Part shown: in pieces, positions 1 through 64,000 of the stretch
How the letters are laid out: each line of letters starts with the position of its first letter
Numbering within the stretch: the first letter of the stretch is position 1
Assembly: GCA_963841565.1 (NCBI GenBank)
Contig: CAWJCY010000007.1
Location: 32,001-96,000, forward strand
Reading direction: 5' to 3'
DNA length: 64,000 bases
Origin: an uncultured Nitrososphaerales archaeon
GTDB lineage: Archaea > Thermoproteota > Nitrososphaeria > Nitrososphaerales > Nitrososphaeraceae
The notes under the pieces: generated by a model
The model's database searches: none
The model's input: the letters and a program-made list of their open reading frames with translations, nothing else
What the model was told of the DNA's origin: nothing
Position numbers and translations under genes: made by a program

Positions 1-497
1 GCAGAGCCACCTATCGCGGCTATTTTACCCCAATTGGGAGCACTCAGAGATTGCCCAGGCTTTGGAACATAGGAGGCTAGCCAGGCCAGCGAGTTAGAGT
101 ATGCGACTCTATATTTGACCAGATCAGGAGAAACAACAGATGAACCTAACGCGGTCATGTCCAAATCACTTAGGTGGAAAGTACCGTTGTATACTTGTCC
201 CTGATCGACAACAAATACTGGAGCGTTCCAATATTTGTTAGCCTCATCAAAGTCCTTCAAGCAGATCGTCATCAGAAATGGCCTGCCTTGATTAGTGTCA
301 AAATTCTGAACCTGATACGTATAATAAGTGTCTGGCTTTGCACCCTTTCCCACATACCAATTATCGCCCTGGGCAGAAGCGTGGCTGGGGTCTATTGCAT
401 TGAATAAGAAAATGCTTGTTCCCATAATAGTAACAAGGAAACATACTTCGAGGTGGGCTCGGAAGATCCTTGAGGTCTTGGCTAAGTAGCTTTTCAT
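1..497 (-). CDS. Exported hypothetical protein (5' part; runs off window start)
   Basis: Manual translation from ATG 497: MKSYLAKTSRIFRAHLEVCFLVTIMGTSIFLFNAIDPSHASAQGDNWYVGKGAKPDTYYTY..., open to position 1, signal-peptide-like N-terminus; absent from the ORF track. Confidence 0.75.
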   Translation of the reverse strand, partial: MKSYLAKTSRIFRAHLEVCFLVTIMGTSIFLFNAIDPSHASAQGDNWYVGKGAKPDTYYTYQVQNFDTNQGRPFLMTICLKDFDEANKYWNAPVFVVDQGQVYNGTFHLSDLDMTALGSSVVSPDLVKYRVAYSNSLAWLASYVPKPGQSLSAPNWGKIAAIGGS

Positions 498-610
498 TAA
501 CTGATATGTTCAAAAAGGAACTGATAAATGTTTCAATAGCAACCCCCATGCCTCAAGTACCGAGTCAACAGATAACATAAATATGACCGGTGTTCGCTCA
601 CTAATGACGT

Positions 611-766
611 ATGTGTAACTGCCCCAATATCCAATTCTATGAGGTGGAGTTCAAGCTATGGGGAATGCAAGTGGTGCCAACACACAAGAATTGTGGAGAC
701 CCGCTCACAGATGAACAAGCAACTAAATTCAATAAAGAACTAACTAAATTATGGAATATGGAATAA
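611..766 (+). CDS. Small 51-aa Cys/His protein
   Basis: Manual translation MCNCPNIQFYEVEFKLWGMQVVPTHKNCGDPLTDEQATKFNKELTKLWNME*; CxC...HxxC pattern; resembles small AOA proteins (from memory). Confidence 0.7.
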   Translation: MCNCPNIQFYEVEFKLWGMQVVPTHKNCGDPLTDEQATKFNKELTKLWNME

Positions 767-1059
767 TTCAAGTTATCTCTTTTCCTCCTACGCATATTTT
801 TTGAGGCTCCTTAATGCGTATCTGTTCCTTCTTTGGTGACGGTAAATACCTAGACGTTGTATTGGGACCAATTCTTACTTTTGCAATTTCACCCTATCAG
901 AATCTTACTATCTTGTCAATGATTTCGGCGTCATGACCAAATCCACATCAACAAAATTGAAAATTTAAAGAGATTGACATGAATCAACGTCATACAGGTC
1001 GAAAAACCATACGTCAACTTTATTAAGAGCCGGAATGAATTTGGTTTAGGTGATTTTGA

Positions 1060-1314
1060 ATGACCAAGATGCTAACCGTAAACATAGAAACAGGTGGCGT
1101 TAATGAAAACGAAGCCAAGGAATGGGTTAACGAACTTACAAATGTATATGCGGATATGGAAATTGAGGATGTCAATGTCTCGGGTAACAAGATCTCATTT
1201 AAGGCTGGCTTTTCGGGAATGGATGATATCGACCCAGACGATGTTAAGATGAAAATCGACGAGTACCTCACAATGAATGAAGCATTCGAAGCCAAGAGCG
1301 TTTCAATCAATTAA
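1060..1314 (+). CDS. Acidic hypothetical protein (84 aa)
   Basis: Clean ORF with protein-like composition, followed by a T-rich tract. Confidence 0.75.
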   Translation: MTKMLTVNIETGGVNENEAKEWVNELTNVYADMEIEDVNVSGNKISFKAGFSGMDDIDPDDVKMKIDEYLTMNEAFEAKSVSIN

Positions 1315-1432
1315 GGCACACATCATTTCCGATTATCTCCTTTTTATTTGTCAGATTGTTGTAATTATTAGATCATCAAAAATAGTTACCCAAGTTTAAA
1401 TACTAGGACAAGACCCTCATATAGGTCAAACG

Positions 1433-1672
1433 ATGACGTGTAAAGGTATCTGTATTAGGCATAGGGCACAAAAGCCTGTCGGTTCAGGTCGGTACGTTAG
1501 TGGCCAAAGACGTTGCCAGATTTGTGAAATTTTCATCAGGTGGGAAGGATTATGGTGTCCCTGTTGTGGATATAGACTAAGAACTAAGCCAAGAAATCTC
1601 AAATACAAGGCAAAATTGCGCGCCAGAAGTAAGAGAGTTGAAATCACTCAACCGGCAATAACGGTTCGGTGA
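1433..1672 (+). CDS. Small basic Cys-rich (zinc-finger-like) protein
   Basis: CxxxC, CxxC and CPCC motifs plus K/R-rich tail; TTTAAATA upstream at ~1395. Confidence 0.8.
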   Translation: MTCKGICIRHRAQKPVGSGRYVSGQRRCQICEIFIRWEGLWCPCCGYRLRTKPRNLKYKAKLRARSKRVEITQPAITVR

Positions 1673-2566
1673 GACCTAAGCAGCCTTTTGGCGGCCGCAG
1701 TGAGCTGTGAATTCCATCTTTGGATATGCTCAATGTCCATACTAAGATCCATTCCTAACTGTACGAGCTTTCCGTATGTATGCCAGAAAGTACTGTCCAG
1801 CGAATTGAGAATGTCTGAACAAATCTTCCCTATATAGTAATAACAGTCTGCCGTCATCCCGGATTCGTAAAGAAACTTAATTTTGGCTTCAATTAAGGAT
1901 CTATCGTACCTATTCGCGGCGAGTCGAGAATATGAAGGAATTGATCGTCTTAGTACCTGACGCTGTCACTCTCTCTACCCCGATAATTTCTAGAGCCAAT
2001 GAAATGATCTCAGATTCGAACTGATTTGGCTCCAGAACCCTTCTGATTAACTCTAACTGATGCAACGGAGAGCCGGGTAACCCAGAAAAAAAGACAAGAC
2101 TTTGCATAATTTCATAGGCGGAAATCTTAAGTAGCATCGACGAGATAATGGGAGATTTCTGTGACAGACTCTCAATTTCGTTGTATCTCATTAAAGAAGA
2201 TACGAGTAGCTTTCTAGCAATCGCTGAACTGCTACTTCTTCTTAGTCTTGTATTATTCATGACAGCATTAACTATTGAAGATAGCTCAAGGTCATCAGTA
2301 TCATTTAGCACAATTCCATCAACGCTATTTGGTATTGATTTCAGTACCTTAGGTCTCAAAGGAACGTAGAGTAGCTCCGCCCAGTACGAATCGAGTTTCA
2401 TAACCTTATGAGGTTGAATACCATTCGATAAGACCAGAATATCATATTCACAACAGGGCTTTGACATCGCTATGCCGATAGTTCTACAACCGACGAGCAA
2501 GGCCGGCGACCTTAGGGTCTCGATAACAAAAGTAGAGATGGCTGGTGGAATGTGAATGCCTTCCAA
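1648..2566 (-). CDS. Hypothetical protein, nucleotidyltransferase-like N-terminus; apparent frameshift at ~1957
   Basis: ORFs 1910-2566 and 1648-1857 join after removing one base; LVGCR...CCEYDILVL resembles a degenerate GS...DxD motif. Confidence 0.55.
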
Positions 2567-2683
2567 TAAATCAAGTTCATCTGGGGACTACCAAATATAA
2601 TGCAACCCATATGCGGCCAGTCATCCGAACCAATTTCAGCGCGGCATATCCGGGGGATGTACTATGATATTTTGGACGCAATT

Positions 2684-2690
2684 TTTATAT
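2684..2690 (+). promoter_or_regulatory. TATA box of tRNA-Glu
   Basis: TTTATAT ending 25 nt upstream of the tRNA 5' end. Confidence 0.6.
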
Positions 2691-2714
2691 GATGAATAGG
2701 ATGCAATGTGTTGA

Positions 2715-2821
2715 GCTCCGGTGGTGTAGTCCGGTTAAGCATTTCGCCCTCTCAAGGCGGAGATCCCGGGTTCAATCGGATTGCGGCAACAGCCGCAACG
2801 GAACAAATCCCGGCCGGAGCA
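2715..2821 (+). tRNA. tRNA-Glu(CTC) with 31-nt non-canonical intron at 58/59 (2776-2806)
   Basis: Acceptor GCTCCGG/CCGGAGC-A; anticodon arm TCGCC-CT CTC AA-GGCGG; T-loop TTCAA|AT interrupted; BHB helix GTTC/GAAC with AAT and AAA bulges. Confidence 0.93.
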
Positions 2822-2842
2822 TTAAATATGAATGTCTCTTCA

Positions 2843-2927
2843 GGATTCAGTAGTCCGGTCATTCTCTTCATCTTTTCTGGCTGACTTGCCAGAATAATAG
2901 GGGGACTATCTTACTCTTCATCATCCG
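2843..2927 (-). ncRNA. Candidate box C/D guide sRNA
   Basis: Minus strand: box C ATGATGA (2924-2918), hairpin TTCTGGC/GCCAGAA, C' ATGAAGA (2871-2865), guide GAATGACCGGACTA, box D CTGA (2850-2847); TTTATAA upstream at ~2972-2966. Confidence 0.65.
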
Positions 2928-3013
2928 GTACAGATTAGCTGAATTAAAAAATAAAAGTTATTCGCTTATAAATATTATAGGCGAAATAAACATTATTTTA
3001 AGTTCATCCCATG

Positions 3014-3196
3014 CTATATTTCAAGAATGAAAGTATCGTCGGTTATTAGCGCACTATGGTAGGCAGCATTACATCTTGGACACATTGAGTGCACGCTGAT
3101 GCATTCCGTACAAAAATCGCCAGCCTGCAGGTATTCACAGTCATCACCCGTGTAGAAACAGCTCTCACAGACTCTTTTCAATATCATTCCGATCAC
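3014..3196 (-). CDS. Small Cys-rich protein (three CxxC pairs)
   Basis: CESC, CTEC and CPRC within 60 aa. Confidence 0.65.
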   Translation of the reverse strand: MIGMILKRVCESCFYTGDDCEYLQAGDFCTECISVHSMCPRCNAAYHSALITDDTFILEI

Positions 3197-3505
3197 CTCA
3201 AACTCTTATTTAATGGTTCTCGATAGCGACCGCTTTCCGAGCACTGTCTAGAGAACGGATTAGATTTATTCGACGACCTGCTTATGTAGCAATTCTCTAC
3301 ACCAATAAAACGAATCAGATTAATAGATTGGAAGGGAAAAATACAGAGTAAGTGGATTGTCTTTCAGCCCGTATAGAAATGGCTTCCCAATTTTCTGGTT
3401 GATTTAACTAGGACTAATAAGGCTGGCAGAAATACTTAATGCAGTTGCAACTTTCATTGATGACATCAAGAGTGGATCACTAGTCCTCGCAAATAACAAT
3501 TATTT

Positions 3506-3697
3506 TCAATTGCCATTATCACTAATTAGCCTTGTTGCTACCGAATGGCCGCTTCTTATGTGAGTGTTGTGATGTAACCTTGTCAGTTCAGTAACTTTAA
3601 GATCTGAGAAATAATCAGCGTTGTAGCGAGCTAGTATGGTTTTACAATCGTGGCAGAATACTTCTTTGAATCCCATCTCTATGCCATGTACTAACAT
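3506..3697 (-). CDS. Small Cys/His protein, putative zinc binder
   Basis: CHDC...HHNTH...GH pattern. Confidence 0.6.
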   Translation of the reverse strand: MLVHGIEMGFKEVFCHDCKTILARYNADYFSDLKVTELTRLHHNTHIRSGHSVATRLISDNGN

Positions 3698-3726
3698 AAC
3701 ATTGATTTAAATGATAATTGTTATCC

Positions 3727-4374
3727 CTATTCTAAGCGTTTGAAGGGCCCAGTGCCGATTTCACCTTCTTGACGAAATTTGTTGTCCTTAAGGAGAAACT
3801 TCGAGGCTTTATAGTAGATTACCTCTCCTCTTCTCTCAATAACAGCTAGAACAGAATTCTTTCCCATCTTCGCGGTCTGATCGATCAGATCATAAAGATC
3901 TTCTATCTTTAAATTAATCCCTTCGTTTAGTGCATATACCAAATATTTTGAAGGTTTTTTCTGATATTCTCCCCTTTCATATACTCTAAAGTCAATGCCA
4001 AATCCAAATCCATCCTTCACAACATAACCTCGACTCCTCAAGTCGCGGTACACTAAAAATCTTGTAAGTACACTAGGATCATTTCTTAACATTTCCTTGA
4101 TTAGCTGTTCAAATCCAATGCTGATGTCTTCAATGTTTTTTACAACTAATCTATTCGTAAATGCCAAGTATAGAGCCTCGCAATAGCTAAGAGTGTATTC
4201 CGAGTCTTCATTTTCGCCGAACCCTTTTGATCTGAGCTGGTCTTGGAATTTTGTTTCAGTTACTAATATCTTTGTCTCCCCAGCTGGTATAATTGCCTCA
4301 ATTAAATATGATATATCGAGGTCTGAACCCTCAATATCGGCTGACATAACGAATAAATCGGAGCCAGTCCACAT
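3727..4374 (-). CDS. endA: tRNA-splicing endonuclease subunit (probably structural beta subunit)
   Basis: LSYCEALYL, VYRDLRSRGYVVKDGFGFGIDFRVYERG, VIYY motifs; catalytic His after RVY not seen. Confidence 0.85.
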   Translation of the reverse strand: MWTGSDLFVMSADIEGSDLDISYLIEAIIPAGETKILVTETKFQDQLRSKGFGENEDSEYTLSYCEALYLAFTNRLVVKNIEDISIGFEQLIKEMLRNDPSVLTRFLVYRDLRSRGYVVKDGFGFGIDFRVYERGEYQKKPSKYLVYALNEGINLKIEDLYDLIDQTAKMGKNSVLAVIERRGEVIYYKASKFLLKDNKFRQEGEIGTGPFKRLE

Positions 4375-4401
4375 TTAAGCATTAAAAAATAGGTGATTTT
4401 G

Positions 4402-4920
4402 TTGAAGGGTAGTAATTATAGAGAAATCCGTGGTATGCCATACGTAAGAAAGGAATACATCAGAGGCAAGCCTCAACTGAAGATTGCTAGATTCTCGTCA
4501 GGAGAATTTAGGGACGATTATGATTACAAGATTGAGCTCGTGGTAGACGAAAGGCGCCAGATCAGGCATAACGCATTGGAGGCAGCTAGACTTGGTGCTA
4601 ACAAGACGTTGGCATCTGCAGGTGAGACGAGTTTCTTTTCAAGTATAAAGGTATATCCTCACGTAGTTCTGCGTGAAAATAAGATGATTGCAACGGCAGG
4701 GGCTGATCGATTACAGGAGGGAATGAGAAGAGCCTTCGGCAAAGCAACAGGTCTAGCTGCTCGGGTCAAACCCGGAGACACTGTTTACGAGGCGTACGTT
4801 AGCGCAGAAAACCTCCAACTTGCTAAGCAGGCCTTAAGGATAGCTGCAGGAAAGCTTGGATGTCTAACTGTAACGAAATTGACCCAACTTCGTCAAAGCG
4901 AACCAGAGGAAGAAGAGTAG
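4402..4920 (+). CDS. rpl10e: 50S ribosomal protein uL16 (L10e)
   Basis: QIRHNALEAAR, YPHVVLRENKMIATAGADRLQEGMRRAFGK. Confidence 0.97.
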   Translation: MKGSNYREIRGMPYVRKEYIRGKPQLKIARFSSGEFRDDYDYKIELVVDERRQIRHNALEAARLGANKTLASAGETSFFSSIKVYPHVVLRENKMIATAGADRLQEGMRRAFGKATGLAARVKPGDTVYEAYVSAENLQLAKQALRIAAGKLGCLTVTKLTQLRQSEPEEEE

Positions 4921-5152
4921 AAATCGACCTCCAAATTGAAATATTCAGCGTCGGCTTTTTGGAGTGCTGTCTAAAGGACATTTACCTCGCAGAGGGGCTG
5001 TGAAACTCTTCTAACCGACTCCATTTATCGTCACCTGTTTGCAAATGGGTGTTACTCAAAGACTCTCTCAGTTATCTAGAATGGTTGAGCACCGTAGAGC
5101 ATGCATCAGTGATTCGTTGTTGATTTCAGAAGCCCTACCCCTATTTTCAATT

Positions 5153-6820
5153 TTATTTTGGTATCGTTACTTGAATTGCCCGAAGTACAGAGGCATCACT
5201 TGTTTCTGCTCCTAGCATGAGCGTGTAATTTCCTGCTTGCTGTTGTTGCGTTGGCGTTACGATGAGGCTTATTTGCTTGGTTTGTCCTGGTTCTAATCTG
5301 ACGGAATTCTCGCTAAAAAGCCCTGAAAGATTACCCAGATTACCCGTCGTGGTAAAGGATCCTGCTGCTAACATATCTGCTGTCAAAGTAGTATTCCTGT
5401 TCGAAGTAACGTTTATTCTAACTTCCTCATTGCCGCCTCTTTGCAGAGTAAAATTGTTAGGCAAAACAGAAACAGATAGTGGTAAAACTTTGTCCGTCAG
5501 CACCCTGCCAATTTTATTTTCAGACCATTCCGAAAACCACACTTCGTTGTTTTTGTCCACATCCAACTGCAAAGCGTTACTTATTCCGCATTGACTAGCG
5601 GCATCTCGACATGGTCCCCAAAGTTTGTTTTGGGAAGGAATCCAATATTCAATGAGCGTAAGATTGTTGGGGTCAAAGCTAGAGATCTTGTTTCCGGTAT
5701 GTTGGTTAAACCATATTGTGCCGTTTTCGCCTGTTTTAATCCAATATGGCAAAGTATAGGCCGCGTCTAAAGTTGTGCTTTGTCCTAAAGTTCTTGGAGA
5801 CACAGTAGAGGTTGTAAACTTCGTAATGTCTCCTGAAGCAGGATCTAGCCTAAAGAAAATACTAGTCCCATGGTCGGTAACCCACAAATTATCATTGAGG
5901 TCAAGTGTTAATCCTACCGGGGAAGTAATGTCGTCTGGCATTTCGTAAGCAGTAAAGGTATTATTCTTTAAATCATATCCCAATATTTGCCCTTTCGTGT
6001 TGAATGCAAGTAATGAAACAAACAACCTATCATTATCCTCATCCAGAACAACCGATCCAGTACTTACTAGATCGGGATCTATTCCTTTAAATGAGTCAAG
6101 TGGAATTCCTATCCGTTCTATCCCTTCCGCCGTACCGTTTCTCATCTGAGAAATGTTACCAATCCAAATAGATGGAGACCTTATTCCAACAAAGTAAATA
6201 TTGCTACCATTGTTATCTATCTCCATAGAGACCGGATACGTCGTCCCGAACGCCTCAGGTTTCTCTGGTACCGTAAACATTTCAAAGGATCTTGTGTCAT
6301 TTGAAAATCTCCAAATCGCATTAAGTCTTTCATCAGTAAACCAGATATTCCCTTTGTTGTCAATGTCAAGATCCCAAACCTGTGAGGACATTGTGGGATT
6401 CCCCCTGGCAGGCCAGCTCGGGATTTTATACTCTTCTCCAAATGTATTGGTATTCATATCAAACCTTCCCAACGTGCCATTCTTCGTAGAAACGTACCAA
6501 ATATTTTGGTTCTGCGAATCCACACCAATGCCCAAGGGCATCTCACAAGGGGCTGGGAGAAGGTATTCGATAACTAGGTAGCTCGAATTGGGATGCGAAT
6601 TCAACCCACAGAATTGGGCGTTGAACTTTTCTACTGCATCGGCCCTAGACCCTGAAACGAGCTCGGATACATCTTCGTTACCCTCTTGGGATGGACCTGA
6701 ACTAATACTGGAGGAATATACTAATGAAATGCCTACAATTGCGATAATGGCTAGAACAACGAAAACGACCATTTTCTTTTTTTGAAAATGTTTCGACTTG
6801 TTCCCTCTTTTTTCTGACAA
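5153..6820 (-). CDS. Membrane-anchored Vgb (streptogramin lyase)-like beta-propeller protein
   Basis: N-terminal TM; repeated D..GNIWF(T/S)E...NKI..FDP blades; C-terminal Ig-like domain; many NxS/T sequons. Confidence 0.8.
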   Translation of the reverse strand: MSEKRGNKSKHFQKKKMVVFVVLAIIAIVGISLVYSSSISSGPSQEGNEDVSELVSGSRADAVEKFNAQFCGLNSHPNSSYLVIEYLLPAPCEMPLGIGVDSQNQNIWYVSTKNGTLGRFDMNTNTFGEEYKIPSWPARGNPTMSSQVWDLDIDNKGNIWFTDERLNAIWRFSNDTRSFEMFTVPEKPEAFGTTYPVSMEIDNNGSNIYFVGIRSPSIWIGNISQMRNGTAEGIERIGIPLDSFKGIDPDLVSTGSVVLDEDNDRLFVSLLAFNTKGQILGYDLKNNTFTAYEMPDDITSPVGLTLDLNDNLWVTDHGTSIFFRLDPASGDITKFTTSTVSPRTLGQSTTLDAAYTLPYWIKTGENGTIWFNQHTGNKISSFDPNNLTLIEYWIPSQNKLWGPCRDAASQCGISNALQLDVDKNNEVWFSEWSENKIGRVLTDKVLPLSVSVLPNNFTLQRGGNEEVRINVTSNRNTTLTADMLAAGSFTTTGNLGNLSGLFSENSVRLEPGQTKQISLIVTPTQQQQAGNYTLMLGAETSDASVLRAIQVTIPK

Positions 6821-7291
6821 TTACTCTTGAAAAGCAACTTTTGCTTATATATAAATTCTTAAGAGCTGATGAAGTTGCTTATAATCTTGAGTGATTAGAC
6901 AGTCTGCATCAGCTGTCGTCCCCTACCAAACCAAACTAAAATTGAAGCCCAATACTCATTTTCTATAACGCGAATCAATCCTAAAACGACGTTGACTTGC
7001 GTTCAATGGGATTTAGTCCATATGCTCGATTCCAGCTGAATGGAAGTTCCACAAAAAATTCCAGTCGCTCACTTAATGATACTATTGATTGTTAATTAGT
7101 CGAATTAATTAGTGATCAAGACTGTCTATTGAATGAACAACTAATTACTTTGATCACTTCAAGGAAGATTAGAGTCAAGATTTGACTTCGTATAGTGATG
7201 ATAAGGAGACGCTCAGTTAGATCTGCGTAACATGGAACAGCTGGAAACGCACTAATAACAGGTCGCACCACATTCCTCCTGTAATCGTGAA

Positions 7292-7858
7292 ATGCCTAAA
7301 CGGAAGGTGAAGGAGGAGAAACCCAGGAAAAGACTAGGTAAAAAAGAAATACTGATACCGCCGGCGGCCATGGGGGCGTCTCTGCTTGTGACCTTGGTAA
7401 TAATTCCTCTTTTCGCACCCCCTCCGAGTCCTTTAGAGGTGTGTCTAAAAGGGCATAACGTAGATACGTTCAGTATTCATCCCACCGTAGAAGTATCAGT
7501 TAACGGTGAACCAAAATCACTTCCTGCTGGGATCGGCAATGATACCGTAGATGGTAAGGAATGTCTCAGAACCATCCATACTGACACTCAAGGCAATACG
7601 ATTCACATTGAGTATGTCAGACCTATTCGGCTTACACTGGGTGATTTTATGAAAATCTATTCTCCAGATAATTCGACCATTCAAATTATGGATAATTCGA
7701 CAGGGTCACTCGCTGAACACCGTCTTAATCTCAGTGATTATGACATTTCTTATTCGTACTATTCAGAAAAGAAGGAATTTACAAATGTGAAGAATGCTAG
7801 TGACGTGCCGCCGTTTAGAGACAACATGGTAAGCCGCATCGAACTTAATTCAAAATAA
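7292..7858 (+). CDS. Membrane-anchored hypothetical protein with His motifs
   Basis: Basic N-terminus, one TM, then IHP..V.VNG...LPAGIG...C..TIHTD...IHIE. Confidence 0.7.
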   Translation: MPKRKVKEEKPRKRLGKKEILIPPAAMGASLLVTLVIIPLFAPPPSPLEVCLKGHNVDTFSIHPTVEVSVNGEPKSLPAGIGNDTVDGKECLRTIHTDTQGNTIHIEYVRPIRLTLGDFMKIYSPDNSTIQIMDNSTGSLAEHRLNLSDYDISYSYYSEKKEFTNVKNASDVPPFRDNMVSRIELNSK

Positions 7859-7895
7859 ATATAATACTGGAACAATTCTTTCTGATCTGATTATT

Positions 7896-8921
7896 TTGAC
7901 GAGTAAGACAGCTATAGTGATAAAAGGTGATGGAACAGGCCCTGAGCTCGTTGAAGCTGTCTTAAACGTTTTGAAATCATGTAACTCCCAGGTTGAGTTC
8001 GTGGTTTGCGACGCAGGTTCTGAATGGTGGATGAAAGCGGGCGGTAATTCATACATTTCAGATGAAGTATGGAAGCTTCTCAAAGAAAGTGATGCGTGCT
8101 TTAAAGGGCCTACTACGACTGTTCCAAATCCTGAAGCTCCTCGTAGTGTCGCAGTTAGCATAAGACAAAGGTTTGAACTCTATGCAAATGTAAGGCCAAT
8201 CAAGACATACCGGCAGTCGGAGCGAACACTTGACTTCCTTTGTGTTAGAGAGGCTACAGAAGGTCTCTATGCAGGGATAGAGTTTAGAACTAGCGAGGAT
8301 TCCGCTATAGCAGTAAGGAAGACAACAAGAAAAGGATGTGAACGAGTAGCACTTAAGGCATTTGAGCTAGCCAAAGAACGAGACTATCACAAATTAGTAG
8401 CGGTGACGAAGCGGAATATTTTGAAGGAAACGGATGGAATATTTTGGAACTCTGTTAAAAGAATCAGTCGTCAGTTCCAAGGTATTGAGGTAGAAGAGTA
8501 TTACGTGGATAACATGACTCAGCAACTTGTAAAAAATCCTGAGCGATTCAACCAAAACATACTTTTGAGTACAAATCTATTTATGGATATCATTTCAGAG
8601 TGTGCTTCAGGTCACGTAGGTTCAATCGGTAACGTGTATTCTGGAAATTTTGGAGAGAATTACGCGATGTTTGAGCCTGCACATGGGAGTGCACCAAAAT
8701 ATTCGGGAATGGATAAAGTGAATCCTGTGGCTTCTATCCTTTCAGGGGCTTGGTTGGTGAGATATCTAGGGGAAACAGAGATCGCTAGTGCAATCTTTGA
8801 GGCGACTGAAAAAATAATTGCAGACGGAAAGTACGTAACATATGACCTTGGAGGCGAGTCATCCTTATCTCGTATGAGCTCTGAAATTTCCCAGAAATCA
8901 TCTAATCTATTGCGGAAATGA
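7896..8921 (+). CDS. Isocitrate/isopropylmalate dehydrogenase family protein
   Basis: GDGTGPE, LYANVRP, REATEGLY, TNLFMDIISE, FEPAHGSAPK. Confidence 0.93.
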   Translation: MTSKTAIVIKGDGTGPELVEAVLNVLKSCNSQVEFVVCDAGSEWWMKAGGNSYISDEVWKLLKESDACFKGPTTTVPNPEAPRSVAVSIRQRFELYANVRPIKTYRQSERTLDFLCVREATEGLYAGIEFRTSEDSAIAVRKTTRKGCERVALKAFELAKERDYHKLVAVTKRNILKETDGIFWNSVKRISRQFQGIEVEEYYVDNMTQQLVKNPERFNQNILLSTNLFMDIISECASGHVGSIGNVYSGNFGENYAMFEPAHGSAPKYSGMDKVNPVASILSGAWLVRYLGETEIASAIFEATEKIIADGKYVTYDLGGESSLSRMSSEISQKSSNLLRK

Positions 8922-8938
8922 GATTATCTCCTTGGGTT

Positions 8939-9577
8939 CTATTGTGCTCTAGTTGATGAAAAAATCCGAATCTCCTCTACCGAAAGAGATTCGAAGAACA
9001 GTTTTTTCTTTGAAATTGTTCTTCTGGATAGCCCCAACGACGCTACATCACTGTAGAATTGAGGCAAGTTAGATAGACTAGATAGGAGAATCAAAATTAC
9101 TCCATGCTGGCTCAAGAGATAAATTGCAGATTTTATGAATTCTATTGCTATCTCTGAACCTGTTATTCCTCCGTAAATGGTCCTGTCGTAACAAATAACA
9201 TTATCGTCATTGAATGGAAGATACGGTGGGTTGCTGACAATAAGGTCATATTTCTGCGAGGACGCAAGGGCATTTACACCATCACAGCAGATCAAATCTG
9301 CCTTCATGCTGTTAGATTGATTGCAAAATGACAGGGTATTAAGATCTAGATCTGTTCCTACCACTATGGAAAATCTTTTGCAAAGTTCATCAAGAATAAT
9401 CCCTGACCCGACACCAATTTCTAATGCTGACTTCCCTCGATATCCTGCCAGTGAGTCCAGTATAAGGTAAGTGTCATCAGATGGCTGATATGTGGGAATC
9501 TTACGTATCATACTGCGATTCAATTCGATGTTTAAATACTTGTAAGATAAACCATTTTCATTCCTATTGTCAATCAA
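8939..9577 (-). CDS. HemK2/PrmC-like N5-glutamine methyltransferase
   Basis: YQPSDDTYL, LEIGVGSG, SNPPY. Confidence 0.85.
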   Translation of the reverse strand: MIDNRNENGLSYKYLNIELNRSMIRKIPTYQPSDDTYLILDSLAGYRGKSALEIGVGSGIILDELCKRFSIVVGTDLDLNTLSFCNQSNSMKADLICCDGVNALASSQKYDLIVSNPPYLPFNDDNVICYDRTIYGGITGSEIAIEFIKSAIYLLSQHGVILILLSSLSNLPQFYSDVASLGLSRRTISKKKLFFESLSVEEIRIFSSTRAQ

Positions 9578-9600
9578 TTGCTTTCAATGAATGTCTGGCT

Positions 9601-10335
9601 TCAGATGCTACTCATGTTCCTTGCTATGTACACTATTTCATTTGGACTCAACTGACAAATTCTCCTCGATAAGTCAAGACCGGATTGGAATCCAAGATAT
9701 GAGGCAACTCTCCGGACATTTCTTTTTTTCTGTGAAAATAATAGTGCGATGTTCTTTTTTGCATCGTAGGAGAGTTGTCGTCCTGAGGGCACCAATTCAA
9801 TAACTTGAGATGAAACCGTTGGTGGTGGACTAAACGAGGTCCTTGGAACTTCAAATAATTCTTTAACATTAAAGCAATATCTACATATTACGGAAATTGC
9901 TCTGTAGGATTCCTTCCCGGGAGTCGAAGAGAGCTTTCTTGCAAATTCTCTCTGTACCATAATTATCGCCCTCTTAAATTCATGATTGGTTAGCCACAGT
10001 ATAGTCTCTTTGCTCCTCGAATAGGGAATGTTGGATACACAGACATCAAATTCAAAACTCATCGACTCATGATTAAAGGGATTTGCGTTCAGCAAAAGCA
10101 GATTAGTAAAGTGAGCCAATTTTTGCTTTGCAATCTCAAACTTCGCCTTGTCTATTTCATAGGAAGTCACTTGGCCTGCTTGTCTGCAAAGGTGGGCTGT
10201 AAGAGCACCTTCTCCTGCACCGATCTCTAACACTTTTTCTGTTTTTGCCAGGTTTGCCTCGCGAACGATTTGTTCTAGAACCATCCTATCTGTAAGTATG
10301 TGCTGCCCTAGAGAGTTTGGACCTGTGAATCTCAT
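9601..10335 (-). CDS. ksgA: 16S rRNA adenine dimethyltransferase KsgA/Dim1
   Basis: LGQHIL, VLEIGAGEGALT, SNIPY, MVQREFA, FSPPPTVSS. Confidence 0.93.
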   Translation of the reverse strand: MRFTGPNSLGQHILTDRMVLEQIVREANLAKTEKVLEIGAGEGALTAHLCRQAGQVTSYEIDKAKFEIAKQKLAHFTNLLLLNANPFNHESMSFEFDVCVSNIPYSRSKETILWLTNHEFKRAIIMVQREFARKLSSTPGKESYRAISVICRYCFNVKELFEVPRTSFSPPPTVSSQVIELVPSGRQLSYDAKKNIALLFSQKKRNVRRVASYLGFQSGLDLSRRICQLSPNEIVYIARNMSSI

Positions 10336-10964
10336 CTCCTCACGAAGAGATTCATCCGAGCCTCACCGGTTATTTCTTCTACGATTCTCTTCGCTATCAG
10401 TTTGGCAGGATCCTTTAGACCAATCCTGTCTTGGATATCCTGGAAGGACTCAAATTTCTTAGCTTCCCTCCCTTTGATTATCGCCATCATGTACGTCTTA
10501 CCGATTCCAGGAATGAGCTCTAGAGCGTGAATTCTGGGAGTTACCGGTTGGGCGATATTTACATAATCAATAAATCTCTTTTCGTTCTCCAATACAATTT
10601 TTTCGACTGTCGCAAGCAGTTCATTTTTAGCCGTCTGAGATATACTTGAATATTCCAATCTCCCAAGAACACTGATAATCTTTTCTCTTCCATCTCTTCC
10701 TATGTACAGTCTTTCTCCTACTTCGAAGGTTGCGTTTCCATATCCCAACAACTCTAACAATGTGAGTCTTTCTTCGCCAATTGCTTGTATTATTACACCC
10801 TCACGACCCCTTACCGTTGAGGATTTTCCGCGCTGGGTGAAATCCAATATGTAGGCATACTCTTCGTATTTACGTTGAGATTGGTGATGATGTGCGTAAC
10901 TATCATCAGTTCTCCAAGTACGATCGGATCTGTCCACAGACATAGACAATCGTTTAATTCCCAC
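10332..10964 (-). CDS. DUF655 putative RNA-binding protein
   Basis: EEYAYILD, QAIGE..LTLLEL, RIHALELIPGIGK; usual rpl21e-rpo4-DUF655-ksgA context. Confidence 0.9.
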   Translation of the reverse strand: MGIKRLSMSVDRSDRTWRTDDSYAHHHQSQRKYEEYAYILDFTQRGKSSTVRGREGVIIQAIGEERLTLLELLGYGNATFEVGERLYIGRDGREKIISVLGRLEYSSISQTAKNELLATVEKIVLENEKRFIDYVNIAQPVTPRIHALELIPGIGKTYMMAIIKGREAKKFESFQDIQDRIGLKDPAKLIAKRIVEEITGEARMNLFVRR

Positions 10965-10987
10965 TTAATTGATTAGTGGCTGAATAT

Positions 10988-11320
10988 TTAACCTTCAGCT
11001 TTCTGTTTCAATATCTCTAACATTTTTTCCAGCGTATTTGTCAAAATCAGTTTCTTCCACCCAAATGTAAATGACCTCAGTTCCTCGAGCGATTTTGGTA
11101 ATATGTTGACTAATTCGACTGCCTCTTCTTCTTTCAATTCGCATTCCCTAATCTGTTCCTCGACCATCTTGCGTGAAGTTTTTGCATCGAGTTTCGAGAA
11201 TCTTGTCACGAAATCAAATGTCCATCTTTGGATCTGGTCCATTTCATCAGGTTTCACCTTCTCTAGAATCTCCTTAACCTCAGGTAATGTGATTATTTCT
11301 TTTTTATCAACCTCTGTCAT
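10988..11320 (-). CDS. rpo4: RNA polymerase subunit Rpo4 (F)
   Basis: ITLPEVKEIL, AVELVNILPKSLEELR; operon context. Confidence 0.9.
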   Translation of the reverse strand: MTEVDKKEIITLPEVKEILEKVKPDEMDQIQRWTFDFVTRFSKLDAKTSRKMVEEQIRECELKEEEAVELVNILPKSLEELRSFTFGWKKLILTNTLEKMLEILKQKAEG

Positions 11321-11324
11321 TGAA

Positions 11325-11615
11325 CTAATTCACAGCCGTTAGATGTTTTACGTGATTGAGCCTAGTTTGTAAGATTTTCTGCTTATTGCCGATAACTACT
11401 GAAGTTTTCAATGTCCTTCTTCCGACTTGCAACACAGTCCCGACCTTACCATGGTATCTCCTATGGGGGGTGGTCCTATGTTCCCTAGGATCTATCACAA
11501 TGATTACCTTGTCACCTGGATTGTACTCAGTAAGCAAATAGGATAATCCTCTTGGAACGTTATTCTGCGTCATAACTGAGCGAGATTTCCTCCTGTAGCC
11601 ATGTGAGTTAGGCAT
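11325..11615 (-). CDS. rpl21e: 50S ribosomal protein eL21
   Basis: MPNSHGYRRKSR, GDKVIIVIDP, PHRRYHGKVG. Confidence 0.95.
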   Translation of the reverse strand: MPNSHGYRRKSRSVMTQNNVPRGLSYLLTEYNPGDKVIIVIDPREHRTTPHRRYHGKVGTVLQVGRRTLKTSVVIGNKQKILQTRLNHVKHLTAVN

Positions 11616-11681
11616 TTTGTGTTCTGTACTTAGAGGCCATAATTTAATGTAACTGCCTGCAACAATCAAACTTGTTCTGGA

Positions 11682-12656
11682 TCAGTCAGCTCCCTTCTCC
11701 GAAAGTGAGAAAAGCACCTCAGTTTCTGGGTGATAAGGACTGTCTACCATCCTTGCAATTCTATTCCTGCCTGAGCGCTTGAGATAGATGCGGTATGTGC
11801 TAGTATGGGCTACTACATTGCCACCTGCCGGTCTGAAGGCATCGCCAAAAATTGAATCTGGAGAGGACTGTATCTGATTCGTAATCATAACAGCAACACC
11901 GTATGTTTCAGAAATTCTTAATAGGATGTGCATAAATTTATTTAGTTTCTGCTGCCTTTCCGAGAGAGTCGCCCTACCCAAGAATTCCGCTCTATAGTGT
12001 GCAACTGCAGAATCCACGATAACAAGCTTAACCCCATTGGCATCTATAATCGGGCCTGTTTCATCTATTATTAATTCTTGGTGTGCTGAGTTGTATGCTT
12101 TAGCTACAATGATGCTATCAAGAACTTGGTCAGGTTCAATATTTCTTGCACCACATATAGAAACAATGCGTTCAGGTCTAAAGGTATTTTCAGTGTCTAC
12201 GTAAATTGCTTTACCGCCCAACCCTCCATGGGCTCTGTCCTGAGATACCATTACACACAAGCTGTGACATATTTGTGTCTTGCCAGTTCCGTATTCTCCA
12301 AAAATTTCTGTGACAGCACGAGTCTCAACCCCTACTCCTCCGAGCAAGGTGTCAAGGTTTCTAGAACCTGTTGATATTCGTTCAGCGGTAAGTCGTTTAT
12401 TGTACAATTTACGTGCTGTTACGAAGCTTTTCTCCAATACACCCGCGTCCTCAAGTCTTTGTCGAGCCCGGTTACATAGGATAGCTGATTTTTCGATATC
12501 CATCCCCGTAGCTTCTGAAATATCAACCGGTCCTCTAACAACTAGATCCTTGAGTGACTTAAATCCCGAGTTTTCAAGATGCGTTCTTGTAGCGATTCCT
12601 ATATCCTCTATGGAACAAAGATCTAGCGCGGTCTTTGGAGCATCTTCGTCATTCAA
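11682..12656 (-). CDS. radA: DNA repair recombinase RadA (C-terminus probably extends to 11666 after indel at ~11689)
   Basis: HhH N-terminus, Walker A GEYGTGKT, DTENTFRPER, IVDS, GGNVVAH, RIARMVDSP. Confidence 0.93.
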   Translation of the reverse strand: MNDEDAPKTALDLCSIEDIGIATRTHLENSGFKSLKDLVVRGPVDISEATGMDIEKSAILCNRARQRLEDAGVLEKSFVTARKLYNKRLTAERISTGSRNLDTLLGGVGVETRAVTEIFGEYGTGKTQICHSLCVMVSQDRAHGGLGGKAIYVDTENTFRPERIVSICGARNIEPDQVLDSIIVAKAYNSAHQELIIDETGPIIDANGVKLVIVDSAVAHYRAEFLGRATLSERQQKLNKFMHILLRISETYGVAVMITNQIQSSPDSIFGDAFRPAGGNVVAHTSTYRIYLKRSGRNRIARMVDSPYHPETEVLFSLSEKGAD

Positions 12657-12934
12657 GGGCTAATACTGGTAACCAATACATTCTTAATTAGTCTTAGGTG
12701 AAAGGTTGTTGTAACATGATTTTTCCAGCTGAATAGGCGAAATACAACTTGTAAGAACTTGAAAAGAGATAGTCTATCTAACCACACGCTCCCTGTTGAG
12801 CCCGCAAACATAAATTTTGCGATTGATTCGATTACCTTAAATGGAAACAGGATTTTACTTGCATCAATTTTGTCAGATGTAACAATTAAATAGTAAAACT
12901 AACGTCTTGTTCCTTGTTTATCCTGGTGCGATAA

Positions 12935-13603
12935 TTGCTAGTTGATTTGAACCTAAGCGGGAAACAAGTCATTATTATAGGTGGAGGAACAGAGGGCTTA
13001 AGAAAGTTAAGAGGGCTACAAGATCAGAATTGTGAAATAATTCTGATCACGAACCGCCTGAATAAGATGATCAAGGGTCTGCAAGACAAGGGGAAACTCT
13101 CTCTTCGAAAAGAGCATGTTAAAGATACCAGCTTTCTTAAAGATTATGAGAATCCATTTCTGGTTCTAGCTTGCACCAATAATAAACATCTCAATCGTGT
13201 AATAGTTAAAGAGGCAAGCTTAATGGGGGCATTGTCATATGCGGTTGATGACCCATCGGTTAGCGATTTCTCCTATGCTTCTATTATTAATGTTGAAGGA
13301 ATCCTTCAAATCGCCATCTCTACTTCAGGGAGAAGTCCAATAGTAGCCAGAAGATTTCGGATCAAGGCAGAAAGGGTCCTAAGGAGATTAATAAGTAAGT
13401 CGGATATTGAAAACATACGACTCCAAGAAGCCGCGAGAGGAATGATTAGGACGAGAATACCTACTGTCAATGAAAGAAAGGAATTTCTGTACTCTATTAT
13501 TAACAATGCCACCATCCAGAAGCTTATTAAAGAAGATCGCATCGACGATGCTCGACAGGAATTAGTTGCATTAATAAACTCCTGGGAGGGTAAAGGAAAC
13601 TAA
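12935..13603 (+). CDS. sirC: Precorrin-2 dehydrogenase / sirohydrochlorin ferrochelatase (SirC/Met8-like)
   Basis: IIGGG Rossmann motif, AVDDP..SDF, IAISTSGRSP. Confidence 0.88.
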   Translation: MLVDLNLSGKQVIIIGGGTEGLRKLRGLQDQNCEIILITNRLNKMIKGLQDKGKLSLRKEHVKDTSFLKDYENPFLVLACTNNKHLNRVIVKEASLMGALSYAVDDPSVSDFSYASIINVEGILQIAISTSGRSPIVARRFRIKAERVLRRLISKSDIENIRLQEAARGMIRTRIPTVNERKEFLYSIINNATIQKLIKEDRIDDARQELVALINSWEGKGN

Positions 13604-14896
13604 ATGACACAATTCGAGCCTCTATATCGAGAACAGCAATTCTGTAACGCTCGAATCACTTACAAAAAGGCTCCCATTCACCTTCTCGAAAGATTCACGT
13701 TTAAGAATGTTAGTGAAGCTTATGTTAGATTCAGGGAGCTCTCACCTGATAGTGAGTGTGTTATTTTGCAAACATGCAATAGGATAGAAATTTTTTTGTC
13801 TTCGGAGGAAATGCCAGATGAACAAGAGATATTAAATATTTGGTCATCGGTCACTGGTTTTTCAAAAGAGGAATTTTCAGACAATGTAGAGTTGAGCTTC
13901 GGACAAGAAGCCATTTTGCATCTATTGAGGCTAACTTCAGGTTTAGATTCTCTAGTGATAGGTGAGGATCAAATATTAGGACAGGTAAGGAGGTCTTTTG
14001 AATTCTCGAGGTCAAACGGCCATTCTAGTTCGAACCTCTCATTAATATTCACGAAAGCCCTCAAAGTTGGGAGTAAAGTAAGAACAACTACTCGATTGAA
14101 CAAAGGTAACGTCTCAATTGGTTCAGTGGCAGTAAACATCGCAGAGAACTATTTCGATGATCTCAAAAGTAGAAGCATATTGATAATAGGGTCTGGGGAA
14201 GGAGCTAGTCTGGTCGCAAAGTCATTGAAACAGAGGGAGGTTAAATTCATGATTACAAGTAGAACCTTTGAAAGAGCGAAATCCTTTGCAGATACGGCAG
14301 GCGGACATCCTATCGCTTTTGAAGGTGCTCTATCTGGTCTTACTAAATATGATATAGTCTTCGTATCTACAACTGCACCCTATTTCTTGATTACGTATGA
14401 AAGGATCAGCAAAGCGATGTCGGCAAGAAATAAGGGAATGTTAGTTTTCGATCTTTCGAATCCTAGAACCGTGGAGGACCAAATTAGTACCATCAAAGGA
14501 ATCAAACTAATTAATATGGACCAGATCGCCGAAATAGCAGAGAATAATCTCAAACTTAGAAAAAATGAAATTGCATCTGCTGAGCGGATAATTGATAAAG
14601 AGGTCCAATCGTTCGCGGATATTCTTAAAAGTAAGCGGGTAGAACAATTGATCGATTCAGTTTTCAGGTCAGTTGAAGCATTGCGAGAAGCTGAACTAGA
14701 GAAGGCAATGTCCATTTTTTCAGCAAAGTTAGGCGTAGAAGACAGGAGTATTATTAGAGAGCTTTCCCGTTCAATAGTCTCTACTGTTTTGTCGACTCCT
14801 ATGAACAACCTGCGAAAAGAGGCCCGAATAGGAAGAGCCTCTGAACAGGATTTAATCAGAATCGTCGAAAGCATATTTAATTATGACAATGGATAA
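13604..14896 (+). CDS. hemA: Glutamyl-tRNA reductase
   Basis: LQTCNRIE, GLDSLVIGEDQILGQV, DLSNPR. Confidence 0.96.
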   Translation: MTQFEPLYREQQFCNARITYKKAPIHLLERFTFKNVSEAYVRFRELSPDSECVILQTCNRIEIFLSSEEMPDEQEILNIWSSVTGFSKEEFSDNVELSFGQEAILHLLRLTSGLDSLVIGEDQILGQVRRSFEFSRSNGHSSSNLSLIFTKALKVGSKVRTTTRLNKGNVSIGSVAVNIAENYFDDLKSRSILIIGSGEGASLVAKSLKQREVKFMITSRTFERAKSFADTAGGHPIAFEGALSGLTKYDIVFVSTTAPYFLITYERISKAMSARNKGMLVFDLSNPRTVEDQISTIKGIKLINMDQIAEIAENNLKLRKNEIASAERIIDKEVQSFADILKSKRVEQLIDSVFRSVEALREAELEKAMSIFSAKLGVEDRSIIRELSRSIVSTVLSTPMNNLRKEARIGRASEQDLIRIVESIFNYDNG

Positions 14897-15885
14897 ATCT
14901 TCGCCAGGATTTCCGAAGGTAAGGCTAAGACGGCTCAGAAAGAATCCAGCGATACGACAACTATTGCAGGAGACCAGAATTTCAGTCAAGGACTTTATTT
15001 ATCCAATTTTTATAAAAGAAGGGATTTCTGTTGCTGAAGAAAGTAAAGCAATGACTGGCGTACTAAAATTCCCTTTATCCGGTCTTATTGAAGAGGTTCA
15101 GGACTGCTATGATCTTGGAATACGTGCGTTTATCATCTTTGGGATCCCTTCCTCAAAGGACGAGAGCGGTAGTTCATCATTTAGTGAACATGGGATAGTG
15201 CAACAATCGATAGAAGCTCTCAGAAAAGCCTTCGGCGATCAGATAGTTGTTATAAGCGACGTATGCTTGTGTCAGTATACCCTTTCAGGCCATTGCGGAA
15301 TCTTGAAGGGAAGTGGGGTTGATAATGATCTAAGCCTCGATTTACTAGCTAAGATAGCCGTGAGCCACGCAAATTCAGGTAGCGATATGGTTGCTCCCTC
15401 TGCAATGATGGATGGTCAAGTAAAGGCCATTAGAGAAGCACTAGATAGCAGTGGATTCAATGACACTATTATTATGGGATACTCTGCAAAGCACGCTTCT
15501 TCACTTTATTCCCCCTTTAGAGAGATCTCCGATTCCTCCCCATCTCTAGGTGACCGGAAAACGTATCAAATGTCGTTTCTCAATCATCGAGAGGCCCTTA
15601 GGGAAGTGATGATGGATATTCAGGAAGGAGTAGACATAGTAATGGTCAAACCTGCCGTGCCTTATCTGGACTTGATTAGGAGGGTAAGAGAGTTGACTAA
15701 TCTACCCCTGTGTGCCTTTAGTGTTTCAGGCGACTACGCCATGATAAAAGCTCGCTTCCACTCAAGGTCTGATTGACGAGAAACAAGCAGTGCACGAAAT
15801 GCTAACTTCAATAAAAAGGGCCGGTGCTGATATCCTGATAACGTATCACGCCAAGCTGATTTCTCAAATACTTGATGGTGAATAG
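14883..15885 (+). CDS. hemB: Porphobilinogen synthase; apparent frameshift at ~15753
   Basis: RLRRLR, DVCLCQYTLSGHCG, APSAMMDGQV, MVKPA; tail IKRAGADILITYHA in another frame. Confidence 0.94.
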
Positions 15886-15938
15886 AAAGCTCGGAATGAA
15901 ATTATAACGACAATTACATTCTGGTTTTTGATCTATGA

Positions 15939-17219
15939 ATGTACGATAACTCGCGGATTCTTTATGATCGGGCAACTAAAGTTATTCCCGGTGGTGTTAA
16001 CAGCCCAATTAGGTTCTTCAAGCCATTCCCTTTCTTTGCGGCTTCGGCGAATGGCAGTAGAATAACCAGTAGTGACCACATCAGTTATGTGGATTATTGC
16101 ATGGGTTATGGGTCACTACTTTTAGGGCATGCAAATACGGAAATACTGGAAGCTGTCAAGTCGCAGCTAAATATTGGCTCTCTTTACTGTATTCCAACCG
16201 AAAAAGAGGTTATCCTTGGGGAAATGATTGCTCAACTTATTCCGGCATGTGAAATGACAAGGGTCGTGAATTCTGGGATGGAGGCGACCATGAATGCTAT
16301 TCGTCTCGCCAGAGCGTACACTCAACAGAACAAAGTTATCAAATTCGAAGGGTGTTACCACGGCGCTCAGGACTATTCACTTGTTAGAGGCGACAGTTCT
16401 GGGCATGGCACGCCCTCATCAAGTGGCATTCCCAAAGAATTTAGCTCGGAGACGATTGTGGTCCCATTTAATGATCTTGAACAACTGGAAGCGGTGATAA
16501 GAAAGAGAAATGATATCTCGTGCATTATCCTCGAACCAGTTCCCGCGAACATGGGTCTAGTCATCCCTGACAAGGAATATCTCACCTTTATAAGAAAAAT
16601 TACTATGGAGAAAAATATTGTGCTGATCTTCGACGAGGTTGTAACAGGCTTTCGTCTAGCAACTGGTGGAGCAAGCGAATTCTTCGGAATTAAACCCGAT
16701 ATCGTAACCTATTCAAAGTCTGTGGCCAACGGATTTTCTTTAGCAGCCATTTGCGGCAGACGAGAATTGCTCGAACAGTTCTCTCCATCAGGAGATGTGT
16801 ACCAGGCGAGTACGTACGCTGGTAATCCAGTGGCAGTTACGGCCGCCCTTGCCACCATCTCCGCTTTGAACAGAGGTCGAAATCACATATATCCAAGAAT
16901 GACTAGAATATGCGATTCATTGATAGATGGCATCCAAGAAGTTGCACATGAAAGAAAAATCCCATGCAAGATAAACAATATCAGTTCAATGTACCAGTTA
17001 TTCTTTACTCCGACTGATGTTAGAGATATGGCATCAGCCAGAACGTCTGATCTTGATATGTTCAATGTGCTTTTTAGAGCCTTGCTTGAAAAAGGAGTCT
17101 TTATCCCTCCCTCTCAATTCGAAACCTGTTTCTTGTCTTATGCGCATGCGGATGAAGATATCGATAAAACGATCGAAGCGTACGATTATGCATTCAGTTT
17201 GATGAGGCCTAGGAGATGA
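15939..17219 (+). CDS. hemL: Glutamate-1-semialdehyde 2,1-aminomutase
   Basis: PGGVNSP, KFEGCYHG, FDEVVTGFR, PPSQFE. Confidence 0.96.
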   Translation: MYDNSRILYDRATKVIPGGVNSPIRFFKPFPFFAASANGSRITSSDHISYVDYCMGYGSLLLGHANTEILEAVKSQLNIGSLYCIPTEKEVILGEMIAQLIPACEMTRVVNSGMEATMNAIRLARAYTQQNKVIKFEGCYHGAQDYSLVRGDSSGHGTPSSSGIPKEFSSETIVVPFNDLEQLEAVIRKRNDISCIILEPVPANMGLVIPDKEYLTFIRKITMEKNIVLIFDEVVTGFRLATGGASEFFGIKPDIVTYSKSVANGFSLAAICGRRELLEQFSPSGDVYQASTYAGNPVAVTAALATISALNRGRNHIYPRMTRICDSLIDGIQEVAHERKIPCKINNISSMYQLFFTPTDVRDMASARTSDLDMFNVLFRALLEKGVFIPPSQFETCFLSYAHADEDIDKTIEAYDYAFSLMRPRR

Positions 17220-18166
17220 GGAACTACACTGTAGGAACGAGACGTAGCAGACTAGCCTTAGAGCAGACCAAATCTGTAGTGGATCTGCTAAAGAGAAGCA
17301 AGCGGCAAACATTCATCAATATTCTCAAAATTAGTTCCTCAGGAGATTTAGACGTAAGGCCACTTTACACCTTCGACAGGAAAGGCATATTTGAGAAGGA
17401 AATAGACCAAGCAGTGATTGACGGAAAAGCAGATTTCGCGGTTCACAGCGCCAAGGATGTACCAACTGAGCTCTTTTCGGATCTCACACTGGCCTCCGTA
17501 CCGACTAGGTCTGTGGCCAATGACATTCTAATACATCGAAATGGATTGAAATTGAATGAGCTACCTTCCGGAGCCGTAGTTGGAACTAGTAGTTTGAGAA
17601 GGGCAGTCCAGCTCTTGAGGATGAGACCAGAATTAAAAGTAAAGCCAATCCGTGGAAATATAGAGACAAGAATAAAGAAGGTCGAAACTGGCGCGTATGA
17701 TGCCATCGTTTTGGCCCAAGCCGGCTTAGATCGATTAGGGTTAACCAAGTACATAACGGAACAGTTTAGTGTTATGGATTTTGTCCCAGCTGCAGGACAA
17801 GGGGCACTGGCACTTATTTGCAAGAATGATAGGCCTGAACTGCTATCTCTTTTGAGATTGATTGAAGATCCGCGATCGCGTGCTGAATTGGAGGCTGAAA
17901 GAAATCTCTTGTCGGTGGTCGAAGGAGGTTGTAAATTTCCAGTCGGCGTTATAGCTTTATCTGACAGGGATCCCCACCTATTGACCCTCATTGCAAAGGT
18001 ATTCTCCGCTGACGGTTCAGATCAGATTTTTATTACCGAAAAAGGGAGAATCGAGGATGCTCGAAGCATAGGAATCAAGGCAGGACAAAGACTATTGGAT
18101 GAGGGGGTCAAGGACTTCTCTGAGAGCTGGGAATCGGCTTTAAAGAATTGGAATAATTTAGTATGA
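17216..18166 (+). CDS. hemC: Hydroxymethylbilane synthase
   Basis: GTRRSRLA, AVHSAKDVP, GTSSLRR, RGNIETR, EGGC. Confidence 0.96.
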   Translation: MRNYTVGTRRSRLALEQTKSVVDLLKRSKRQTFINILKISSSGDLDVRPLYTFDRKGIFEKEIDQAVIDGKADFAVHSAKDVPTELFSDLTLASVPTRSVANDILIHRNGLKLNELPSGAVVGTSSLRRAVQLLRMRPELKVKPIRGNIETRIKKVETGAYDAIVLAQAGLDRLGLTKYITEQFSVMDFVPAAGQGALALICKNDRPELLSLLRLIEDPRSRAELEAERNLLSVVEGGCKFPVGVIALSDRDPHLLTLIAKVFSADGSDQIFITEKGRIEDARSIGIKAGQRLLDEGVKDFSESWESALKNWNNLV

Positions 18167-18921
18167 ATTCGTCAAAAGTCTTCATATGTGGGGCCGGCCC
18201 AGGGGATCCAGGGCTTATCTCAGTCAAGGGGTACAGACTTTTAAAGAAATGCGACGTAGTGCTTTATGACAGATTAGTTAGCAAGGAGCTGATAGCCAAG
18301 ATTCCCTCGGCGATAAAAAAAATCTATGTTGGTAGGGAATCAGGCAGAGCCACCTCTACGCATCAGTCAAGAACGAACAAGCTTATGGTAACTTATGCTC
18401 GAAAAGGGAAAAGCGTATTGAGACTTAAGGGAGGAGACCCATTGATTTTTGGAAGAGGGGGGGAAGAAGCAGAATATTTACGCAAGCATGACATCAAATT
18501 TGAGATTATACCTGGTATATCATCAGCGATTGCTGCTCCGGCCTATGCAGGAATACCTCTTACCCACAGAAACTACTCGTCGTCGGTCGCCTTCATTACT
18601 GGTCATGAGAATGAAAGGAAAAACCATTCAGATGTGAATTTGAAGGCTGTGGCATCTGCTGTCGATACGATAGTCGTATTGATGGGAGTAGAAAGAATTA
18701 AAGAGATTGTTCAAGATTTGCGAGCAGGTGGTTTGAAGAGAAGTACAAGAGTAGCGATTGTGGAGAAAGGGACGATGAAGGATCAGAGAGTAATAGTAGG
18801 GAACTTGAACACTATTCTGAAAAAGGTTGCAAGATACAAGGTGACTTCTCCAGCAGTGATGGTGGTAGGTCGTGTCGTTTCCTTATCCAATCGTCTTACG
18901 TGGCTATACCCCAATGGTTAA
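18163..18921 (+). CDS. cobA: Uroporphyrinogen-III C-methyltransferase
   Basis: GAGPGDP, RLKGGDPLIFGRGGEE, IPLTHR. Confidence 0.95.
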   Translation: MNSSKVFICGAGPGDPGLISVKGYRLLKKCDVVLYDRLVSKELIAKIPSAIKKIYVGRESGRATSTHQSRTNKLMVTYARKGKSVLRLKGGDPLIFGRGGEEAEYLRKHDIKFEIIPGISSAIAAPAYAGIPLTHRNYSSSVAFITGHENERKNHSDVNLKAVASAVDTIVVLMGVERIKEIVQDLRAGGLKRSTRVAIVEKGTMKDQRVIVGNLNTILKKVARYKVTSPAVMVVGRVVSLSNRLTWLYPNG

Positions 18922-19726
18922 GTATGAGAACCATCCAGGGAAGCGGTACTTTGCAATTACACGAGAATCATCAACATCTGTAGGATTTAAGGGGGTAATG
19001 GAGAATTACGGATGGACGGTCATCTTTCTCAAGTCCATAGTAATATCGCCTAAACCTAGTCTTGAATTAGAGTGCGTAGTTTCTCGAATTATTCAAAATA
19101 GCTATGGAGCCTGCGTGTTTCTGAGTGGAAATGCAGTAGACATTCTTATGGCAAATGCTGATAGGACTGGAAATACATTAGCCCTAATAGTGAAGCTGCA
19201 GTCGATTAGAACTATTTGTATTGGTCCAAGAACCAAAGAAAAGCTTTCACACTACGGGATTGATTCTGTAATAGTACCTGAAACGTACAATACCAGTGGA
19301 TTGATTAAGTGTCTTTCCAGGTACAAGAACCAAGTGCACAGAATAGTCGTACCACGGAGTCAGCTCGGAGATAGTGAGATTTTGCTGTCTCTTTCAAGGC
19401 TGGGAATCTCCGTGGACCAGTATCAACTTTATGATACATCAACAAATTCAACTATCGACAATGAATGGAAGCGGTTTTTTTATCTATTGAGGAACAGAAA
19501 TTTGGATGCAGTCGGTTTTACTAGCCCTTCATCGGTGAAAGCCTTATTCCAGATTGTAGAGAAGGAAGCAAGTCGTGATGATACGATTTACCTTAGGCAT
19601 CTGAATGGCTTAGTCTCGATCGGAGGCAAAACAACCAAAGAGCTGAAGAAACATACCTCGGGTCGAATCATTGAAGCGGTAGAACATACCCTTAATGGCA
19701 TGGTAAAAGCATCCAAATTAATCTGA
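18914..19726 (+). CDS. hemD: Uroporphyrinogen-III synthase
   Basis: ITR, FLSGNAV, IGPRT, FTSPSSV, SIGGKT; last gene of the hem operon. Confidence 0.85.
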   Translation: MVKYENHPGKRYFAITRESSTSVGFKGVMENYGWTVIFLKSIVISPKPSLELECVVSRIIQNSYGACVFLSGNAVDILMANADRTGNTLALIVKLQSIRTICIGPRTKEKLSHYGIDSVIVPETYNTSGLIKCLSRYKNQVHRIVVPRSQLGDSEILLSLSRLGISVDQYQLYDTSTNSTIDNEWKRFFYLLRNRNLDAVGFTSPSSVKALFQIVEKEASRDDTIYLRHLNGLVSIGGKTTKELKKHTSGRIIEAVEHTLNGMVKASKLI

Positions 19727-19855
19727 GAAAATAAAGGCAAAGCATTTGTATGTATATATATAGCAGTGGTGGTTATTTCATTCGTTCAGAGGCCTGTCAT
19801 CAATGGTACTCACTATCATCAGAAATTTGCTCTGAATTACTTATTAAGTTAACAA

Positions 19856-19866
19856 AATATATATAA
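19856..19866 (+). promoter_or_regulatory. TATA box upstream of sufB
   Basis: AATATATATAA ~25 nt upstream of ATG 19891 (leaderless-type spacing). Confidence 0.5.
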
Positions 19867-19890
19867 GAAATAACGCCGTTATAAAATTAT

Positions 19891-21292
19891 ATGACAACTG
19901 AAAATCTAAATATGGATTATAGTAAGTATGACTTTAAGGATTCAATCGATAAGTATGTTTATTTAAGTAAGAAGGGCTTGGCTAGAGAGACTGTAGAGGA
20001 GATTAGTCGGCTAAAAGACGAACCAGAGTGGATGAAACAATTCAGGCTGCGATCATATGATGTTTTCATGAGTAAGCCTATGCCTGATTGGGGTGGTAAC
20101 CTGTCAAAGATCGACTTCCAGAATATCTTTTATTATGCGAAGGCGTCAGAAAAACAAGGCAAGAGCTGGGAAGACGTGCCGGAGTCAGTGCGAAACACGT
20201 TCGAGAAGTTAGGGATCCCAGAAGCAGAAAGGAAGTTCTTGGCTGGGGTAGGTGCGCAGTACGAATCAGAGGTGGTGTATCACAACCTTCGCGAAGACCT
20301 AGCTGAGTCAGGGGGTAATATTTGCGGATACTGATACTGCGGTAAAAATGCATCCAGACATACTGAGGAAGTATTTTGGGAAAATAATCCCTCCTGAAGA
20401 CAACAAGTTTGCTGCATTGAATAGTGCCGTCTGGTCAGGCGGTTCATTTATTTACGTGCCACCAAATGTGAAGGTGGACCTTCCATTACAGGCTTACTTT
20501 AGAATAAATGCAGAAAACATAGGTCAATTTGAAAGAACACTGATTATTGCTGATGAGGGAGCAGAAATTCACTATATCGAGGGATGTACTGCCCCTATTT
20601 ACTCTACTGAATCATTGCATTCTGCTGTTGTAGAGCTCGTAGCAAAGAAGGGAGCAAAGATCCGTTATACTACAATCCAAAATTGGAGTAAGGATGTTTA
20701 TAATCTAGTAACAAAAAGGGCATACGCCTACGAGAATGCCACAGTCGAATGGATAGACGGCAACTTAGGAAGTAAGCTTACGATGAAGTATCCAGGGGTA
20801 TACATGTTAGGACGAAATGCTCATGCTGAGATAGTATCAGTGGCTTTTGCTGGCGCAGGTCAACATCAGGATGCTGGGGCAAAAGCAGTGCATTTGGCTT
20901 CCAATACTACCTCCCGAATTACAAGCAAATCTGTTAGTAAGGACTCAGGAAGAACAACATATAGAGGGCTCTTGCATGTCGCCAAAGGTGCAAACGGGGT
21001 TAAATCTAACGTCAGATGCGATGCTCTACTCCTAGATGAAACGTCTAGAACAGACACTTATCCTTATGTAGAAGTAAATGAAGAGGATGCAACCATTTCT
21101 CATGAGGCGACTGTAGGCAGAATTGGAGAAGATCAGATATTCTACCTAATGAGCAGGGGGTTTACCGAATCAGATGCTTTGTCTCTCATAGTTGGAGGAT
21201 TCATGGAGCCATTCACGAAAGAACTCCCAATGGAATATGCAGTGGAGCTGAACAGGTTAGTCAAGCTCGAAATGGAAGGGTCAGTCGGTTAG
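19891..21292 (+). CDS. sufB: Fe-S assembly protein SufB; apparent frameshift at ~20308
   Basis: [21 protein letters not shown]; [38 protein letters not shown]. Confidence 0.95.
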
Positions 21293-21334
21293 GTTCAATT
21301 TCATGAATAGATAATGTGATAGGGTGAAATAGTA

Positions 21335-22756
21335 TTGCCGAGCTTATCATCTTTGAGCTTAGAGGATATTCATGCCCTATCGTCACTCTATGGTGAGCCT
21401 GAATGGATGGGTCGGATGAGAGAGCAGAACTTCGCAAAGTACAAATCTCTTCCGTCAGAAATATCGCCTCTATATTCTAAGTATTCCGACGTTAATCGAC
21501 TTTATCCTGATCGCATAGAGCTGCCCATTTCATCTAATTCATCGGAATCAAGTGACTTTTTAGCCGATAGGATGAATGAACTAGACAAAGATGTCGGGCT
21601 AATAAGGGTCGGATCTACAATAATCAAGCTCAATCGAGGTGAAATGGGATCAAAAGGAGACGCCATAATCATAGAGGATCTTGCCAAGGCAGTAAAAAGT
21701 CACGAAGGAAAGATTAAGGACGTCCTTTTGAAACATACAGGGGGGCACGATGACGACAAGTTTTTGGCCCTTGAATCGTCTGCCTTTAGTTCAGGGATTT
21801 TTATTTATGTACCTAAGAACCTTGTTGTCGAAAATCCAATTAGACTAGTTTGTGCGCTCAGTCAGGATAATTCATCTTCTATTAGTCGCAATCTGTTTAT
21901 TGCCGATGAAGGCTCGAAATGCACCATCGTTCAAGAGTTGTACTCTCCTAGCACTACTGGGTCTTCAAGTGTACAGCAGGGAATCTTTGAACTAACTGAA
22001 TGTCACGTTGGTAATGGGTCTAATTTGGAAATGATAACCCTTGAGGCTCTAGATTCAAACAATATTTCATTTTTGAACAAGAAGGCATGGGTTGAACGGG
22101 ATGCTAAGATGTCATGGTATCATGGCCTATTTGGAGGTCAGACTTCTAGATCCAAGGTAGACAGTAACATGAGTGGTACTGGGTCCTCTGCGGAAGATGT
22201 TGAGATCATTTTCGGTAATACTACTCAATCCTTTGATATTACTTCGAACCTGAACCACATAGGCAGTCATTCCCGTGGTCGAGTGTTGGTTAAATCTGTA
22301 ATGCGCGACAAATCAAAATCCTTGTTTAAGGGTATGATAAAGATAGGAAAAGATGCTAAAGCATCAGAATCCTATCTTGCTGGGCACGCTATCTTGTTGG
22401 ATAAGGATGCAAAATCTGATGCGATACCAGGCCTGGAGATCGAGACTAATGAGGTGAAGGCAACTCATTCGGCCTCGGTTGCACAACTTGATGAAGCCCA
22501 AATATTCTATCTAATGTGTAGAGGATTAGATAGGGATTCTGCAAAGCGTGAGATTGTGAGTGGATTTCTAGAACCGTTGTCAAGAAGGATGGGTCCCACC
22601 ATCAGGGCATGGATCAACTACTTGTTAGAAAATAAGTGGTCTGGAAAGCCTCTCATCCTTAAGGCCGATGATGCACTGGAACAGATGTTGGAAGTAGAGA
22701 GATCGAGATATAGGGAGTCACAGGATTTGTTCGAAAAGCACTATAAGTATCGGTAA
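21335..22756 (+). CDS. sufD: Fe-S assembly protein SufD
   Basis: SufBD repeats; PGLEIETNEVKATHSASV, FYLMCRG. Confidence 0.9.
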   Translation: MPSLSSLSLEDIHALSSLYGEPEWMGRMREQNFAKYKSLPSEISPLYSKYSDVNRLYPDRIELPISSNSSESSDFLADRMNELDKDVGLIRVGSTIIKLNRGEMGSKGDAIIIEDLAKAVKSHEGKIKDVLLKHTGGHDDDKFLALESSAFSSGIFIYVPKNLVVENPIRLVCALSQDNSSSISRNLFIADEGSKCTIVQELYSPSTTGSSSVQQGIFELTECHVGNGSNLEMITLEALDSNNISFLNKKAWVERDAKMSWYHGLFGGQTSRSKVDSNMSGTGSSAEDVEIIFGNTTQSFDITSNLNHIGSHSRGRVLVKSVMRDKSKSLFKGMIKIGKDAKASESYLAGHAILLDKDAKSDAIPGLEIETNEVKATHSASVAQLDEAQIFYLMCRGLDRDSAKREIVSGFLEPLSRRMGPTIRAWINYLLENKWSGKPLILKADDALEQMLEVERSRYRESQDLFEKHYKYR

Positions 22757-22774
22757 AAATAGTCGTAACAACAC

Positions 22775-23317
22775 TTACTCAATACCCTTCAGAACCTCCT
22801 TCAGCTTAATTCTCAGATTAGTCATGCTGATCGGCTTTATTATAAAGTCCTTCACGTCAATGGATGGCAGTACCTTGCTGAATTCTTCTTTATTTATTTC
22901 AAATGCTGTGATGAAGACGATTTTCATTGAGGGATTTTTCTCTTTAATTTTACGGTATAACTCAAATCCATTCATCCGTGGCATCCGAATATCAGTCAGA
23001 ACAAGATCGTAATAATCATGTGGATGGCTATCTAAAGCTTCTAGCGCGTTCCAGCCGTTAGTAAAAGTCTCCACTTTGAAGGTATCCACATCTTTTTTAG
23101 CGGCGTGTTCTCTGATTTCTCCTAGATTTGACGCTCCTTCATTTTGTAGTGCATCGGGAATGCTTGTATCACTTGATGGCGTCGTTTCTGAAGCTGAGGA
23201 GGAGGAGGAGGAAAGTGGAGACTCGAGATCGCGCTTAATTATTCTAAGAATGTCCTTCTCGTCATCAACAACCATAATTCTAGGAAGCAAGTCCCTATCA
23301 GGATTGTTGATCATCAC
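22775..23317 (-). CDS. Stand-alone response-regulator receiver with internal Ser-rich insertion
   Basis: IMVVDDE, DLVLTDIRMPRMNG, FITA, IIKP. Confidence 0.9.
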   Translation of the reverse strand: MMINNPDRDLLPRIMVVDDEKDILRIIKRDLESPLSSSSSSASETTPSSDTSIPDALQNEGASNLGEIREHAAKKDVDTFKVETFTNGWNALEALDSHPHDYYDLVLTDIRMPRMNGFELYRKIKEKNPSMKIVFITAFEINKEEFSKVLPSIDVKDFIIKPISMTNLRIKLKEVLKGIE

Positions 23318-23498
23318 TATTCCAGAAAATTACTAGTATTTAATTTTATCAAATAACCAGTACCGTAATAGCCACTTTTACGAAGGGCTAGTCATGATGA
23401 CCTCTGCCGTTTTCTTTTTTTACCGCTCGTTTTCGCAAATTGCTAGATTCGTTGAAATCATATTAGGGCGAAAGTCCCCTTATTGTAGGCGAAAACTA

Positions 23499-23684
23499 CT
23501 ATCTATCGAACTTGTAATTCGAGGTGAACGGACTATCAGAGAGGATCATGTCCACCTTCGTAATCCGACTGTGGCCTGTTTGTGCCCTGTGATCACTAAC
23601 GTCTGCATGAAAAATGAAATGTGAATCACATTCCTGACATATCCAAATCATCTTCAGGTCTTCGGGATGCATATATATGTACAA
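23499..23684 (-). CDS. Small C2H2-type zinc-finger protein
   Basis: WICQECDSHFIFHADVSDHRAQTGH. Confidence 0.7.
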   Translation of the reverse strand: MYIYMHPEDLKMIWICQECDSHFIFHADVSDHRAQTGHSRITKVDMILSDSPFTSNYKFDR

Positions 23685-23870
23685 AACTGCCCTTAATTGG
23701 ATTTAAGAGATGAGTAACATATCTCTTAGCAATCTTATCCTCCATTAGCCCGTGCAAAAGGTTCATCATAATGCCTTAAAACAAAAATCACTGGAATGTA
23801 CCATCCGTATGCTATACGATGATTCAACATAAACATATTTTTTGTAAATCCACTATATGACATGTATATA

Positions 23871-25688
23871 CTAATTCAAGGGGAGTGTAAACATGAATGT
23901 AGCCCCTCTTACCTCATTATTCTCTGCCCAAATAGTTCCACCATGGGCTTCGACTATCTTTTTTGATATAAATAACCCTAGCCCCGTTCCGTTCTCCGAA
24001 GACGAAACAAATTTAGAGAATAATTTGGGCATAATTTGACTCTCTATTCCTGAACCTGTGTCTTTGACCGTTATTTCTATTTCCTTTTTACTTCTAATCA
24101 CACTTATTGAGATTTTTCCTTCATCAGTAAATTTTACTGCGTTATCAATCAGATTTGTGATGACTTGAAGAATTTTAGCCTTGTCAGCAAAGATGTTGTA
24201 ATGGAAGGGTTCGTAAATGATTTCCAAATTTTTTGAATTACCGGACAATTGTCTTTCAGTTGTTTCTCTTATAGCCCTTTGAACAAGATGATCTACATCA
24301 AAGCTCTCCTTGTTGAGTTTGAGGGTCTTGCTTTCAATTCTGGTGACATCCAAGATATCTGAAGCAAGACGATCTAGTCTTTTAGCATTGAGAATTATCG
24401 ATCGAATTTGTTCTTCACCCACTAAGATTCGACTCTGGTTCCCCTGAAATCTCTGAGAGAGAAATTCAGCCTCGCTTAGTATAGGAAGTATGGGAGTTCT
24501 GAGCTCATGAGCTGCAATATCTATGAATTCCTTCTGAATTCTATCATGTAACTGCAATTGCTCGTTTGTCCCAGCCAATAGTCGATTTGATTCACCTAGA
24601 GAAACATTTGCTTTTTCTAGTTCTCTAGTCCGTTCGCGGACTGCTTTTTCGAGTTTCTTATTCCATGATAAGATCAGAATCGCAATGCCTACTGCTATTA
24701 ACGCAATTACAATTATTATTTGGCTGCTCAAATTCTTTTGTTGTTCTATGACTTGTCCGACGTCGGTTGCCAAATTATGTGGGGAGCCTAAAAATAATGT
24801 CCATATGTGTTTTCCGTCTACATTAATAGGCTGGTAAGAAATGGTCGTTGTGGTCCCATTGAAGGTAATGTCTTCAGCCCCTGGATTCGATTCCAACGAG
24901 CGTGTAAGAATTCCAATGTACTCTGATTTCACTTGATCAGGAACAGTAGCTTGAAAGTCTTCGGATTCGTAGTTTTTTCCAACCAAAGATTGATTTCGGG
25001 CGTAAAGTATAGTACCGTTCTTGTCCATTAAACCTACATTGCTAATAAATTCAGGTGAAATTTCATTCTGCAAGAATGCTCCAAGTGAATCTAGATTTAC
25101 AACTGCAACCATGACTCCATCGAATGTCGTTCTGTCCTCTGCGTCGTTTGTGTCATTGTTCTTTGTTGACATGATTGGGTATGAAATGTATAATCTTGGA
25201 AGCATATCGGGTGAATCAATGGCGTTACTGTAATAAGGAACGTGGGTAGTTTGAGGAATCCTGTAGAACTCCTGGTCACTTAAATCAAACCCACGGTGCC
25301 CCTGTAATTCGCTTGTGTTCTGGGTGCTCCAGGCGACAAGTTTACCATCTTTGTCCAACCAGTAGTACCCTTCAGTAAGCTCAGAGGTCGAAGATTGAGT
25401 ATTGTTAAGAAGCCTTAGACCAACATCCACATGTCCATCATGGATTGGTTGTGAATTTGCTATAGATCTCAAATTGCTTGTCACGGATTCAAGCGTGTGC
25501 AGAAGAATCTGGGAGAGATCGTGCGCTTCAATTCGTGCATTAGATCTAACGTCTACGGAAGCAATTCTTCCAATTTCATCAGAAGTGTACGTCGAATATC
25601 TAAAGGTAACAATGGAAAGAGAAAGCCCTATAAGTGCAATCACAAGAAGAAGTACAATATTCTTTCTTGAAAAAATAATACCCGCCAA
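23871..25688 (-). CDS. Membrane sensor histidine kinase with Cache-like extracellular domain
   Basis: Two TMs; H-box AAHELRTP; NLIDNAVKF, DTGSGI, GTGLGL. Confidence 0.95.
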   Translation of the reverse strand: MAGIIFSRKNIVLLLVIALIGLSLSIVTFRYSTYTSDEIGRIASVDVRSNARIEAHDLSQILLHTLESVTSNLRSIANSQPIHDGHVDVGLRLLNNTQSSTSELTEGYYWLDKDGKLVAWSTQNTSELQGHRGFDLSDQEFYRIPQTTHVPYYSNAIDSPDMLPRLYISYPIMSTKNNDTNDAEDRTTFDGVMVAVVNLDSLGAFLQNEISPEFISNVGLMDKNGTILYARNQSLVGKNYESEDFQATVPDQVKSEYIGILTRSLESNPGAEDITFNGTTTTISYQPINVDGKHIWTLFLGSPHNLATDVGQVIEQQKNLSSQIIIVIALIAVGIAILILSWNKKLEKAVRERTRELEKANVSLGESNRLLAGTNEQLQLHDRIQKEFIDIAAHELRTPILPILSEAEFLSQRFQGNQSRILVGEEQIRSIILNAKRLDRLASDILDVTRIESKTLKLNKESFDVDHLVQRAIRETTERQLSGNSKNLEIIYEPFHYNIFADKAKILQVITNLIDNAVKFTDEGKISISVIRSKKEIEITVKDTGSGIESQIMPKLFSKFVSSSENGTGLGLFISKKIVEAHGGTIWAENNEVRGATFMFTLPLN

Positions 25689-25875
25689 TGGTCAGTACAA
25701 AGCTAAAATGCATTTCGAGTAGATAAGTCATGCCAAAAAGTGATACCAAAATAGGGGGGAAAACTGATTTGCCTTCTGAATATGATAATATCGTCATACT
25801 GTTTATGCATTTCTTGAATTTTTGACCAGTTTAAACTTAATAGACATATATCTCTAATAGATGTTTCACTATTAA

Positions 25876-26193
25876 ATGTCCCTTCCAACGAGGTGCTCAC
25901 ATCGAGAGAAATATTTCGGCTGTACACTACCACCTTCCTACATAATTTCAATTCAAGAAGGTAAAGACGAGTTCTTAGTGGGTGTATTCTGTGAAAGGCA
26001 CAGCAGGGAGATTGAAATGAAGCTGGCTTCAGTCCTGAAAAGAGACAAAATTCCGGGAAGGCACTTGAAAACTGAAAAATTGAGGTTTGTATCAACTGAA
26101 TGTATACGTACTTGCGTTACGAATCAGCCCATTTCCAAGCGATTTATGAGCTTCAATGACAGTCAGATATTGAATGAGAAGGAAGACTCTTAG
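25876..26193 (+). CDS. Hypothetical Cys/His protein
   Basis: LPTRCS...C...PPSYIISI...VGVFCERH...TECIRT. Confidence 0.65.
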   Translation: MSLPTRCSHREKYFGCTLPPSYIISIQEGKDEFLVGVFCERHSREIEMKLASVLKRDKIPGRHLKTEKLRFVSTECIRTCVTNQPISKRFMSFNDSQILNEKEDS

Positions 26194-26205
26194 TGAACTG
26201 GAATA

Positions 26206-26892
26206 TTGTATTTAGAAAAAAATATTATTGGGCTTACAATGAACATCAGGGGTCTGAATAGACGGATGGACCCCTTTGAAAAAGCTCTATTGGCATCGGT
26301 GTATGTAAGTAATATTGAGCCCAGTGTCAGTTATATTGACAGACTAAGGTCAAGAATGTATTTACCTATAAGCATATTTAATGATAAGATAGGACACCTA
26401 ATTTCTAATGGTTTGCTAGAAAAGGATAATCCGCCAACACTTACTTTCTTGGGAAGGGATGCCATAAAAGTAGTATTGGTCGGCGGCGTTTTTGATGTAA
26501 TTCATCCCGGTCATATCCATACTCTCAAGGCAGCAAAACAACATGGGGATGTCTTGGTAGTCGTAGTAGCTCGGACATCGACAGCGGCCAAAATAAAGAA
26601 GGGGAGAAGGATCTATCATGGCGAGAATTTGAGAAAGGAACTTGTTTCATCTCTTTCATTTGTGGATCTGGCTATAATTGGGAGTAAAGTATCATTATAC
26701 GATACGGTGGAACGGGTGTCACCGGATATTATAGCTTTAGGCTATGATCAGATCCATAGCGAAAAGGAGATCTCTGAGAACTGTAAGGATAGAAACTTGA
26801 CAGTAAGGATCATTAGATTGAACACACCGGTTCCAGGCATTAAGAGTTCGCAGATCAAGGATGAAATGGGGAATTCTATTTATGGTATCTAG
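26206..26892 (+). CDS. ribL: Archaeal FAD synthase (cytidylyltransferase fold) with N-terminal extension
   Basis: GGVFDVIHPGH, VVVVAR, PDIIALGYDQ, KSSQI; convergent with ribK. Confidence 0.85.
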   Translation: MYLEKNIIGLTMNIRGLNRRMDPFEKALLASVYVSNIEPSVSYIDRLRSRMYLPISIFNDKIGHLISNGLLEKDNPPTLTFLGRDAIKVVLVGGVFDVIHPGHIHTLKAAKQHGDVLVVVVARTSTAAKIKKGRRIYHGENLRKELVSSLSFVDLAIIGSKVSLYDTVERVSPDIIALGYDQIHSEKEISENCKDRNLTVRIIRLNTPVPGIKSSQIKDEMGNSIYGI

Positions 26893-27602
26893 TTGGCCTC
26901 GAGTTGAGGACCAGTTGAGGTCATGGTTACAAATACCTTGACAAAGTCCCCATTTTTGATTCCCAACGAGTCCTTGATACAAACAGGTGCGATTACTTCC
27001 AGCATGCTATTGTCGTAGTGAGTCCTTTCCAGAACTATAACTGCGGCTTTATCTAGAGCGCCATCGTTTATGATTGCAGGGTAACATTTAACCCATCCAT
27101 AGGATCTTGAAGAATCAGTAAATCCTCGAACGAATATTGAAGGATAATTGTCCATCATACTTCTCATCCGCATGGATGATTGATTGACTAGCTTCAAGTT
27201 TAATGTTCCAGCGTAAGGTTCATAGCCAAGTTTATCATTGAATTGACTTCGATAGCCATTCAACGACATATAGTAAGCTCCTTCTCCCATGCCAGAAACA
27301 ACCTTCCCTTCCAGTTGCAGGCCTGATCTGTCAAGAACTTCAACGGAACTCTTGATAGTCTCATGCAAATTAAGTACTTCGTCAACCCCTCTGTCAGTAA
27401 TCATTATCCTGAATTTTTGACCTGCTTTTGTTCGTTCTAGCAATCCTGCATTCTCTAACTCTACAAGGTACTTAGAAGCGGATTGTTGGGACCTATTAAT
27501 AATATTGCCAAGTTCTGTGGTCGTGATTTCAATACACGCTCCTCCTTTTCCAAACTTCAACAAATGTGCTAAAGTCAGGACGTGTTGCAGGTTAGGATGC
27601 AT
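26889..27602 (-). CDS. ribK: CTP-dependent riboflavin kinase with N-terminal HTH
   Basis: SQQSASKYL, GKVVSGMGEGAYY, PYAGTLN, ERTHY, LEVIAP. Confidence 0.93.
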   Translation of the reverse strand: MHPNLQHVLTLAHLLKFGKGGACIEITTTELGNIINRSQQSASKYLVELENAGLLERTKAGQKFRIMITDRGVDEVLNLHETIKSSVEVLDRSGLQLEGKVVSGMGEGAYYMSLNGYRSQFNDKLGYEPYAGTLNLKLVNQSSMRMRSMMDNYPSIFVRGFTDSSRSYGWVKCYPAIINDGALDKAAVIVLERTHYDNSMLEVIAPVCIKDSLGIKNGDFVKVFVTMTSTGPQLEAN

Positions 27603-28880
27603 CTAATTGGGGATACCCAATTCTTCAAAAGTATGTACCTTGACCGTAGATGGCTTCTTGCTCGCGGTGGTCCGATGGCCAACTATATATTCAATCCCTG
27701 CTCGATCTGCAACATCTATGAGCCTTTGAGTAACGATCCCGTCCAGAACAAGAAATTTTCCGCCTTCACTATCTCCTAGCTGTTTCACAATATCTGAAAC
27801 AGGTACCTTGACTAGGATCCTCATAGAATCGTCCAGTAGCACCGCTTCCAAAGTCTCATTTATTTCAGAAAACACGTTCTGCACCTTTAGAACCATCTCT
27901 TGGTTATGTTCTCCCTGCAAGATCTCCTTTCCTTCATTGTCAGCAATCTTAGTTGTACGCCCTCCATAGGCGTGAGGACCAGGTTCTGATTCATCTCCGT
28001 GTTTTCGATAATCGTATTTTGTATCCTGCGGCTGTTGGCTCGCAGTAGACTTGGGATGGTGTGCGATCGCAGGATGACTAACAGCTTCACGTAAAATCTC
28101 GGCAATTTCGAGGGGGGTGCAATCCTCAACTTCTCTCCCATTGGGAGCTCTGAGCACTTTATCTATCTTGACCAAACCATGCAGTTCCTTCAAAATAAGA
28201 TCTCCTGCCCTATCTCCGTCAAGAAATGCCACAACTCTTTTGCCTTCAGTTAAATTAATTATACTTTCATCGACTTTTGCTCCTTCTATTGCAATAGCGT
28301 TGTCGAAGCCAGCCCTAAGCAAGTTTATGACATCTGCTCTTCCTTCAACCAAAATAATCCAATCAGAATCAAAAACGCCTGTGCCACAAGCCAGCTGTGC
28401 TTTCCCAAATGCCGTGAGCTTACCAGGCTTGCTTGCATCATATACGTCTTTGAGCATTTCTTCCCCTTCGCTAATGGTCTTGGTTGCCCATTCTTGGACT
28501 ATCCTCTTTGCACGGTCTACGATAATCTTTTTCTTTATTGCTCTGATATCGTCTATGCCGACAAGGACGAACTTGGCTTGAAACGGACCTACCTTATCTA
28601 TACTTTCAATTGCCGCCGCAATCAACGCGGCAGTTGAGATATCAGTACTCATGGGTATGACAGCGTCTCCCTTCGCTATGTTAGATCTCGTATCAACATT
28701 TACCTCAATTCTTCCCACCTTTGAAACTTTCTGTAATTCATTCAGGTTCATCTCCGGCCCTAGAAGGCCTTCTGTCTGCCCAAAAATGGCGCCGATTATA
28801 TCCGCTTTCTCAACCAGTCCATCTACGTCGAATTTTAATTTAACATGATATTTAACAATACCTGTATTAGGCAATCTCAT
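27603..28880 (-). CDS. dnaG: Archaeal DnaG-like protein
   Basis: GAIFGQTEGLLG, ILVEGRADVINL, AFLDGDRAG, LVLDGIVTQRL. Confidence 0.96.
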   Translation of the reverse strand: MRLPNTGIVKYHVKLKFDVDGLVEKADIIGAIFGQTEGLLGPEMNLNELQKVSKVGRIEVNVDTRSNIAKGDAVIPMSTDISTAALIAAAIESIDKVGPFQAKFVLVGIDDIRAIKKKIIVDRAKRIVQEWATKTISEGEEMLKDVYDASKPGKLTAFGKAQLACGTGVFDSDWIILVEGRADVINLLRAGFDNAIAIEGAKVDESIINLTEGKRVVAFLDGDRAGDLILKELHGLVKIDKVLRAPNGREVEDCTPLEIAEILREAVSHPAIAHHPKSTASQQPQDTKYDYRKHGDESEPGPHAYGGRTTKIADNEGKEILQGEHNQEMVLKVQNVFSEINETLEAVLLDDSMRILVKVPVSDIVKQLGDSEGGKFLVLDGIVTQRLIDVADRAGIEYIVGHRTTASKKPSTVKVHTFEELGIPN

Positions 28881-29001
28881 AACCTCATTATTATTAAGTG
28901 AATGTTAGGTGAGCTGGCCAGAATATAAGTGCTTTGAAGGAACAAATTCTCGATTTACGATTCCATATTTTGTTTCCTTTGAGCAAGATAGAACTATAAT
29001 G

Positions 29002-29424
29002 TCAAGAATAATTAGGCAAAAACTTTGATCCCAACAAGTTCTGGTAGGATCCTATGTCCTCAATGTGACGAACTTTTCCATTCGTGATTTCACATAATTT
29101 CTTTTTGTAGGTTAGATTTACATTACTACCCCTTTGTTGAAGGAGAGACACTAGCCTGCTTGTCAAGTATTTTCCTGTTCGATCCATATCTAATAAAAGA
29201 ATAATCTTTTTATCCGTCATTTGATGACTATCGACAAAATCTAAAACCCCTTTGAATCTGTTATATTCAGTAACTTCACCAACAAACCCCAACTTTGTGA
29301 GAGCCTCAGAATCCCGCTTCCCTTCGACTACTATTATGGAACCGGTTTCTGACTCATGGTTTAAAGTGTGAATAAATTCATTAATCCTCCCAAGGACTGC
29401 TGAATCGATATTTCTGTAAACCAT
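29002..29424 (-). CDS. Small TOPRIM-domain protein
   Basis: IVVEGKRD, LLLDMDRTG. Confidence 0.85.
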   Translation of the reverse strand: MVYRNIDSAVLGRINEFIHTLNHESETGSIIVVEGKRDSEALTKLGFVGEVTEYNRFKGVLDFVDSHQMTDKKIILLLDMDRTGKYLTSRLVSLLQQRGSNVNLTYKKKLCEITNGKVRHIEDIGSYQNLLGSKFLPNYS

Positions 29425-29587
29425 GTTGTGAAAAAAAACTATCGCCTTTAAAAGGATACGTTTTTGCTAAAGGCTCAATTCTGTATTTTCTAGCTTTCTC
29501 TCTTATACGATAAAGATGGGATTATCCAAATAAGGGAGAATAGCATCATTAATTCTTGAGGGCAAATCATAATTGGTTTTCTCGTCA

Positions 29588-29905
29588 ATGGAAATGAATA
29601 TTGCTGGTGCTGAGTGGTTCATAATAGCTTTTGTGTTTATCATCCTTTTCTTTGGTTCAAAAAACTTGCCTTCATTTTCAAAGACGATTGGTAAAGCCAT
29701 GGCAGAATACCAAAAAGCTAAAAGTGGAATTGAAAGGGAAATGTCGTCGACAAATCTCCCAATTATCGGCCCAAAGATTTCTCCCCTTTCTTCTGAGCGA
29801 GAAAAGCTTGAAATAATTGCAAAGTCACTGGGGATTGAATACCAAAGCCTATCTGACGACACTTTGCGAGATATGGTTTCCAGAAAGTTGCAGGAAACTG
29901 GTTAA
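29588..29905 (+). CDS. tatA: Twin-arginine translocase TatA/E family subunit
   Basis: TM followed by FFGSKNLPSFSKTIGKAMAEYQKA. Confidence 0.85.
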   Translation: MEMNIAGAEWFIIAFVFIILFFGSKNLPSFSKTIGKAMAEYQKAKSGIEREMSSTNLPIIGPKISPLSSEREKLEIIAKSLGIEYQSLSDDTLRDMVSRKLQETG

Positions 29906-29985
29906 ATTCACACCAAGCAATTCTAAAGCGGGTCCTCGATTAAGCAATTTAACACTTAAATACACCAAATTTTTCTGATGATCTA

Positions 29986-31240
29986 ATGTCAGAATCACTT
30001 AATCCATTTGAAGTTGCTGTAAAACAGCTGAGATGAGGCCGCAAAGCTGGCAAAACTTGACAAGGGAATGAGGGATATTCTCGCGAGCCCAAATCGTGTT
30101 TTGACAGTAGCAGTTCCAGCAAGGATGGACAATGGAAAAATAAAGGTTTACACCGGTTTCAGGTCTCAACATAATTCTGCGCGGGGACCTTACAAAGGTG
30201 GAATCCGATACCACCCTCAGGTTACTGTTGATGAAGTTAAGGCACTATCCATGTGGATGACTTGGAAGTGTGCTATTGCAAACATACCGTATGGTGGTGG
30301 CAAGGGAGGTATAATTTGCAACCCTAAGGAGTTGTCAGATAATGAACTTGAAAGGATTACAAGAAGATATGCCTATGCGATCGCAGATATCATTGGGCCC
30401 TTGACTGATATTCCTGCCCCAGATGTCTATACGGGGGGAAAGGAAATGGCATGGATCATGGATACTTATTCAGCACTTAAGGGGAATTATTTGCAACCTG
30501 ATGTAATTACAGGTAAGCCCCTTTCAATCGGTGGCTCCCTTGGACGTAATGAAGCCACTGGGCGGGGTGTTTCTATTACGGTTCGGGAGGCGGCAAAGAA
30601 GCTTGGCATCAATTTAAAAGGTGCCCCAGTTGCTATTCAAGGGTTCGGTAATGCGGGACAATTTGCTGCTAGTCTTTTAGCCGAGATGGGAATGAAAGTA
30701 ATTGCAGTGTCGGACTCTAAAGGTGCAGTTCATAATCGAGATGGTATAGCTGTCGATTCACTTCGTAGTCACAAATTGAAGAAAAGTACAGTCGCGGGTT
30801 TCCAAAGTGCTAGTTCGATAGATGACAAAGAGGTACTGGAGCTTGAATGCACTGTGTTAGTTCCAGCCGCGTTAGAAAATCAGATTACAAGATCTAACGC
30901 TGGAAAGGTAAAAGCAAAAATAGTTGCGGAAGCAGCAAATGGACCTACAACTCCAGATGCTGACGAAATTTTGTTTGGAAACAATGTTTTGGTCATTCCA
31001 GATATTCTTGCCAACGGAGGTGGAGTAACCGTTTCTTATTTTGAATGGTTACAGAACCTGCGGAGGGAGTACTGGAGTGAGGCGGAAGTAAATTCTAGAC
31101 TGGATTCTAACATCTCGTCGGCATTCAACGATGTATATAGCAATCACAAAGAATTCAACGTGAATATGAGAAAGGCTAGCACATTGCTTGCAATAAACAG
31201 AGTTGTCGAAGCGATGAAAATTAGAGGGCTATGGCCGTAG
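29986..31240 (+). CDS. gdhA: Glutamate dehydrogenase; apparent frameshift at ~30031
   Basis: GPYKGGIRYHP, GGGKGG, DIPAPD, QGFGNAG, NGGGVTVSYFEW; N-terminus MSESLNPFEVAVKQL in another frame. Confidence 0.95.
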
Positions 31241-31267
31241 CCCCATTTCTTTTCTATTTGGTTTTTA

Positions 31268-31618
31268 TCACTCGGTACTGAATGAATGTCCACAAGAGCA
31301 ACTCTTAGTGACATTAGGATTGTTTATTTTGAATCCTGATCCCATCAGACTTTCTACATAATCAATATTAGCACCGCTCAAATGTCTCTGGCTATAGGTG
31401 TCTACCAAAACCTTCACGCCATTTTGCTCAATTACGCTGTCGTCATCATCGGGTTTTTCTTCGAAACCCATTCCATATGACAACCCAGAACACCCTCCAC
31501 CTGATACATAAACACGCAAGTAGAGATTAGTATTACCTTCCTGCTTCATAAATTCAGCTACCTTCTCTGCAGCTTTGTTCGTTATAGTTACGGCTTGACT
31601 CTGCTGTGCACTTTCCAT
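31268..31618 (-). CDS. A-type Fe-S carrier (IscA/ErpA/HesB)
   Basis: GGGCSGLSY, NPN...CSCGHSF. Confidence 0.93.
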   Translation of the reverse strand: MESAQQSQAVTITNKAAEKVAEFMKQEGNTNLYLRVYVSGGGCSGLSYGMGFEEKPDDDDSVIEQNGVKVLVDTYSQRHLSGANIDYVESLMGSGFKINNPNVTKSCSCGHSFSTE

Positions 31619-31720
31619 GTCAAGAAGTACGTCAGAATAAATATAATAACTTTTGCTTGAAAATAACAAACTTTTTTTATAGACGAATCAATTGTTGCTG
31701 GAATACCAATCCTTATATGA

Positions 31721-33839
31721 TCATGAAGATCGCACAAGTTGCCATTTCGCAAGGCTTCCCGCAGCCGTAGACCAAGTCGAAACAAAGTCGTACACTGGTA
31801 TATTTTTGGTTTCTATTTCTGCAGCTATTTTTCGAGTAAATGGGCCTCCCATTGCCCCCACCAAAATGGGTTTCTTCTTCAACTCCTGAAACCCTGCGAG
31901 GACATCTACGATCGTCTCCTCTAGAGGATCGTCTTGAAACACGAACCAAGGCATTATGATATCCACATTCGGGTCGTCCATAAAGGCCTGAATAGCGAAT
32001 TTGTAGTCATCCGCATTAGCCGAGCCAGTCACGTCTAACGGGTTTCCCAGAACATACGTTGCAGGATAGTGCTCGCTTGAACGAATTCATAGTTTCCTCA
32101 GAAAGAGTGGCTAGCTTTAGTCCGAGATCTTCAAATCTGTCTATAGCCGCTATAATTGGCCCAGCACCATTAGTAACCATGGCAACTTTGTTGCCGGATG
32201 GCACAGGCTGCCAAGCCAAAGCCTTAAGTGATCCGGTAAGTTCCTCATAACTATCTACAGAAACTATGCCAGATTGTTGGAATGCCCCTTTGACCACTCC
32301 AAATGAACCTCCCAATGAACCTGTATGGGACGCGGCCTGAACTGCACCCCTTGCCGTCCGGCCATTCTTGAAGACCACCACAGGCTTCTTGTGTTCAGAA
32401 ATCACTCTCTTTGCAGTATCTACAAATTTTCTGCCGTCTCCTAATCCTTCGACGTATAATCCAATTACATCTGTGTTGGGATCTTGTGCTAAGTACCAAA
32501 TCATATCTGCTTCGTCCACATCGGATCGGTTACCGTAAGAAATCATCTTGCTTGTTCCGAATGAATCTGAAGTCTCCATAAACGCAATCCCAACCGTTCC
32601 ACTCTGAGAAAGGAACGACACCTTTCCATTCTTGGGACGAACCATTCTTGCATGACCTTGAAAAGCACAGTCTAAACGATTTTCGCCATTAAACACTCCT
32701 ATACAGTTAGGGCCTATGATCCTTATACCGAGGTCCTGCGAAAGTTGTTTTATTTCCTGTTCTATTTCGGCCCTTTCACCTCCAAGTTCCTTGCCACCGC
32801 CTGAGATAATGACGATATTGTGAATTCCCTTAGTTCCACAGGCCTTGAGCAAGGCTGGAACAAACTTGAGATCAACCGTAACTATAACGAGGTCAACTGA
32901 TTCCTGGATCTCATCCAAGCTCTTGTATGCCTTTAAACCCATTATTTCTGGATACCCCTTGGCGTTTACAGGAAAGATCTTACCCTTGTACTCATGTTTA
33001 GAAAGACTCTCAAGAACCGAGTTCCCAATTTTCCCTGTCTCAGGAGACGCTCCAATTAAAGCGATTGATTTAGCGTTAAAGAATACATCCATGTAGTTGG
33101 AATTTGGCTGAGCGTTGGATATTACACTGGTATTAGGTTTATCTTTGAGTAGAATTTTTGCATCAACGATATAGTAATTGTCCGGATAGACGGTCATTGG
33201 GTTGAAATCTACGCTTTCAAAATAAGGAGCCATGTCAACTCCTAAGCTACCAATCTTTACCAGAGCCTCTGCCACCATCTCTAGATCAACTGGTCGACTG
33301 CCTCTAAACCCATGCAGAATTTGCTTTCCTTTCAGCCCTTCCAACATCTCCAGAGCATCTTGTTTGTCAATCGGCAGGACCCTAAAACTTACATCCTTAA
33401 ATAATTCTGTATACACGCCACCTAGTCCACACATAATTACTGGACCAAACTGGGGGTCATTTTGTAAACCAACTATTAACTCCACCCCAGGAGGCACCAT
33501 CTTTTCAAGTAAGATCCCTCGTATTTCAAAGTCCTTTCTTAGTCTGTCGTACATGTCATTGAAAGCATTCACTACCTCACCTTCAGATGCAAGGCCTGTT
33601 TTTACGCCCTTGACTTCTGTCTTGTGTAGTATCATAGCGGAAACGACCTTCGCCACCAGTGGGAATCCAATGGTCGCACTTTCCTTGGCTGCCTGCTGGG
33701 CGCTGGTTACCATAACATAAGGGGGTACCTGAAGACCGTACTCGGATAGAATCTGCTTTGCCAGATCCTCTGTGACTACCTTGTGGGGACTGGATATGAC
33801 CTCTGAAAGAACTCTTTGGACTCCTTTCTTGTCGCTCAT
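31721..33839 (-). CDS. ADP-forming acyl-CoA ligase, probably 3-hydroxypropionyl-CoA ligase of the 3HP/4HB cycle; apparent frameshift at ~32075
   Basis: N-terminal ATP-grasp (LHKTEV), [32 protein letters not shown]; closely resembles N. maritimus Nmar_1309 (from memory). Confidence 0.85.
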
Positions 33840-33991
33840 GAGATAAAGTGGGAAACTTTGTGGCTTCTAATTAACTTTACTTGGACAAGCAAGAACTGAT
33901 TGAACACATATCTAAACAGAGCCAAGACCAAACAAATCATTGGCATTCAAAGACAATTCATGATTCTGGACCCTAGAATTAAATGGAAGAG

Positions 33992-34708
33992 TTACTTTGT
34001 TGCAGCTATAATTACCGCTCCCCCTAACATATACTTCCTAAACTGGACCTCTGAAAACTCCCTTTCTAGCATCCTCTTAAGTTCTGAATTCTTTGGCCAT
34101 CGTTTGTAAGTTCCATATAATGCCCTAAACCCTAGTCCTTTACTGCCGGCTACTGTGAATGCCAGAAAACCTAAAACATATTTCAGATACATACTAACAA
34201 GAGCATCCAAAAAGACCTGGTCCGGCTTGCCAAGATCTACAATCAGTAGTCTTCCATTAGGCTTCAGAATGCGGTGAAATTCTGCGATCGCATCTTTAAG
34301 ATGAATGGCATCCCTCAATGAATATCCACATAATACCGCATCAAAAATATTGTTTCTGAAGGGCAAATATTCAAAAATACCTGAGGATAATTGAATACTC
34401 AAATCAGATTCATCGTCAAGTGATCTCCCAATTCGAAGCATTTCGATAATTGGGTCGTACAGAATTACCTCTAATTCGCCATTCATTTCAATTCTGGCCA
34501 ACTTAGACATATTGCCAAAACCAGAACCCGCATCCAATATTCTATCTCCAAAATTTAGCTGTCTGTTCAAACACATTCTCCTATAGTCGGCGTCCTTGCC
34601 AAGAGAAATCACTCTATTTACTCTGTTGTAAACGGGAATGATACTTCTTAGTGTCGAGATTACTTCAGGCCAGTATGTTTTGCCCAGACCGGACATTGTA
34701 ACCTCCAA
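33992..34708 (-). CDS. UbiE/MenG-family SAM methyltransferase
   Basis: YNRVNRVISLG, LDAGSGFG, LPFRNNIFD, RILKPNG. Confidence 0.85.
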   Translation of the reverse strand: MEVTMSGLGKTYWPEVISTLRSIIPVYNRVNRVISLGKDADYRRMCLNRQLNFGDRILDAGSGFGNMSKLARIEMNGELEVILYDPIIEMLRIGRSLDDESDLSIQLSSGIFEYLPFRNNIFDAVLCGYSLRDAIHLKDAIAEFHRILKPNGRLLIVDLGKPDQVFLDALVSMYLKYVLGFLAFTVAGSKGLGFRALYGTYKRWPKNSELKRMLEREFSEVQFRKYMLGGAVIIAATK

Positions 34709-34862
34709 TCAGTGCGTGAAGAATATTATCTTTCTTAGAAACAAATCACGGAACGATTAGAGATTACTAATGATCATCAATTTCATGGTGCACAGCTTTA
34801 GCTTCTGGCGATGACAAACCTACCGCAGATTCTGAAAAAGCATAGTTAGCAGAACCCAGCAA

Positions 34863-35534
34863 ATGTTGATTAATGACATGTCAGAATATAGATCTGTGTC
34901 AGTTACTACTAACGAATATGTCTGTGGAGATTGTGGATCTCAATTGCTCCATGAAAACCCAAATACGCTTCAGAGCATGATAGATATACACAATCAGTTG
35001 TGCCCAGTGAAAAGGCAAAAGACTTTGCCAGGTCAAATGGTATCGTCAAAACCCTCTCCTCCCAACAAGGCTATAGCACGGCAACCAACTTCAGCGTCAG
35101 TTGCCGCTCCTCAACCTCAGGTAAGCCAAATCCCCGAAATGAAAGGTCCTGCATCGGGAGGTGGCGCTACAACTATATCTTTAGCGGGCAGCGGAACAAG
35201 CTACTCCAAAGCTGAAGGTCCAATTGACCCTGATTTTAAATCAAAGCGTAGCGTTGTTGGAACATTCCAAGATATAAAGGTCTGGGGTGAAGTGGATCCT
35301 CCTGGACGATTGGGTATCTGGGGTTCAGAAGTTACAGTAGATTTTGATATCTGTGTTGCAGATGGAGCTTGTATTGAAGCATGCCCTGTGAATGTTTATG
35401 AATGGCTTGATACTCCTGGACATCCTGCCTCTGAAAAGAAACCATTTATGATTAGAGAAAAGGATTGTATATTCTGTATGGCATGCGAAAATGTCTGTCC
35501 TCCTCAGTGTGTAAAGATATTCAATAAAGGTTAA
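34863..35534 (+). CDS. Zfx-type dicluster ferredoxin with N-terminal CxxC-HxxxC domain
   Basis: [12 protein letters not shown] and [12 protein letters not shown]; GPIDPDF..., [11 protein letters not shown]. Confidence 0.88.
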
Positions 35535-35642
35535 CTATGATAATTGAATAATTGAGGTCATTTTGATTGCTTCCTACTATTACTTGGAGACGAGTTCAAA
35601 AATCTTAGGCTCATTAATCTAGAGAAGCGCTAGATCTTCGAA

Positions 35643-36125
35643 GTGCCAACGGAACAATTTGATCTAGTAGCCACAGGAGGTACGTTCGATGAAATCCATG
35701 CTGGGCATCGGGAGTTGCTAACTAGGGCCTTCGGTTTGGGAAGATCCGTGCTGATAGGGGTCTCAAGCGATAATTTCGCAGCAGCAAAGAAAGGCAAGAA
35801 TAGACTGAGGCACAGGTTCGAAACTAGGGTAGAAAGGTTAGTCCAATTCATTCATGATGAGTTTGGAAATGTAAATTTCGAAATTAAAGAACTAAATGAC
35901 GATTTTGGACCTACCAGCTTGGACAGAAATCTCCAAGCTCTTGTTGTCAGCGAAGAAACCGAACCGAAGGGACATGAAATTAATAGAATTCGGTCAAGCA
36001 AAGGATTTGACCCTTTGGTAATCGTTACAGTCACAATGCTAAAGGCAGAAGACGGTCGACCACTCTCATCATCTCGAATTCGTTATGGAGAAATTGACAG
36101 GAATGGGAGAGTCTTGAGGAAGTAG
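35643..36125 (+). CDS. coaD: Phosphopantetheine adenylyltransferase
   Basis: GGTFDEIHAGH, LVVSEET, AEDGRPLSSSRIR. Confidence 0.92.
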   Translation: MPTEQFDLVATGGTFDEIHAGHRELLTRAFGLGRSVLIGVSSDNFAAAKKGKNRLRHRFETRVERLVQFIHDEFGNVNFEIKELNDDFGPTSLDRNLQALVVSEETEPKGHEINRIRSSKGFDPLVIVTVTMLKAEDGRPLSSSRIRYGEIDRNGRVLRK

Positions 36126-36298
36126 AGTGAATTATGGTAATATTCGATCTTATGACAGAAACCTTTTCTGCCACCATGAATCCTGTTCATTTAGCTAAAG
36201 TTTTCGGCCGGTTTTATAAATGGAAGTAGCCCCCCGTCATGCTAACGAGATGAGTTTCAGGCAGACAGTATTCCAGTAAGACAATAAAAATGAATAAT

Positions 36299-36610
36299 TT
36301 ATCCTATATCTATGTGGACGGTATTTCTATGAGCACGAATAGACAGAGGCTTTCTCCCCTCATTAAGTATCATATATGCAGTCTTTTGAAGCCTTTCAAC
36401 GGATTCTTTGTCCGACATCGTTATGCTATGTGAACTATCATCATCTAGAACCAAAATTAACTCTTTCTCGCTTACGATGGCCACATGTTTGAGCGAGTTC
36501 TGTTCTCTATTTGGGGATAGTATCCACATCAGTTTCTCAGCTTCGTACTCGTCCTCACAATCGATATTTTCTGTGTCCCTAGAAGTGCTACTCAAAGGGG
36601 TTTTCCTCAT
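36299..36610 (-). CDS. Hypothetical protein downstream of trpS
   Basis: ORF from ATG 36610 overlapping the trpS end. Confidence 0.6.
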   Translation of the reverse strand: MRKTPLSSTSRDTENIDCEDEYEAEKLMWILSPNREQNSLKHVAIVSEKELILVLDDDSSHSITMSDKESVERLQKTAYMILNEGRKPLSIRAHRNTVHIDIG

Positions 36611-37770
36611 AAAGAAACAAATCGACTTGATTCCTTGCTTGATCTCTTCGCCTAGTAAACTCTGACATGAAGGACTTTGTCTGAGTGGTGAGATCGGATT
36701 TACATTCCCCACATAATAAATTACCTGTTCTACATTTTAGAGATCGTTCAAACGATTCCTTTCCATTGTCAAAGAAATGGCTCAGGTACCAAAACACTGG
36801 ACATGCATCTGGATCTCCTCCTAATATCCTTTGTAGAGCAACTGACGGTTGCCCTCCTGTGTACGCGCCTGAAATCTTGCTTTCAATCGTTTCTGGGTCG
36901 TCGGTTGTAAAAATAGCACCAGTAGGTTTTGAAGATGACATCTTACCATTCATTTCTAAACTTGGTACAAACTTACTGTGGACTTGTGCCGGTTTATAGT
37001 ATCCCATCTTCTCTGCTATGTCTCTTGTAATCCTCCAGTATGGATCTTGATCAATTGCGAGCAGGGATTAGCACGCGAGTAGGCTTCTTTTCGATCAAGG
37101 ATGGCAAAAAGCAAGGGGCAGCTTGAATAGCGGGAAACCCTATCATTCCTATATTAGACGATGGCTTAAACCCAAATACGGCTTTTGCAGTGGAAAAGGT
37201 TAACCTTTTTGAGATCTCTAGATAAAGAGGGTATAAAGTTTGGATATTTTTAGTATCAATAACAATTCGAGTCAGCGTGGGGTCAAATCCCATGGCTATG
37301 ACGTCAAGGATATTGTCGTACGCGTACTTCTCCACTTCTTGCAAGCTGAGTTGATGACTATAGAGAAATTTTTCGTCATCGGTAATCTGAAACAAGAGTC
37401 TGGATCCAAATGTATCTTGAAGATATTTTGTGAAAAACCACGGCATCAAGTGACCCATATGAACATGACCAGAAGGGCCTCTGCCGGTGTAAAGGTAGAA
37501 ATTTTCTCCATTTCCGTACGCGTCTAGTACTACGTCCAAGTCCCTGTGAGAAAAGAAGAAGCCACGTGATAAGAGAGGATGAACATTTCCGGAAAACTTT
37601 TGCAATTTCTCGATAATTTCAGGAGTAATTAATCGGGTGCCGAATTCTTGGACAATTTTATTGTAGTCAACAACACCGTCGACCTGCCACGGCGTCACAC
37701 TGTACTCTCTTTCTAAATTGTCTGCTTCATATCCTACTGATTCCTCGATTTCCTCATCCCGTTCATCCAT
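36588..37770 (-). CDS. trpS: Tryptophanyl-tRNA synthetase; apparent frameshift at ~37059
   Basis: VTPW, YTGRGPS..HMGH, TDDEKF, IDQDPYW, KMSSS. Confidence 0.95.
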
Positions 37771-37844
37771 TCGAATTATTTCACGACCTTAATCTGATTA
37801 AACGTTTAAAAAGTGTTCTTCGCTCAGAAGATTAAAAACAAATT

Positions 37845-39357
37845 ATGACTTATAAAGTAACTGCATTACATCCTATCGAGAAAAAGATTCTCCACCTCCT
37901 GGGTAAGGATGGCTCCCTTACAGTTGAAGCGTTGTCAGAGAAGAGCGACTTGACCATCGACCAGGTGAGGAGAGGAGTAGAACGGCTAAAATTCAAGCAG
38001 CTCATACTGATCACTCAAGATTCATCTATCTTCTTTGAGTTGGATGAGCGTGGGAAATCCGCCTTACTCAAAGGATTGCCTGAGAGAAGGTTGGTCAGTG
38101 CTATTCAGTTAGAGCCTGATAAAGGGATTGCAATGCTTGCAAAGACACAGGCGTTTGAGCGGGATGAGCTGGGTGCGGCTATTCGGGTTGCAAGGGATCA
38201 AAACCATTGGTTGCTTCCGGCTTCTGGTGATAAAAACAGATCTAATCTAAGAATTAGTCAATCAATATCAGAAACCTCTCCAGAAGAACAGGTTATAGAA
38301 CGATTCAGAAACGTACAGCGAATCTCTGAAAATGAATTAAATGACATTGAGAAGAAGGGTGTGGAGCTCCTCCTAAGGAGACCAAATTATCTAAGAAAGA
38401 TTCAACAACAAACTGTTACTATATCATTAACAGCAGTTGGGAGGTCGATGGTTGAAGAGATCACCATGCCTAAATCTAATAAAACAGAGTCCGTTAGATC
38501 AGAGACTAGAGCAGAAGACCGGCCAGAAAGTTTTGCAATAGACCTTGAAGCTGCAGTTAAGGTCGCGTCCCCAGGCAAAACGCACCCATTGACTGATTTA
38601 ATTGCAGAGATTAAAGAGATTTTCGTGAGCATGGGATTCACCGAGATAGCGGGTGACATCATCCAGACATCCTTTTGGAACTTTGATGCATTGTTTACGC
38701 TTCAGGACCACCCTGCCAGAGAAATGCATGATACATACTATCTTTCTGGGCTCAGGAATGTAAAGGAAATAGCGAGCAAAGAGCAGATCGCAAATGTTTC
38801 TAAAATACATAACAAAAATTCAATCAATGTCTGGGATGTTCGAGAGTCCAACCGCCTAGTACCTACGTACTCATACGACTCCGGTCACACTGAAATATCT
38901 AGCAGATAACCAACCTGATGAGGCAAAGCTTTTCTCGGTAGGGACTGTGTTTCGAAATGAAAAAGTAACAAAGGGTCACCTCTCTGAATTCTTTCAGATT
39001 GAAGGGGTAGTCACCAAGCCGAACGCCTCAGTTAGGGATCTAATGGGGTTACAAACGGAATTCTATCGCAAATTGGGAATCCAAAAAGTAAAGTTTTGGC
39101 CTACTTTCTTTCCATATACTGAACCATCTTTACAATCAATGGTATATATCGAAAAAGTCGACAAATGGTTGGAACTCTTTGGAATGGGAATATTTAGGGA
39201 TGAGGTCACCCTTCCAATGAAAATCAGAAATCCAGTTCTTGCTTGGGGAGGAGGGCTCGAGCGCTTGGCAATGTTACGACTAGGCATAGATGACATAAGA
39301 ACGCTTTACAGCAACAAGATCGAGTGGTTAAGGAGCGTTCCCAAATGCCAGTTATAG
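37845..39357 (+). CDS. pheS: Phenylalanyl-tRNA synthetase alpha subunit; apparent frameshift at ~38862
   Basis: FWNFDALF..QDHPAREMHDT, LRTHTT, FRNE, FFPYTEPS, GGGLERL. Confidence 0.95.
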
Positions 39358-41018
39358 AAGTTCCACTAACTGTCCTAACCAAGTCATTCCCCCAGAATTC
39401 CCTTGAAGATATCATCGCCTCTGTTCCCTTCATAGGCCTCGATATAGAAGGTAGAGATGATAAGTTCATTAGATTAGAATATAATCCTAATCGACCAGAC
39501 TTTTCATCCTATGTCGGAATTGTGCGAGCGCTCAAGGGGTATCTTGGATTAGAAACGGGACTTCCCAAATATAGATTAAAAAATGACAAGAAATTTCAGA
39601 TTGAAATTAGCGATTCGGTAAGATCAATCAGGCCCTACATTAGGGCCTTAGTTGCTAAGGAAATAGAATTAGATAATGACCTTATCAAGATGCTAATAGA
39701 TATGCAAGAAGATTTGCATATGGGAATATGTAACAAGAGAAAGGTTGCATCTATAGGTCTACATAATCTTAATAAGATTAGGTTTCCTCTAAGTTACTTG
39801 GCGTCCAGTTCCGATATTTCATTTGTGCCTCTGGATTCCAGTCAAGCCCTTTCGCTCAACGAGATCTTAAGCTCAACGGATGTGGGTAAGAGGTATTCTT
39901 ATTTGCTTGGAAAGACAAATGACTTCCCTATCCTACTAGATGTCGAAAAGCAAGTTGTATCATTCCCTCCCATAGTGAATTCAAAAAATACCAGATTAGA
40001 CAATCGATCAAAGGGCATATTTGTTGAAATCACTGCTATCGACCCAAATGTGGCCGATCTCATTTCAGCTATATATGCTGCAACATTGTACGACATGAAA
40101 TTCAAGGTTTATCAAGTTACATTAAATGAAACCAAAGGCTCATCAACTAAATCCCCTGATATGAGTCCCTCGTCGGTATCAGCCAGCATTATAGAGATAA
40201 ATAAATATCTAGGGACAAAATTACCTCGAAAGGTGATTGTTAGAGCTGCAGCTCGTAGCCGGTTAGGCACAAGAAATTCAGCACATGGGAAGCTAACGTG
40301 TATTGTACCTAGGTACAGAAATGATGTTAGGCATATTAGAGACTTGATTGAGGAGGTGATGATCGGCCTTGGAATATCGAAACTTTCCCCGACGTTACCA
40401 TTGGTCAATGTAACTGGAAATAGGAACACATATTCGATTCTTATCGATAAGATCAAAGAGGTATTGGTTGGGCTTGGGCTTTTGGAGGTCAGAAACTTTG
40501 CCATAGTTTCGAGGTTTCTGCAGTATGATTCTATGGGTCTGAAGCCGGAAGAATCGTCAATTTTTAAGATTGAAAATTCTCTGGTCTCCGGATTTGATAC
40601 TTTGCGCAATTCTCTCCTTCCTTCGCTTATCGATACCATTGGACACAATATCCATAGCTCTTATCCTCAAAATATCTTTGAGATTGGCAAAGTATTTACA
40701 AAAGGAGAATCTGAAACTGAAAAATGGCATCTTTGTGTGGCACTTGCTTATAATAGGGCCGACTACACCAGTATCAAATCGATATTGCAGGCCTTTTTGA
40801 AAGTTGCTTTTGGTAAAGATATAGTAACTACCCCAAATTCTTATGGTGTGGAATACACCATTGGTCGTTCTGCGAGTATAAAAGTGGAAGGGAACGAAGT
40901 GGGTAAAATTGGTGAAATTAGTGACTTCGTCAGGCAAAGTCATAGGGTACGCGTACCTGTGGCAGCCTTTGAAATAGACCTTTCTCCTTTTCTCATTTCG
41001 TTTCGAACATTAATGTGA
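39345..41018 (+). CDS. pheT: Phenylalanyl-tRNA synthetase beta subunit
   Basis: YNPNRPD, SFPPIVNS, PRYRNDV, LRNSLLPSL, IFEIG. Confidence 0.95.
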   Translation: MPVIEVPLTVLTKSFPQNSLEDIIASVPFIGLDIEGRDDKFIRLEYNPNRPDFSSYVGIVRALKGYLGLETGLPKYRLKNDKKFQIEISDSVRSIRPYIRALVAKEIELDNDLIKMLIDMQEDLHMGICNKRKVASIGLHNLNKIRFPLSYLASSSDISFVPLDSSQALSLNEILSSTDVGKRYSYLLGKTNDFPILLDVEKQVVSFPPIVNSKNTRLDNRSKGIFVEITAIDPNVADLISAIYAATLYDMKFKVYQVTLNETKGSSTKSPDMSPSSVSASIIEINKYLGTKLPRKVIVRAAARSRLGTRNSAHGKLTCIVPRYRNDVRHIRDLIEEVMIGLGISKLSPTLPLVNVTGNRNTYSILIDKIKEVLVGLGLLEVRNFAIVSRFLQYDSMGLKPEESSIFKIENSLVSGFDTLRNSLLPSLIDTIGHNIHSSYPQNIFEIGKVFTKGESETEKWHLCVALAYNRADYTSIKSILQAFLKVAFGKDIVTTPNSYGVEYTIGRSASIKVEGNEVGKIGEISDFVRQSHRVRVPVAAFEIDLSPFLISFRTLM

Positions 41019-41430
41019 GAAGACGGTTAAAAATGAGAACAACGAGCATGATTGTGTGAGTATTTTTAAGCGAGTAATAGACTATTTGAATTCTTTTGCA
41101 AAATCTAAGATCAGAAAGGAGGATTGTACTTGCTCAGATTTTATCCACCTAGTTTTTCAACATTTGTATTCAAAATTATTGGAATTTTCAACTAACTTGG
41201 TTAAATGGGTCTGTACTCTGACATAAATAAGAAATGGTATTGTGGCCATTTGTTATACTGTGAGATCCTCTCCTGGATACCTACTTCAACATCTTGTGAC
41301 TTTATGTTAACTATACATGTGAGGATAAGCCTTGATCTGGGACTTCTGAAATATTTTTTATGCAACATGATGTGACCCATCGCCTAGACACTAGTATTAT
41401 GCAAATATATACGTCTACAATCTCCCTTGT

Positions 41431-41520
41431 TATCCCCGTTAGAGAGTACGCTAGGAGGGAATACACATGAGTGTAACAGGCTACCCGTGAATAGTAGTGG
41501 GTCAGAGGCGGGGGACATTT
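41431..41520 (+). ncRNA. Candidate box H/ACA guide RNA
   Basis: Stem TCCCCGTT(41433-40)/GGCGGGGG(41507-14) directly followed by ACA(41515-17); internal pocket; upper stem with Kt-7-like GGA/GAA K-turn; AATATATA at 41404-41411. Confidence 0.55.
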
Positions 41521-41807
41521 TAACTATCCTTTGGATTACCTAAACTCGTCGATCATATTTTTTATAATGGATCTCGCTTCAGAAGAAATATTATAACCAG
41601 CTAGGACTTTGGTCGGTTCTGAAAGCAAGAGTCTTCTGAAATTTGGTTCACTCGCTGCCCTAAGAAGAATGTCGCTAACTATTTTTGCATCCCAGTTTCT
41701 AAATTCCAACCAGGATCATGCTGTATATGGAATCTTAATTTGTAGTTTTCTACCCACGATATATCACAAGAACATTATTATTCTTAAAATTTGATTCCGG
41801 ATAAGTA

Positions 41808-43115
41808 TTGCGACTGGTAGACCGGTTTAAATGGTCCAATAATGGCACAAGTAGAATCCAACCTCCAGAAAAGACCCTTCTCGCAGTGGAGGCGATCGCA
41901 GGAAAGATTGGGGTGACACGTATCGGCAACATAACCTATCTGGACAGACTCGGTATTCCCAATTATTCGGTTGTTCTGCCCGGTACAGAGGATTATATTT
42001 GGGTCTATAGCGGAAAGGGTTTTACCATGAAGCAGGCCCGGACAAGCGGCCTTATGGAAGCTGTAGAACGCTATTCTTCTTTGCCTAGCAGCTATGAACG
42101 TCCATTCATCAGAGATTCATATTTTGAGCTGTCAAAAAGGTATAACGTACTAAGTCCAGATGATGTTTGTGAACCCCTTTCTATTCAATATAAGAATGAT
42201 ATGATAATGGATTATGTTCAAGGCTTTGATCTGGTTTCTCATGAACAAATTCTAGTACCATCCGCTTTGGTCATGTTTAGGTACGCTCAGGGCGGGAAGG
42301 CTGTCAATCCGTTCTCATTCTCCCACACAAACGGATTAGCATCAGGAAATGTTTTGGAGGAAGCGATATGTCACGCTTTGTGTGAAGTCGTTGAGCGAGA
42401 TGCATCAAGTTTGGCTGACTTACGTTCGAGCGCCTTTCCCTTTCATTTTATAAAGATCCTCACGAATAAGTTTAAAGAGAGCGGGTACGAAATAAACGAA
42501 ATTCCTTCGGATAGTATGGTTGATGAACCAAATTTGTTTCCAATGCTCGATCTAGAGGGTGCTATCAATGAACCGGCGAGAAATTTAGTGAATAGATTTA
42601 AGGCTGCAAATATTTCCTTGATGGTTAAGGAGATTACAAGTGATGTGGGAATACCAACATTCAACGCTGCAAGCGTTGAATGGCTGACTCAGAATTACGG
42701 CTATCTTGCTGAAGGAACGGGTACGCACCCAGACGCCAGAATTGCACTGGTAAGGGCGATTACAGAACTTGCTCAGACTCGAGCGGCTAACATTCAAGGC
42801 GCTCGAGATGATCTTCGCAAAATTAACTATGTGGGTGAAAATTCAGAGGACAAGAGATCGTGGCAATTCATGAATTCTGATCGAAAGGTTAGTCTCTCTG
42901 AGATCGATAGCTACTATAATGAAAACATACTAGATGATATAAGGTTAATTCTTAATCATCTTAAAGTCGTGGGACTAAAGAGAGCCATTGTGGTGGATTT
43001 AACGGTCCCGTGGATAGGAATTCCGGTAGTACGGGCCATCGTACCAGGTTTGGAAACATTCAAGTTCACAAAATCTGTTATAGGTCAAAGGGCGAGGAAT
43101 TATTTCAAGATATGA
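41808..43115 (+). CDS. ycaO: YcaO-family protein (TfuA-associated, thioamide-forming type)
   Basis: GVTRIGNITYLDRLGIP, SGKG, MEAVER, TNGLASGN, EVVERDA, RAITELAQTR; no Pro-rich C-terminus. Confidence 0.92.
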   Translation: MRLVDRFKWSNNGTSRIQPPEKTLLAVEAIAGKIGVTRIGNITYLDRLGIPNYSVVLPGTEDYIWVYSGKGFTMKQARTSGLMEAVERYSSLPSSYERPFIRDSYFELSKRYNVLSPDDVCEPLSIQYKNDMIMDYVQGFDLVSHEQILVPSALVMFRYAQGGKAVNPFSFSHTNGLASGNVLEEAICHALCEVVERDASSLADLRSSAFPFHFIKILTNKFKESGYEINEIPSDSMVDEPNLFPMLDLEGAINEPARNLVNRFKAANISLMVKEITSDVGIPTFNAASVEWLTQNYGYLAEGTGTHPDARIALVRAITELAQTRAANIQGARDDLRKINYVGENSEDKRSWQFMNSDRKVSLSEIDSYYNENILDDIRLILNHLKVVGLKRAIVVDLTVPWIGIPVVRAIVPGLETFKFTKSVIGQRARNYFKI

Positions 43116-43771
43116 AAAACGTAATTGTTTTTGTTGGTCCTAGTTTAGATACTGAAAAGGCACGAAAGGTATTGGAAGCCGACTATAGACCTCCAGCCAA
43201 GAAAGGAGATTTGATCAGATTGATTATGTCGTTAGACGATAATGAGACTGTGGTAGGACTAATTGATGGATATTTCTTGCTTGACTATCCGCCCACACCT
43301 ATTGAAGTTTATCAGTTGGTCGTCAGACACAATACTGTAGTAATAGGATCATCAAGCATAGGGGCTCTGCGAGCCGTTGAACTAGAAAAATTTGGGATGA
43401 TTGGCGTGGGAAAAATATTCCAATTATTCAAGCACGGGAGAATAGACGCGGACGACGAAGTAGCTGTAACCTTTTCTCACGACTTGTACCACCTTCAGTC
43501 TGAAGCAATGATAGATATTCGGTATAACTTATACCTATCACTGAAGAAAGGGTTTATCGATAAGGAAACCAAAAAAACTCTCACTAAGGTCGCCAAGGAT
43601 ATCTATTTCCCATTTCGTACATACCAAAATATCATTGAAGAAACCATCAGGCGATATCCTCAGCTGGATGATAAGGCAAGACGCTTCGAAGCCTATATCC
43701 TTAGAAATAGGAAGAGTCTAAAAGAGAGGGATGCTTTGAAACTTATTGAGTATATCAGAGATATGATTTAG
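43112..43771 (+). CDS. tfuA: TfuA-like protein
   Basis: VFVGPSL, PPAKKGD, IDGYF, GSSSIGALRAVEL, DDEVAV, LKERDA; ATGA overlap with ycaO. Confidence 0.92.
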   Translation: MKNVIVFVGPSLDTEKARKVLEADYRPPAKKGDLIRLIMSLDDNETVVGLIDGYFLLDYPPTPIEVYQLVVRHNTVVIGSSSIGALRAVELEKFGMIGVGKIFQLFKHGRIDADDEVAVTFSHDLYHLQSEAMIDIRYNLYLSLKKGFIDKETKKTLTKVAKDIYFPFRTYQNIIEETIRRYPQLDDKARRFEAYILRNRKSLKERDALKLIEYIRDMI

Positions 43772-44010
43772 AAATGTTCAAAAGACGGTATGAATATGTT
43801 TTTTTCAATTTGATGCAGGTCATAACTCTTAGCTCCGCCCACGAGCAGATTACAGGTGAGTGTATCAACCTGATCTATTTGCAATTTAGACCTCTAATGA
43901 TAGGACAAAAGGAAAATATTCGAAGCCCAGTCGAATCGGTATAATTTTTGAATACATGCACACTACAAATTTATCAGAAAGAAGATAGTCTATGATAAAA
44001 TCTCGAGGTA

Positions 44011-45207
44011 TTGGAACACATGCAGCCCATTGAACTGATATCACTTTATACAATTGGTTTTATCATGTTTGGAGTCTTGCTCACTTGGGCGCGGTTGTTA
44101 ACGTATTGCAGGAGATCATTGAAATATTCGCCGAAACTTGAAGACATAAGAAAACTAAATCTTAATCCTATGCCTCGGGTCAGCATAATTGTACCTGCAT
44201 TGAATGAGGAGAATTATATAGGCAGGTGCCTACAAAGCCTTCTCGCTCAGGATTATCATAATCTTGAGATAATATCCATAGATGATGACTCAACAGATAG
44301 TACTCTTATGACCATGAAGTCAGTAGCATCAATAGACCAAAGAATTCGCGTAATCGAGGCTGGGCAGAGGCCAAGTGGCTGGGTGGGGAAAAATTGGGCA
44401 TGCTTTATTGGTTATAATAATTCGACGGGAGATATTCTTATCTTTACTGATGCAGATACTGTTCACTCAGAACAGACTGTTACCTTAGCAGTAAACCATA
44501 TGTTGCAAGAGAACCTCTCCGCGATTACGGCAATTCCTAGGTTGATGTCTGAAGATTTTCTAACTAGCGTCACATTACCTCTACTCTCAGTCTTCTTACA
44601 AACCAAGTTTTCTCCTCTGAAAGTAAACGATTCTGCAAACAAGTTGGGGTATTTTTTTGGAAGTTTTTTTGCTATTATACGAGGCCACTATGAGTCCATT
44701 GGTACTCACAAAGAAGTGCGCACGGAAATAATTGAAGATGGTGCAATTGGGTCGCTTGTAAAAAAAAGAGGGATAAAGATGAAAATGTTTAGAGGAGAAA
44801 ATTGTGTTGATGCATTGTGGGCAAGGGACCGACGAGGATTGTGGAATGGTCTTTTGCGACTGTTGGTTCCTATGCATAGGGAACAAGGTAAGAAGACAGT
44901 TCCGATGGTGATTGCAATTGCCTTTTTAATGTTATTTCCGTTCATTGCTTTACCAGCAGGAATTTATTTTGCATACCGAGTGGAAACCAGCTTGCTAGGT
45001 ATTTTTCTTGCAAGCGCCGCACTGGGTACTTTGTGCATCATGATGATAACAACTGTGCTCATCCTGTCCCAATCGATTAAGACCAGTAAGAAATTAGCCC
45101 TCGGGTCGCTAGTAGGGGCAACCGTCATAACATTGTCTTTTTTTGTTTCCCTGCTTAGAGCAAACAAGCCTCAGTCATTTGCCTGGAAAGGAAGAACGTA
45201 CGTGTAG
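44011..45207 (+). CDS. Membrane GT2 glycosyltransferase (HpnB/CrtQ-like)
   Basis: VSIIVPALNEE, DDDSTD, GWVGKNWA, FTDAD, IIED, C-terminal TMs, WKGR. Confidence 0.9.
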   Translation: MEHMQPIELISLYTIGFIMFGVLLTWARLLTYCRRSLKYSPKLEDIRKLNLNPMPRVSIIVPALNEENYIGRCLQSLLAQDYHNLEIISIDDDSTDSTLMTMKSVASIDQRIRVIEAGQRPSGWVGKNWACFIGYNNSTGDILIFTDADTVHSEQTVTLAVNHMLQENLSAITAIPRLMSEDFLTSVTLPLLSVFLQTKFSPLKVNDSANKLGYFFGSFFAIIRGHYESIGTHKEVRTEIIEDGAIGSLVKKRGIKMKMFRGENCVDALWARDRRGLWNGLLRLLVPMHREQGKKTVPMVIAIAFLMLFPFIALPAGIYFAYRVETSLLGIFLASAALGTLCIMMITTVLILSQSIKTSKKLALGSLVGATVITLSFFVSLLRANKPQSFAWKGRTYV

Positions 45208-45262
45208 AACTAAGTTAAGAATAGTGTTTATTAGTCAAGGTGTAACAGATAACGATGCATTG

Positions 45263-46450
45263 ATGCGATGTGATAACGATCTGGAGCATGTATCCGAGTT
45301 ATTAGATGAATTAAAGCATTCTTCTTACCATATCAGTGGTGAGCAGGCTCTGTCGTTATTCTACGATGCTAGGTTAGAACAACTAGTTGAGTGTTCTTCA
45401 TATTTGCGCAATAAATTTAAACCCTCAATCTTGACTTATTCTCGAAAGGTCTTTGTAAATCTTGTAAATCTGTGTCGCGATACATGTTCCTACTGCACGT
45501 ACAAAAAGGAACCTGGAGAGACTACAATTTCAATGCTCGATCCCGAAAAGGTTTTGGCTATAGTGGAGGTTGCAAAGCGACTGAAATGTACTGAGGCATT
45601 AATCGTTACAGGGGAAAGACCAGAAGTTCGATACCCAGAGGTACGCAGTTGGCTTCAAAAAATGGGGTTCTCTACATTGCCTGAGTATATCGGTGAAATA
45701 AGTGAAATGATTATCAAGAAAACAGGATTACTGCCTCACACTAATGCTGGGAGCCTCTCCAAACAAGAGTTACTCGCTCTAAGGGAAAACAATGCTAGCA
45801 TGGGATTGATGTTAGAATCCTCAAGTATTAGACTATCGAGTCGAGGGATGCCTCACGAGAGGGCACCAAGCAAACATCCTAGGGTAAGAATAAAATCGCT
45901 GACTTCATGTGGTGAGCTAAATATCCCAACTACGACTGGACTACTTTTAGGTATTGGGGAGACGCCTGAGGAAATTATTGAATCGTTGCTTCTTATTAAA
46001 TCGCTACATGAGTCATTCGGGCATATACAGGAAGTAATAATGCAAAACTTTTCACCGAAGGATGGAACATCAATGTCTGATCATCCAGCCCCCTCTAGGG
46101 AATATTTCATGAGAGCAGTAGCGGTAGCTAGAATTTTAATGCCCAAAATGAACATTCAGGTACCTCCAAATCTCAACGAATCCCTAGAAGACTATATTGG
46201 CGTGGGTATTAATGATTGGGGTGGAATATCGCCTCTTACCATCGATTACGTCAATCCAGAACACCCTTGGCCCCCTATAGAACATGTAAATCGGGTGTGT
46301 TTGAAGAAGGGATTTCAACTAAAGGCCCGATTGCCTGTATATCCAGAGTTTTTGAAAAATGGTCGGTCTTATGTTTCCCATCACGTCAGTTCTTCAATTG
46401 AAGCACTCTCTGATGACGTAGGTTTAGTAAAGGAGTCATACCTGATTTGA
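45263..46450 (+). CDS. cofG: FO synthase subunit CofG (radical SAM)
   Basis: TYSRKVF, CRDTCSYC, LPHTNAG, HIQEVIMQNF, QVPPNL, DWGGISP. Confidence 0.93.
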   Translation: MRCDNDLEHVSELLDELKHSSYHISGEQALSLFYDARLEQLVECSSYLRNKFKPSILTYSRKVFVNLVNLCRDTCSYCTYKKEPGETTISMLDPEKVLAIVEVAKRLKCTEALIVTGERPEVRYPEVRSWLQKMGFSTLPEYIGEISEMIIKKTGLLPHTNAGSLSKQELLALRENNASMGLMLESSSIRLSSRGMPHERAPSKHPRVRIKSLTSCGELNIPTTTGLLLGIGETPEEIIESLLLIKSLHESFGHIQEVIMQNFSPKDGTSMSDHPAPSREYFMRAVAVARILMPKMNIQVPPNLNESLEDYIGVGINDWGGISPLTIDYVNPEHPWPPIEHVNRVCLKKGFQLKARLPVYPEFLKNGRSYVSHHVSSSIEALSDDVGLVKESYLI

Positions 46451-47710
46451 ATATAGAAAGCCTTCTCAAGACGGTTGACCCTCTTATTTCAGAGGCTTTG
46501 AATTTGGCAATTGATGGAAAGGAGATATCTGTTGACCAGGCAGTGGAATTGTTCGATACTAGCGGGATTGAAATGAACTTATTGACCTCTATTGGAGACG
46601 AGTTGCGAAGAAGAGCATGTGGAAACGTTGTAACGTATGTCATCAACAGAAACGTGAACTTCACTAATGTATGTATAAAGCGGTGTGGTTTTTGCGCATT
46701 TAGCCGTGATTTCAGACAGGAAGAAGGTTACTTCTTGCCTGTCGAGGAAGTTGTTCGACGAGCTGTAGAAGCCTATCGGTTGGGTGCCACTGAGGTCTGC
46801 ATCCAGGCAGGTCTAGCCCCAAATATGGAGGGTTCTCTTTATCCAGATATCTGTAAAGCAATTAAGCGTGAAATACCGGATATCCACATTCATGGGTTTT
46901 CCCCTGAAGAAGTATTATATGGAGCCAGAATGAGTAACAATAGTGTTAGAGATTTCTTATCTTGGCTTAAAGAATCTGGTGTAGGAAGTCTACCTGGAAC
47001 ATCAGCAGAGATACTGGATCAAGAAGTTAGAGACTTAATTTCTCCAGGTCGAATATCTGTTAATGATTGGATAGATGTCATTAAGACAGCCCATAGATTA
47101 GGCATTCCTACTACCTCAACTATCATGTACGGACATATTGAATCCAATTTCCACAAGGCCAACCATATTGACATATTACGTAAGATCCAGAAGGAAACTG
47201 GTGGCATTACAGAGTTCGTCCCTCTTAAGCTTCGTATATCAGGAAGCACCTATGCACAGCCGCATTAATTTGAAGAACATGCGTGAAGCAGGAGCCGGAG
47301 CAACAGATATTGTAAAAATGTACTCCGTTTCTAGACTGATGCTTCATAACTATGTGAAGAATATACAGGTTTCGTGGGTAAAAGAAGGCTCAAAAATGTC
47401 TCAATTTCTTTTGTGCGCTGGGGCAAACGATTTTGGTGGTACACTTATAAATGAAAGTATCTCCACATCTGCTGGTTCAATTCATGGTCAAATTATGAGA
47501 CCTCGGGAAATAAGAACCCAAATCAAGGGTTTAGGACGGATCCCTGCTCAGCGCAATACATTATATGAGATATTACAAATAAACTCGGGAGCCGAAGAGG
47601 ATTGCCAGACCGAACTTGATCAAGTAAACACCGAGGATTTTGGATCCTATAGAGAGCTTATCAAGCTTGACAAATATAGGTACAAACATTCTTTACGAGA
47701 TCGCAATTAG
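46447..47710 (+). CDS. cofH: FO synthase subunit CofH; apparent frameshift at ~47227
   Basis: NRNVNFTNVCIKRCGFC, PGTSAEIL, TIMYGH, NIQVSWVK, GANDFGGTL. Confidence 0.93.
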
Positions 47711-47952
47711 CTTAGGTTTGTTTTTTCCATAATCAGCATGGTCAGAGTAGACTTAACTCCATTCATCCGTCTGATTTTCAAGCTAATAAAGTCCTTTAAT
47801 CCTTCCATTGAATCCGCTTCTACCTTTAGCATGATATCATATACGCCATAAATCGCGTAGGCCTCCTCAACTCCAGGTAGTTTTTTCATCTCCTCGGCCA
47901 ACGGACCTTCATATCCTAGTTCTGCATTCAGCAATACAAAAGCTCTTGGCAT
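47707..47952 (-). CDS. Lrp/AsnC ligand-binding-domain-only protein
   Basis: AFVLLN, GVYDIMLKVEA, GVKSTLTM. Confidence 0.88.
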   Translation of the reverse strand: MPRAFVLLNAELGYEGPLAEEMKKLPGVEEAYAIYGVYDIMLKVEADSMEGLKDFISLKIRRMNGVKSTLTMLIMEKTNLS

Positions 47953-48085
47953 TATCCAATCGTTGGGTGTGATTATACTTTAATCTAACTGTTGACCTCT
48001 ACTGACCTTCATTTGAAGTGCCAAAGATTAATCTAGTGAAGCTTAAATTGGCTTTTGTTTTGGGTAGGATCGGTAACGTTTAAGA

Positions 48086-49873
48086 GTGATACAGAAACCT
48101 TTAGGAAAGCAGATGGAGACGCAATTCAACTTGGCCCGCCTTAAATGGCAAACATTGCAACACAATGGAATTGCATTTCCTTCAGAATACAAACCGAGGG
48201 GCATTACTATTGCCATTCTCGGAGAACAGTATCTGTTGAATGCTGCCCAAGAAGAATTGATCTATGCTTGGTCCAGAAAGAAGGATACTCATTACGTCAA
48301 GGATACCGTGTTCGAATCAAATTTCATTATTGATCTAAGAAGCGTACTTCCTCCTAAGTTCGGATCTGTCAGTAAGATGTCCGAATTGGATCTGTCGAAT
48401 GCTTACCGTCTAGTAGATGAAGAGAACAGATTGAAGGTAGAAGAGAAAGAGCGGATTAGAAATCTACCTCGAGATGAAAGAAGGCGTATATCTAATTCCA
48501 AGAAAATTGAGCGAGAACGAATTCGTTCGATTTATGGTTTGGCAACTGTTGATGGTGCGACGGTTGAAATAGCGAATTGGCTGGTGGAACCTCCAGGCCT
48601 ATTCATGGGTAGAGGACAACATCCACTGCGAGGCCGATGGAAACCCAGGGTACAGCCACAAGATGTAATTTTAAACCTTGGAGAAAACGCTGAAGTCCCT
48701 GAAGGAAACTGGAAGGCAATTGTTAATGATCATACCTCAACCTGGCTCGCGACATGGATGGAAAAACTAACTGGCAAAAGAAAGTACATGTGGCTTCATG
48801 ATTCATCCACCCTACGTCAGAACAGTGATAAGGAAAAATACGATAGAGCTGATGTACTAGGGAAGCATATTGACAAAGTTCACGAAAGGATAGTGAGCAA
48901 GATGATTAATTCGAAAGATTTGAGTCAGAAGAAAATATCAACTGTCTGCTACTTGATTAATAAGCTTGCAATGAGAGTTGGAGATGAAAAAGATCCTGAC
49001 GAGGCGGACACTGTAGGCGCGTCGACGTTACGGGTGGAACATATCAGGTTTCCAGTTCGTCAAGGAGTAAAAAGTATAGAATTCAATTTTCTAGGAAAAG
49101 ACAGCGTCCCCTGGCAAAAAAGCTTGGAAGTGAATTCGCGCGATACAGAAGCACTACTTACGAACATAGAATTATTCATGAAGGCCAAGAAACCTAACGA
49201 ACAGATTTTCGATGGGATAACCTCTGCGAAGGTAAATTCATTTCTTAGAACAATCGATAAAAACAGGGTTCCCGGTTTGACTGCAAAGGTCTTCAGAACC
49301 TTCATAGCGACTCAAATTGTTAAAGAAGCTCTTGCACGTCCTCCAATCAAAGTAAACAAGGAGTCATCGGAAATGGAAAAAATATACATGGCCAAAAAGG
49401 CGAATCTCGTTGCTGCTATTACTTGTAACCATAAAAAGGGAATTGATTCAAACAATCCTGCTAGCAAGCAAGCCCTAGAGAGGTTTCAAAAATCAGTGGA
49501 AAAGAAAGAAGAGGTTATCAGAAAAATTGAGAACGATATAGCCTCTCATAAATGGAAGACTGATTTACAAAAGAAAAGAATGATGGACAGGCTGGATAAG
49601 GTCCAAATAACGTTGCAACTACAAAAGGAAACTCGTGATTATAACCTTGGGACTTCACTTAGAAATTATATAGACCCAAGAGTCGTGAAATCATGGATGA
49701 ACCATGTGGGTCTTGATTGGAAGAGGCTCTTTACAGCAACCTTGCAACGTAAATTTAAATGGGTTGAAATATATTCTGATGCCGAGTTGCGACAATATCT
49801 CCCTGCAGTCGACGAAATTGGGTACCGTAAATCCGAGACCGTGATTCAAGAGGAAAGTTTGACTAAAAGTTAA
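48086..49873 (+). CDS. Eukaryote-like DNA topoisomerase IB
   Basis: KWQTLQHNG, EPPGLFMGRG.HP, RVGDEK..DTVG, FLGKDS, AKVFRT, CNH, GTSLRNYIDPR. Confidence 0.96.
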   Translation: MIQKPLGKQMETQFNLARLKWQTLQHNGIAFPSEYKPRGITIAILGEQYLLNAAQEELIYAWSRKKDTHYVKDTVFESNFIIDLRSVLPPKFGSVSKMSELDLSNAYRLVDEENRLKVEEKERIRNLPRDERRRISNSKKIERERIRSIYGLATVDGATVEIANWLVEPPGLFMGRGQHPLRGRWKPRVQPQDVILNLGENAEVPEGNWKAIVNDHTSTWLATWMEKLTGKRKYMWLHDSSTLRQNSDKEKYDRADVLGKHIDKVHERIVSKMINSKDLSQKKISTVCYLINKLAMRVGDEKDPDEADTVGASTLRVEHIRFPVRQGVKSIEFNFLGKDSVPWQKSLEVNSRDTEALLTNIELFMKAKKPNEQIFDGITSAKVNSFLRTIDKNRVPGLTAKVFRTFIATQIVKEALARPPIKVNKESSEMEKIYMAKKANLVAAITCNHKKGIDSNNPASKQALERFQKSVEKKEEVIRKIENDIASHKWKTDLQKKRMMDRLDKVQITLQLQKETRDYNLGTSLRNYIDPRVVKSWMNHVGLDWKRLFTATLQRKFKWVEIYSDAELRQYLPAVDEIGYRKSETVIQEESLTKS

Positions 49874-50058
49874 ACGGTTTATGATATACTTCTTCATTGG
49901 AGTGTGCAAGACCCTCAAACTTGAATATTTCAGAACTATAGTTGAACCTGAGAATTCTGGGCCGTTCCCTGAAGTTTCAAAATTTCAACTCGAGCATAAT
50001 TGCTGTGTTTGCCAAAATCATTCACCAAGTATAAATATTTGATCTCTTATATTAGAAC

Positions 50059-50571
50059 ATGGATGAATTTTCAGCAGAACCTACGAGTATGTCCTTTCTC
50101 CTAATGGCACCTGCTAGGAAACTCGCTGATTCGAATGTAGCAATGGCAGACTACAACGACTCTGCTGACACGGCCATAAGATTGATGAAGGAAAAACAGA
50201 CAAAGTGTGTATTGCTTTCTAGAGGCGGTGAGGCAATTGGAATAGTGACCAAGACAGATATTCTTTACAAGGTATTATCTCAAGGGAAGAATCCATCGAA
50301 GGTACGGCTTGAGGAAATCATGACTAGTCCTATACTGGCAGTGGACCCTGATTCCACAGTGCAGGAAGCATTATCTATAATGGATAAGCACGCTATTCGT
50401 CAGATCGTCGTCAGCTCAAATTCGTCTGTCATTGGGATTATTTCGAGGGATGATCTTTTTGAGAGAGAGCAACTTACAACAACCTCAGCTGAAGACTCTG
50501 CTATAGAAGGTACGCCAGTATGTATCATAAATCCAGAAGCTATTCTATTTAGTAAGGACAGTGAAGTCTAG
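50059..50571 (+). CDS. CBS-pair protein (possibly C-terminally truncated)
   Basis: GIVTKTDI, IMTSPI, GIISRDD. Confidence 0.85.
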   Translation: MDEFSAEPTSMSFLLMAPARKLADSNVAMADYNDSADTAIRLMKEKQTKCVLLSRGGEAIGIVTKTDILYKVLSQGKNPSKVRLEEIMTSPILAVDPDSTVQEALSIMDKHAIRQIVVSSNSSVIGIISRDDLFEREQLTTTSAEDSAIEGTPVCIINPEAILFSKDSEV

Positions 50572-50815
50572 GCAGCGGCATTTTTTTTTGGCCAAGGACA
50601 TTCGATTAAATGGCTTATTTGGTTCCCACTTAAACGTACATTCCTCTGAACACTAGAGGGATGCAGATGAAATACGGAGGAATATATTTTCAATTCCTAG
50701 GACAAAAATCAAATTCATGGCGTATAGTTTTTAAAAATCAAAATAAGATCCATAAGACTTGGGGAGATATCTTTATTAGAGTAGGCCATCAATTGCTGAA
50801 CGCAACGCTGAGCTT

Positions 50816-50890
50816 GCCGGGGTAGCTCAGCTTGGTCAGAGCGTTCGACTCATAATCGAAAGGTCGCGGGCTCAAGTCCCGCCTCCGGCA
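50816..50890 (+). tRNA. tRNA-Met(CAT), elongator type, intronless
   Basis: GCCGGGG/CTCCGGC-A acceptor; TTCGA-CT CAT AA-TCGAA; T arm GCGGG-CTCAAGT-CCCGC. Confidence 0.9.
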
Positions 50891-51277
50891 CACTCTCAAA
50901 ATTTCCATTTTTTCCCAACACACAGGCTTTGATCATTTATGATTTGGCCGCTCAACTTTAGCTAATATGCCTCATAAGTAAAATTGGGTTGCACTAAATA
51001 TAGATCGTGACGATTATTTGAGATTTGATACTGAAGGTGTTTGAACTTTAGTTGACGGTAAGACTAGTGATATGACGAGACAGAACTACAACGGTTGTTA
51101 TACCAAGCACTTTTATCTTGTCTAAAAGTCATTCGTTAGGAGATGACCATTTTTATTCTTGAAGACTTTTAATTGCAATCTGATCCAAATTGAGTACCGG
51201 TATCTCAGCTCTGAATTGATCAGCATGAACTATAACAGTGAGTTTATCACTTCCGATCATTTGAGAAGTATGCAACC

Positions 51278-51616
51278 ATGACAACAAATCCTGATTTCTA
51301 TCGGACTTTGAAGGTATCTAAGACATTTCAAATCCGCAGCACGGAGGACATAACAAATATCGTGACTCAGTTGGCAGACTTTATCGAAAAGAATGTTTCT
51401 TTGCATGATTTGAGTGTAAGAATACTTCTCCCCAGAGAGGCTGGTAGTGGTTCACGTGCACAGAAATGGGGATTATCTCTTCGATCTGGATTGATTTTAG
51501 CGTTGAAAAGGAAAGGAGTAAGACCAAATCTAAAAGAAGTGAGGTACGTTCACGATGAATATCACTATGGATGGATATTGATCGAGCCCCGTCTATTCGA
51601 TAATTTATGTGTTTAA
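51278..51616 (+). CDS. Hypothetical protein
   Basis: 112-aa ATG ORF with protein-like composition. Confidence 0.7.
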   Translation: MTTNPDFYRTLKVSKTFQIRSTEDITNIVTQLADFIEKNVSLHDLSVRILLPREAGSGSRAQKWGLSLRSGLILALKRKGVRPNLKEVRYVHDEYHYGWILIEPRLFDNLCV

Positions 51617-51676
51617 TAGTTATTCCGAAAATTTTGAAATGTAAGAAATTAAATTTGGAACGTTTGATACACAAAG

Positions 51677-51780
51677 GGCCTTCGGAGGGATTTGAACCCT
51701 CCTCAAGCGGTTTCTGCCATAAGTGATTACCGTATCTCGTCCACAGCCGCCTATACTGACCAGGCTATACTACGAAGGCC
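51677..51780 (-). tRNA. tRNA-His(GTG), encoded G-1, 29-nt intron at 37/38 (51712-51740)
   Basis: G-GCCTTCG/CGAAGGC-C acceptor; GGCGG-CT GTG G|A-CCGCT; BHB helix CTGT/GCAG; TTATATATA upstream. Confidence 0.94.
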
Positions 51781-52106
51781 ACTTCATATCATGTGCAATT
51801 ATAGTGCTATATATAATTTCTAAGTCGGGGTTTCTGATGATGACATGAGGGTTTTCTTTATCTTTGACTCAGCAAGGCCTAACTCGTCACGTGGATTCGG
51901 AAGAAATGATCATCACGTACGGTAAATGATATGTAATATGCCACCTTTCCCTTCAATCTAGTAAATCGAGTATAATTATAAACATGTCCAATCTATCATG
52001 CTTACCGAAAATCTTGGTAAGAAATGTGATCTTGAGTTGACTCTCAGGATCTTCGTTTTCAATTTAAAGACTTAAATCTCGATGAGTAGTCTTGATTCCA
52101 CTTAGC

Positions 52107-53135
52107 ATGAGCTGCTCAGGAGAGTATAATTCCCACAACTCAGGAAATAATCTAATCCAGATCGATACAAATGCGAGAGCTAAATTGCTAAACGCAAAGT
52201 ATGGTGTGTACAACCATTCAGCAGTGGAATTATGTCACTGGACCAAAAAATCTTTTGCTAACGAGGGAGATTGTTATAAGCGAAGATTTTACGGAATCTC
52301 GACTCATAGGTGCATGGAAATGACTCCAACAGCACTAAACTGCGAAAATCGCTGCGTCTATTGCTGGAGGCCTACAGAATTCTATGATACTCTCATGATG
52401 CCAGAAGACCTAGTTGATGAACCAGATGCAATTGTAGCTAATTTGATTGAAGAACGAAGAAGACTTTTGACTGGATTTTATGGTCATAAGAAGTACGACA
52501 AGAATAAACTTGACGAAGCATTATTTCCACAACATTATGCAATCTCGCTTTCTGGAGAACCTACAATGTACCCAAAATTACCTGCACTGATCAGATATCT
52601 TAGGAAATTGCCAACGACCAAATCGATATTTTTGGTTACTAACGGACAAGAACCTCAAATGTTAGATTTACTAGCAGAAGAAAACTCTCTTCCTACCCAG
52701 CTCTATCTGTCTACGAACGCGGTGAACAGGCTTAGTTTTATTAAAATAAATAGACCCAGACATCCAGACGCATGGGAAAGGTGGCTGTCGAGTTTCCAGT
52801 TTCTTGCTAGGTGTGAAACGAGAACAGTAATTAGAATTACCCTCGTTAGGAGTCATAATTTTAATCATGAAACAATAGTACAGCTTTCTAAACTAATTCC
52901 TAAAGCCAATCCCCATTTTATCGAGATAAAATCATACATGCATGTAGGCATGTCAACACAGCGATTAGAGAGGCAAAATATGCTCGAAATGGAAGAGGTT
53001 AGGGATTTTTCAGGAAAACTTTGCGAAATGCTTCCGGGCTTCAAAGTGATGGACGAGAGTGAGATTTCTAGGATAGTAGTTTTGCAGAATATGAACAGGT
53101 ATACTGATAGGTTCATCTCGTCGTACTTGCATTAA
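52107..53135 (+). CDS. taw1: 4-demethylwyosine synthase Taw1/TYW1 (radical SAM)
   Basis: HSAVELCHWT, CYKRRFYGI.THRC, CENRCVYCWR, AISLSGEPT. Confidence 0.95.
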   Translation: MSCSGEYNSHNSGNNLIQIDTNARAKLLNAKYGVYNHSAVELCHWTKKSFANEGDCYKRRFYGISTHRCMEMTPTALNCENRCVYCWRPTEFYDTLMMPEDLVDEPDAIVANLIEERRRLLTGFYGHKKYDKNKLDEALFPQHYAISLSGEPTMYPKLPALIRYLRKLPTTKSIFLVTNGQEPQMLDLLAEENSLPTQLYLSTNAVNRLSFIKINRPRHPDAWERWLSSFQFLARCETRTVIRITLVRSHNFNHETIVQLSKLIPKANPHFIEIKSYMHVGMSTQRLERQNMLEMEEVRDFSGKLCEMLPGFKVMDESEISRIVVLQNMNRYTDRFISSYLH

Positions 53136-53327
53136 GGATGCAATAAATAAATTAATAAAATCTGCTCCAAATTCATGGAATTGCTTATCATTATTTACTG
53201 CCAATTATAGAATCTTCTTCAATAGATTGAAGACATAAAATGGTCAAGTTATTTTTGTCCTCTGCCAAAATCCGATTACATCTAATTTTTTTATAGGCCC
53301 CTCTAAATTGCTAGTAAGGTCCGCCAA

Positions 53328-55511
53328 TTGAAAGACTACAATACTGTAGCACTTATTATCTTGAGTCTATTCATTTCAGCCGCGTTTTGTAGTGCAGCTG
53401 ATTCTTATTCACAGCTCTACAATCCCCATGGGGTTAAGATCTTATCTCCTACCAAGGAACAAGAGGTCCCCATAAATATCCAAAATTTCACGGTTGAAGG
53501 AGTTTCTACGGACAATTCTACAAACAACTGTGATGTGTCACTTCTTCTTAATGGGATCACTCCATATGTCATAGTTTCTTCAAAGGGACAGAACGGACCA
53601 GATGATTTCTCAGCTTGGGAACAAATATTCAACTCCAATTTACATTTGAACATAGGAGAAAACAAGTTAACTGCCAAATTACTCTGTTCCGACGATAAGA
53701 GCAATCAAATAACCAAATATCATTCTGTAAACTTCACAGGAACAAATGAAACGTCTTCCACTCCTATAACTAAAGTATTGAATCCGCCCTCAACAAGAGG
53801 AGATATCTCTCCAACCAATATTACTGAAATCGTTGAAAGCGAATCGACCTCATCAGAGAATGAAACGTCTTCCACTCCTATATCTAAAGTATTGAATCCG
53901 CCCTCAACAAGAGGAGATATCTCTCCAACCAATATTACTGAAATCGTTGAAAGCGAATCGACCTCATCAGATCTTGACGATCAAACTGAATTTATGAGTA
54001 GGGATCAAGTGGTTAGGAATATAACTTCAGGCCCTGTAATAATCCCTCCAGCTGAGAGTCAAGAGTCTTCCATGTTTGATTCTTCTGTTAATGATTCCGT
54101 AATAATACCTAATGCAACCAGCTCAGCTTCTGCTTCGGATAATGGAACCTCACCGTCTATAGTAATCCCTCCAGCTGAGAGTCAAGAGTCTTCCATGTTT
54201 GATTCTTCTGTTAATGATTCCGTAATAATACCTAATGCAACCAGCTCAGCTTCTGCTTCGGATAATGGAACCTCACCGTCTATAGTAATCCCTCCAGCTG
54301 AGAGTCAAGAGTCTTCCATGTTTGATTCTTCTGTTAATGATTCCGTAATAATACCTAATGCAACCAGCTCAGCTTCTGCTTCGGATAATGGAACCTCACT
54401 AACTGTACTAATCCCTTCTAGTAAGAACGGGTCTTCAGCGACCCCTGTTGCACCTCTCAATAGTCAGTCTTACAGCCCGGCCGATCAAGCTTCAAAGGAA
54501 ATCTCCGAGCAACCAGAGTCCACGGATGAAGAAAAAGACGATATTCCTCTAATATTTCCTACTCCGTCACCTCGCGTTACATTCGATGATGATAGAGATG
54601 AGTCTGTTATGAATACTCCAGTTCAAAATTTGTCTCCTGTGGTTAAAGTTGAAAATAATAATACCAAAATTGAGGAGGGCTCACTTATAATGCTCAATGC
54701 AACGCAAAGTTATTCCAACGATGGCCAGATCTTATCGAATGTTTGGAAGCAACTGACAAGCCAACCGCTTGAGTACATCGACGGTCTCAATATGCCAATT
54801 CTGAAGTTTAGGGCCCCTTATGTTTCACAAGACACACCGCTTGAATTTGAAATTTCGGTTTCAGACGCACATGGTAGGAGTAGCAATGGAATAGTTCATG
54901 TTGTGGTTAGTGACGTTACAAGCCTTAGATTAAGTGCAAACACTTCATCTAATATACTTAATCAGACTGTGTCTGAACCACATATTGGGGGTGTGTCTTC
55001 AAATGTAAAAATCCCTGGCTCATCTGAATCTAACTTCACAGGATCTCCAAATGCTTCCAACTCCATACCTACTCAGTCTGAAAACCAAACGCAACAAACG
55101 GTTGTTACCAGCTCTCCATCGAAAGGAGATGATAATAGCACTTCTATAAGGACTATGGCTGGAGTTGATCAGATAGTAAACGAAGGTATGGAGGTTATTC
55201 TCAACGGAGATTCTACCTCTACGAATAGTAGTCAGTTGTCATATGAATGGAGACAGGTAGGTGGGGATGCCAAAGTATCTCTAGGACAGCAGAATGCAAA
55301 ACAAATTAGCTTCCTGGCACCAGCAGTAGAAAAGGATTCAAAATTAACCTTCAGATTTATCGCGTCCGCTGACGGAACCCAAGTTTCGTCGGATGAGGTG
55401 AACATCACCATAAATGATATCCCTCAGAATCTTGAGAAAAACGAATCAAGCGATTCTCAAGATGAGGTAATGAGTGAAAACGACGATAACGACGACGATG
55501 ATGACAACTAG
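53328..55511 (+). CDS. Secreted Ser/Thr-rich surface glycoprotein candidate with tandem repeats and two PKD/REJ-like domains
   Basis: Signal peptide; LNATQS...WKQ...F.AP and AGVDQIVNEG...YEWRQ...FLAP domains; acidic tail. Confidence 0.8.
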   Translation: MKDYNTVALIILSLFISAAFCSAADSYSQLYNPHGVKILSPTKEQEVPINIQNFTVEGVSTDNSTNNCDVSLLLNGITPYVIVSSKGQNGPDDFSAWEQIFNSNLHLNIGENKLTAKLLCSDDKSNQITKYHSVNFTGTNETSSTPITKVLNPPSTRGDISPTNITEIVESESTSSENETSSTPISKVLNPPSTRGDISPTNITEIVESESTSSDLDDQTEFMSRDQVVRNITSGPVIIPPAESQESSMFDSSVNDSVIIPNATSSASASDNGTSPSIVIPPAESQESSMFDSSVNDSVIIPNATSSASASDNGTSPSIVIPPAESQESSMFDSSVNDSVIIPNATSSASASDNGTSLTVLIPSSKNGSSATPVAPLNSQSYSPADQASKEISEQPESTDEEKDDIPLIFPTPSPRVTFDDDRDESVMNTPVQNLSPVVKVENNNTKIEEGSLIMLNATQSYSNDGQILSNVWKQLTSQPLEYIDGLNMPILKFRAPYVSQDTPLEFEISVSDAHGRSSNGIVHVVVSDVTSLRLSANTSSNILNQTVSEPHIGGVSSNVKIPGSSESNFTGSPNASNSIPTQSENQTQQTVVTSSPSKGDDNSTSIRTMAGVDQIVNEGMEVILNGDSTSTNSSQLSYEWRQVGGDAKVSLGQQNAKQISFLAPAVEKDSKLTFRFIASADGTQVSSDEVNITINDIPQNLEKNESSDSQDEVMSENDDNDDDDDN
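53745..53971 (+). repeat. 114-bp tandem repeat, 2 copies (38 aa)
   Basis: Units start at 53745 and 53859; one substitution seen (ACT/TCT). Confidence 0.95.
54040..54399 (+). repeat. 123-bp tandem repeat, ~3 copies (41 aa)
   Basis: Units start at 54040, 54163 and 54286; apparently identical. Confidence 0.95.
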
Positions 55512-55625
55512 TCCTATTTTAACAACACTTCTGATATTGCTGGAAGCCCAACCATGAAGTAATTTCATATTCGAGGTCTCAGGAGAACGGGACTTCGACT
55601 TTCTCTAATGTCAATGATTTCCGTA

Positions 55626-56201
55626 TTAAAGGCGAGTCTTCAAGTACCATTTTGAAAATTTCTCTATAGACTTGCGGCGATGAGAGAATACAGACTTTCT
55701 ATTCAACTGGCTTAACTCTCCGAACGTCTTAGTGGTGCTTTTTGGAACAAAAATGGGATCAAAGCCCCAACCACCATCAGTAGCTAATCTGCTTAGGATT
55801 CCTTTCGTCTTGCCAGTAAAGACTTTTAAGGTATAACCATCGTTGAATGCAATCACTGAGAGAAAGCACGCTTTTCGATCTCTTTTGTTTTCCATTAGTT
55901 TCAACAAACCTTGGTTGCCTAGGGTTTTGTAAACGAATGATGAATACTGTCCTGGGAAACCTTTCAATGAAGTTATGTAGAAGCCATCATCTTCAATGAT
56001 TACTGGCTTTTGGAGATATTCAAATGCGTTAGTCGATTTGGCCCTCGCTATTCGATGTACTGATTCGGATTGGATTTCCTGGAGTGACACTTTGACAAAG
56101 TGGGATACTATTCCATAGTGGTCCAGTATAGACTCAATTTCTTTGTACTTGTTGGAATTCGAACTTGCAAAATAAATTTCCTTCATCTTCGTCTGTCCCA
56201 A
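55626..56201 (-). CDS. rdgB: Non-canonical purine NTP pyrophosphatase (RdgB/HAM1)
   Basis: FASSNSNKYKE, EDDG, GFPG.YS, WGFDPIF, SHR. Confidence 0.94.
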   Translation of the reverse strand: MGQTKMKEIYFASSNSNKYKEIESILDHYGIVSHFVKVSLQEIQSESVHRIARAKSTNAFEYLQKPVIIEDDGFYITSLKGFPGQYSSFVYKTLGNQGLLKLMENKRDRKACFLSVIAFNDGYTLKVFTGKTKGILSRLATDGGWGFDPIFVPKSTTKTFGELSQLNRKSVFSHRRKSIEKFSKWYLKTRL

Positions 56202-56277
56202 ATTGAGATACTATAGAAAATCAATTAGAGGTCATTATTATTCCAATACCAACAGTCGATGGTATGTTGGGTCAACG

Positions 56278-56931
56278 TTAGTAGGAATTCGCGATGCGTG
56301 AATATCTTCCCCTACTCTGTATTTCGTCGACCTTTCGCAATACCTTTTTCCCTTTTTCGGAGGCGCTAAATGACGAATATGCATCAGAGAAATTCGAGAA
56401 AGCTTGATCATAAATCTCATAGTGCACGCTATTTAGGACCTCCTTGAGCATCCGCACATCTGATGCCATGTCTTCCAGTCTTTGAGAAAAGAAAGACAAC
56501 CCAAAATCTATTATTGCGAGTTCAGGATAACTTTCCCGTGGGGGGCTTTCAACAATAAAATTAGAAGTAGTTACATCTCCGTGGATTATGTTCTTGGAAT
56601 GAAGTTTTGCAATGCATTCTCCTAATTTTAACGCCAGGCTAGAGGAAAAGACCGACTTCAAATTTACACCTTCGATGTACTCCATAATTATTTCATTCCG
56701 GTTTGTATCCAGGAAATATACGTACGGAGATCTAATCCCTGTCTCTTTGGCCTTCGAGAGCATCTCTGCCTCGCGAATTGTCCTTCTATGCCTCAGCTCC
56801 CTGTCTAGGGTAGGATGTCGATAAGATCTCTCAGTTCTCATTTTTGACAATGCTCGGTTACCGTACCAATCAATTAAAAAGAGGTCTGCCTCAGACCCTT
56901 TCTTGAGTAGGATCGGGAGTTTGTTCGACAA
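56278..56931 (-). CDS. bud32: KEOPS kinase Bud32
   Basis: KGSEA, YRHPTLD, IHGDVTTSN, IDFGL, RGRY. Confidence 0.94.
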   Translation of the reverse strand: MSNKLPILLKKGSEADLFLIDWYGNRALSKMRTERSYRHPTLDRELRHRRTIREAEMLSKAKETGIRSPYVYFLDTNRNEIIMEYIEGVNLKSVFSSSLALKLGECIAKLHSKNIIHGDVTTSNFIVESPPRESYPELAIIDFGLSFFSQRLEDMASDVRMLKEVLNSVHYEIYDQAFSNFSDAYSSFSASEKGKKVLRKVDEIQSRGRYSRIANSY

Positions 56932-56964
56932 TAGTGATATAAATCTGAGCAATATCATAAAAGT

Positions 56965-57294
56965 GTGAGTGGGGCTGAACCAAGACCAGGAGAAAAACTG
57001 ATCATACAAGAAGACTGTGCAGAGGATAAATTGAAGAATGGAATATTGACATTGACAAACCAACGACTCATTTTCGAAAAGACAGAAGGTAGAATGACAA
57101 CGTTGAGCAAGAAGACCGAGGAGGTGCTGCTCGACATTCCACTGGAAAAGATTTTAGCATCAAAGTCAGAGGGGTTTATTATAGCAAAAGTCGTAGTCGA
57201 ATTAAGTGATCGGTCTTACAAATTCGGCGTCCTAAATACAGGACATTGGGCAAAGGAAATAATGACCCGAGTTAACGAAGCCAAACGTAGTTAA
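56965..57294 (+). CDS. Small PH/GRAM-like domain protein
   Basis: GEKLI...GILTLTNQRLIF...IPLEKI pattern. Confidence 0.7.
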   Translation: MSGAEPRPGEKLIIQEDCAEDKLKNGILTLTNQRLIFEKTEGRMTTLSKKTEEVLLDIPLEKILASKSEGFIIAKVVVELSDRSYKFGVLNTGHWAKEIMTRVNEAKRS

Positions 57295-57304
57295 TTGCTG
57301 ACGA

Positions 57305-58317
57305 TCATCTCCATGTTACATTCACAGAGTCTAAACGCCAAGCTTGATCGATAAAACCATTTTCTGGCGCTACACCAACTTTCGAATAAACATGATCAAT
57401 TAAGCTTGTTAACGCAATTTGGACGCCATTGTCTCCCGCATAACGGATTGGACAGATATGCAGTTTAGTACCGTGTCTTGCGCAAACATAATTTAACATG
57501 TCTGCTAGACGTCTATTAGCTGCTACTCCTCCAACTACTATTACTTCCTCTTTGTTCGTGAATGAAATAGCTCTCTCAGTGGCCTCGGCCAAAATTGCAA
57601 ATGCCGTTTCCTGTAGAGAGTAACATGTATTGCCGATGTCAAATCTCCCGTCTTTGGTACGTTTTATTGCTGCTGTAAGCAACCCACTGAAGGAAACATC
57701 ATTTCCTTTAATCGTGTATGGTATCCAAGAATACTCTTTTCTGGAATTTGTTGCTAACCTTTCAATCATCGATCCACAAGGGGATGAAAAACCTAATGAC
57801 CTGCCAAATTGATCAAGTAGTTGACCTATGGTGATGTCCAACGTTTCTCCGAATATTCTCCATCTTTTATTAAAATACAAGAGAATCATCGTGTGTCCGC
57901 CTGAAACCAGAACGACCAAAGGATCCCTAGCACCCGTCAGACAAGCCCCAAGTTCAATGTGAGCTAATCCATGATTGACAGGCACCAAGGGTTTTCTATA
58001 ATAAGTGGACAGCAGGCGAGCTGAGAACAGACTCCTATCCTAAGGCATGGTCCCAGCCCGGGACCTGCAGAATAACCTATTATATCTATTTGTTCCATCT
58101 TTAAACAAGAATGCGCAATTGCTTCTTTCAAGATTCTGCTGCACACATTCGCGTGATGTCTGGATGCCTCTCTTGGGTGTATCCCGGAACCTTCTGGAGG
58201 CCTGTAAGACGACCGTACATCTGACAATATCCTAAAAGATCCTTTCCTTTTCCCTTTCATTTCTGCAATGGCACAACCGAAAGTGTGAGCTGTACTTTCT
58301 ATTCCTAAAGCTAACAA
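57305..58317 (-). CDS. kae1: KEOPS t6A synthase Kae1; apparent indels at ~58022 and ~58031
   Basis: LGIESTAHT, GIHPREA, GPGLGPCL, VNHGLAHIE, SGGHT, GETLDI, GDNGVQIA. Confidence 0.94.
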
Positions 58318-58333
58318 AGAGAGTCTTTATCTC

Positions 58334-59536
58334 CTATCTTCTACTAGTCGCCGAAACAATTTTTATCACGTCTCTATCCTTTAACCTGTACTCTGCTCCT
58401 ACTCTCTGTTTAGATCTCACATCGATACCGTAAAGAAAGCCTTTGCCCAATTGTTCATGCACTTTTGCGGCAAGATCCTTAGCAGTAGAATCTTTTGATA
58501 ACAGATAAGCATCAGGAAGAACATTTCCCTTCTTATCCATTAATCTGTTCTCGTCCTCAACAGGGTAAACTACGATCATCCCAAGAAGTCCAAAGCACAC
58601 CCTATTCAAAATCTGCTGAACACCTGTTGAACCGTATTTGGTTAGAACTGCCTGAACTTTTATCAATGCTTTCTTTTGGTCTTCCCGAAGTAACGCTTTT
58701 GGGTTGATGTCAAATGAACTGTCTCCAGGGAGATACCGCAGCACCCCATTTTTTGATCCGAGCTTAAGCATGACTTCAGCCTCGGAAATGCAGGGGATCA
58801 CTTCGCTATCGAGGTTCTTAAGTCTCAGTAAGTTCGAGTCAGCTGTAATGAAATCTGCCTTGTTAGCAGCAACTATCATCGGTTTTGCCAATTTCCTTAA
58901 TGTTTGACAAAACAACAATAGATCAGCGGGAGACCAGGAAGATAACTTCTTATCACCAAGTCGTGTTTCATTCAACGAGATAATTATCTGACTTTCCTTA
59001 ACCGACAATCCTGAAAGCTGTCTCGATAATATTTTTGATACCTTATCTGGGGTTCCCTGCAAATCCCTTGAAGTCCTCTCCATGTTCTTTTTCAGATGTG
59101 CAACCAACCACATATCAAATTCCTCTAATACAAATTCTACATCCTGAATAGGATTTCCTGTGCCAGGGCTTACTGCGCGTCCTTCTGAATCAGTACTCCC
59201 AGCTACGTCTACGACATGCACCAGAGCATCGGCTTCTCTTGCACTATCTAAAAACTGGTTTCCAAGGCCTCTGCCATTGTGGGCGCCGGGAACAAGCCCG
59301 GCTATGTCTAGTATTCTGATAGGAATATACCTGCTACCGTCTATACACATCGAATGTAATGGATTATCCTGAACTTGGAATTCTCTGCATACGCACCTTG
59401 TCCTTAAGTATCCTATGCCAATATTCGGTTCTATCGTTGTAAAAGGAAAGTTAGCAGTTTGAACTCCTAAACTAGTGGCAGCATTAAAGAACGTAGACTT
59501 ACCGACATTTGATTTTCCAATAATCCCTATTAGCAA
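58334..59536 (-). CDS. ychF: YchF/Obg-family NTPase with TGS domain
   Basis: GKSNVGKST, ANFPFTTIEPN, DIAGL, GLGNQFL, ANKAD. Confidence 0.94.
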   Translation of the reverse strand: MLIGIIGKSNVGKSTFFNAATSLGVQTANFPFTTIEPNIGIGYLRTRCVCREFQVQDNPLHSMCIDGSRYIPIRILDIAGLVPGAHNGRGLGNQFLDSAREADALVHVVDVAGSTDSEGRAVSPGTGNPIQDVEFVLEEFDMWLVAHLKKNMERTSRDLQGTPDKVSKILSRQLSGLSVKESQIIISLNETRLGDKKLSSWSPADLLLFCQTLRKLAKPMIVAANKADFITADSNLLRLKNLDSEVIPCISEAEVMLKLGSKNGVLRYLPGDSSFDINPKALLREDQKKALIKVQAVLTKYGSTGVQQILNRVCFGLLGMIVVYPVEDENRLMDKKGNVLPDAYLLSKDSTAKDLAAKVHEQLGKGFLYGIDVRSKQRVGAEYRLKDRDVIKIVSATSRR

Positions 59537-59690
59537 TTATGTCCAGATGTTATGATATTATTATATATAGACATACTTTACACACGAGAAAAATCACGCA
59601 AACTATGCTTTGACCTATTTATTCGTAGCTCTGGCACTAACCTTAAATAGGTACTTGGATTTTATGAAGCATTTTAGGAGAGAACCTGAT

Positions 59691-61064
59691 TTGGCAGGAA
59701 TTGTCGCAGTTTCAGACGCTGTACCTAGTAGGGCAAAAAATGTTGTTTACATTCTGGCCCACTGTATGCGAATGCTTCAGCACAGAGGCAAGGCCTATTG
59801 GAAAATAATGGTGGACAAGAATGTTGCCGAGGGTGATGGTCCATTGCCTTATGAAGAAAAGATTTTCAGAATAGTAAGCGAGCATAAACTCATCGGATAT
59901 GATGGGATTGGATTTCTGTCTAAGCGACGGCCGGAGTCGAGTGGCTTCAAACATAGTCAAATCGCCTTAGACGGATTCTTAGTCGATACCGAAAAACTGT
60001 ACCTACACCCACTAATAGGTGGGGCAAGAGATAGCGACCCACTGTATCAAATTTATTGCATTTTCAAGATACTTCTAACAAAAAATTGTGATCCGCCGAA
60101 GGCTACCGACTTTTTAGATAGACATTTAAGAGGAAATATGCTCGTACGGGTGGACGGCAATATCTATGCGTATCGAAATAGCACGGGGTTCAAGCCTCTA
60201 GTTTTAGGAAGTAACAAAAAAAAGACATTGCACGTGATTGCGTCAGAAAATTCCCTACGGATTTCGTTAATAGATCTCACATTCAGAGATGTGGGCCCAG
60301 GGGAATTATTAAAACTGGACAGAAAATCTGGCCCTGTCTCATTGACAACACAGCCATCACCCAATATGGTAGTGGACCCTTTTGAATTTATCAGAGAATC
60401 GAATGTAGCATCTATCGTAAACGGTAAGAGTATCTATGAAATAAGGAAAAATATCGGAAGGGAGCAGTCGAAGTTTCTTTCTGGGAGATTCCAGATCGAA
60501 TCTGCGTTCGCCGAACCCGACTACACGAGACCTATGGGCTTGGGCTTTAGCTTGGAATATCAAAAAAATCATAAGATTTTTGAAATGGGGGAGGGTGTCA
60601 TAAAAGATCGATATGATGATTCCGATCATATGATCGACTTTTCAGAAGAAGTAAGCAAGTACAAACTATTAACAACAAGTAAATCCCTGAAATTTGTTGT
60701 GGAGAATTTGGTCTCGGATAAGAGCATTGGAACAATCCAGGGTACCATTCAGACTGGTGCAACGGTCAAGGAAACAATTCATTATCTGAAGAAAGCGGGG
60801 GCAAAGCAGATCATTGTCCTTGTTAGCTATCCACCAACGATTGATGGTAGACAGGTTGGACTCTACACACAGCACCGAGATCTTGTCGCCAACAAGTATG
60901 TAGGAAAGGTATCATCGATCGATGAAATCAACTCACTAATAAGTCACGAAATAGGCGCTGATAAGGTCTATTATAATTCTCCTACCTCGTTAGCTAAGGC
61001 GATAGGAATTGCCGAAGTAAACTTATGGTTTCCGGAATGGATAAGATTCTTGGAGTATCAGTGA
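59691..61064 (+). CDS. Degenerate amidophosphoribosyltransferase (PurF)-like protein
   Basis: LQHRG, GFKPLVLG, IASE, RDVGPGE, EGVIKDRY, IGADKV retained; catalytic residues missing; AGGAG 11 nt before TTG 59691. Confidence 0.8.
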   Translation: MAGIVAVSDAVPSRAKNVVYILAHCMRMLQHRGKAYWKIMVDKNVAEGDGPLPYEEKIFRIVSEHKLIGYDGIGFLSKRRPESSGFKHSQIALDGFLVDTEKLYLHPLIGGARDSDPLYQIYCIFKILLTKNCDPPKATDFLDRHLRGNMLVRVDGNIYAYRNSTGFKPLVLGSNKKKTLHVIASENSLRISLIDLTFRDVGPGELLKLDRKSGPVSLTTQPSPNMVVDPFEFIRESNVASIVNGKSIYEIRKNIGREQSKFLSGRFQIESAFAEPDYTRPMGLGFSLEYQKNHKIFEMGEGVIKDRYDDSDHMIDFSEEVSKYKLLTTSKSLKFVVENLVSDKSIGTIQGTIQTGATVKETIHYLKKAGAKQIIVLVSYPPTIDGRQVGLYTQHRDLVANKYVGKVSSIDEINSLISHEIGADKVYYNSPTSLAKAIGIAEVNLWFPEWIRFLEYQ

Positions 61065-61399
61065 TTGGTCTGGATATCAAGACTGATGTTGAAAGGCTTA
61101 GAATTTCGAACGCACCAATACACAAAGTAGTCCTATTCGAAGGCATTTCATTATCAGACAACAACGTATCCATTGAAAAAGTTGAACTCAGACAATATAT
61201 GGAAAGATTGGATAAGGAGAAGGGATTTTATTCACTAATAACAGTTTACCTTAAATCAAGCAAAGGGGAAATAGAACTAAAGTTCGATGAAGGGTTCAAA
61301 GGGAGAAATCCCCTGCCAGAGATTTGCTTAACTCTGATGAAATACATAGGTCTTGAGTCATTAATAAATCGACTTGTCATCGCGCTAAATGAAACGTAG
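61061..61399 (+). CDS. Hypothetical protein coupled to the PurF-like gene
   Basis: GTGA start/stop overlap at 61061-61064. Confidence 0.7.
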   Translation: MIGLDIKTDVERLRISNAPIHKVVLFEGISLSDNNVSIEKVELRQYMERLDKEKGFYSLITVYLKSSKGEIELKFDEGFKGRNPLPEICLTLMKYIGLESLINRLVIALNET

Positions 61400-61482
61400 G
61401 GAATTGAAGTTAGGCCCAATTCTAAATTCATTTGCAATATCATAGAGGATGTCTGACAGCCCAGCACGATCAATTGGTATTG

Positions 61483-61992
61483 TTACTTAAAATCCTCACG
61501 AACGGATTTTGCATAATTGCGAATATCTTTAACATTTCCTACTATTCCAGCAAGATCCTTAGTCCCATCTGTACTTCCGATGCTATGCAAAAGCTGCCTT
61601 ACTTCCGATACCATGGAACTAATTTCTGAAATCAAATCTTTTGATGCGCTAACCAATTCCTTGGTACCTCCCTCGCTGTTAAGATTATCTAGTGAAAGTC
61701 TGCACGCTCTTATAGTGCTCGAGATTTCATCCATTAGGCCTGAATTCTGAGAGTCGCTGCGCAGGCTATCTATTTTCGAAGAAATCCTTTCAATCGACTC
61801 CAAAGTCAGCCTGAAATTTTCAATATTTTTGACCATGGAAGGATCTTTAAAGGACTCGACTACCTCTTTAACTGTAGCTGTAATATCCTTCACCCTATTC
61901 AAAGATTCATGTACTTCGGGATTTTTGAGGTCTCGAATTATCTGTATCGCATTCGAAGAAGTCTCTCGAATGTCATTTAGCTTCCCGCCCAT
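61483..61992 (-). CDS. Helical/coiled-coil hypothetical protein
   Basis: Amphipathic heptad-like pattern throughout. Confidence 0.7.
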   Translation of the reverse strand: MGGKLNDIRETSSNAIQIIRDLKNPEVHESLNRVKDITATVKEVVESFKDPSMVKNIENFRLTLESIERISSKIDSLRSDSQNSGLMDEISSTIRACRLSLDNLNSEGGTKELVSASKDLISEISSMVSEVRQLLHSIGSTDGTKDLAGIVGNVKDIRNYAKSVREDFK

Positions 61993-62350
61993 AATTGTAA
62001 TACATTCACTTAGTTAATAAAACTAAACTAGTACAAACTATTTATGGTGAAACGAGAATGGAATGAAATGTTCTATTGCAATTAGAAATCGCCACGGTTT
62101 GATTGCTCGGCTATGCAAAAAGTCACGCCCATCCGATATATCAATTCACGAACTAATTTGATAATAAGCCATTTTGAGAGGCCTGCAGGATTTTAGACAT
62201 TAGCCGTCAAGCGTTTATACCAGTACCATGATATCAAACCTTTATTCGTTAGAATCGGCAGAAGAAAACATTTACAATAATCTAAAAAAAAAGAATACCA
62301 TAATACTCAGTCGCGCCCCTTTTATTCCAGGTGATGGCGTACGCCAATTG

Positions 62351-62623
62351 ATGAAGCATAGGAATAGGTTAGAAATCATTGCACTAATTCTCCAGAACTC
62401 GTCGGATGAAAGTGGTGCATCTCAAAAAAAGATCATGTACAGGTCATTTTTGTCATATCATCATCTTAAAGACTATCTAACTCTTTTATTGGTAAATGGT
62501 CTGATCGAGTTTTTAGGTAATCAAAGAAAATACAGGATTACAGCCAAGGGTAAGAAATTTTTGCAGATATATAATGGGCTTAATGAAGTGGTAGAAATAA
62601 CAAATACGATAACTTCGAGATGA
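62351..62623 (+). CDS. Winged-helix transcription regulator
   Basis: RNRLEIIALIL, IMYRSFLSY, YRITAKGKKFL. Confidence 0.85.
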   Translation: MKHRNRLEIIALILQNSSDESGASQKKIMYRSFLSYHHLKDYLTLLLVNGLIEFLGNQRKYRITAKGKKFLQIYNGLNEVVEITNTITSR

Positions 62624-62678
62624 AATTCGAAGGCTCCTATTACTTTATGCCATCCCCAAGGCTTTGTTTTTCCCATAT

Positions 62679-64000
62679 TTACTCTCTTCTTCCAATCAGA
62701 TTTGAACGTGAGAAGACCCTTTCTACATCTTCAGCCTTCATTAAGCCTTCTTCTACTACTATGTCCTTCACATTTCTGTTTGTTTCCAATGCCTTCTTGT
62801 ATATTTCGGATGCCTTTACATAACCTATGTAAGGGTTTAGAACAGTCACGAGTACCGGGCTTCTATATACATACCTAGAAAGCTTATCTACATTCGCTTG
62901 AATGCCCTCGATTAAATTGGCTGTGAATACTGGTAGAAAATTCCTGAGCATATCCATAGAATCTAAAACCCATTTCAACATTCCTGGCAGCATAACATTC
63001 AACTCAAACTGACCTGCTTGCGACGCCATCGTTACCGCCAAATCATTTCCAATAACATTAAAGCAAATCATGTTAAGACACTCGGCCAAAGACGGGTTAA
63101 TCTTACCTGGCATAATTGAAGAACCTGCATGTACTGCAGGGATCACTATTTCAGCGAATCCCGCTGTAGGTCCAGACGCCATAAGCCTCAAATCATTCGC
63201 TAGCTTGATTAGTTCTACCGCGAGGTTTCTGATTGACGAAGAATAACATGTAACGTCAAATCGACTCTGGAGTGCAAAGTAAAGGTTTTCAGATGATATT
63301 ATGTTTAGCCGAGATATCCCCCTAAGATGGCGAATTGCTACTTCTCGGTATCCGGCCGGCGAATTCAGCTCCACTACCCACTGCCGTACCTCCTAAGGCA
63401 ACAGCATACAGGTTTTCTGATGCTTGCACTATTTTCTGCCTTGCAATTTCAATCGAAGAATAATATCCGCTAAATTCATCCCCTAGTGTGATGGGGAGTG
63501 CATCCATCAAGTGGGTTCTCCCAATTTTCATAATATCTTCAAATTCTACACTCTTGTTTTTCAGAGACTTGATTAACAGATCAATGGCCTGCAAGAAACT
63601 ATTTAGACCAAGTAATATCGACAGATGCATTGCTGTGGGGAATGTATCGTTACTTGATTGAGACATGTTCACATGATCGTTAGGGTTGATAATCTCATAC
63701 TTCCCTCTGTCCTCGCCAATTGTTTCTAGAGCAACATTTGCGATTACCTCGTTAACGTTCATGTTAAAAGCTGTTCCAGCACCTGAATTAATTGGCTCAA
63801 TGATGATCTGATCAAAGAACTCGCCTGAAAGTAATTTATCGCAAGCCTTTACGATTGCGTTGGAAATTTCCTCAGGAAGAACTCCCAGTTCGCGATTGGA
63901 CAAAGCCGCACACTTTTTGATCATAAAGTATGCTCTAATTAAATCCGGGTGTGATCTTTGCCCTGTAATATTATACTGATTGCTGGCTCTTACAGTAAAG
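62679..64000 (-). CDS. Aspartase / class II fumarase family lyase (5' end off window); apparent frameshift at ~63366
   Basis: NMNVNEVIAN, PNDHVNMSQSSND, KIGRTHLMDA, GSSIMPGKINP. Confidence 0.93.

Follow-up and report, generated by a model that had tools for sequence, protein, structure and literature searches.

A conserved NHLP-like gene beside ycaO-tfuA in Nitrososphaeraceae as a candidate substrate or partner of thioamidation

The stretch of contig CAWJCY010000007.1 analyzed here (64,000 nucleotides from an uncultured Nitrososphaerales archaeon; hereafter the window) encodes a YcaO-TfuA pair, and the question raised by this locus is which molecule such a pair modifies. To our knowledge, protein thioamides are known in two cases only, MCR and the ribosomal protein uL16, and ammonia-oxidizing archaea are without MCR. 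That this archaeon is an ammonia oxidizer, as a first-pass annotation of the window had it, is drawn from its relatives, the best-matching loci belonging to the Nitrososphaeraceae, and the window itself has no amo gene. As far as the accessible parts of the two sources extend, homologs of the methanogen thioamidation genes have been known in ammonia-oxidizing archaea since 2017 (Nayak 2017), and only eight TfuA clusters have been reported from the Thaumarchaeota, with no peptide described for these (Malit 2021). The presence of YcaO-TfuA in ammonia oxidizers is already published; no target is named for it in the searchable literature, and a link between YcaO and the small neighboring protein described below (PEP) was not found in the literature searched and is, to that extent, new. 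A conserved cis-encoded partner with predicted binding to the enzyme makes the question of the target directly testable.

The gene pair and its relatives

The coupling of the two genes is seen directly in the sequence as an ATGA overlap (43112–43115; Table 1), and tfuA lies immediately 3' of ycaO in all 80 loci compared, which are the 80 best of 266 YcaO relatives in genome contigs and all belong to the Nitrososphaeraceae. The YcaO protein carries the full-length superfamily domain well above the gathering score (Pfam PF02624, E = 1.6e-71, 241.7 bits against 25.7; residues 68–416 matching model positions 1–325 of 325), and TfuA matches PF07812 (E = 6.3e-34, 116.8 bits; gathering score 30). The motifs described previously as intact are two ExxER motifs (E84/E87/R88 and E193/E196/R197), presumably binding ATP and Mg, which do not vary among the 30 sequences aligned. 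YcaOs of the azoline-forming type have a Pro-rich (PxPxP) C-terminus and an E1-like or dehydrogenase partner; here the C-terminus reads ...GQRARNYFKI, without the Pro-rich tail, as the first-pass annotation had noted, and neither partner was found among the ORFs of the window or in the flanking regions of five loci.

The top PDB matches are MJ1094 for YcaO (6pe3, E = 5.3e-42) and a TfuA for TfuA (6xp8, E = 1.1e-30), and the best NCBIfam models are TIGR03266 (289.2 bits) and NF033432 (208.9 bits), in both cases below the equivalog cut-offs for McrA-glycine thioamidation (365 and 235.2 bits, respectively). These matches agree with the enzymology proposed earlier, a TfuA-associated, thioamide-forming type of pair nearest to the methanogen McrA enzymes, and by homology we infer a backbone thioamide as the product. 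The methanogen pair is the nearest sequence relative of both proteins, has the same ycaO-tfuA order and presumably forms thioamides by the same chemistry, dependent on ATP and sulfide; in the accessible part of Nayak 2017, the homologs from ammonia-oxidizing archaea fall in the same YcaO clade as the methanogen enzymes. Unlike the methanogen pair, both proteins here are sub-equivalog, a divergently transcribed NHLP-like gene lies next to ycaO, no MCR domain occurs in the window (Pfam; 68 larger and 34 small ORFs) and YcaO contains an insert. In a HMMER alignment, residues 207–248 stand opposite only residues 187–194 of the MJ1094 chain, leaving approximately 34 extra residues. The same Pfam scan bore out the reported absence of ThiS, protease and transporter domains, with no ThiS/MoaD-like sulfur carrier among the window ORFs.

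A small conserved gene in the upstream gap

The gaps around the pair, previously put at about 790 and 240 bp, measure 789 bp upstream (41019–41807) and 239 bp downstream (43772–44010). The first-pass annotation had called the pair an orphan with no convincing precursor peptide. Neither description holds, because the upstream gap is occupied by a conserved, NHLP-like gene of 57 codons and by an RNA-like element (Table 1).

Table 1. Features of the ycaO-tfuA locus, in window coordinates
Feature	Position	Strand	Description	Role
ycaO	41808–43115	+	435 aa, TTG start	TfuA-associated YcaO, ATP-dependent backbone amide activator (by homology)
tfuA	43112–43771	+	219 aa; overlaps ycaO stop codon (ATGA)	
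PEP gene	41536–41709	-	57 aa; TTG start 41707–41709; stop 41536–41538; NHLP-clan-like four-helix protein	Candidate YcaO substrate or leader-like partner
PEP-ycaO intergenic region	41710–41807	.	98 bp between divergent start codons	Presumed shared or back-to-back promoter region
ycaO insert relative to methanogen YcaO	42426–42551	+	Codons 207–248	Holds predicted PEP docking surface
RNA-like element	41432–41517	+	86 nt, highly conserved, separate from PEP gene	

PEP is a real gene under coding selection. There are 26 homologs (47–79 aa, 64–96% identity), and the differences from eight relatives are dominated by the third codon position (65, 55 and 158 at positions 1, 2 and 3, respectively). All 35 PEP-positive loci retain the TTG start codon, and the corresponding Atlas cluster consists of 574 members, archaeal without exception. 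Within the window, hmmsearch (E ≤ 10) returned PEP itself as the single match, with no second copy. The 6.6-kDa protein contains no Cys, one Gly and no Gly-Gly, and is predicted to form a compact four-helix bundle (AF2 pLDDT 88); a Foldseek search of the PDB with this model gave no match at E ≤ 0.001, the best being the C-terminal part of the gallate dioxygenase DesB (E = 0.42). The spacer between the divergent start codons is 87–126 bp long in 33 of the 35 PEP-positive loci (among the 80 best of 266 relatives), and a 17-sequence alignment shows conservation of an AT-rich, TATATA-like block approximately 27–35 nt from the PEP start; the spacer is presumably a shared or back-to-back putative promoter region.

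The RNA-like element was rejected as a known RNA, having no Rfam match and a single-sequence fold no better than that of shuffles (z = -0.65). Seven further ORFs of the two gaps (41056–41226, 41201–41380, 41205–41375, 41311–41466, 41384–41518, 43774–43944 and 43886–44053) were rejected as proteins, since their tblastn matches are confined to close relatives and fall equally on both strands, pointing to conservation of the DNA.

Several profiles connect PEP to the leader peptides of the NHLP clan at scores below their thresholds. Of 27 scanned members of the PEP family, all match NF038399 (Os1348 NHLP clan) and 21 match TIGR03793 (leader_NHLP), in each case at E ≤ 0.1, and 20 match TIGR04351, a model of a putative TOMM peptide; every one of these matches is sub-threshold, with PEP scoring 22.2 bits against the curated cut-off of 40 for NF038399 and 13.1 against 50.9 for TIGR03793. 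A profile built from 36 PEP sequences recovers the alpha chains of nitrile hydratase (best E = 3.9e-5), to whose alpha segment PEP is thereby similar, as well as 9cjx_A, a leader chain of the NHLP type (E = 3.3e-3); among its distant matches are longer, NHLP-like proteins whose tails are rich in Gly or Cys. This weak similarity suggests that PEP may be related to the NHLP clan of RiPP precursors. PEP shares the motif A-x-x-[DE]-P-x-F-[KR]-x-x-L-L and a helical fold with NHLP/Nif11 precursors, the Os1348 NHLP clan and Franean1_4349, and differs from them in its archaeal origin and its length (57 aa, compared to 77 positions in the NHLP model) as well as in its sub-cut-off scores. In NHLP precursors, a Gly-Gly site for leader cleavage precedes a core peptide. 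A Gly-Gly motif is absent from all 36 PEP sequences in the alignment, and PEP ends 5–12 residues past the NHLP-matched region; with nearly nothing beyond the leader-like domain, and given its composition, PEP is without an obvious core.

The arrangement also resembles the RiPP clusters with a TfuA-YcaO pair (thioamitides, thiovarsolins and thioamidated thiopeptides), in which the pair likewise lies beside a small, gene-encoded candidate substrate. Unlike those clusters, this one has no protease, transporter or additional tailoring enzyme in the window or the variable flanks of five loci, and its candidate substrate, a protein of NHLP fold, lacks a cleavable boundary between leader and core. 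Some bacterial TfuA clusters have Nif11-like precursors with Gly-Gly motifs, according to the accessible part of Malit 2021.

Linkage of PEP to ycaO and the predicted complex

PEP is found directly upstream of, and divergent from, ycaO in 35 of the 80 loci (the best of 266), as it is in the window; in four further loci of the 80 the upstream sequence is too short to judge its presence, and in 45 PEP-negative loci no homolog occurs within 6 kb on either side of ycaO (E ≤ 10). The comparison, confined to Nitrososphaeraceae, upheld the earlier picture of a neighborhood with no protease or transporter (five loci) and overturned that of an orphan pair. On a YcaO tree of 81 rows, PEP occurs in every lineage outside one derived Nitrososphaera clade (43 rows), which retains YcaO-TfuA and the YcaO insert with no PEP alongside. 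This retention implies that PEP is not obligatorily linked to the pair and that the enzyme may have another target. A single change of state suffices to explain the distribution, giving no independent gains of PEP, and with all 80 loci belonging to a single family, inherited synteny could account for the adjacency. In an uninformative comparison of majority fractions, the insert of the PEP-less clade gave no sign of relaxed constraint; the fractions are 0.81 for the insert and 0.89 for the rest of YcaO in that clade, compared to 0.61 and 0.76 in the group with PEP.

In the PEP-less Nitrososphaera, a gene of 130 aa takes the place of PEP upstream of ycaO. It has no Pfam or NCBIfam match past the cut-offs, one of two copies having two weak sub-threshold matches (E = 0.036 and 0.081), and its model resembles a winged helix with a zinc ribbon (Foldseek E ≥ 0.02). 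It was rejected as an analog of PEP, being more likely a candidate regulator. A subfamily of PEP (P0153-type) was likewise rejected as a set of relocated Nitrososphaera copies, its named matches being Candidatus Nitrosopolaris.

The trio of PEP, ycaO and tfuA stays intact while its surroundings change, with three or more different rearrangements affecting both outer flanks. PheRS-beta is adjacent to the trio, 2.6–2.9 kb away or missing within 6 kb, and GT2/CofG is adjacent, displaced or missing; where the two sides have separated, the RNA-like element travels with PheRS-beta and PEP with ycaO. The flanks encode lineage-variable proteins of a housekeeping type, and the conserved extra tailoring, protease and export genes of a thioamitide-type cluster are not present beside the pair.

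In the predicted complex, PEP and YcaO reach a score of 0.76, compared to 0.01 for the best of three controls, with at least 93% of contacts in agreement among runs and a partner pLDDT of at least 86. Of 157 solved complexes, 116 attain the mark reached here, as do 2 of 215 mismatched pairs; these counts are only a rough guide because the alignments were self-made. The confident interface on YcaO consists of residues 211–242, within the insert, plus residue 434. The conserved F-V-D-D-P of YcaO (237–241) contacts the conserved A-S-E-P-x-F-R of PEP, and residues 55–56 at the C-terminus of PEP touch residue 434 at the C-terminus of YcaO. The ExxER residues lie outside the confident interface, so the model depicts docking and not a residue placed in the active site. 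It supports binding of PEP to the YcaO insert.

Candidate targets of the pair

The most likely reading, to which we assign a probability of roughly 0.4, is a module of three genes whose thioamidation substrate is PEP. The pep gene and the ycaO-tfuA operon would be transcribed divergently from the region of approximately 100 bp between them. YcaO would activate a backbone amide with ATP and TfuA would deliver sulfide equivalents, probably via a ThiS-type thiocarboxylate encoded elsewhere, to give a backbone thioamide. PEP, a small folded protein of putative NHLP fold, would provide a recognition handle as in RiPP precursors, its A-S-E-P-x-F-R helix docking on the insert (approximately 207–248) that the methanogen enzyme lacks; that PEP itself is the most likely substrate is our inference, as are the position modified and the source of the sulfur. 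With no Gly-Gly site, protease or exporter, thioamidation would yield a small protein that stays inside the cell, not a secreted peptide.

The same observations bear on two readings that place the thioamide elsewhere. PEP may instead be a stand-alone, leader-like subunit that sits on the YcaO insert, either activating the enzyme or targeting it, the thioamide being formed on another protein encoded elsewhere. This reading, which we consider rather unlikely, fits a modeled PEP that docks away from ExxER, its confident compact fold with neither core nor Gly-Gly, and the persistence of YcaO-TfuA and the insert in Nitrososphaera with no adjacent PEP, as a conserved trans target would predict; in addition, MCR and uL16, the proven protein substrates in the accessible part of Rice 2026 (PMC13063428), are both encoded away from ycaO. 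Weighing against it, our analysis identified no candidate trans target, and the predicted contact of PEP residues 55–56 with YcaO residue 434 could bring the tail near the active site. Nor is a leader subunit that naturally stands alone known to us for any YcaO, and the literature searched yielded no example. As an adaptor of this kind, PEP would offer a naturally occurring instance of a leader peptide supplied in trans. The first-pass annotation had proposed a functionally orphan pair acting on some trans-encoded target, for which PEP would be a syntenic neighbor with an unrelated role. That proposal overlooked the cis-encoded PEP, which is conserved, NHLP-like and docks in the model; its other half, a target in trans, is still conceivable because the Nitrososphaera clade keeps the pair with no PEP beside it. 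An unrelated neighbor is consistent with adjacency inherited within one family (80 loci, the best of 266), the one change of state on the tree, the sub-threshold NHLP matches and, by the tool's own figures, the passing of the complex test by 7 of 44 blind-picked neighbors. It is nonetheless improbable, as the three genes have stayed together through no fewer than three different rearrangements of the outer flanks on both sides, the complex score lies far above the controls, and an NHLP-like protein beside YcaO matches a recurring RiPP pattern, TIGR04351 being a model of a putative TOMM peptide.

The annotation had further offered uL16, as in E. coli, and its gene is indeed in the window (4393–4917). 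As described in the accessible part of Rice 2026 (PMC13063428), a YcaO of Pseudomonadota installs the thioamide on uL16, and YcaOs of this kind are acidic, TPR-bearing and never have TfuA nearby, the TPR region of EcYcaO comprising 150 residues. The YcaO of this locus belongs to another subfamily, scoring 26.5 bits on the model of uL16-modifying YcaOs (NF040716, cut-off 700), with a computed pI of 5.98 compared to 4.4 for EcYcaO, no TPR domain reported by Pfam in its 435 residues and tfuA adjacent; the uL16 gene is also 37 kb from ycaO. On these family grounds uL16 was rejected as the target, and we regard it as extremely improbable.

Returning to PEP as the substrate, a tentative and more specific proposal is that PEP is the physiological substrate of the pair, a thioamidated 6.6-kDa NHLP-fold protein of the Nitrososphaeraceae that would be recognized by a lineage-specific YcaO insert rather than by an RRE. 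If true, PEP would represent the third known class of thioamide-bearing protein, after MCR and uL16, and an evolutionary bridge between leader recognition in RiPPs and the modification of folded proteins; if PEP is modified, both its substrate class and the way in which YcaO recognizes it would be new, in globally important nitrifiers. As a bolder extension, the thioamide might create a putative soft-metal (copper) site on PEP, in organisms that rely on copper enzymes for their energy metabolism. E. coli YcaO belongs to a different subfamily, with a TPR region, an acidic pI and no TfuA, and offers a parallel in the accessible part of Rice 2026 (PMC13063428), in that it recognizes a folded protein and not a linear leader, and its substrate was found by the same logic of in silico complex prediction.

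A small gene in the gap upstream of ycaO

The first-pass annotation had described the ycaO-tfuA pair as an orphan module with no convincing precursor peptide in its flanking gaps, an observation confirmed only in part: the 'orphan' label is wrong and the upstream gap holds a conserved gene for a 57-aa protein (PEP). The remainder of the description of the pair holds, including the presence of both ORFs, the ATGA overlap of the ycaO stop and tfuA start, the gaps to either side (789 bp and 239 bp), the lack of a Pro-rich tail at the YcaO C-terminus, and the intact putative ATP-binding motifs, with two ExxER motifs (which would bind ATP and Mg) invariant in 30 aligned YcaO sequences. The long YcaO start is supported by the conservation of N-terminal residues K8, W9, S15, R16, P19, and T23 across relatives. 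The top NCBIfam models for both proteins are the methanogen 'McrA-glycine thioamidation' equivalogs, with scores under the respective cut-offs (YcaO, 289.2, cut-off 365; TfuA, 208.9, cut-off 235.2), and the best matches among solved structures are Methanocaldococcus MJ1094 for YcaO (E 5.3e-42) and a TfuA, 6xp8, for TfuA (E 1.1e-30).

Judged from sequence, PEP is a real gene. The protein collection holds 26 homologues at 64–96% identity, 18 of them exactly 57 aa, a matching Atlas cluster has 574 archaeal members, and comparison with 8 relatives gives 65/55/158 differences by codon position, a pattern indicative of purifying selection on the protein. The PEP start codon is TTG in all 35 PEP-bearing loci (see below). 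ycaO likewise starts with TTG, at a conserved position in most loci (41808-41810 in the window). For two weak start codons to flank one short, presumed divergent promoter region is unusual.

Coordinates of the features discussed, as positions in the window
Feature	Position	Strand	Description
RNA-like non-coding element	41432-41517	+	86 nt; TATA-like block at about 41403-41412
PEP	41536-41709	−	57-aa ORF; TTG start (41707-41709) 98 bp from ycaO start; divergent from ycaO
ycaO	41808-43115	+	435 aa, TTG start; Pfam YcaO E 1.6e-71
tfuA	43112-43771	+	219 aa; Pfam TfuA E 6.3e-34
DNA topoisomerase IB, eukaryote-type	48086-49870	+	
Split genes	37845-39354; 36591-37770; 46447-47707; 57308-58317; 62682-63924; 27606-29424		Two adjacent or overlapping ORFs

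Linkage of PEP to ycaO-tfuA

A genome scan with the YcaO alignment identified 266 relatives, and the best 80 of these, all Nitrososphaeraceae (58–94% identity), were analysed. All 80 loci have tfuA directly after ycaO, and 35 have a PEP-profile match immediately upstream of ycaO and divergent from it, with a gap of 87–126 bp in 33 of the 35. In 38 loci the upstream position is occupied not by PEP but by a gene of ~120 aa unrelated to it, three loci possess neither gene, and in four the upstream sequence is too short to judge. In a FastTree phylogeny of 81 YcaO sequences with a midpoint root, the PEP-less loci with judgeable upstream sequence constitute a single derived clade of 43 rows, supported at 98, in which most labels read Nitrososphaera sp., and PEP is present in every lineage outside this clade on either side of the root; one change on the tree explains its presence and absence.

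Amongst the PEP-bearing lineages the outer flanks vary, with PheRS-beta adjoining, 2.6–2.9 kb away, or missing within 6 kb, the downstream GT2-CofG-CofH genes adjoining, displaced, or missing, and inserted genes of unrelated housekeeping types. The RNA-like element serves as an internal control: in loci where PheRS-beta no longer neighbours ycaO, the element keeps with PheRS-beta and PEP keeps with ycaO. Linkage maintained through this separation and through variable flanks supports a putative three-gene unit of PEP, ycaO, and tfuA. As all of the linkage data come from one family, inherited synteny is a possible alternative source of the adjacency. A candidate PEP subfamily considered for Nitrososphaera copies elsewhere in the genome proved to belong to Candidatus Nitrosopolaris.

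The gene that takes the place of PEP in the Nitrososphaera clade (38 loci, L016-L079; e.g., L079:5611-5970, + strand), not present in the window, encodes a conserved protein with no significant family match. Its model (pLDDT 91.5; Foldseek E of at least 0.02) comprises a winged helix, a CxxC...CxxC zinc ribbon, and a KKK tail, a predicted fold with which it may act as a regulator of ycaO-tfuA. Among the 34 copies extracted, 28 are co-directional with ycaO; the six on the opposite strand include four divergent copies with a gap of ~100 bp and two located about 450–580 bp from ycaO.

Family, predicted docking, and candidate targets

The window PEP gives weak matches to two family models, at 22.2 bits (cut-off 40; E 1.1e-4) to 'Os1348 family NHLP clan protein' (NHLP, nitrile-hydratase leader peptide) and at E 1.4e-3 to Pfam Frankia_peptide. 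PEP family members scanned singly gave sub-threshold matches to the Os1348 model (27/27), leader_NHLP (21/27), a putative TOMM peptide model (20/27), and nitrile hydratase alpha (7/27). Against the PDB, a profile of 36 PEP sequences matched nitrile hydratase alpha chains, the best of them at E 3.9e-5, and, at E 3.3e-3, a chain that bears the name 'NHLP leader peptide family natural product'. An exhaustive PEP-profile search over 1.84 billion representatives returned 76 matches (E ≤ 0.001) in three groups: close relatives, more distant 57–61 aa proteins of the same architecture, and NHLP-like proteins of greater length, which have C-terminal tails rich in Gly or Cys and resemble classical precursors. 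By these profile matches and the family matches, all of the latter below cut-off, PEP belongs on sequence grounds to the NHLP-like fold group used as leaders by RiPP precursors. Unlike a classical RiPP precursor, PEP lacks a Gly-Gly site and Cys and has few residues past the matched region; no core peptide is evident within it, and it is not a classical precursor. The AlphaFold2 model of PEP is a compact four-helix protein (pLDDT 88), for which Foldseek against the PDB returned nothing significant. The distant NHLP-like matches with poly-Gly tails, Cys-rich tails, or a shared C-terminal ...DIRI/DIRY ending (P0183, P0219, P0209, P0210, P0221, and P0177/P0188/P0208/P0211/P0212/P0220) look like uncharacterised RiPP precursor families.

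A complex model built from 30-row alignments of YcaO and of PEP (29 PEP rows used) scored 0.76, against 0.01 for the best of three controls; of 157 solved complexes, 116 reach this score mark, as do 2 of 215 mismatched pairs, counts only roughly valid here because our own alignments were used. Model runs had at least 93% contact agreement and a partner pLDDT of at least 86. As we know of no solved NHLP-YcaO complex, it seems unlikely that the model passed on a memorised structure. The prediction supports, rather than demonstrates, the binding of PEP to YcaO. The confident interface joins PEP 4-29 and 44-56 to YcaO 211-242 and 434, with the conserved PEP motif A-S-E-P-x-F-R contacting the conserved YcaO stretch F-V-D-D-P. 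YcaO residues 207-248, which face chain residues 187-194, are nearly without counterpart in MJ1094, making the predicted docking site an insert relative to that enzyme. The ExxER residues fall outside the interface and the model is therefore one of docking, not catalysis.

By homology, YcaO would activate a backbone amide with ATP, and TfuA would deliver sulfide equivalents from a ThiS-type thiocarboxylate, a role stated for TfuA in Rice 2026 (PMC13063428). PEP is proposed to dock on the insert. The window has no ThiS-like ORF, so the sulfur donor would be encoded elsewhere or be free sulfide. With no protease, exporter, or signal-like feature present either, any product of the module is probably intracellular.

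We favour, with a probability of roughly 0.4, the reading that PEP itself is thioamidated. Somewhat less likely, PEP is instead an adaptor presenting or activating the enzyme for another protein, a role consistent with the lack of an evident core, the interface without ExxER residues, and the Nitrososphaera clade, which retains YcaO-TfuA and the YcaO insert and in which the PEP profile found no PEP within 6 kb of ycaO. These same points, together with family matches that are all under cut-off, weigh against PEP as substrate and make another, conserved target possible, in which case PEP may be such an adaptor or a mere neighbour. The proposal of uL16, which EcYcaO modifies in E. coli, as the target fails. 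On the EcYcaO-type family model the window YcaO scores 26.5 against 700, and its pI of 5.98 and adjoining TfuA contrast with the EcYcaO-type enzymes, described in Rice 2026 (PMC13063428) as acidic, with a TPR region and TfuA never nearby.

YcaO-TfuA in ammonia-oxidising archaea (AOA) is previously published, with the AOA YcaOs grouped in the methanogen clade in Nayak 2017 and eight TfuA clusters counted in Thaumarchaeota in Malit 2021, section 12 of which describes no thaumarchaeal peptide. No link between an NHLP-like gene and an AOA YcaO was found in the literature covered, which did not extend to the supplementary RiPPER predictions of Malit 2021.

RNA-like element and other window features

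Close relatives carry the RNA-like element almost unchanged, and it can be recognised in several Nitrososphaeraceae genera (21 distinct copies); PheRS-beta always lies just upstream of it. Its closing stem, CCCCGU/GCGGGG, does not vary, whereas the loop of its internal UACAC/GUGUA hairpin does. The 3' end is ACA in 15 of 16 aligned copies, and in the window copy and those most closely related to it a T-run comes next. The element resembles an archaeal H/ACA-type guide RNA; it has no Rfam match, its single-sequence fold is not better than shuffles, and covariation is limited to one pair.

Several housekeeping genes in the window are split (PheRS-alpha, TrpRS, CofH, Kae1/TsaD, fumarase, and possibly a Toprim/primase gene), and PheRS-alpha is a single ORF in related loci (502 aa in L073; 504 aa in L012); in L012 and L036 it extends as far as the edge of the locus. 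The splits suggest assembly indel errors in the window, with pseudogenes less likely; PEP, ycaO, and tfuA are intact. The eukaryote-type DNA topoisomerase IB fits an origin of the window in Nitrososphaerota (Thaumarchaeota).
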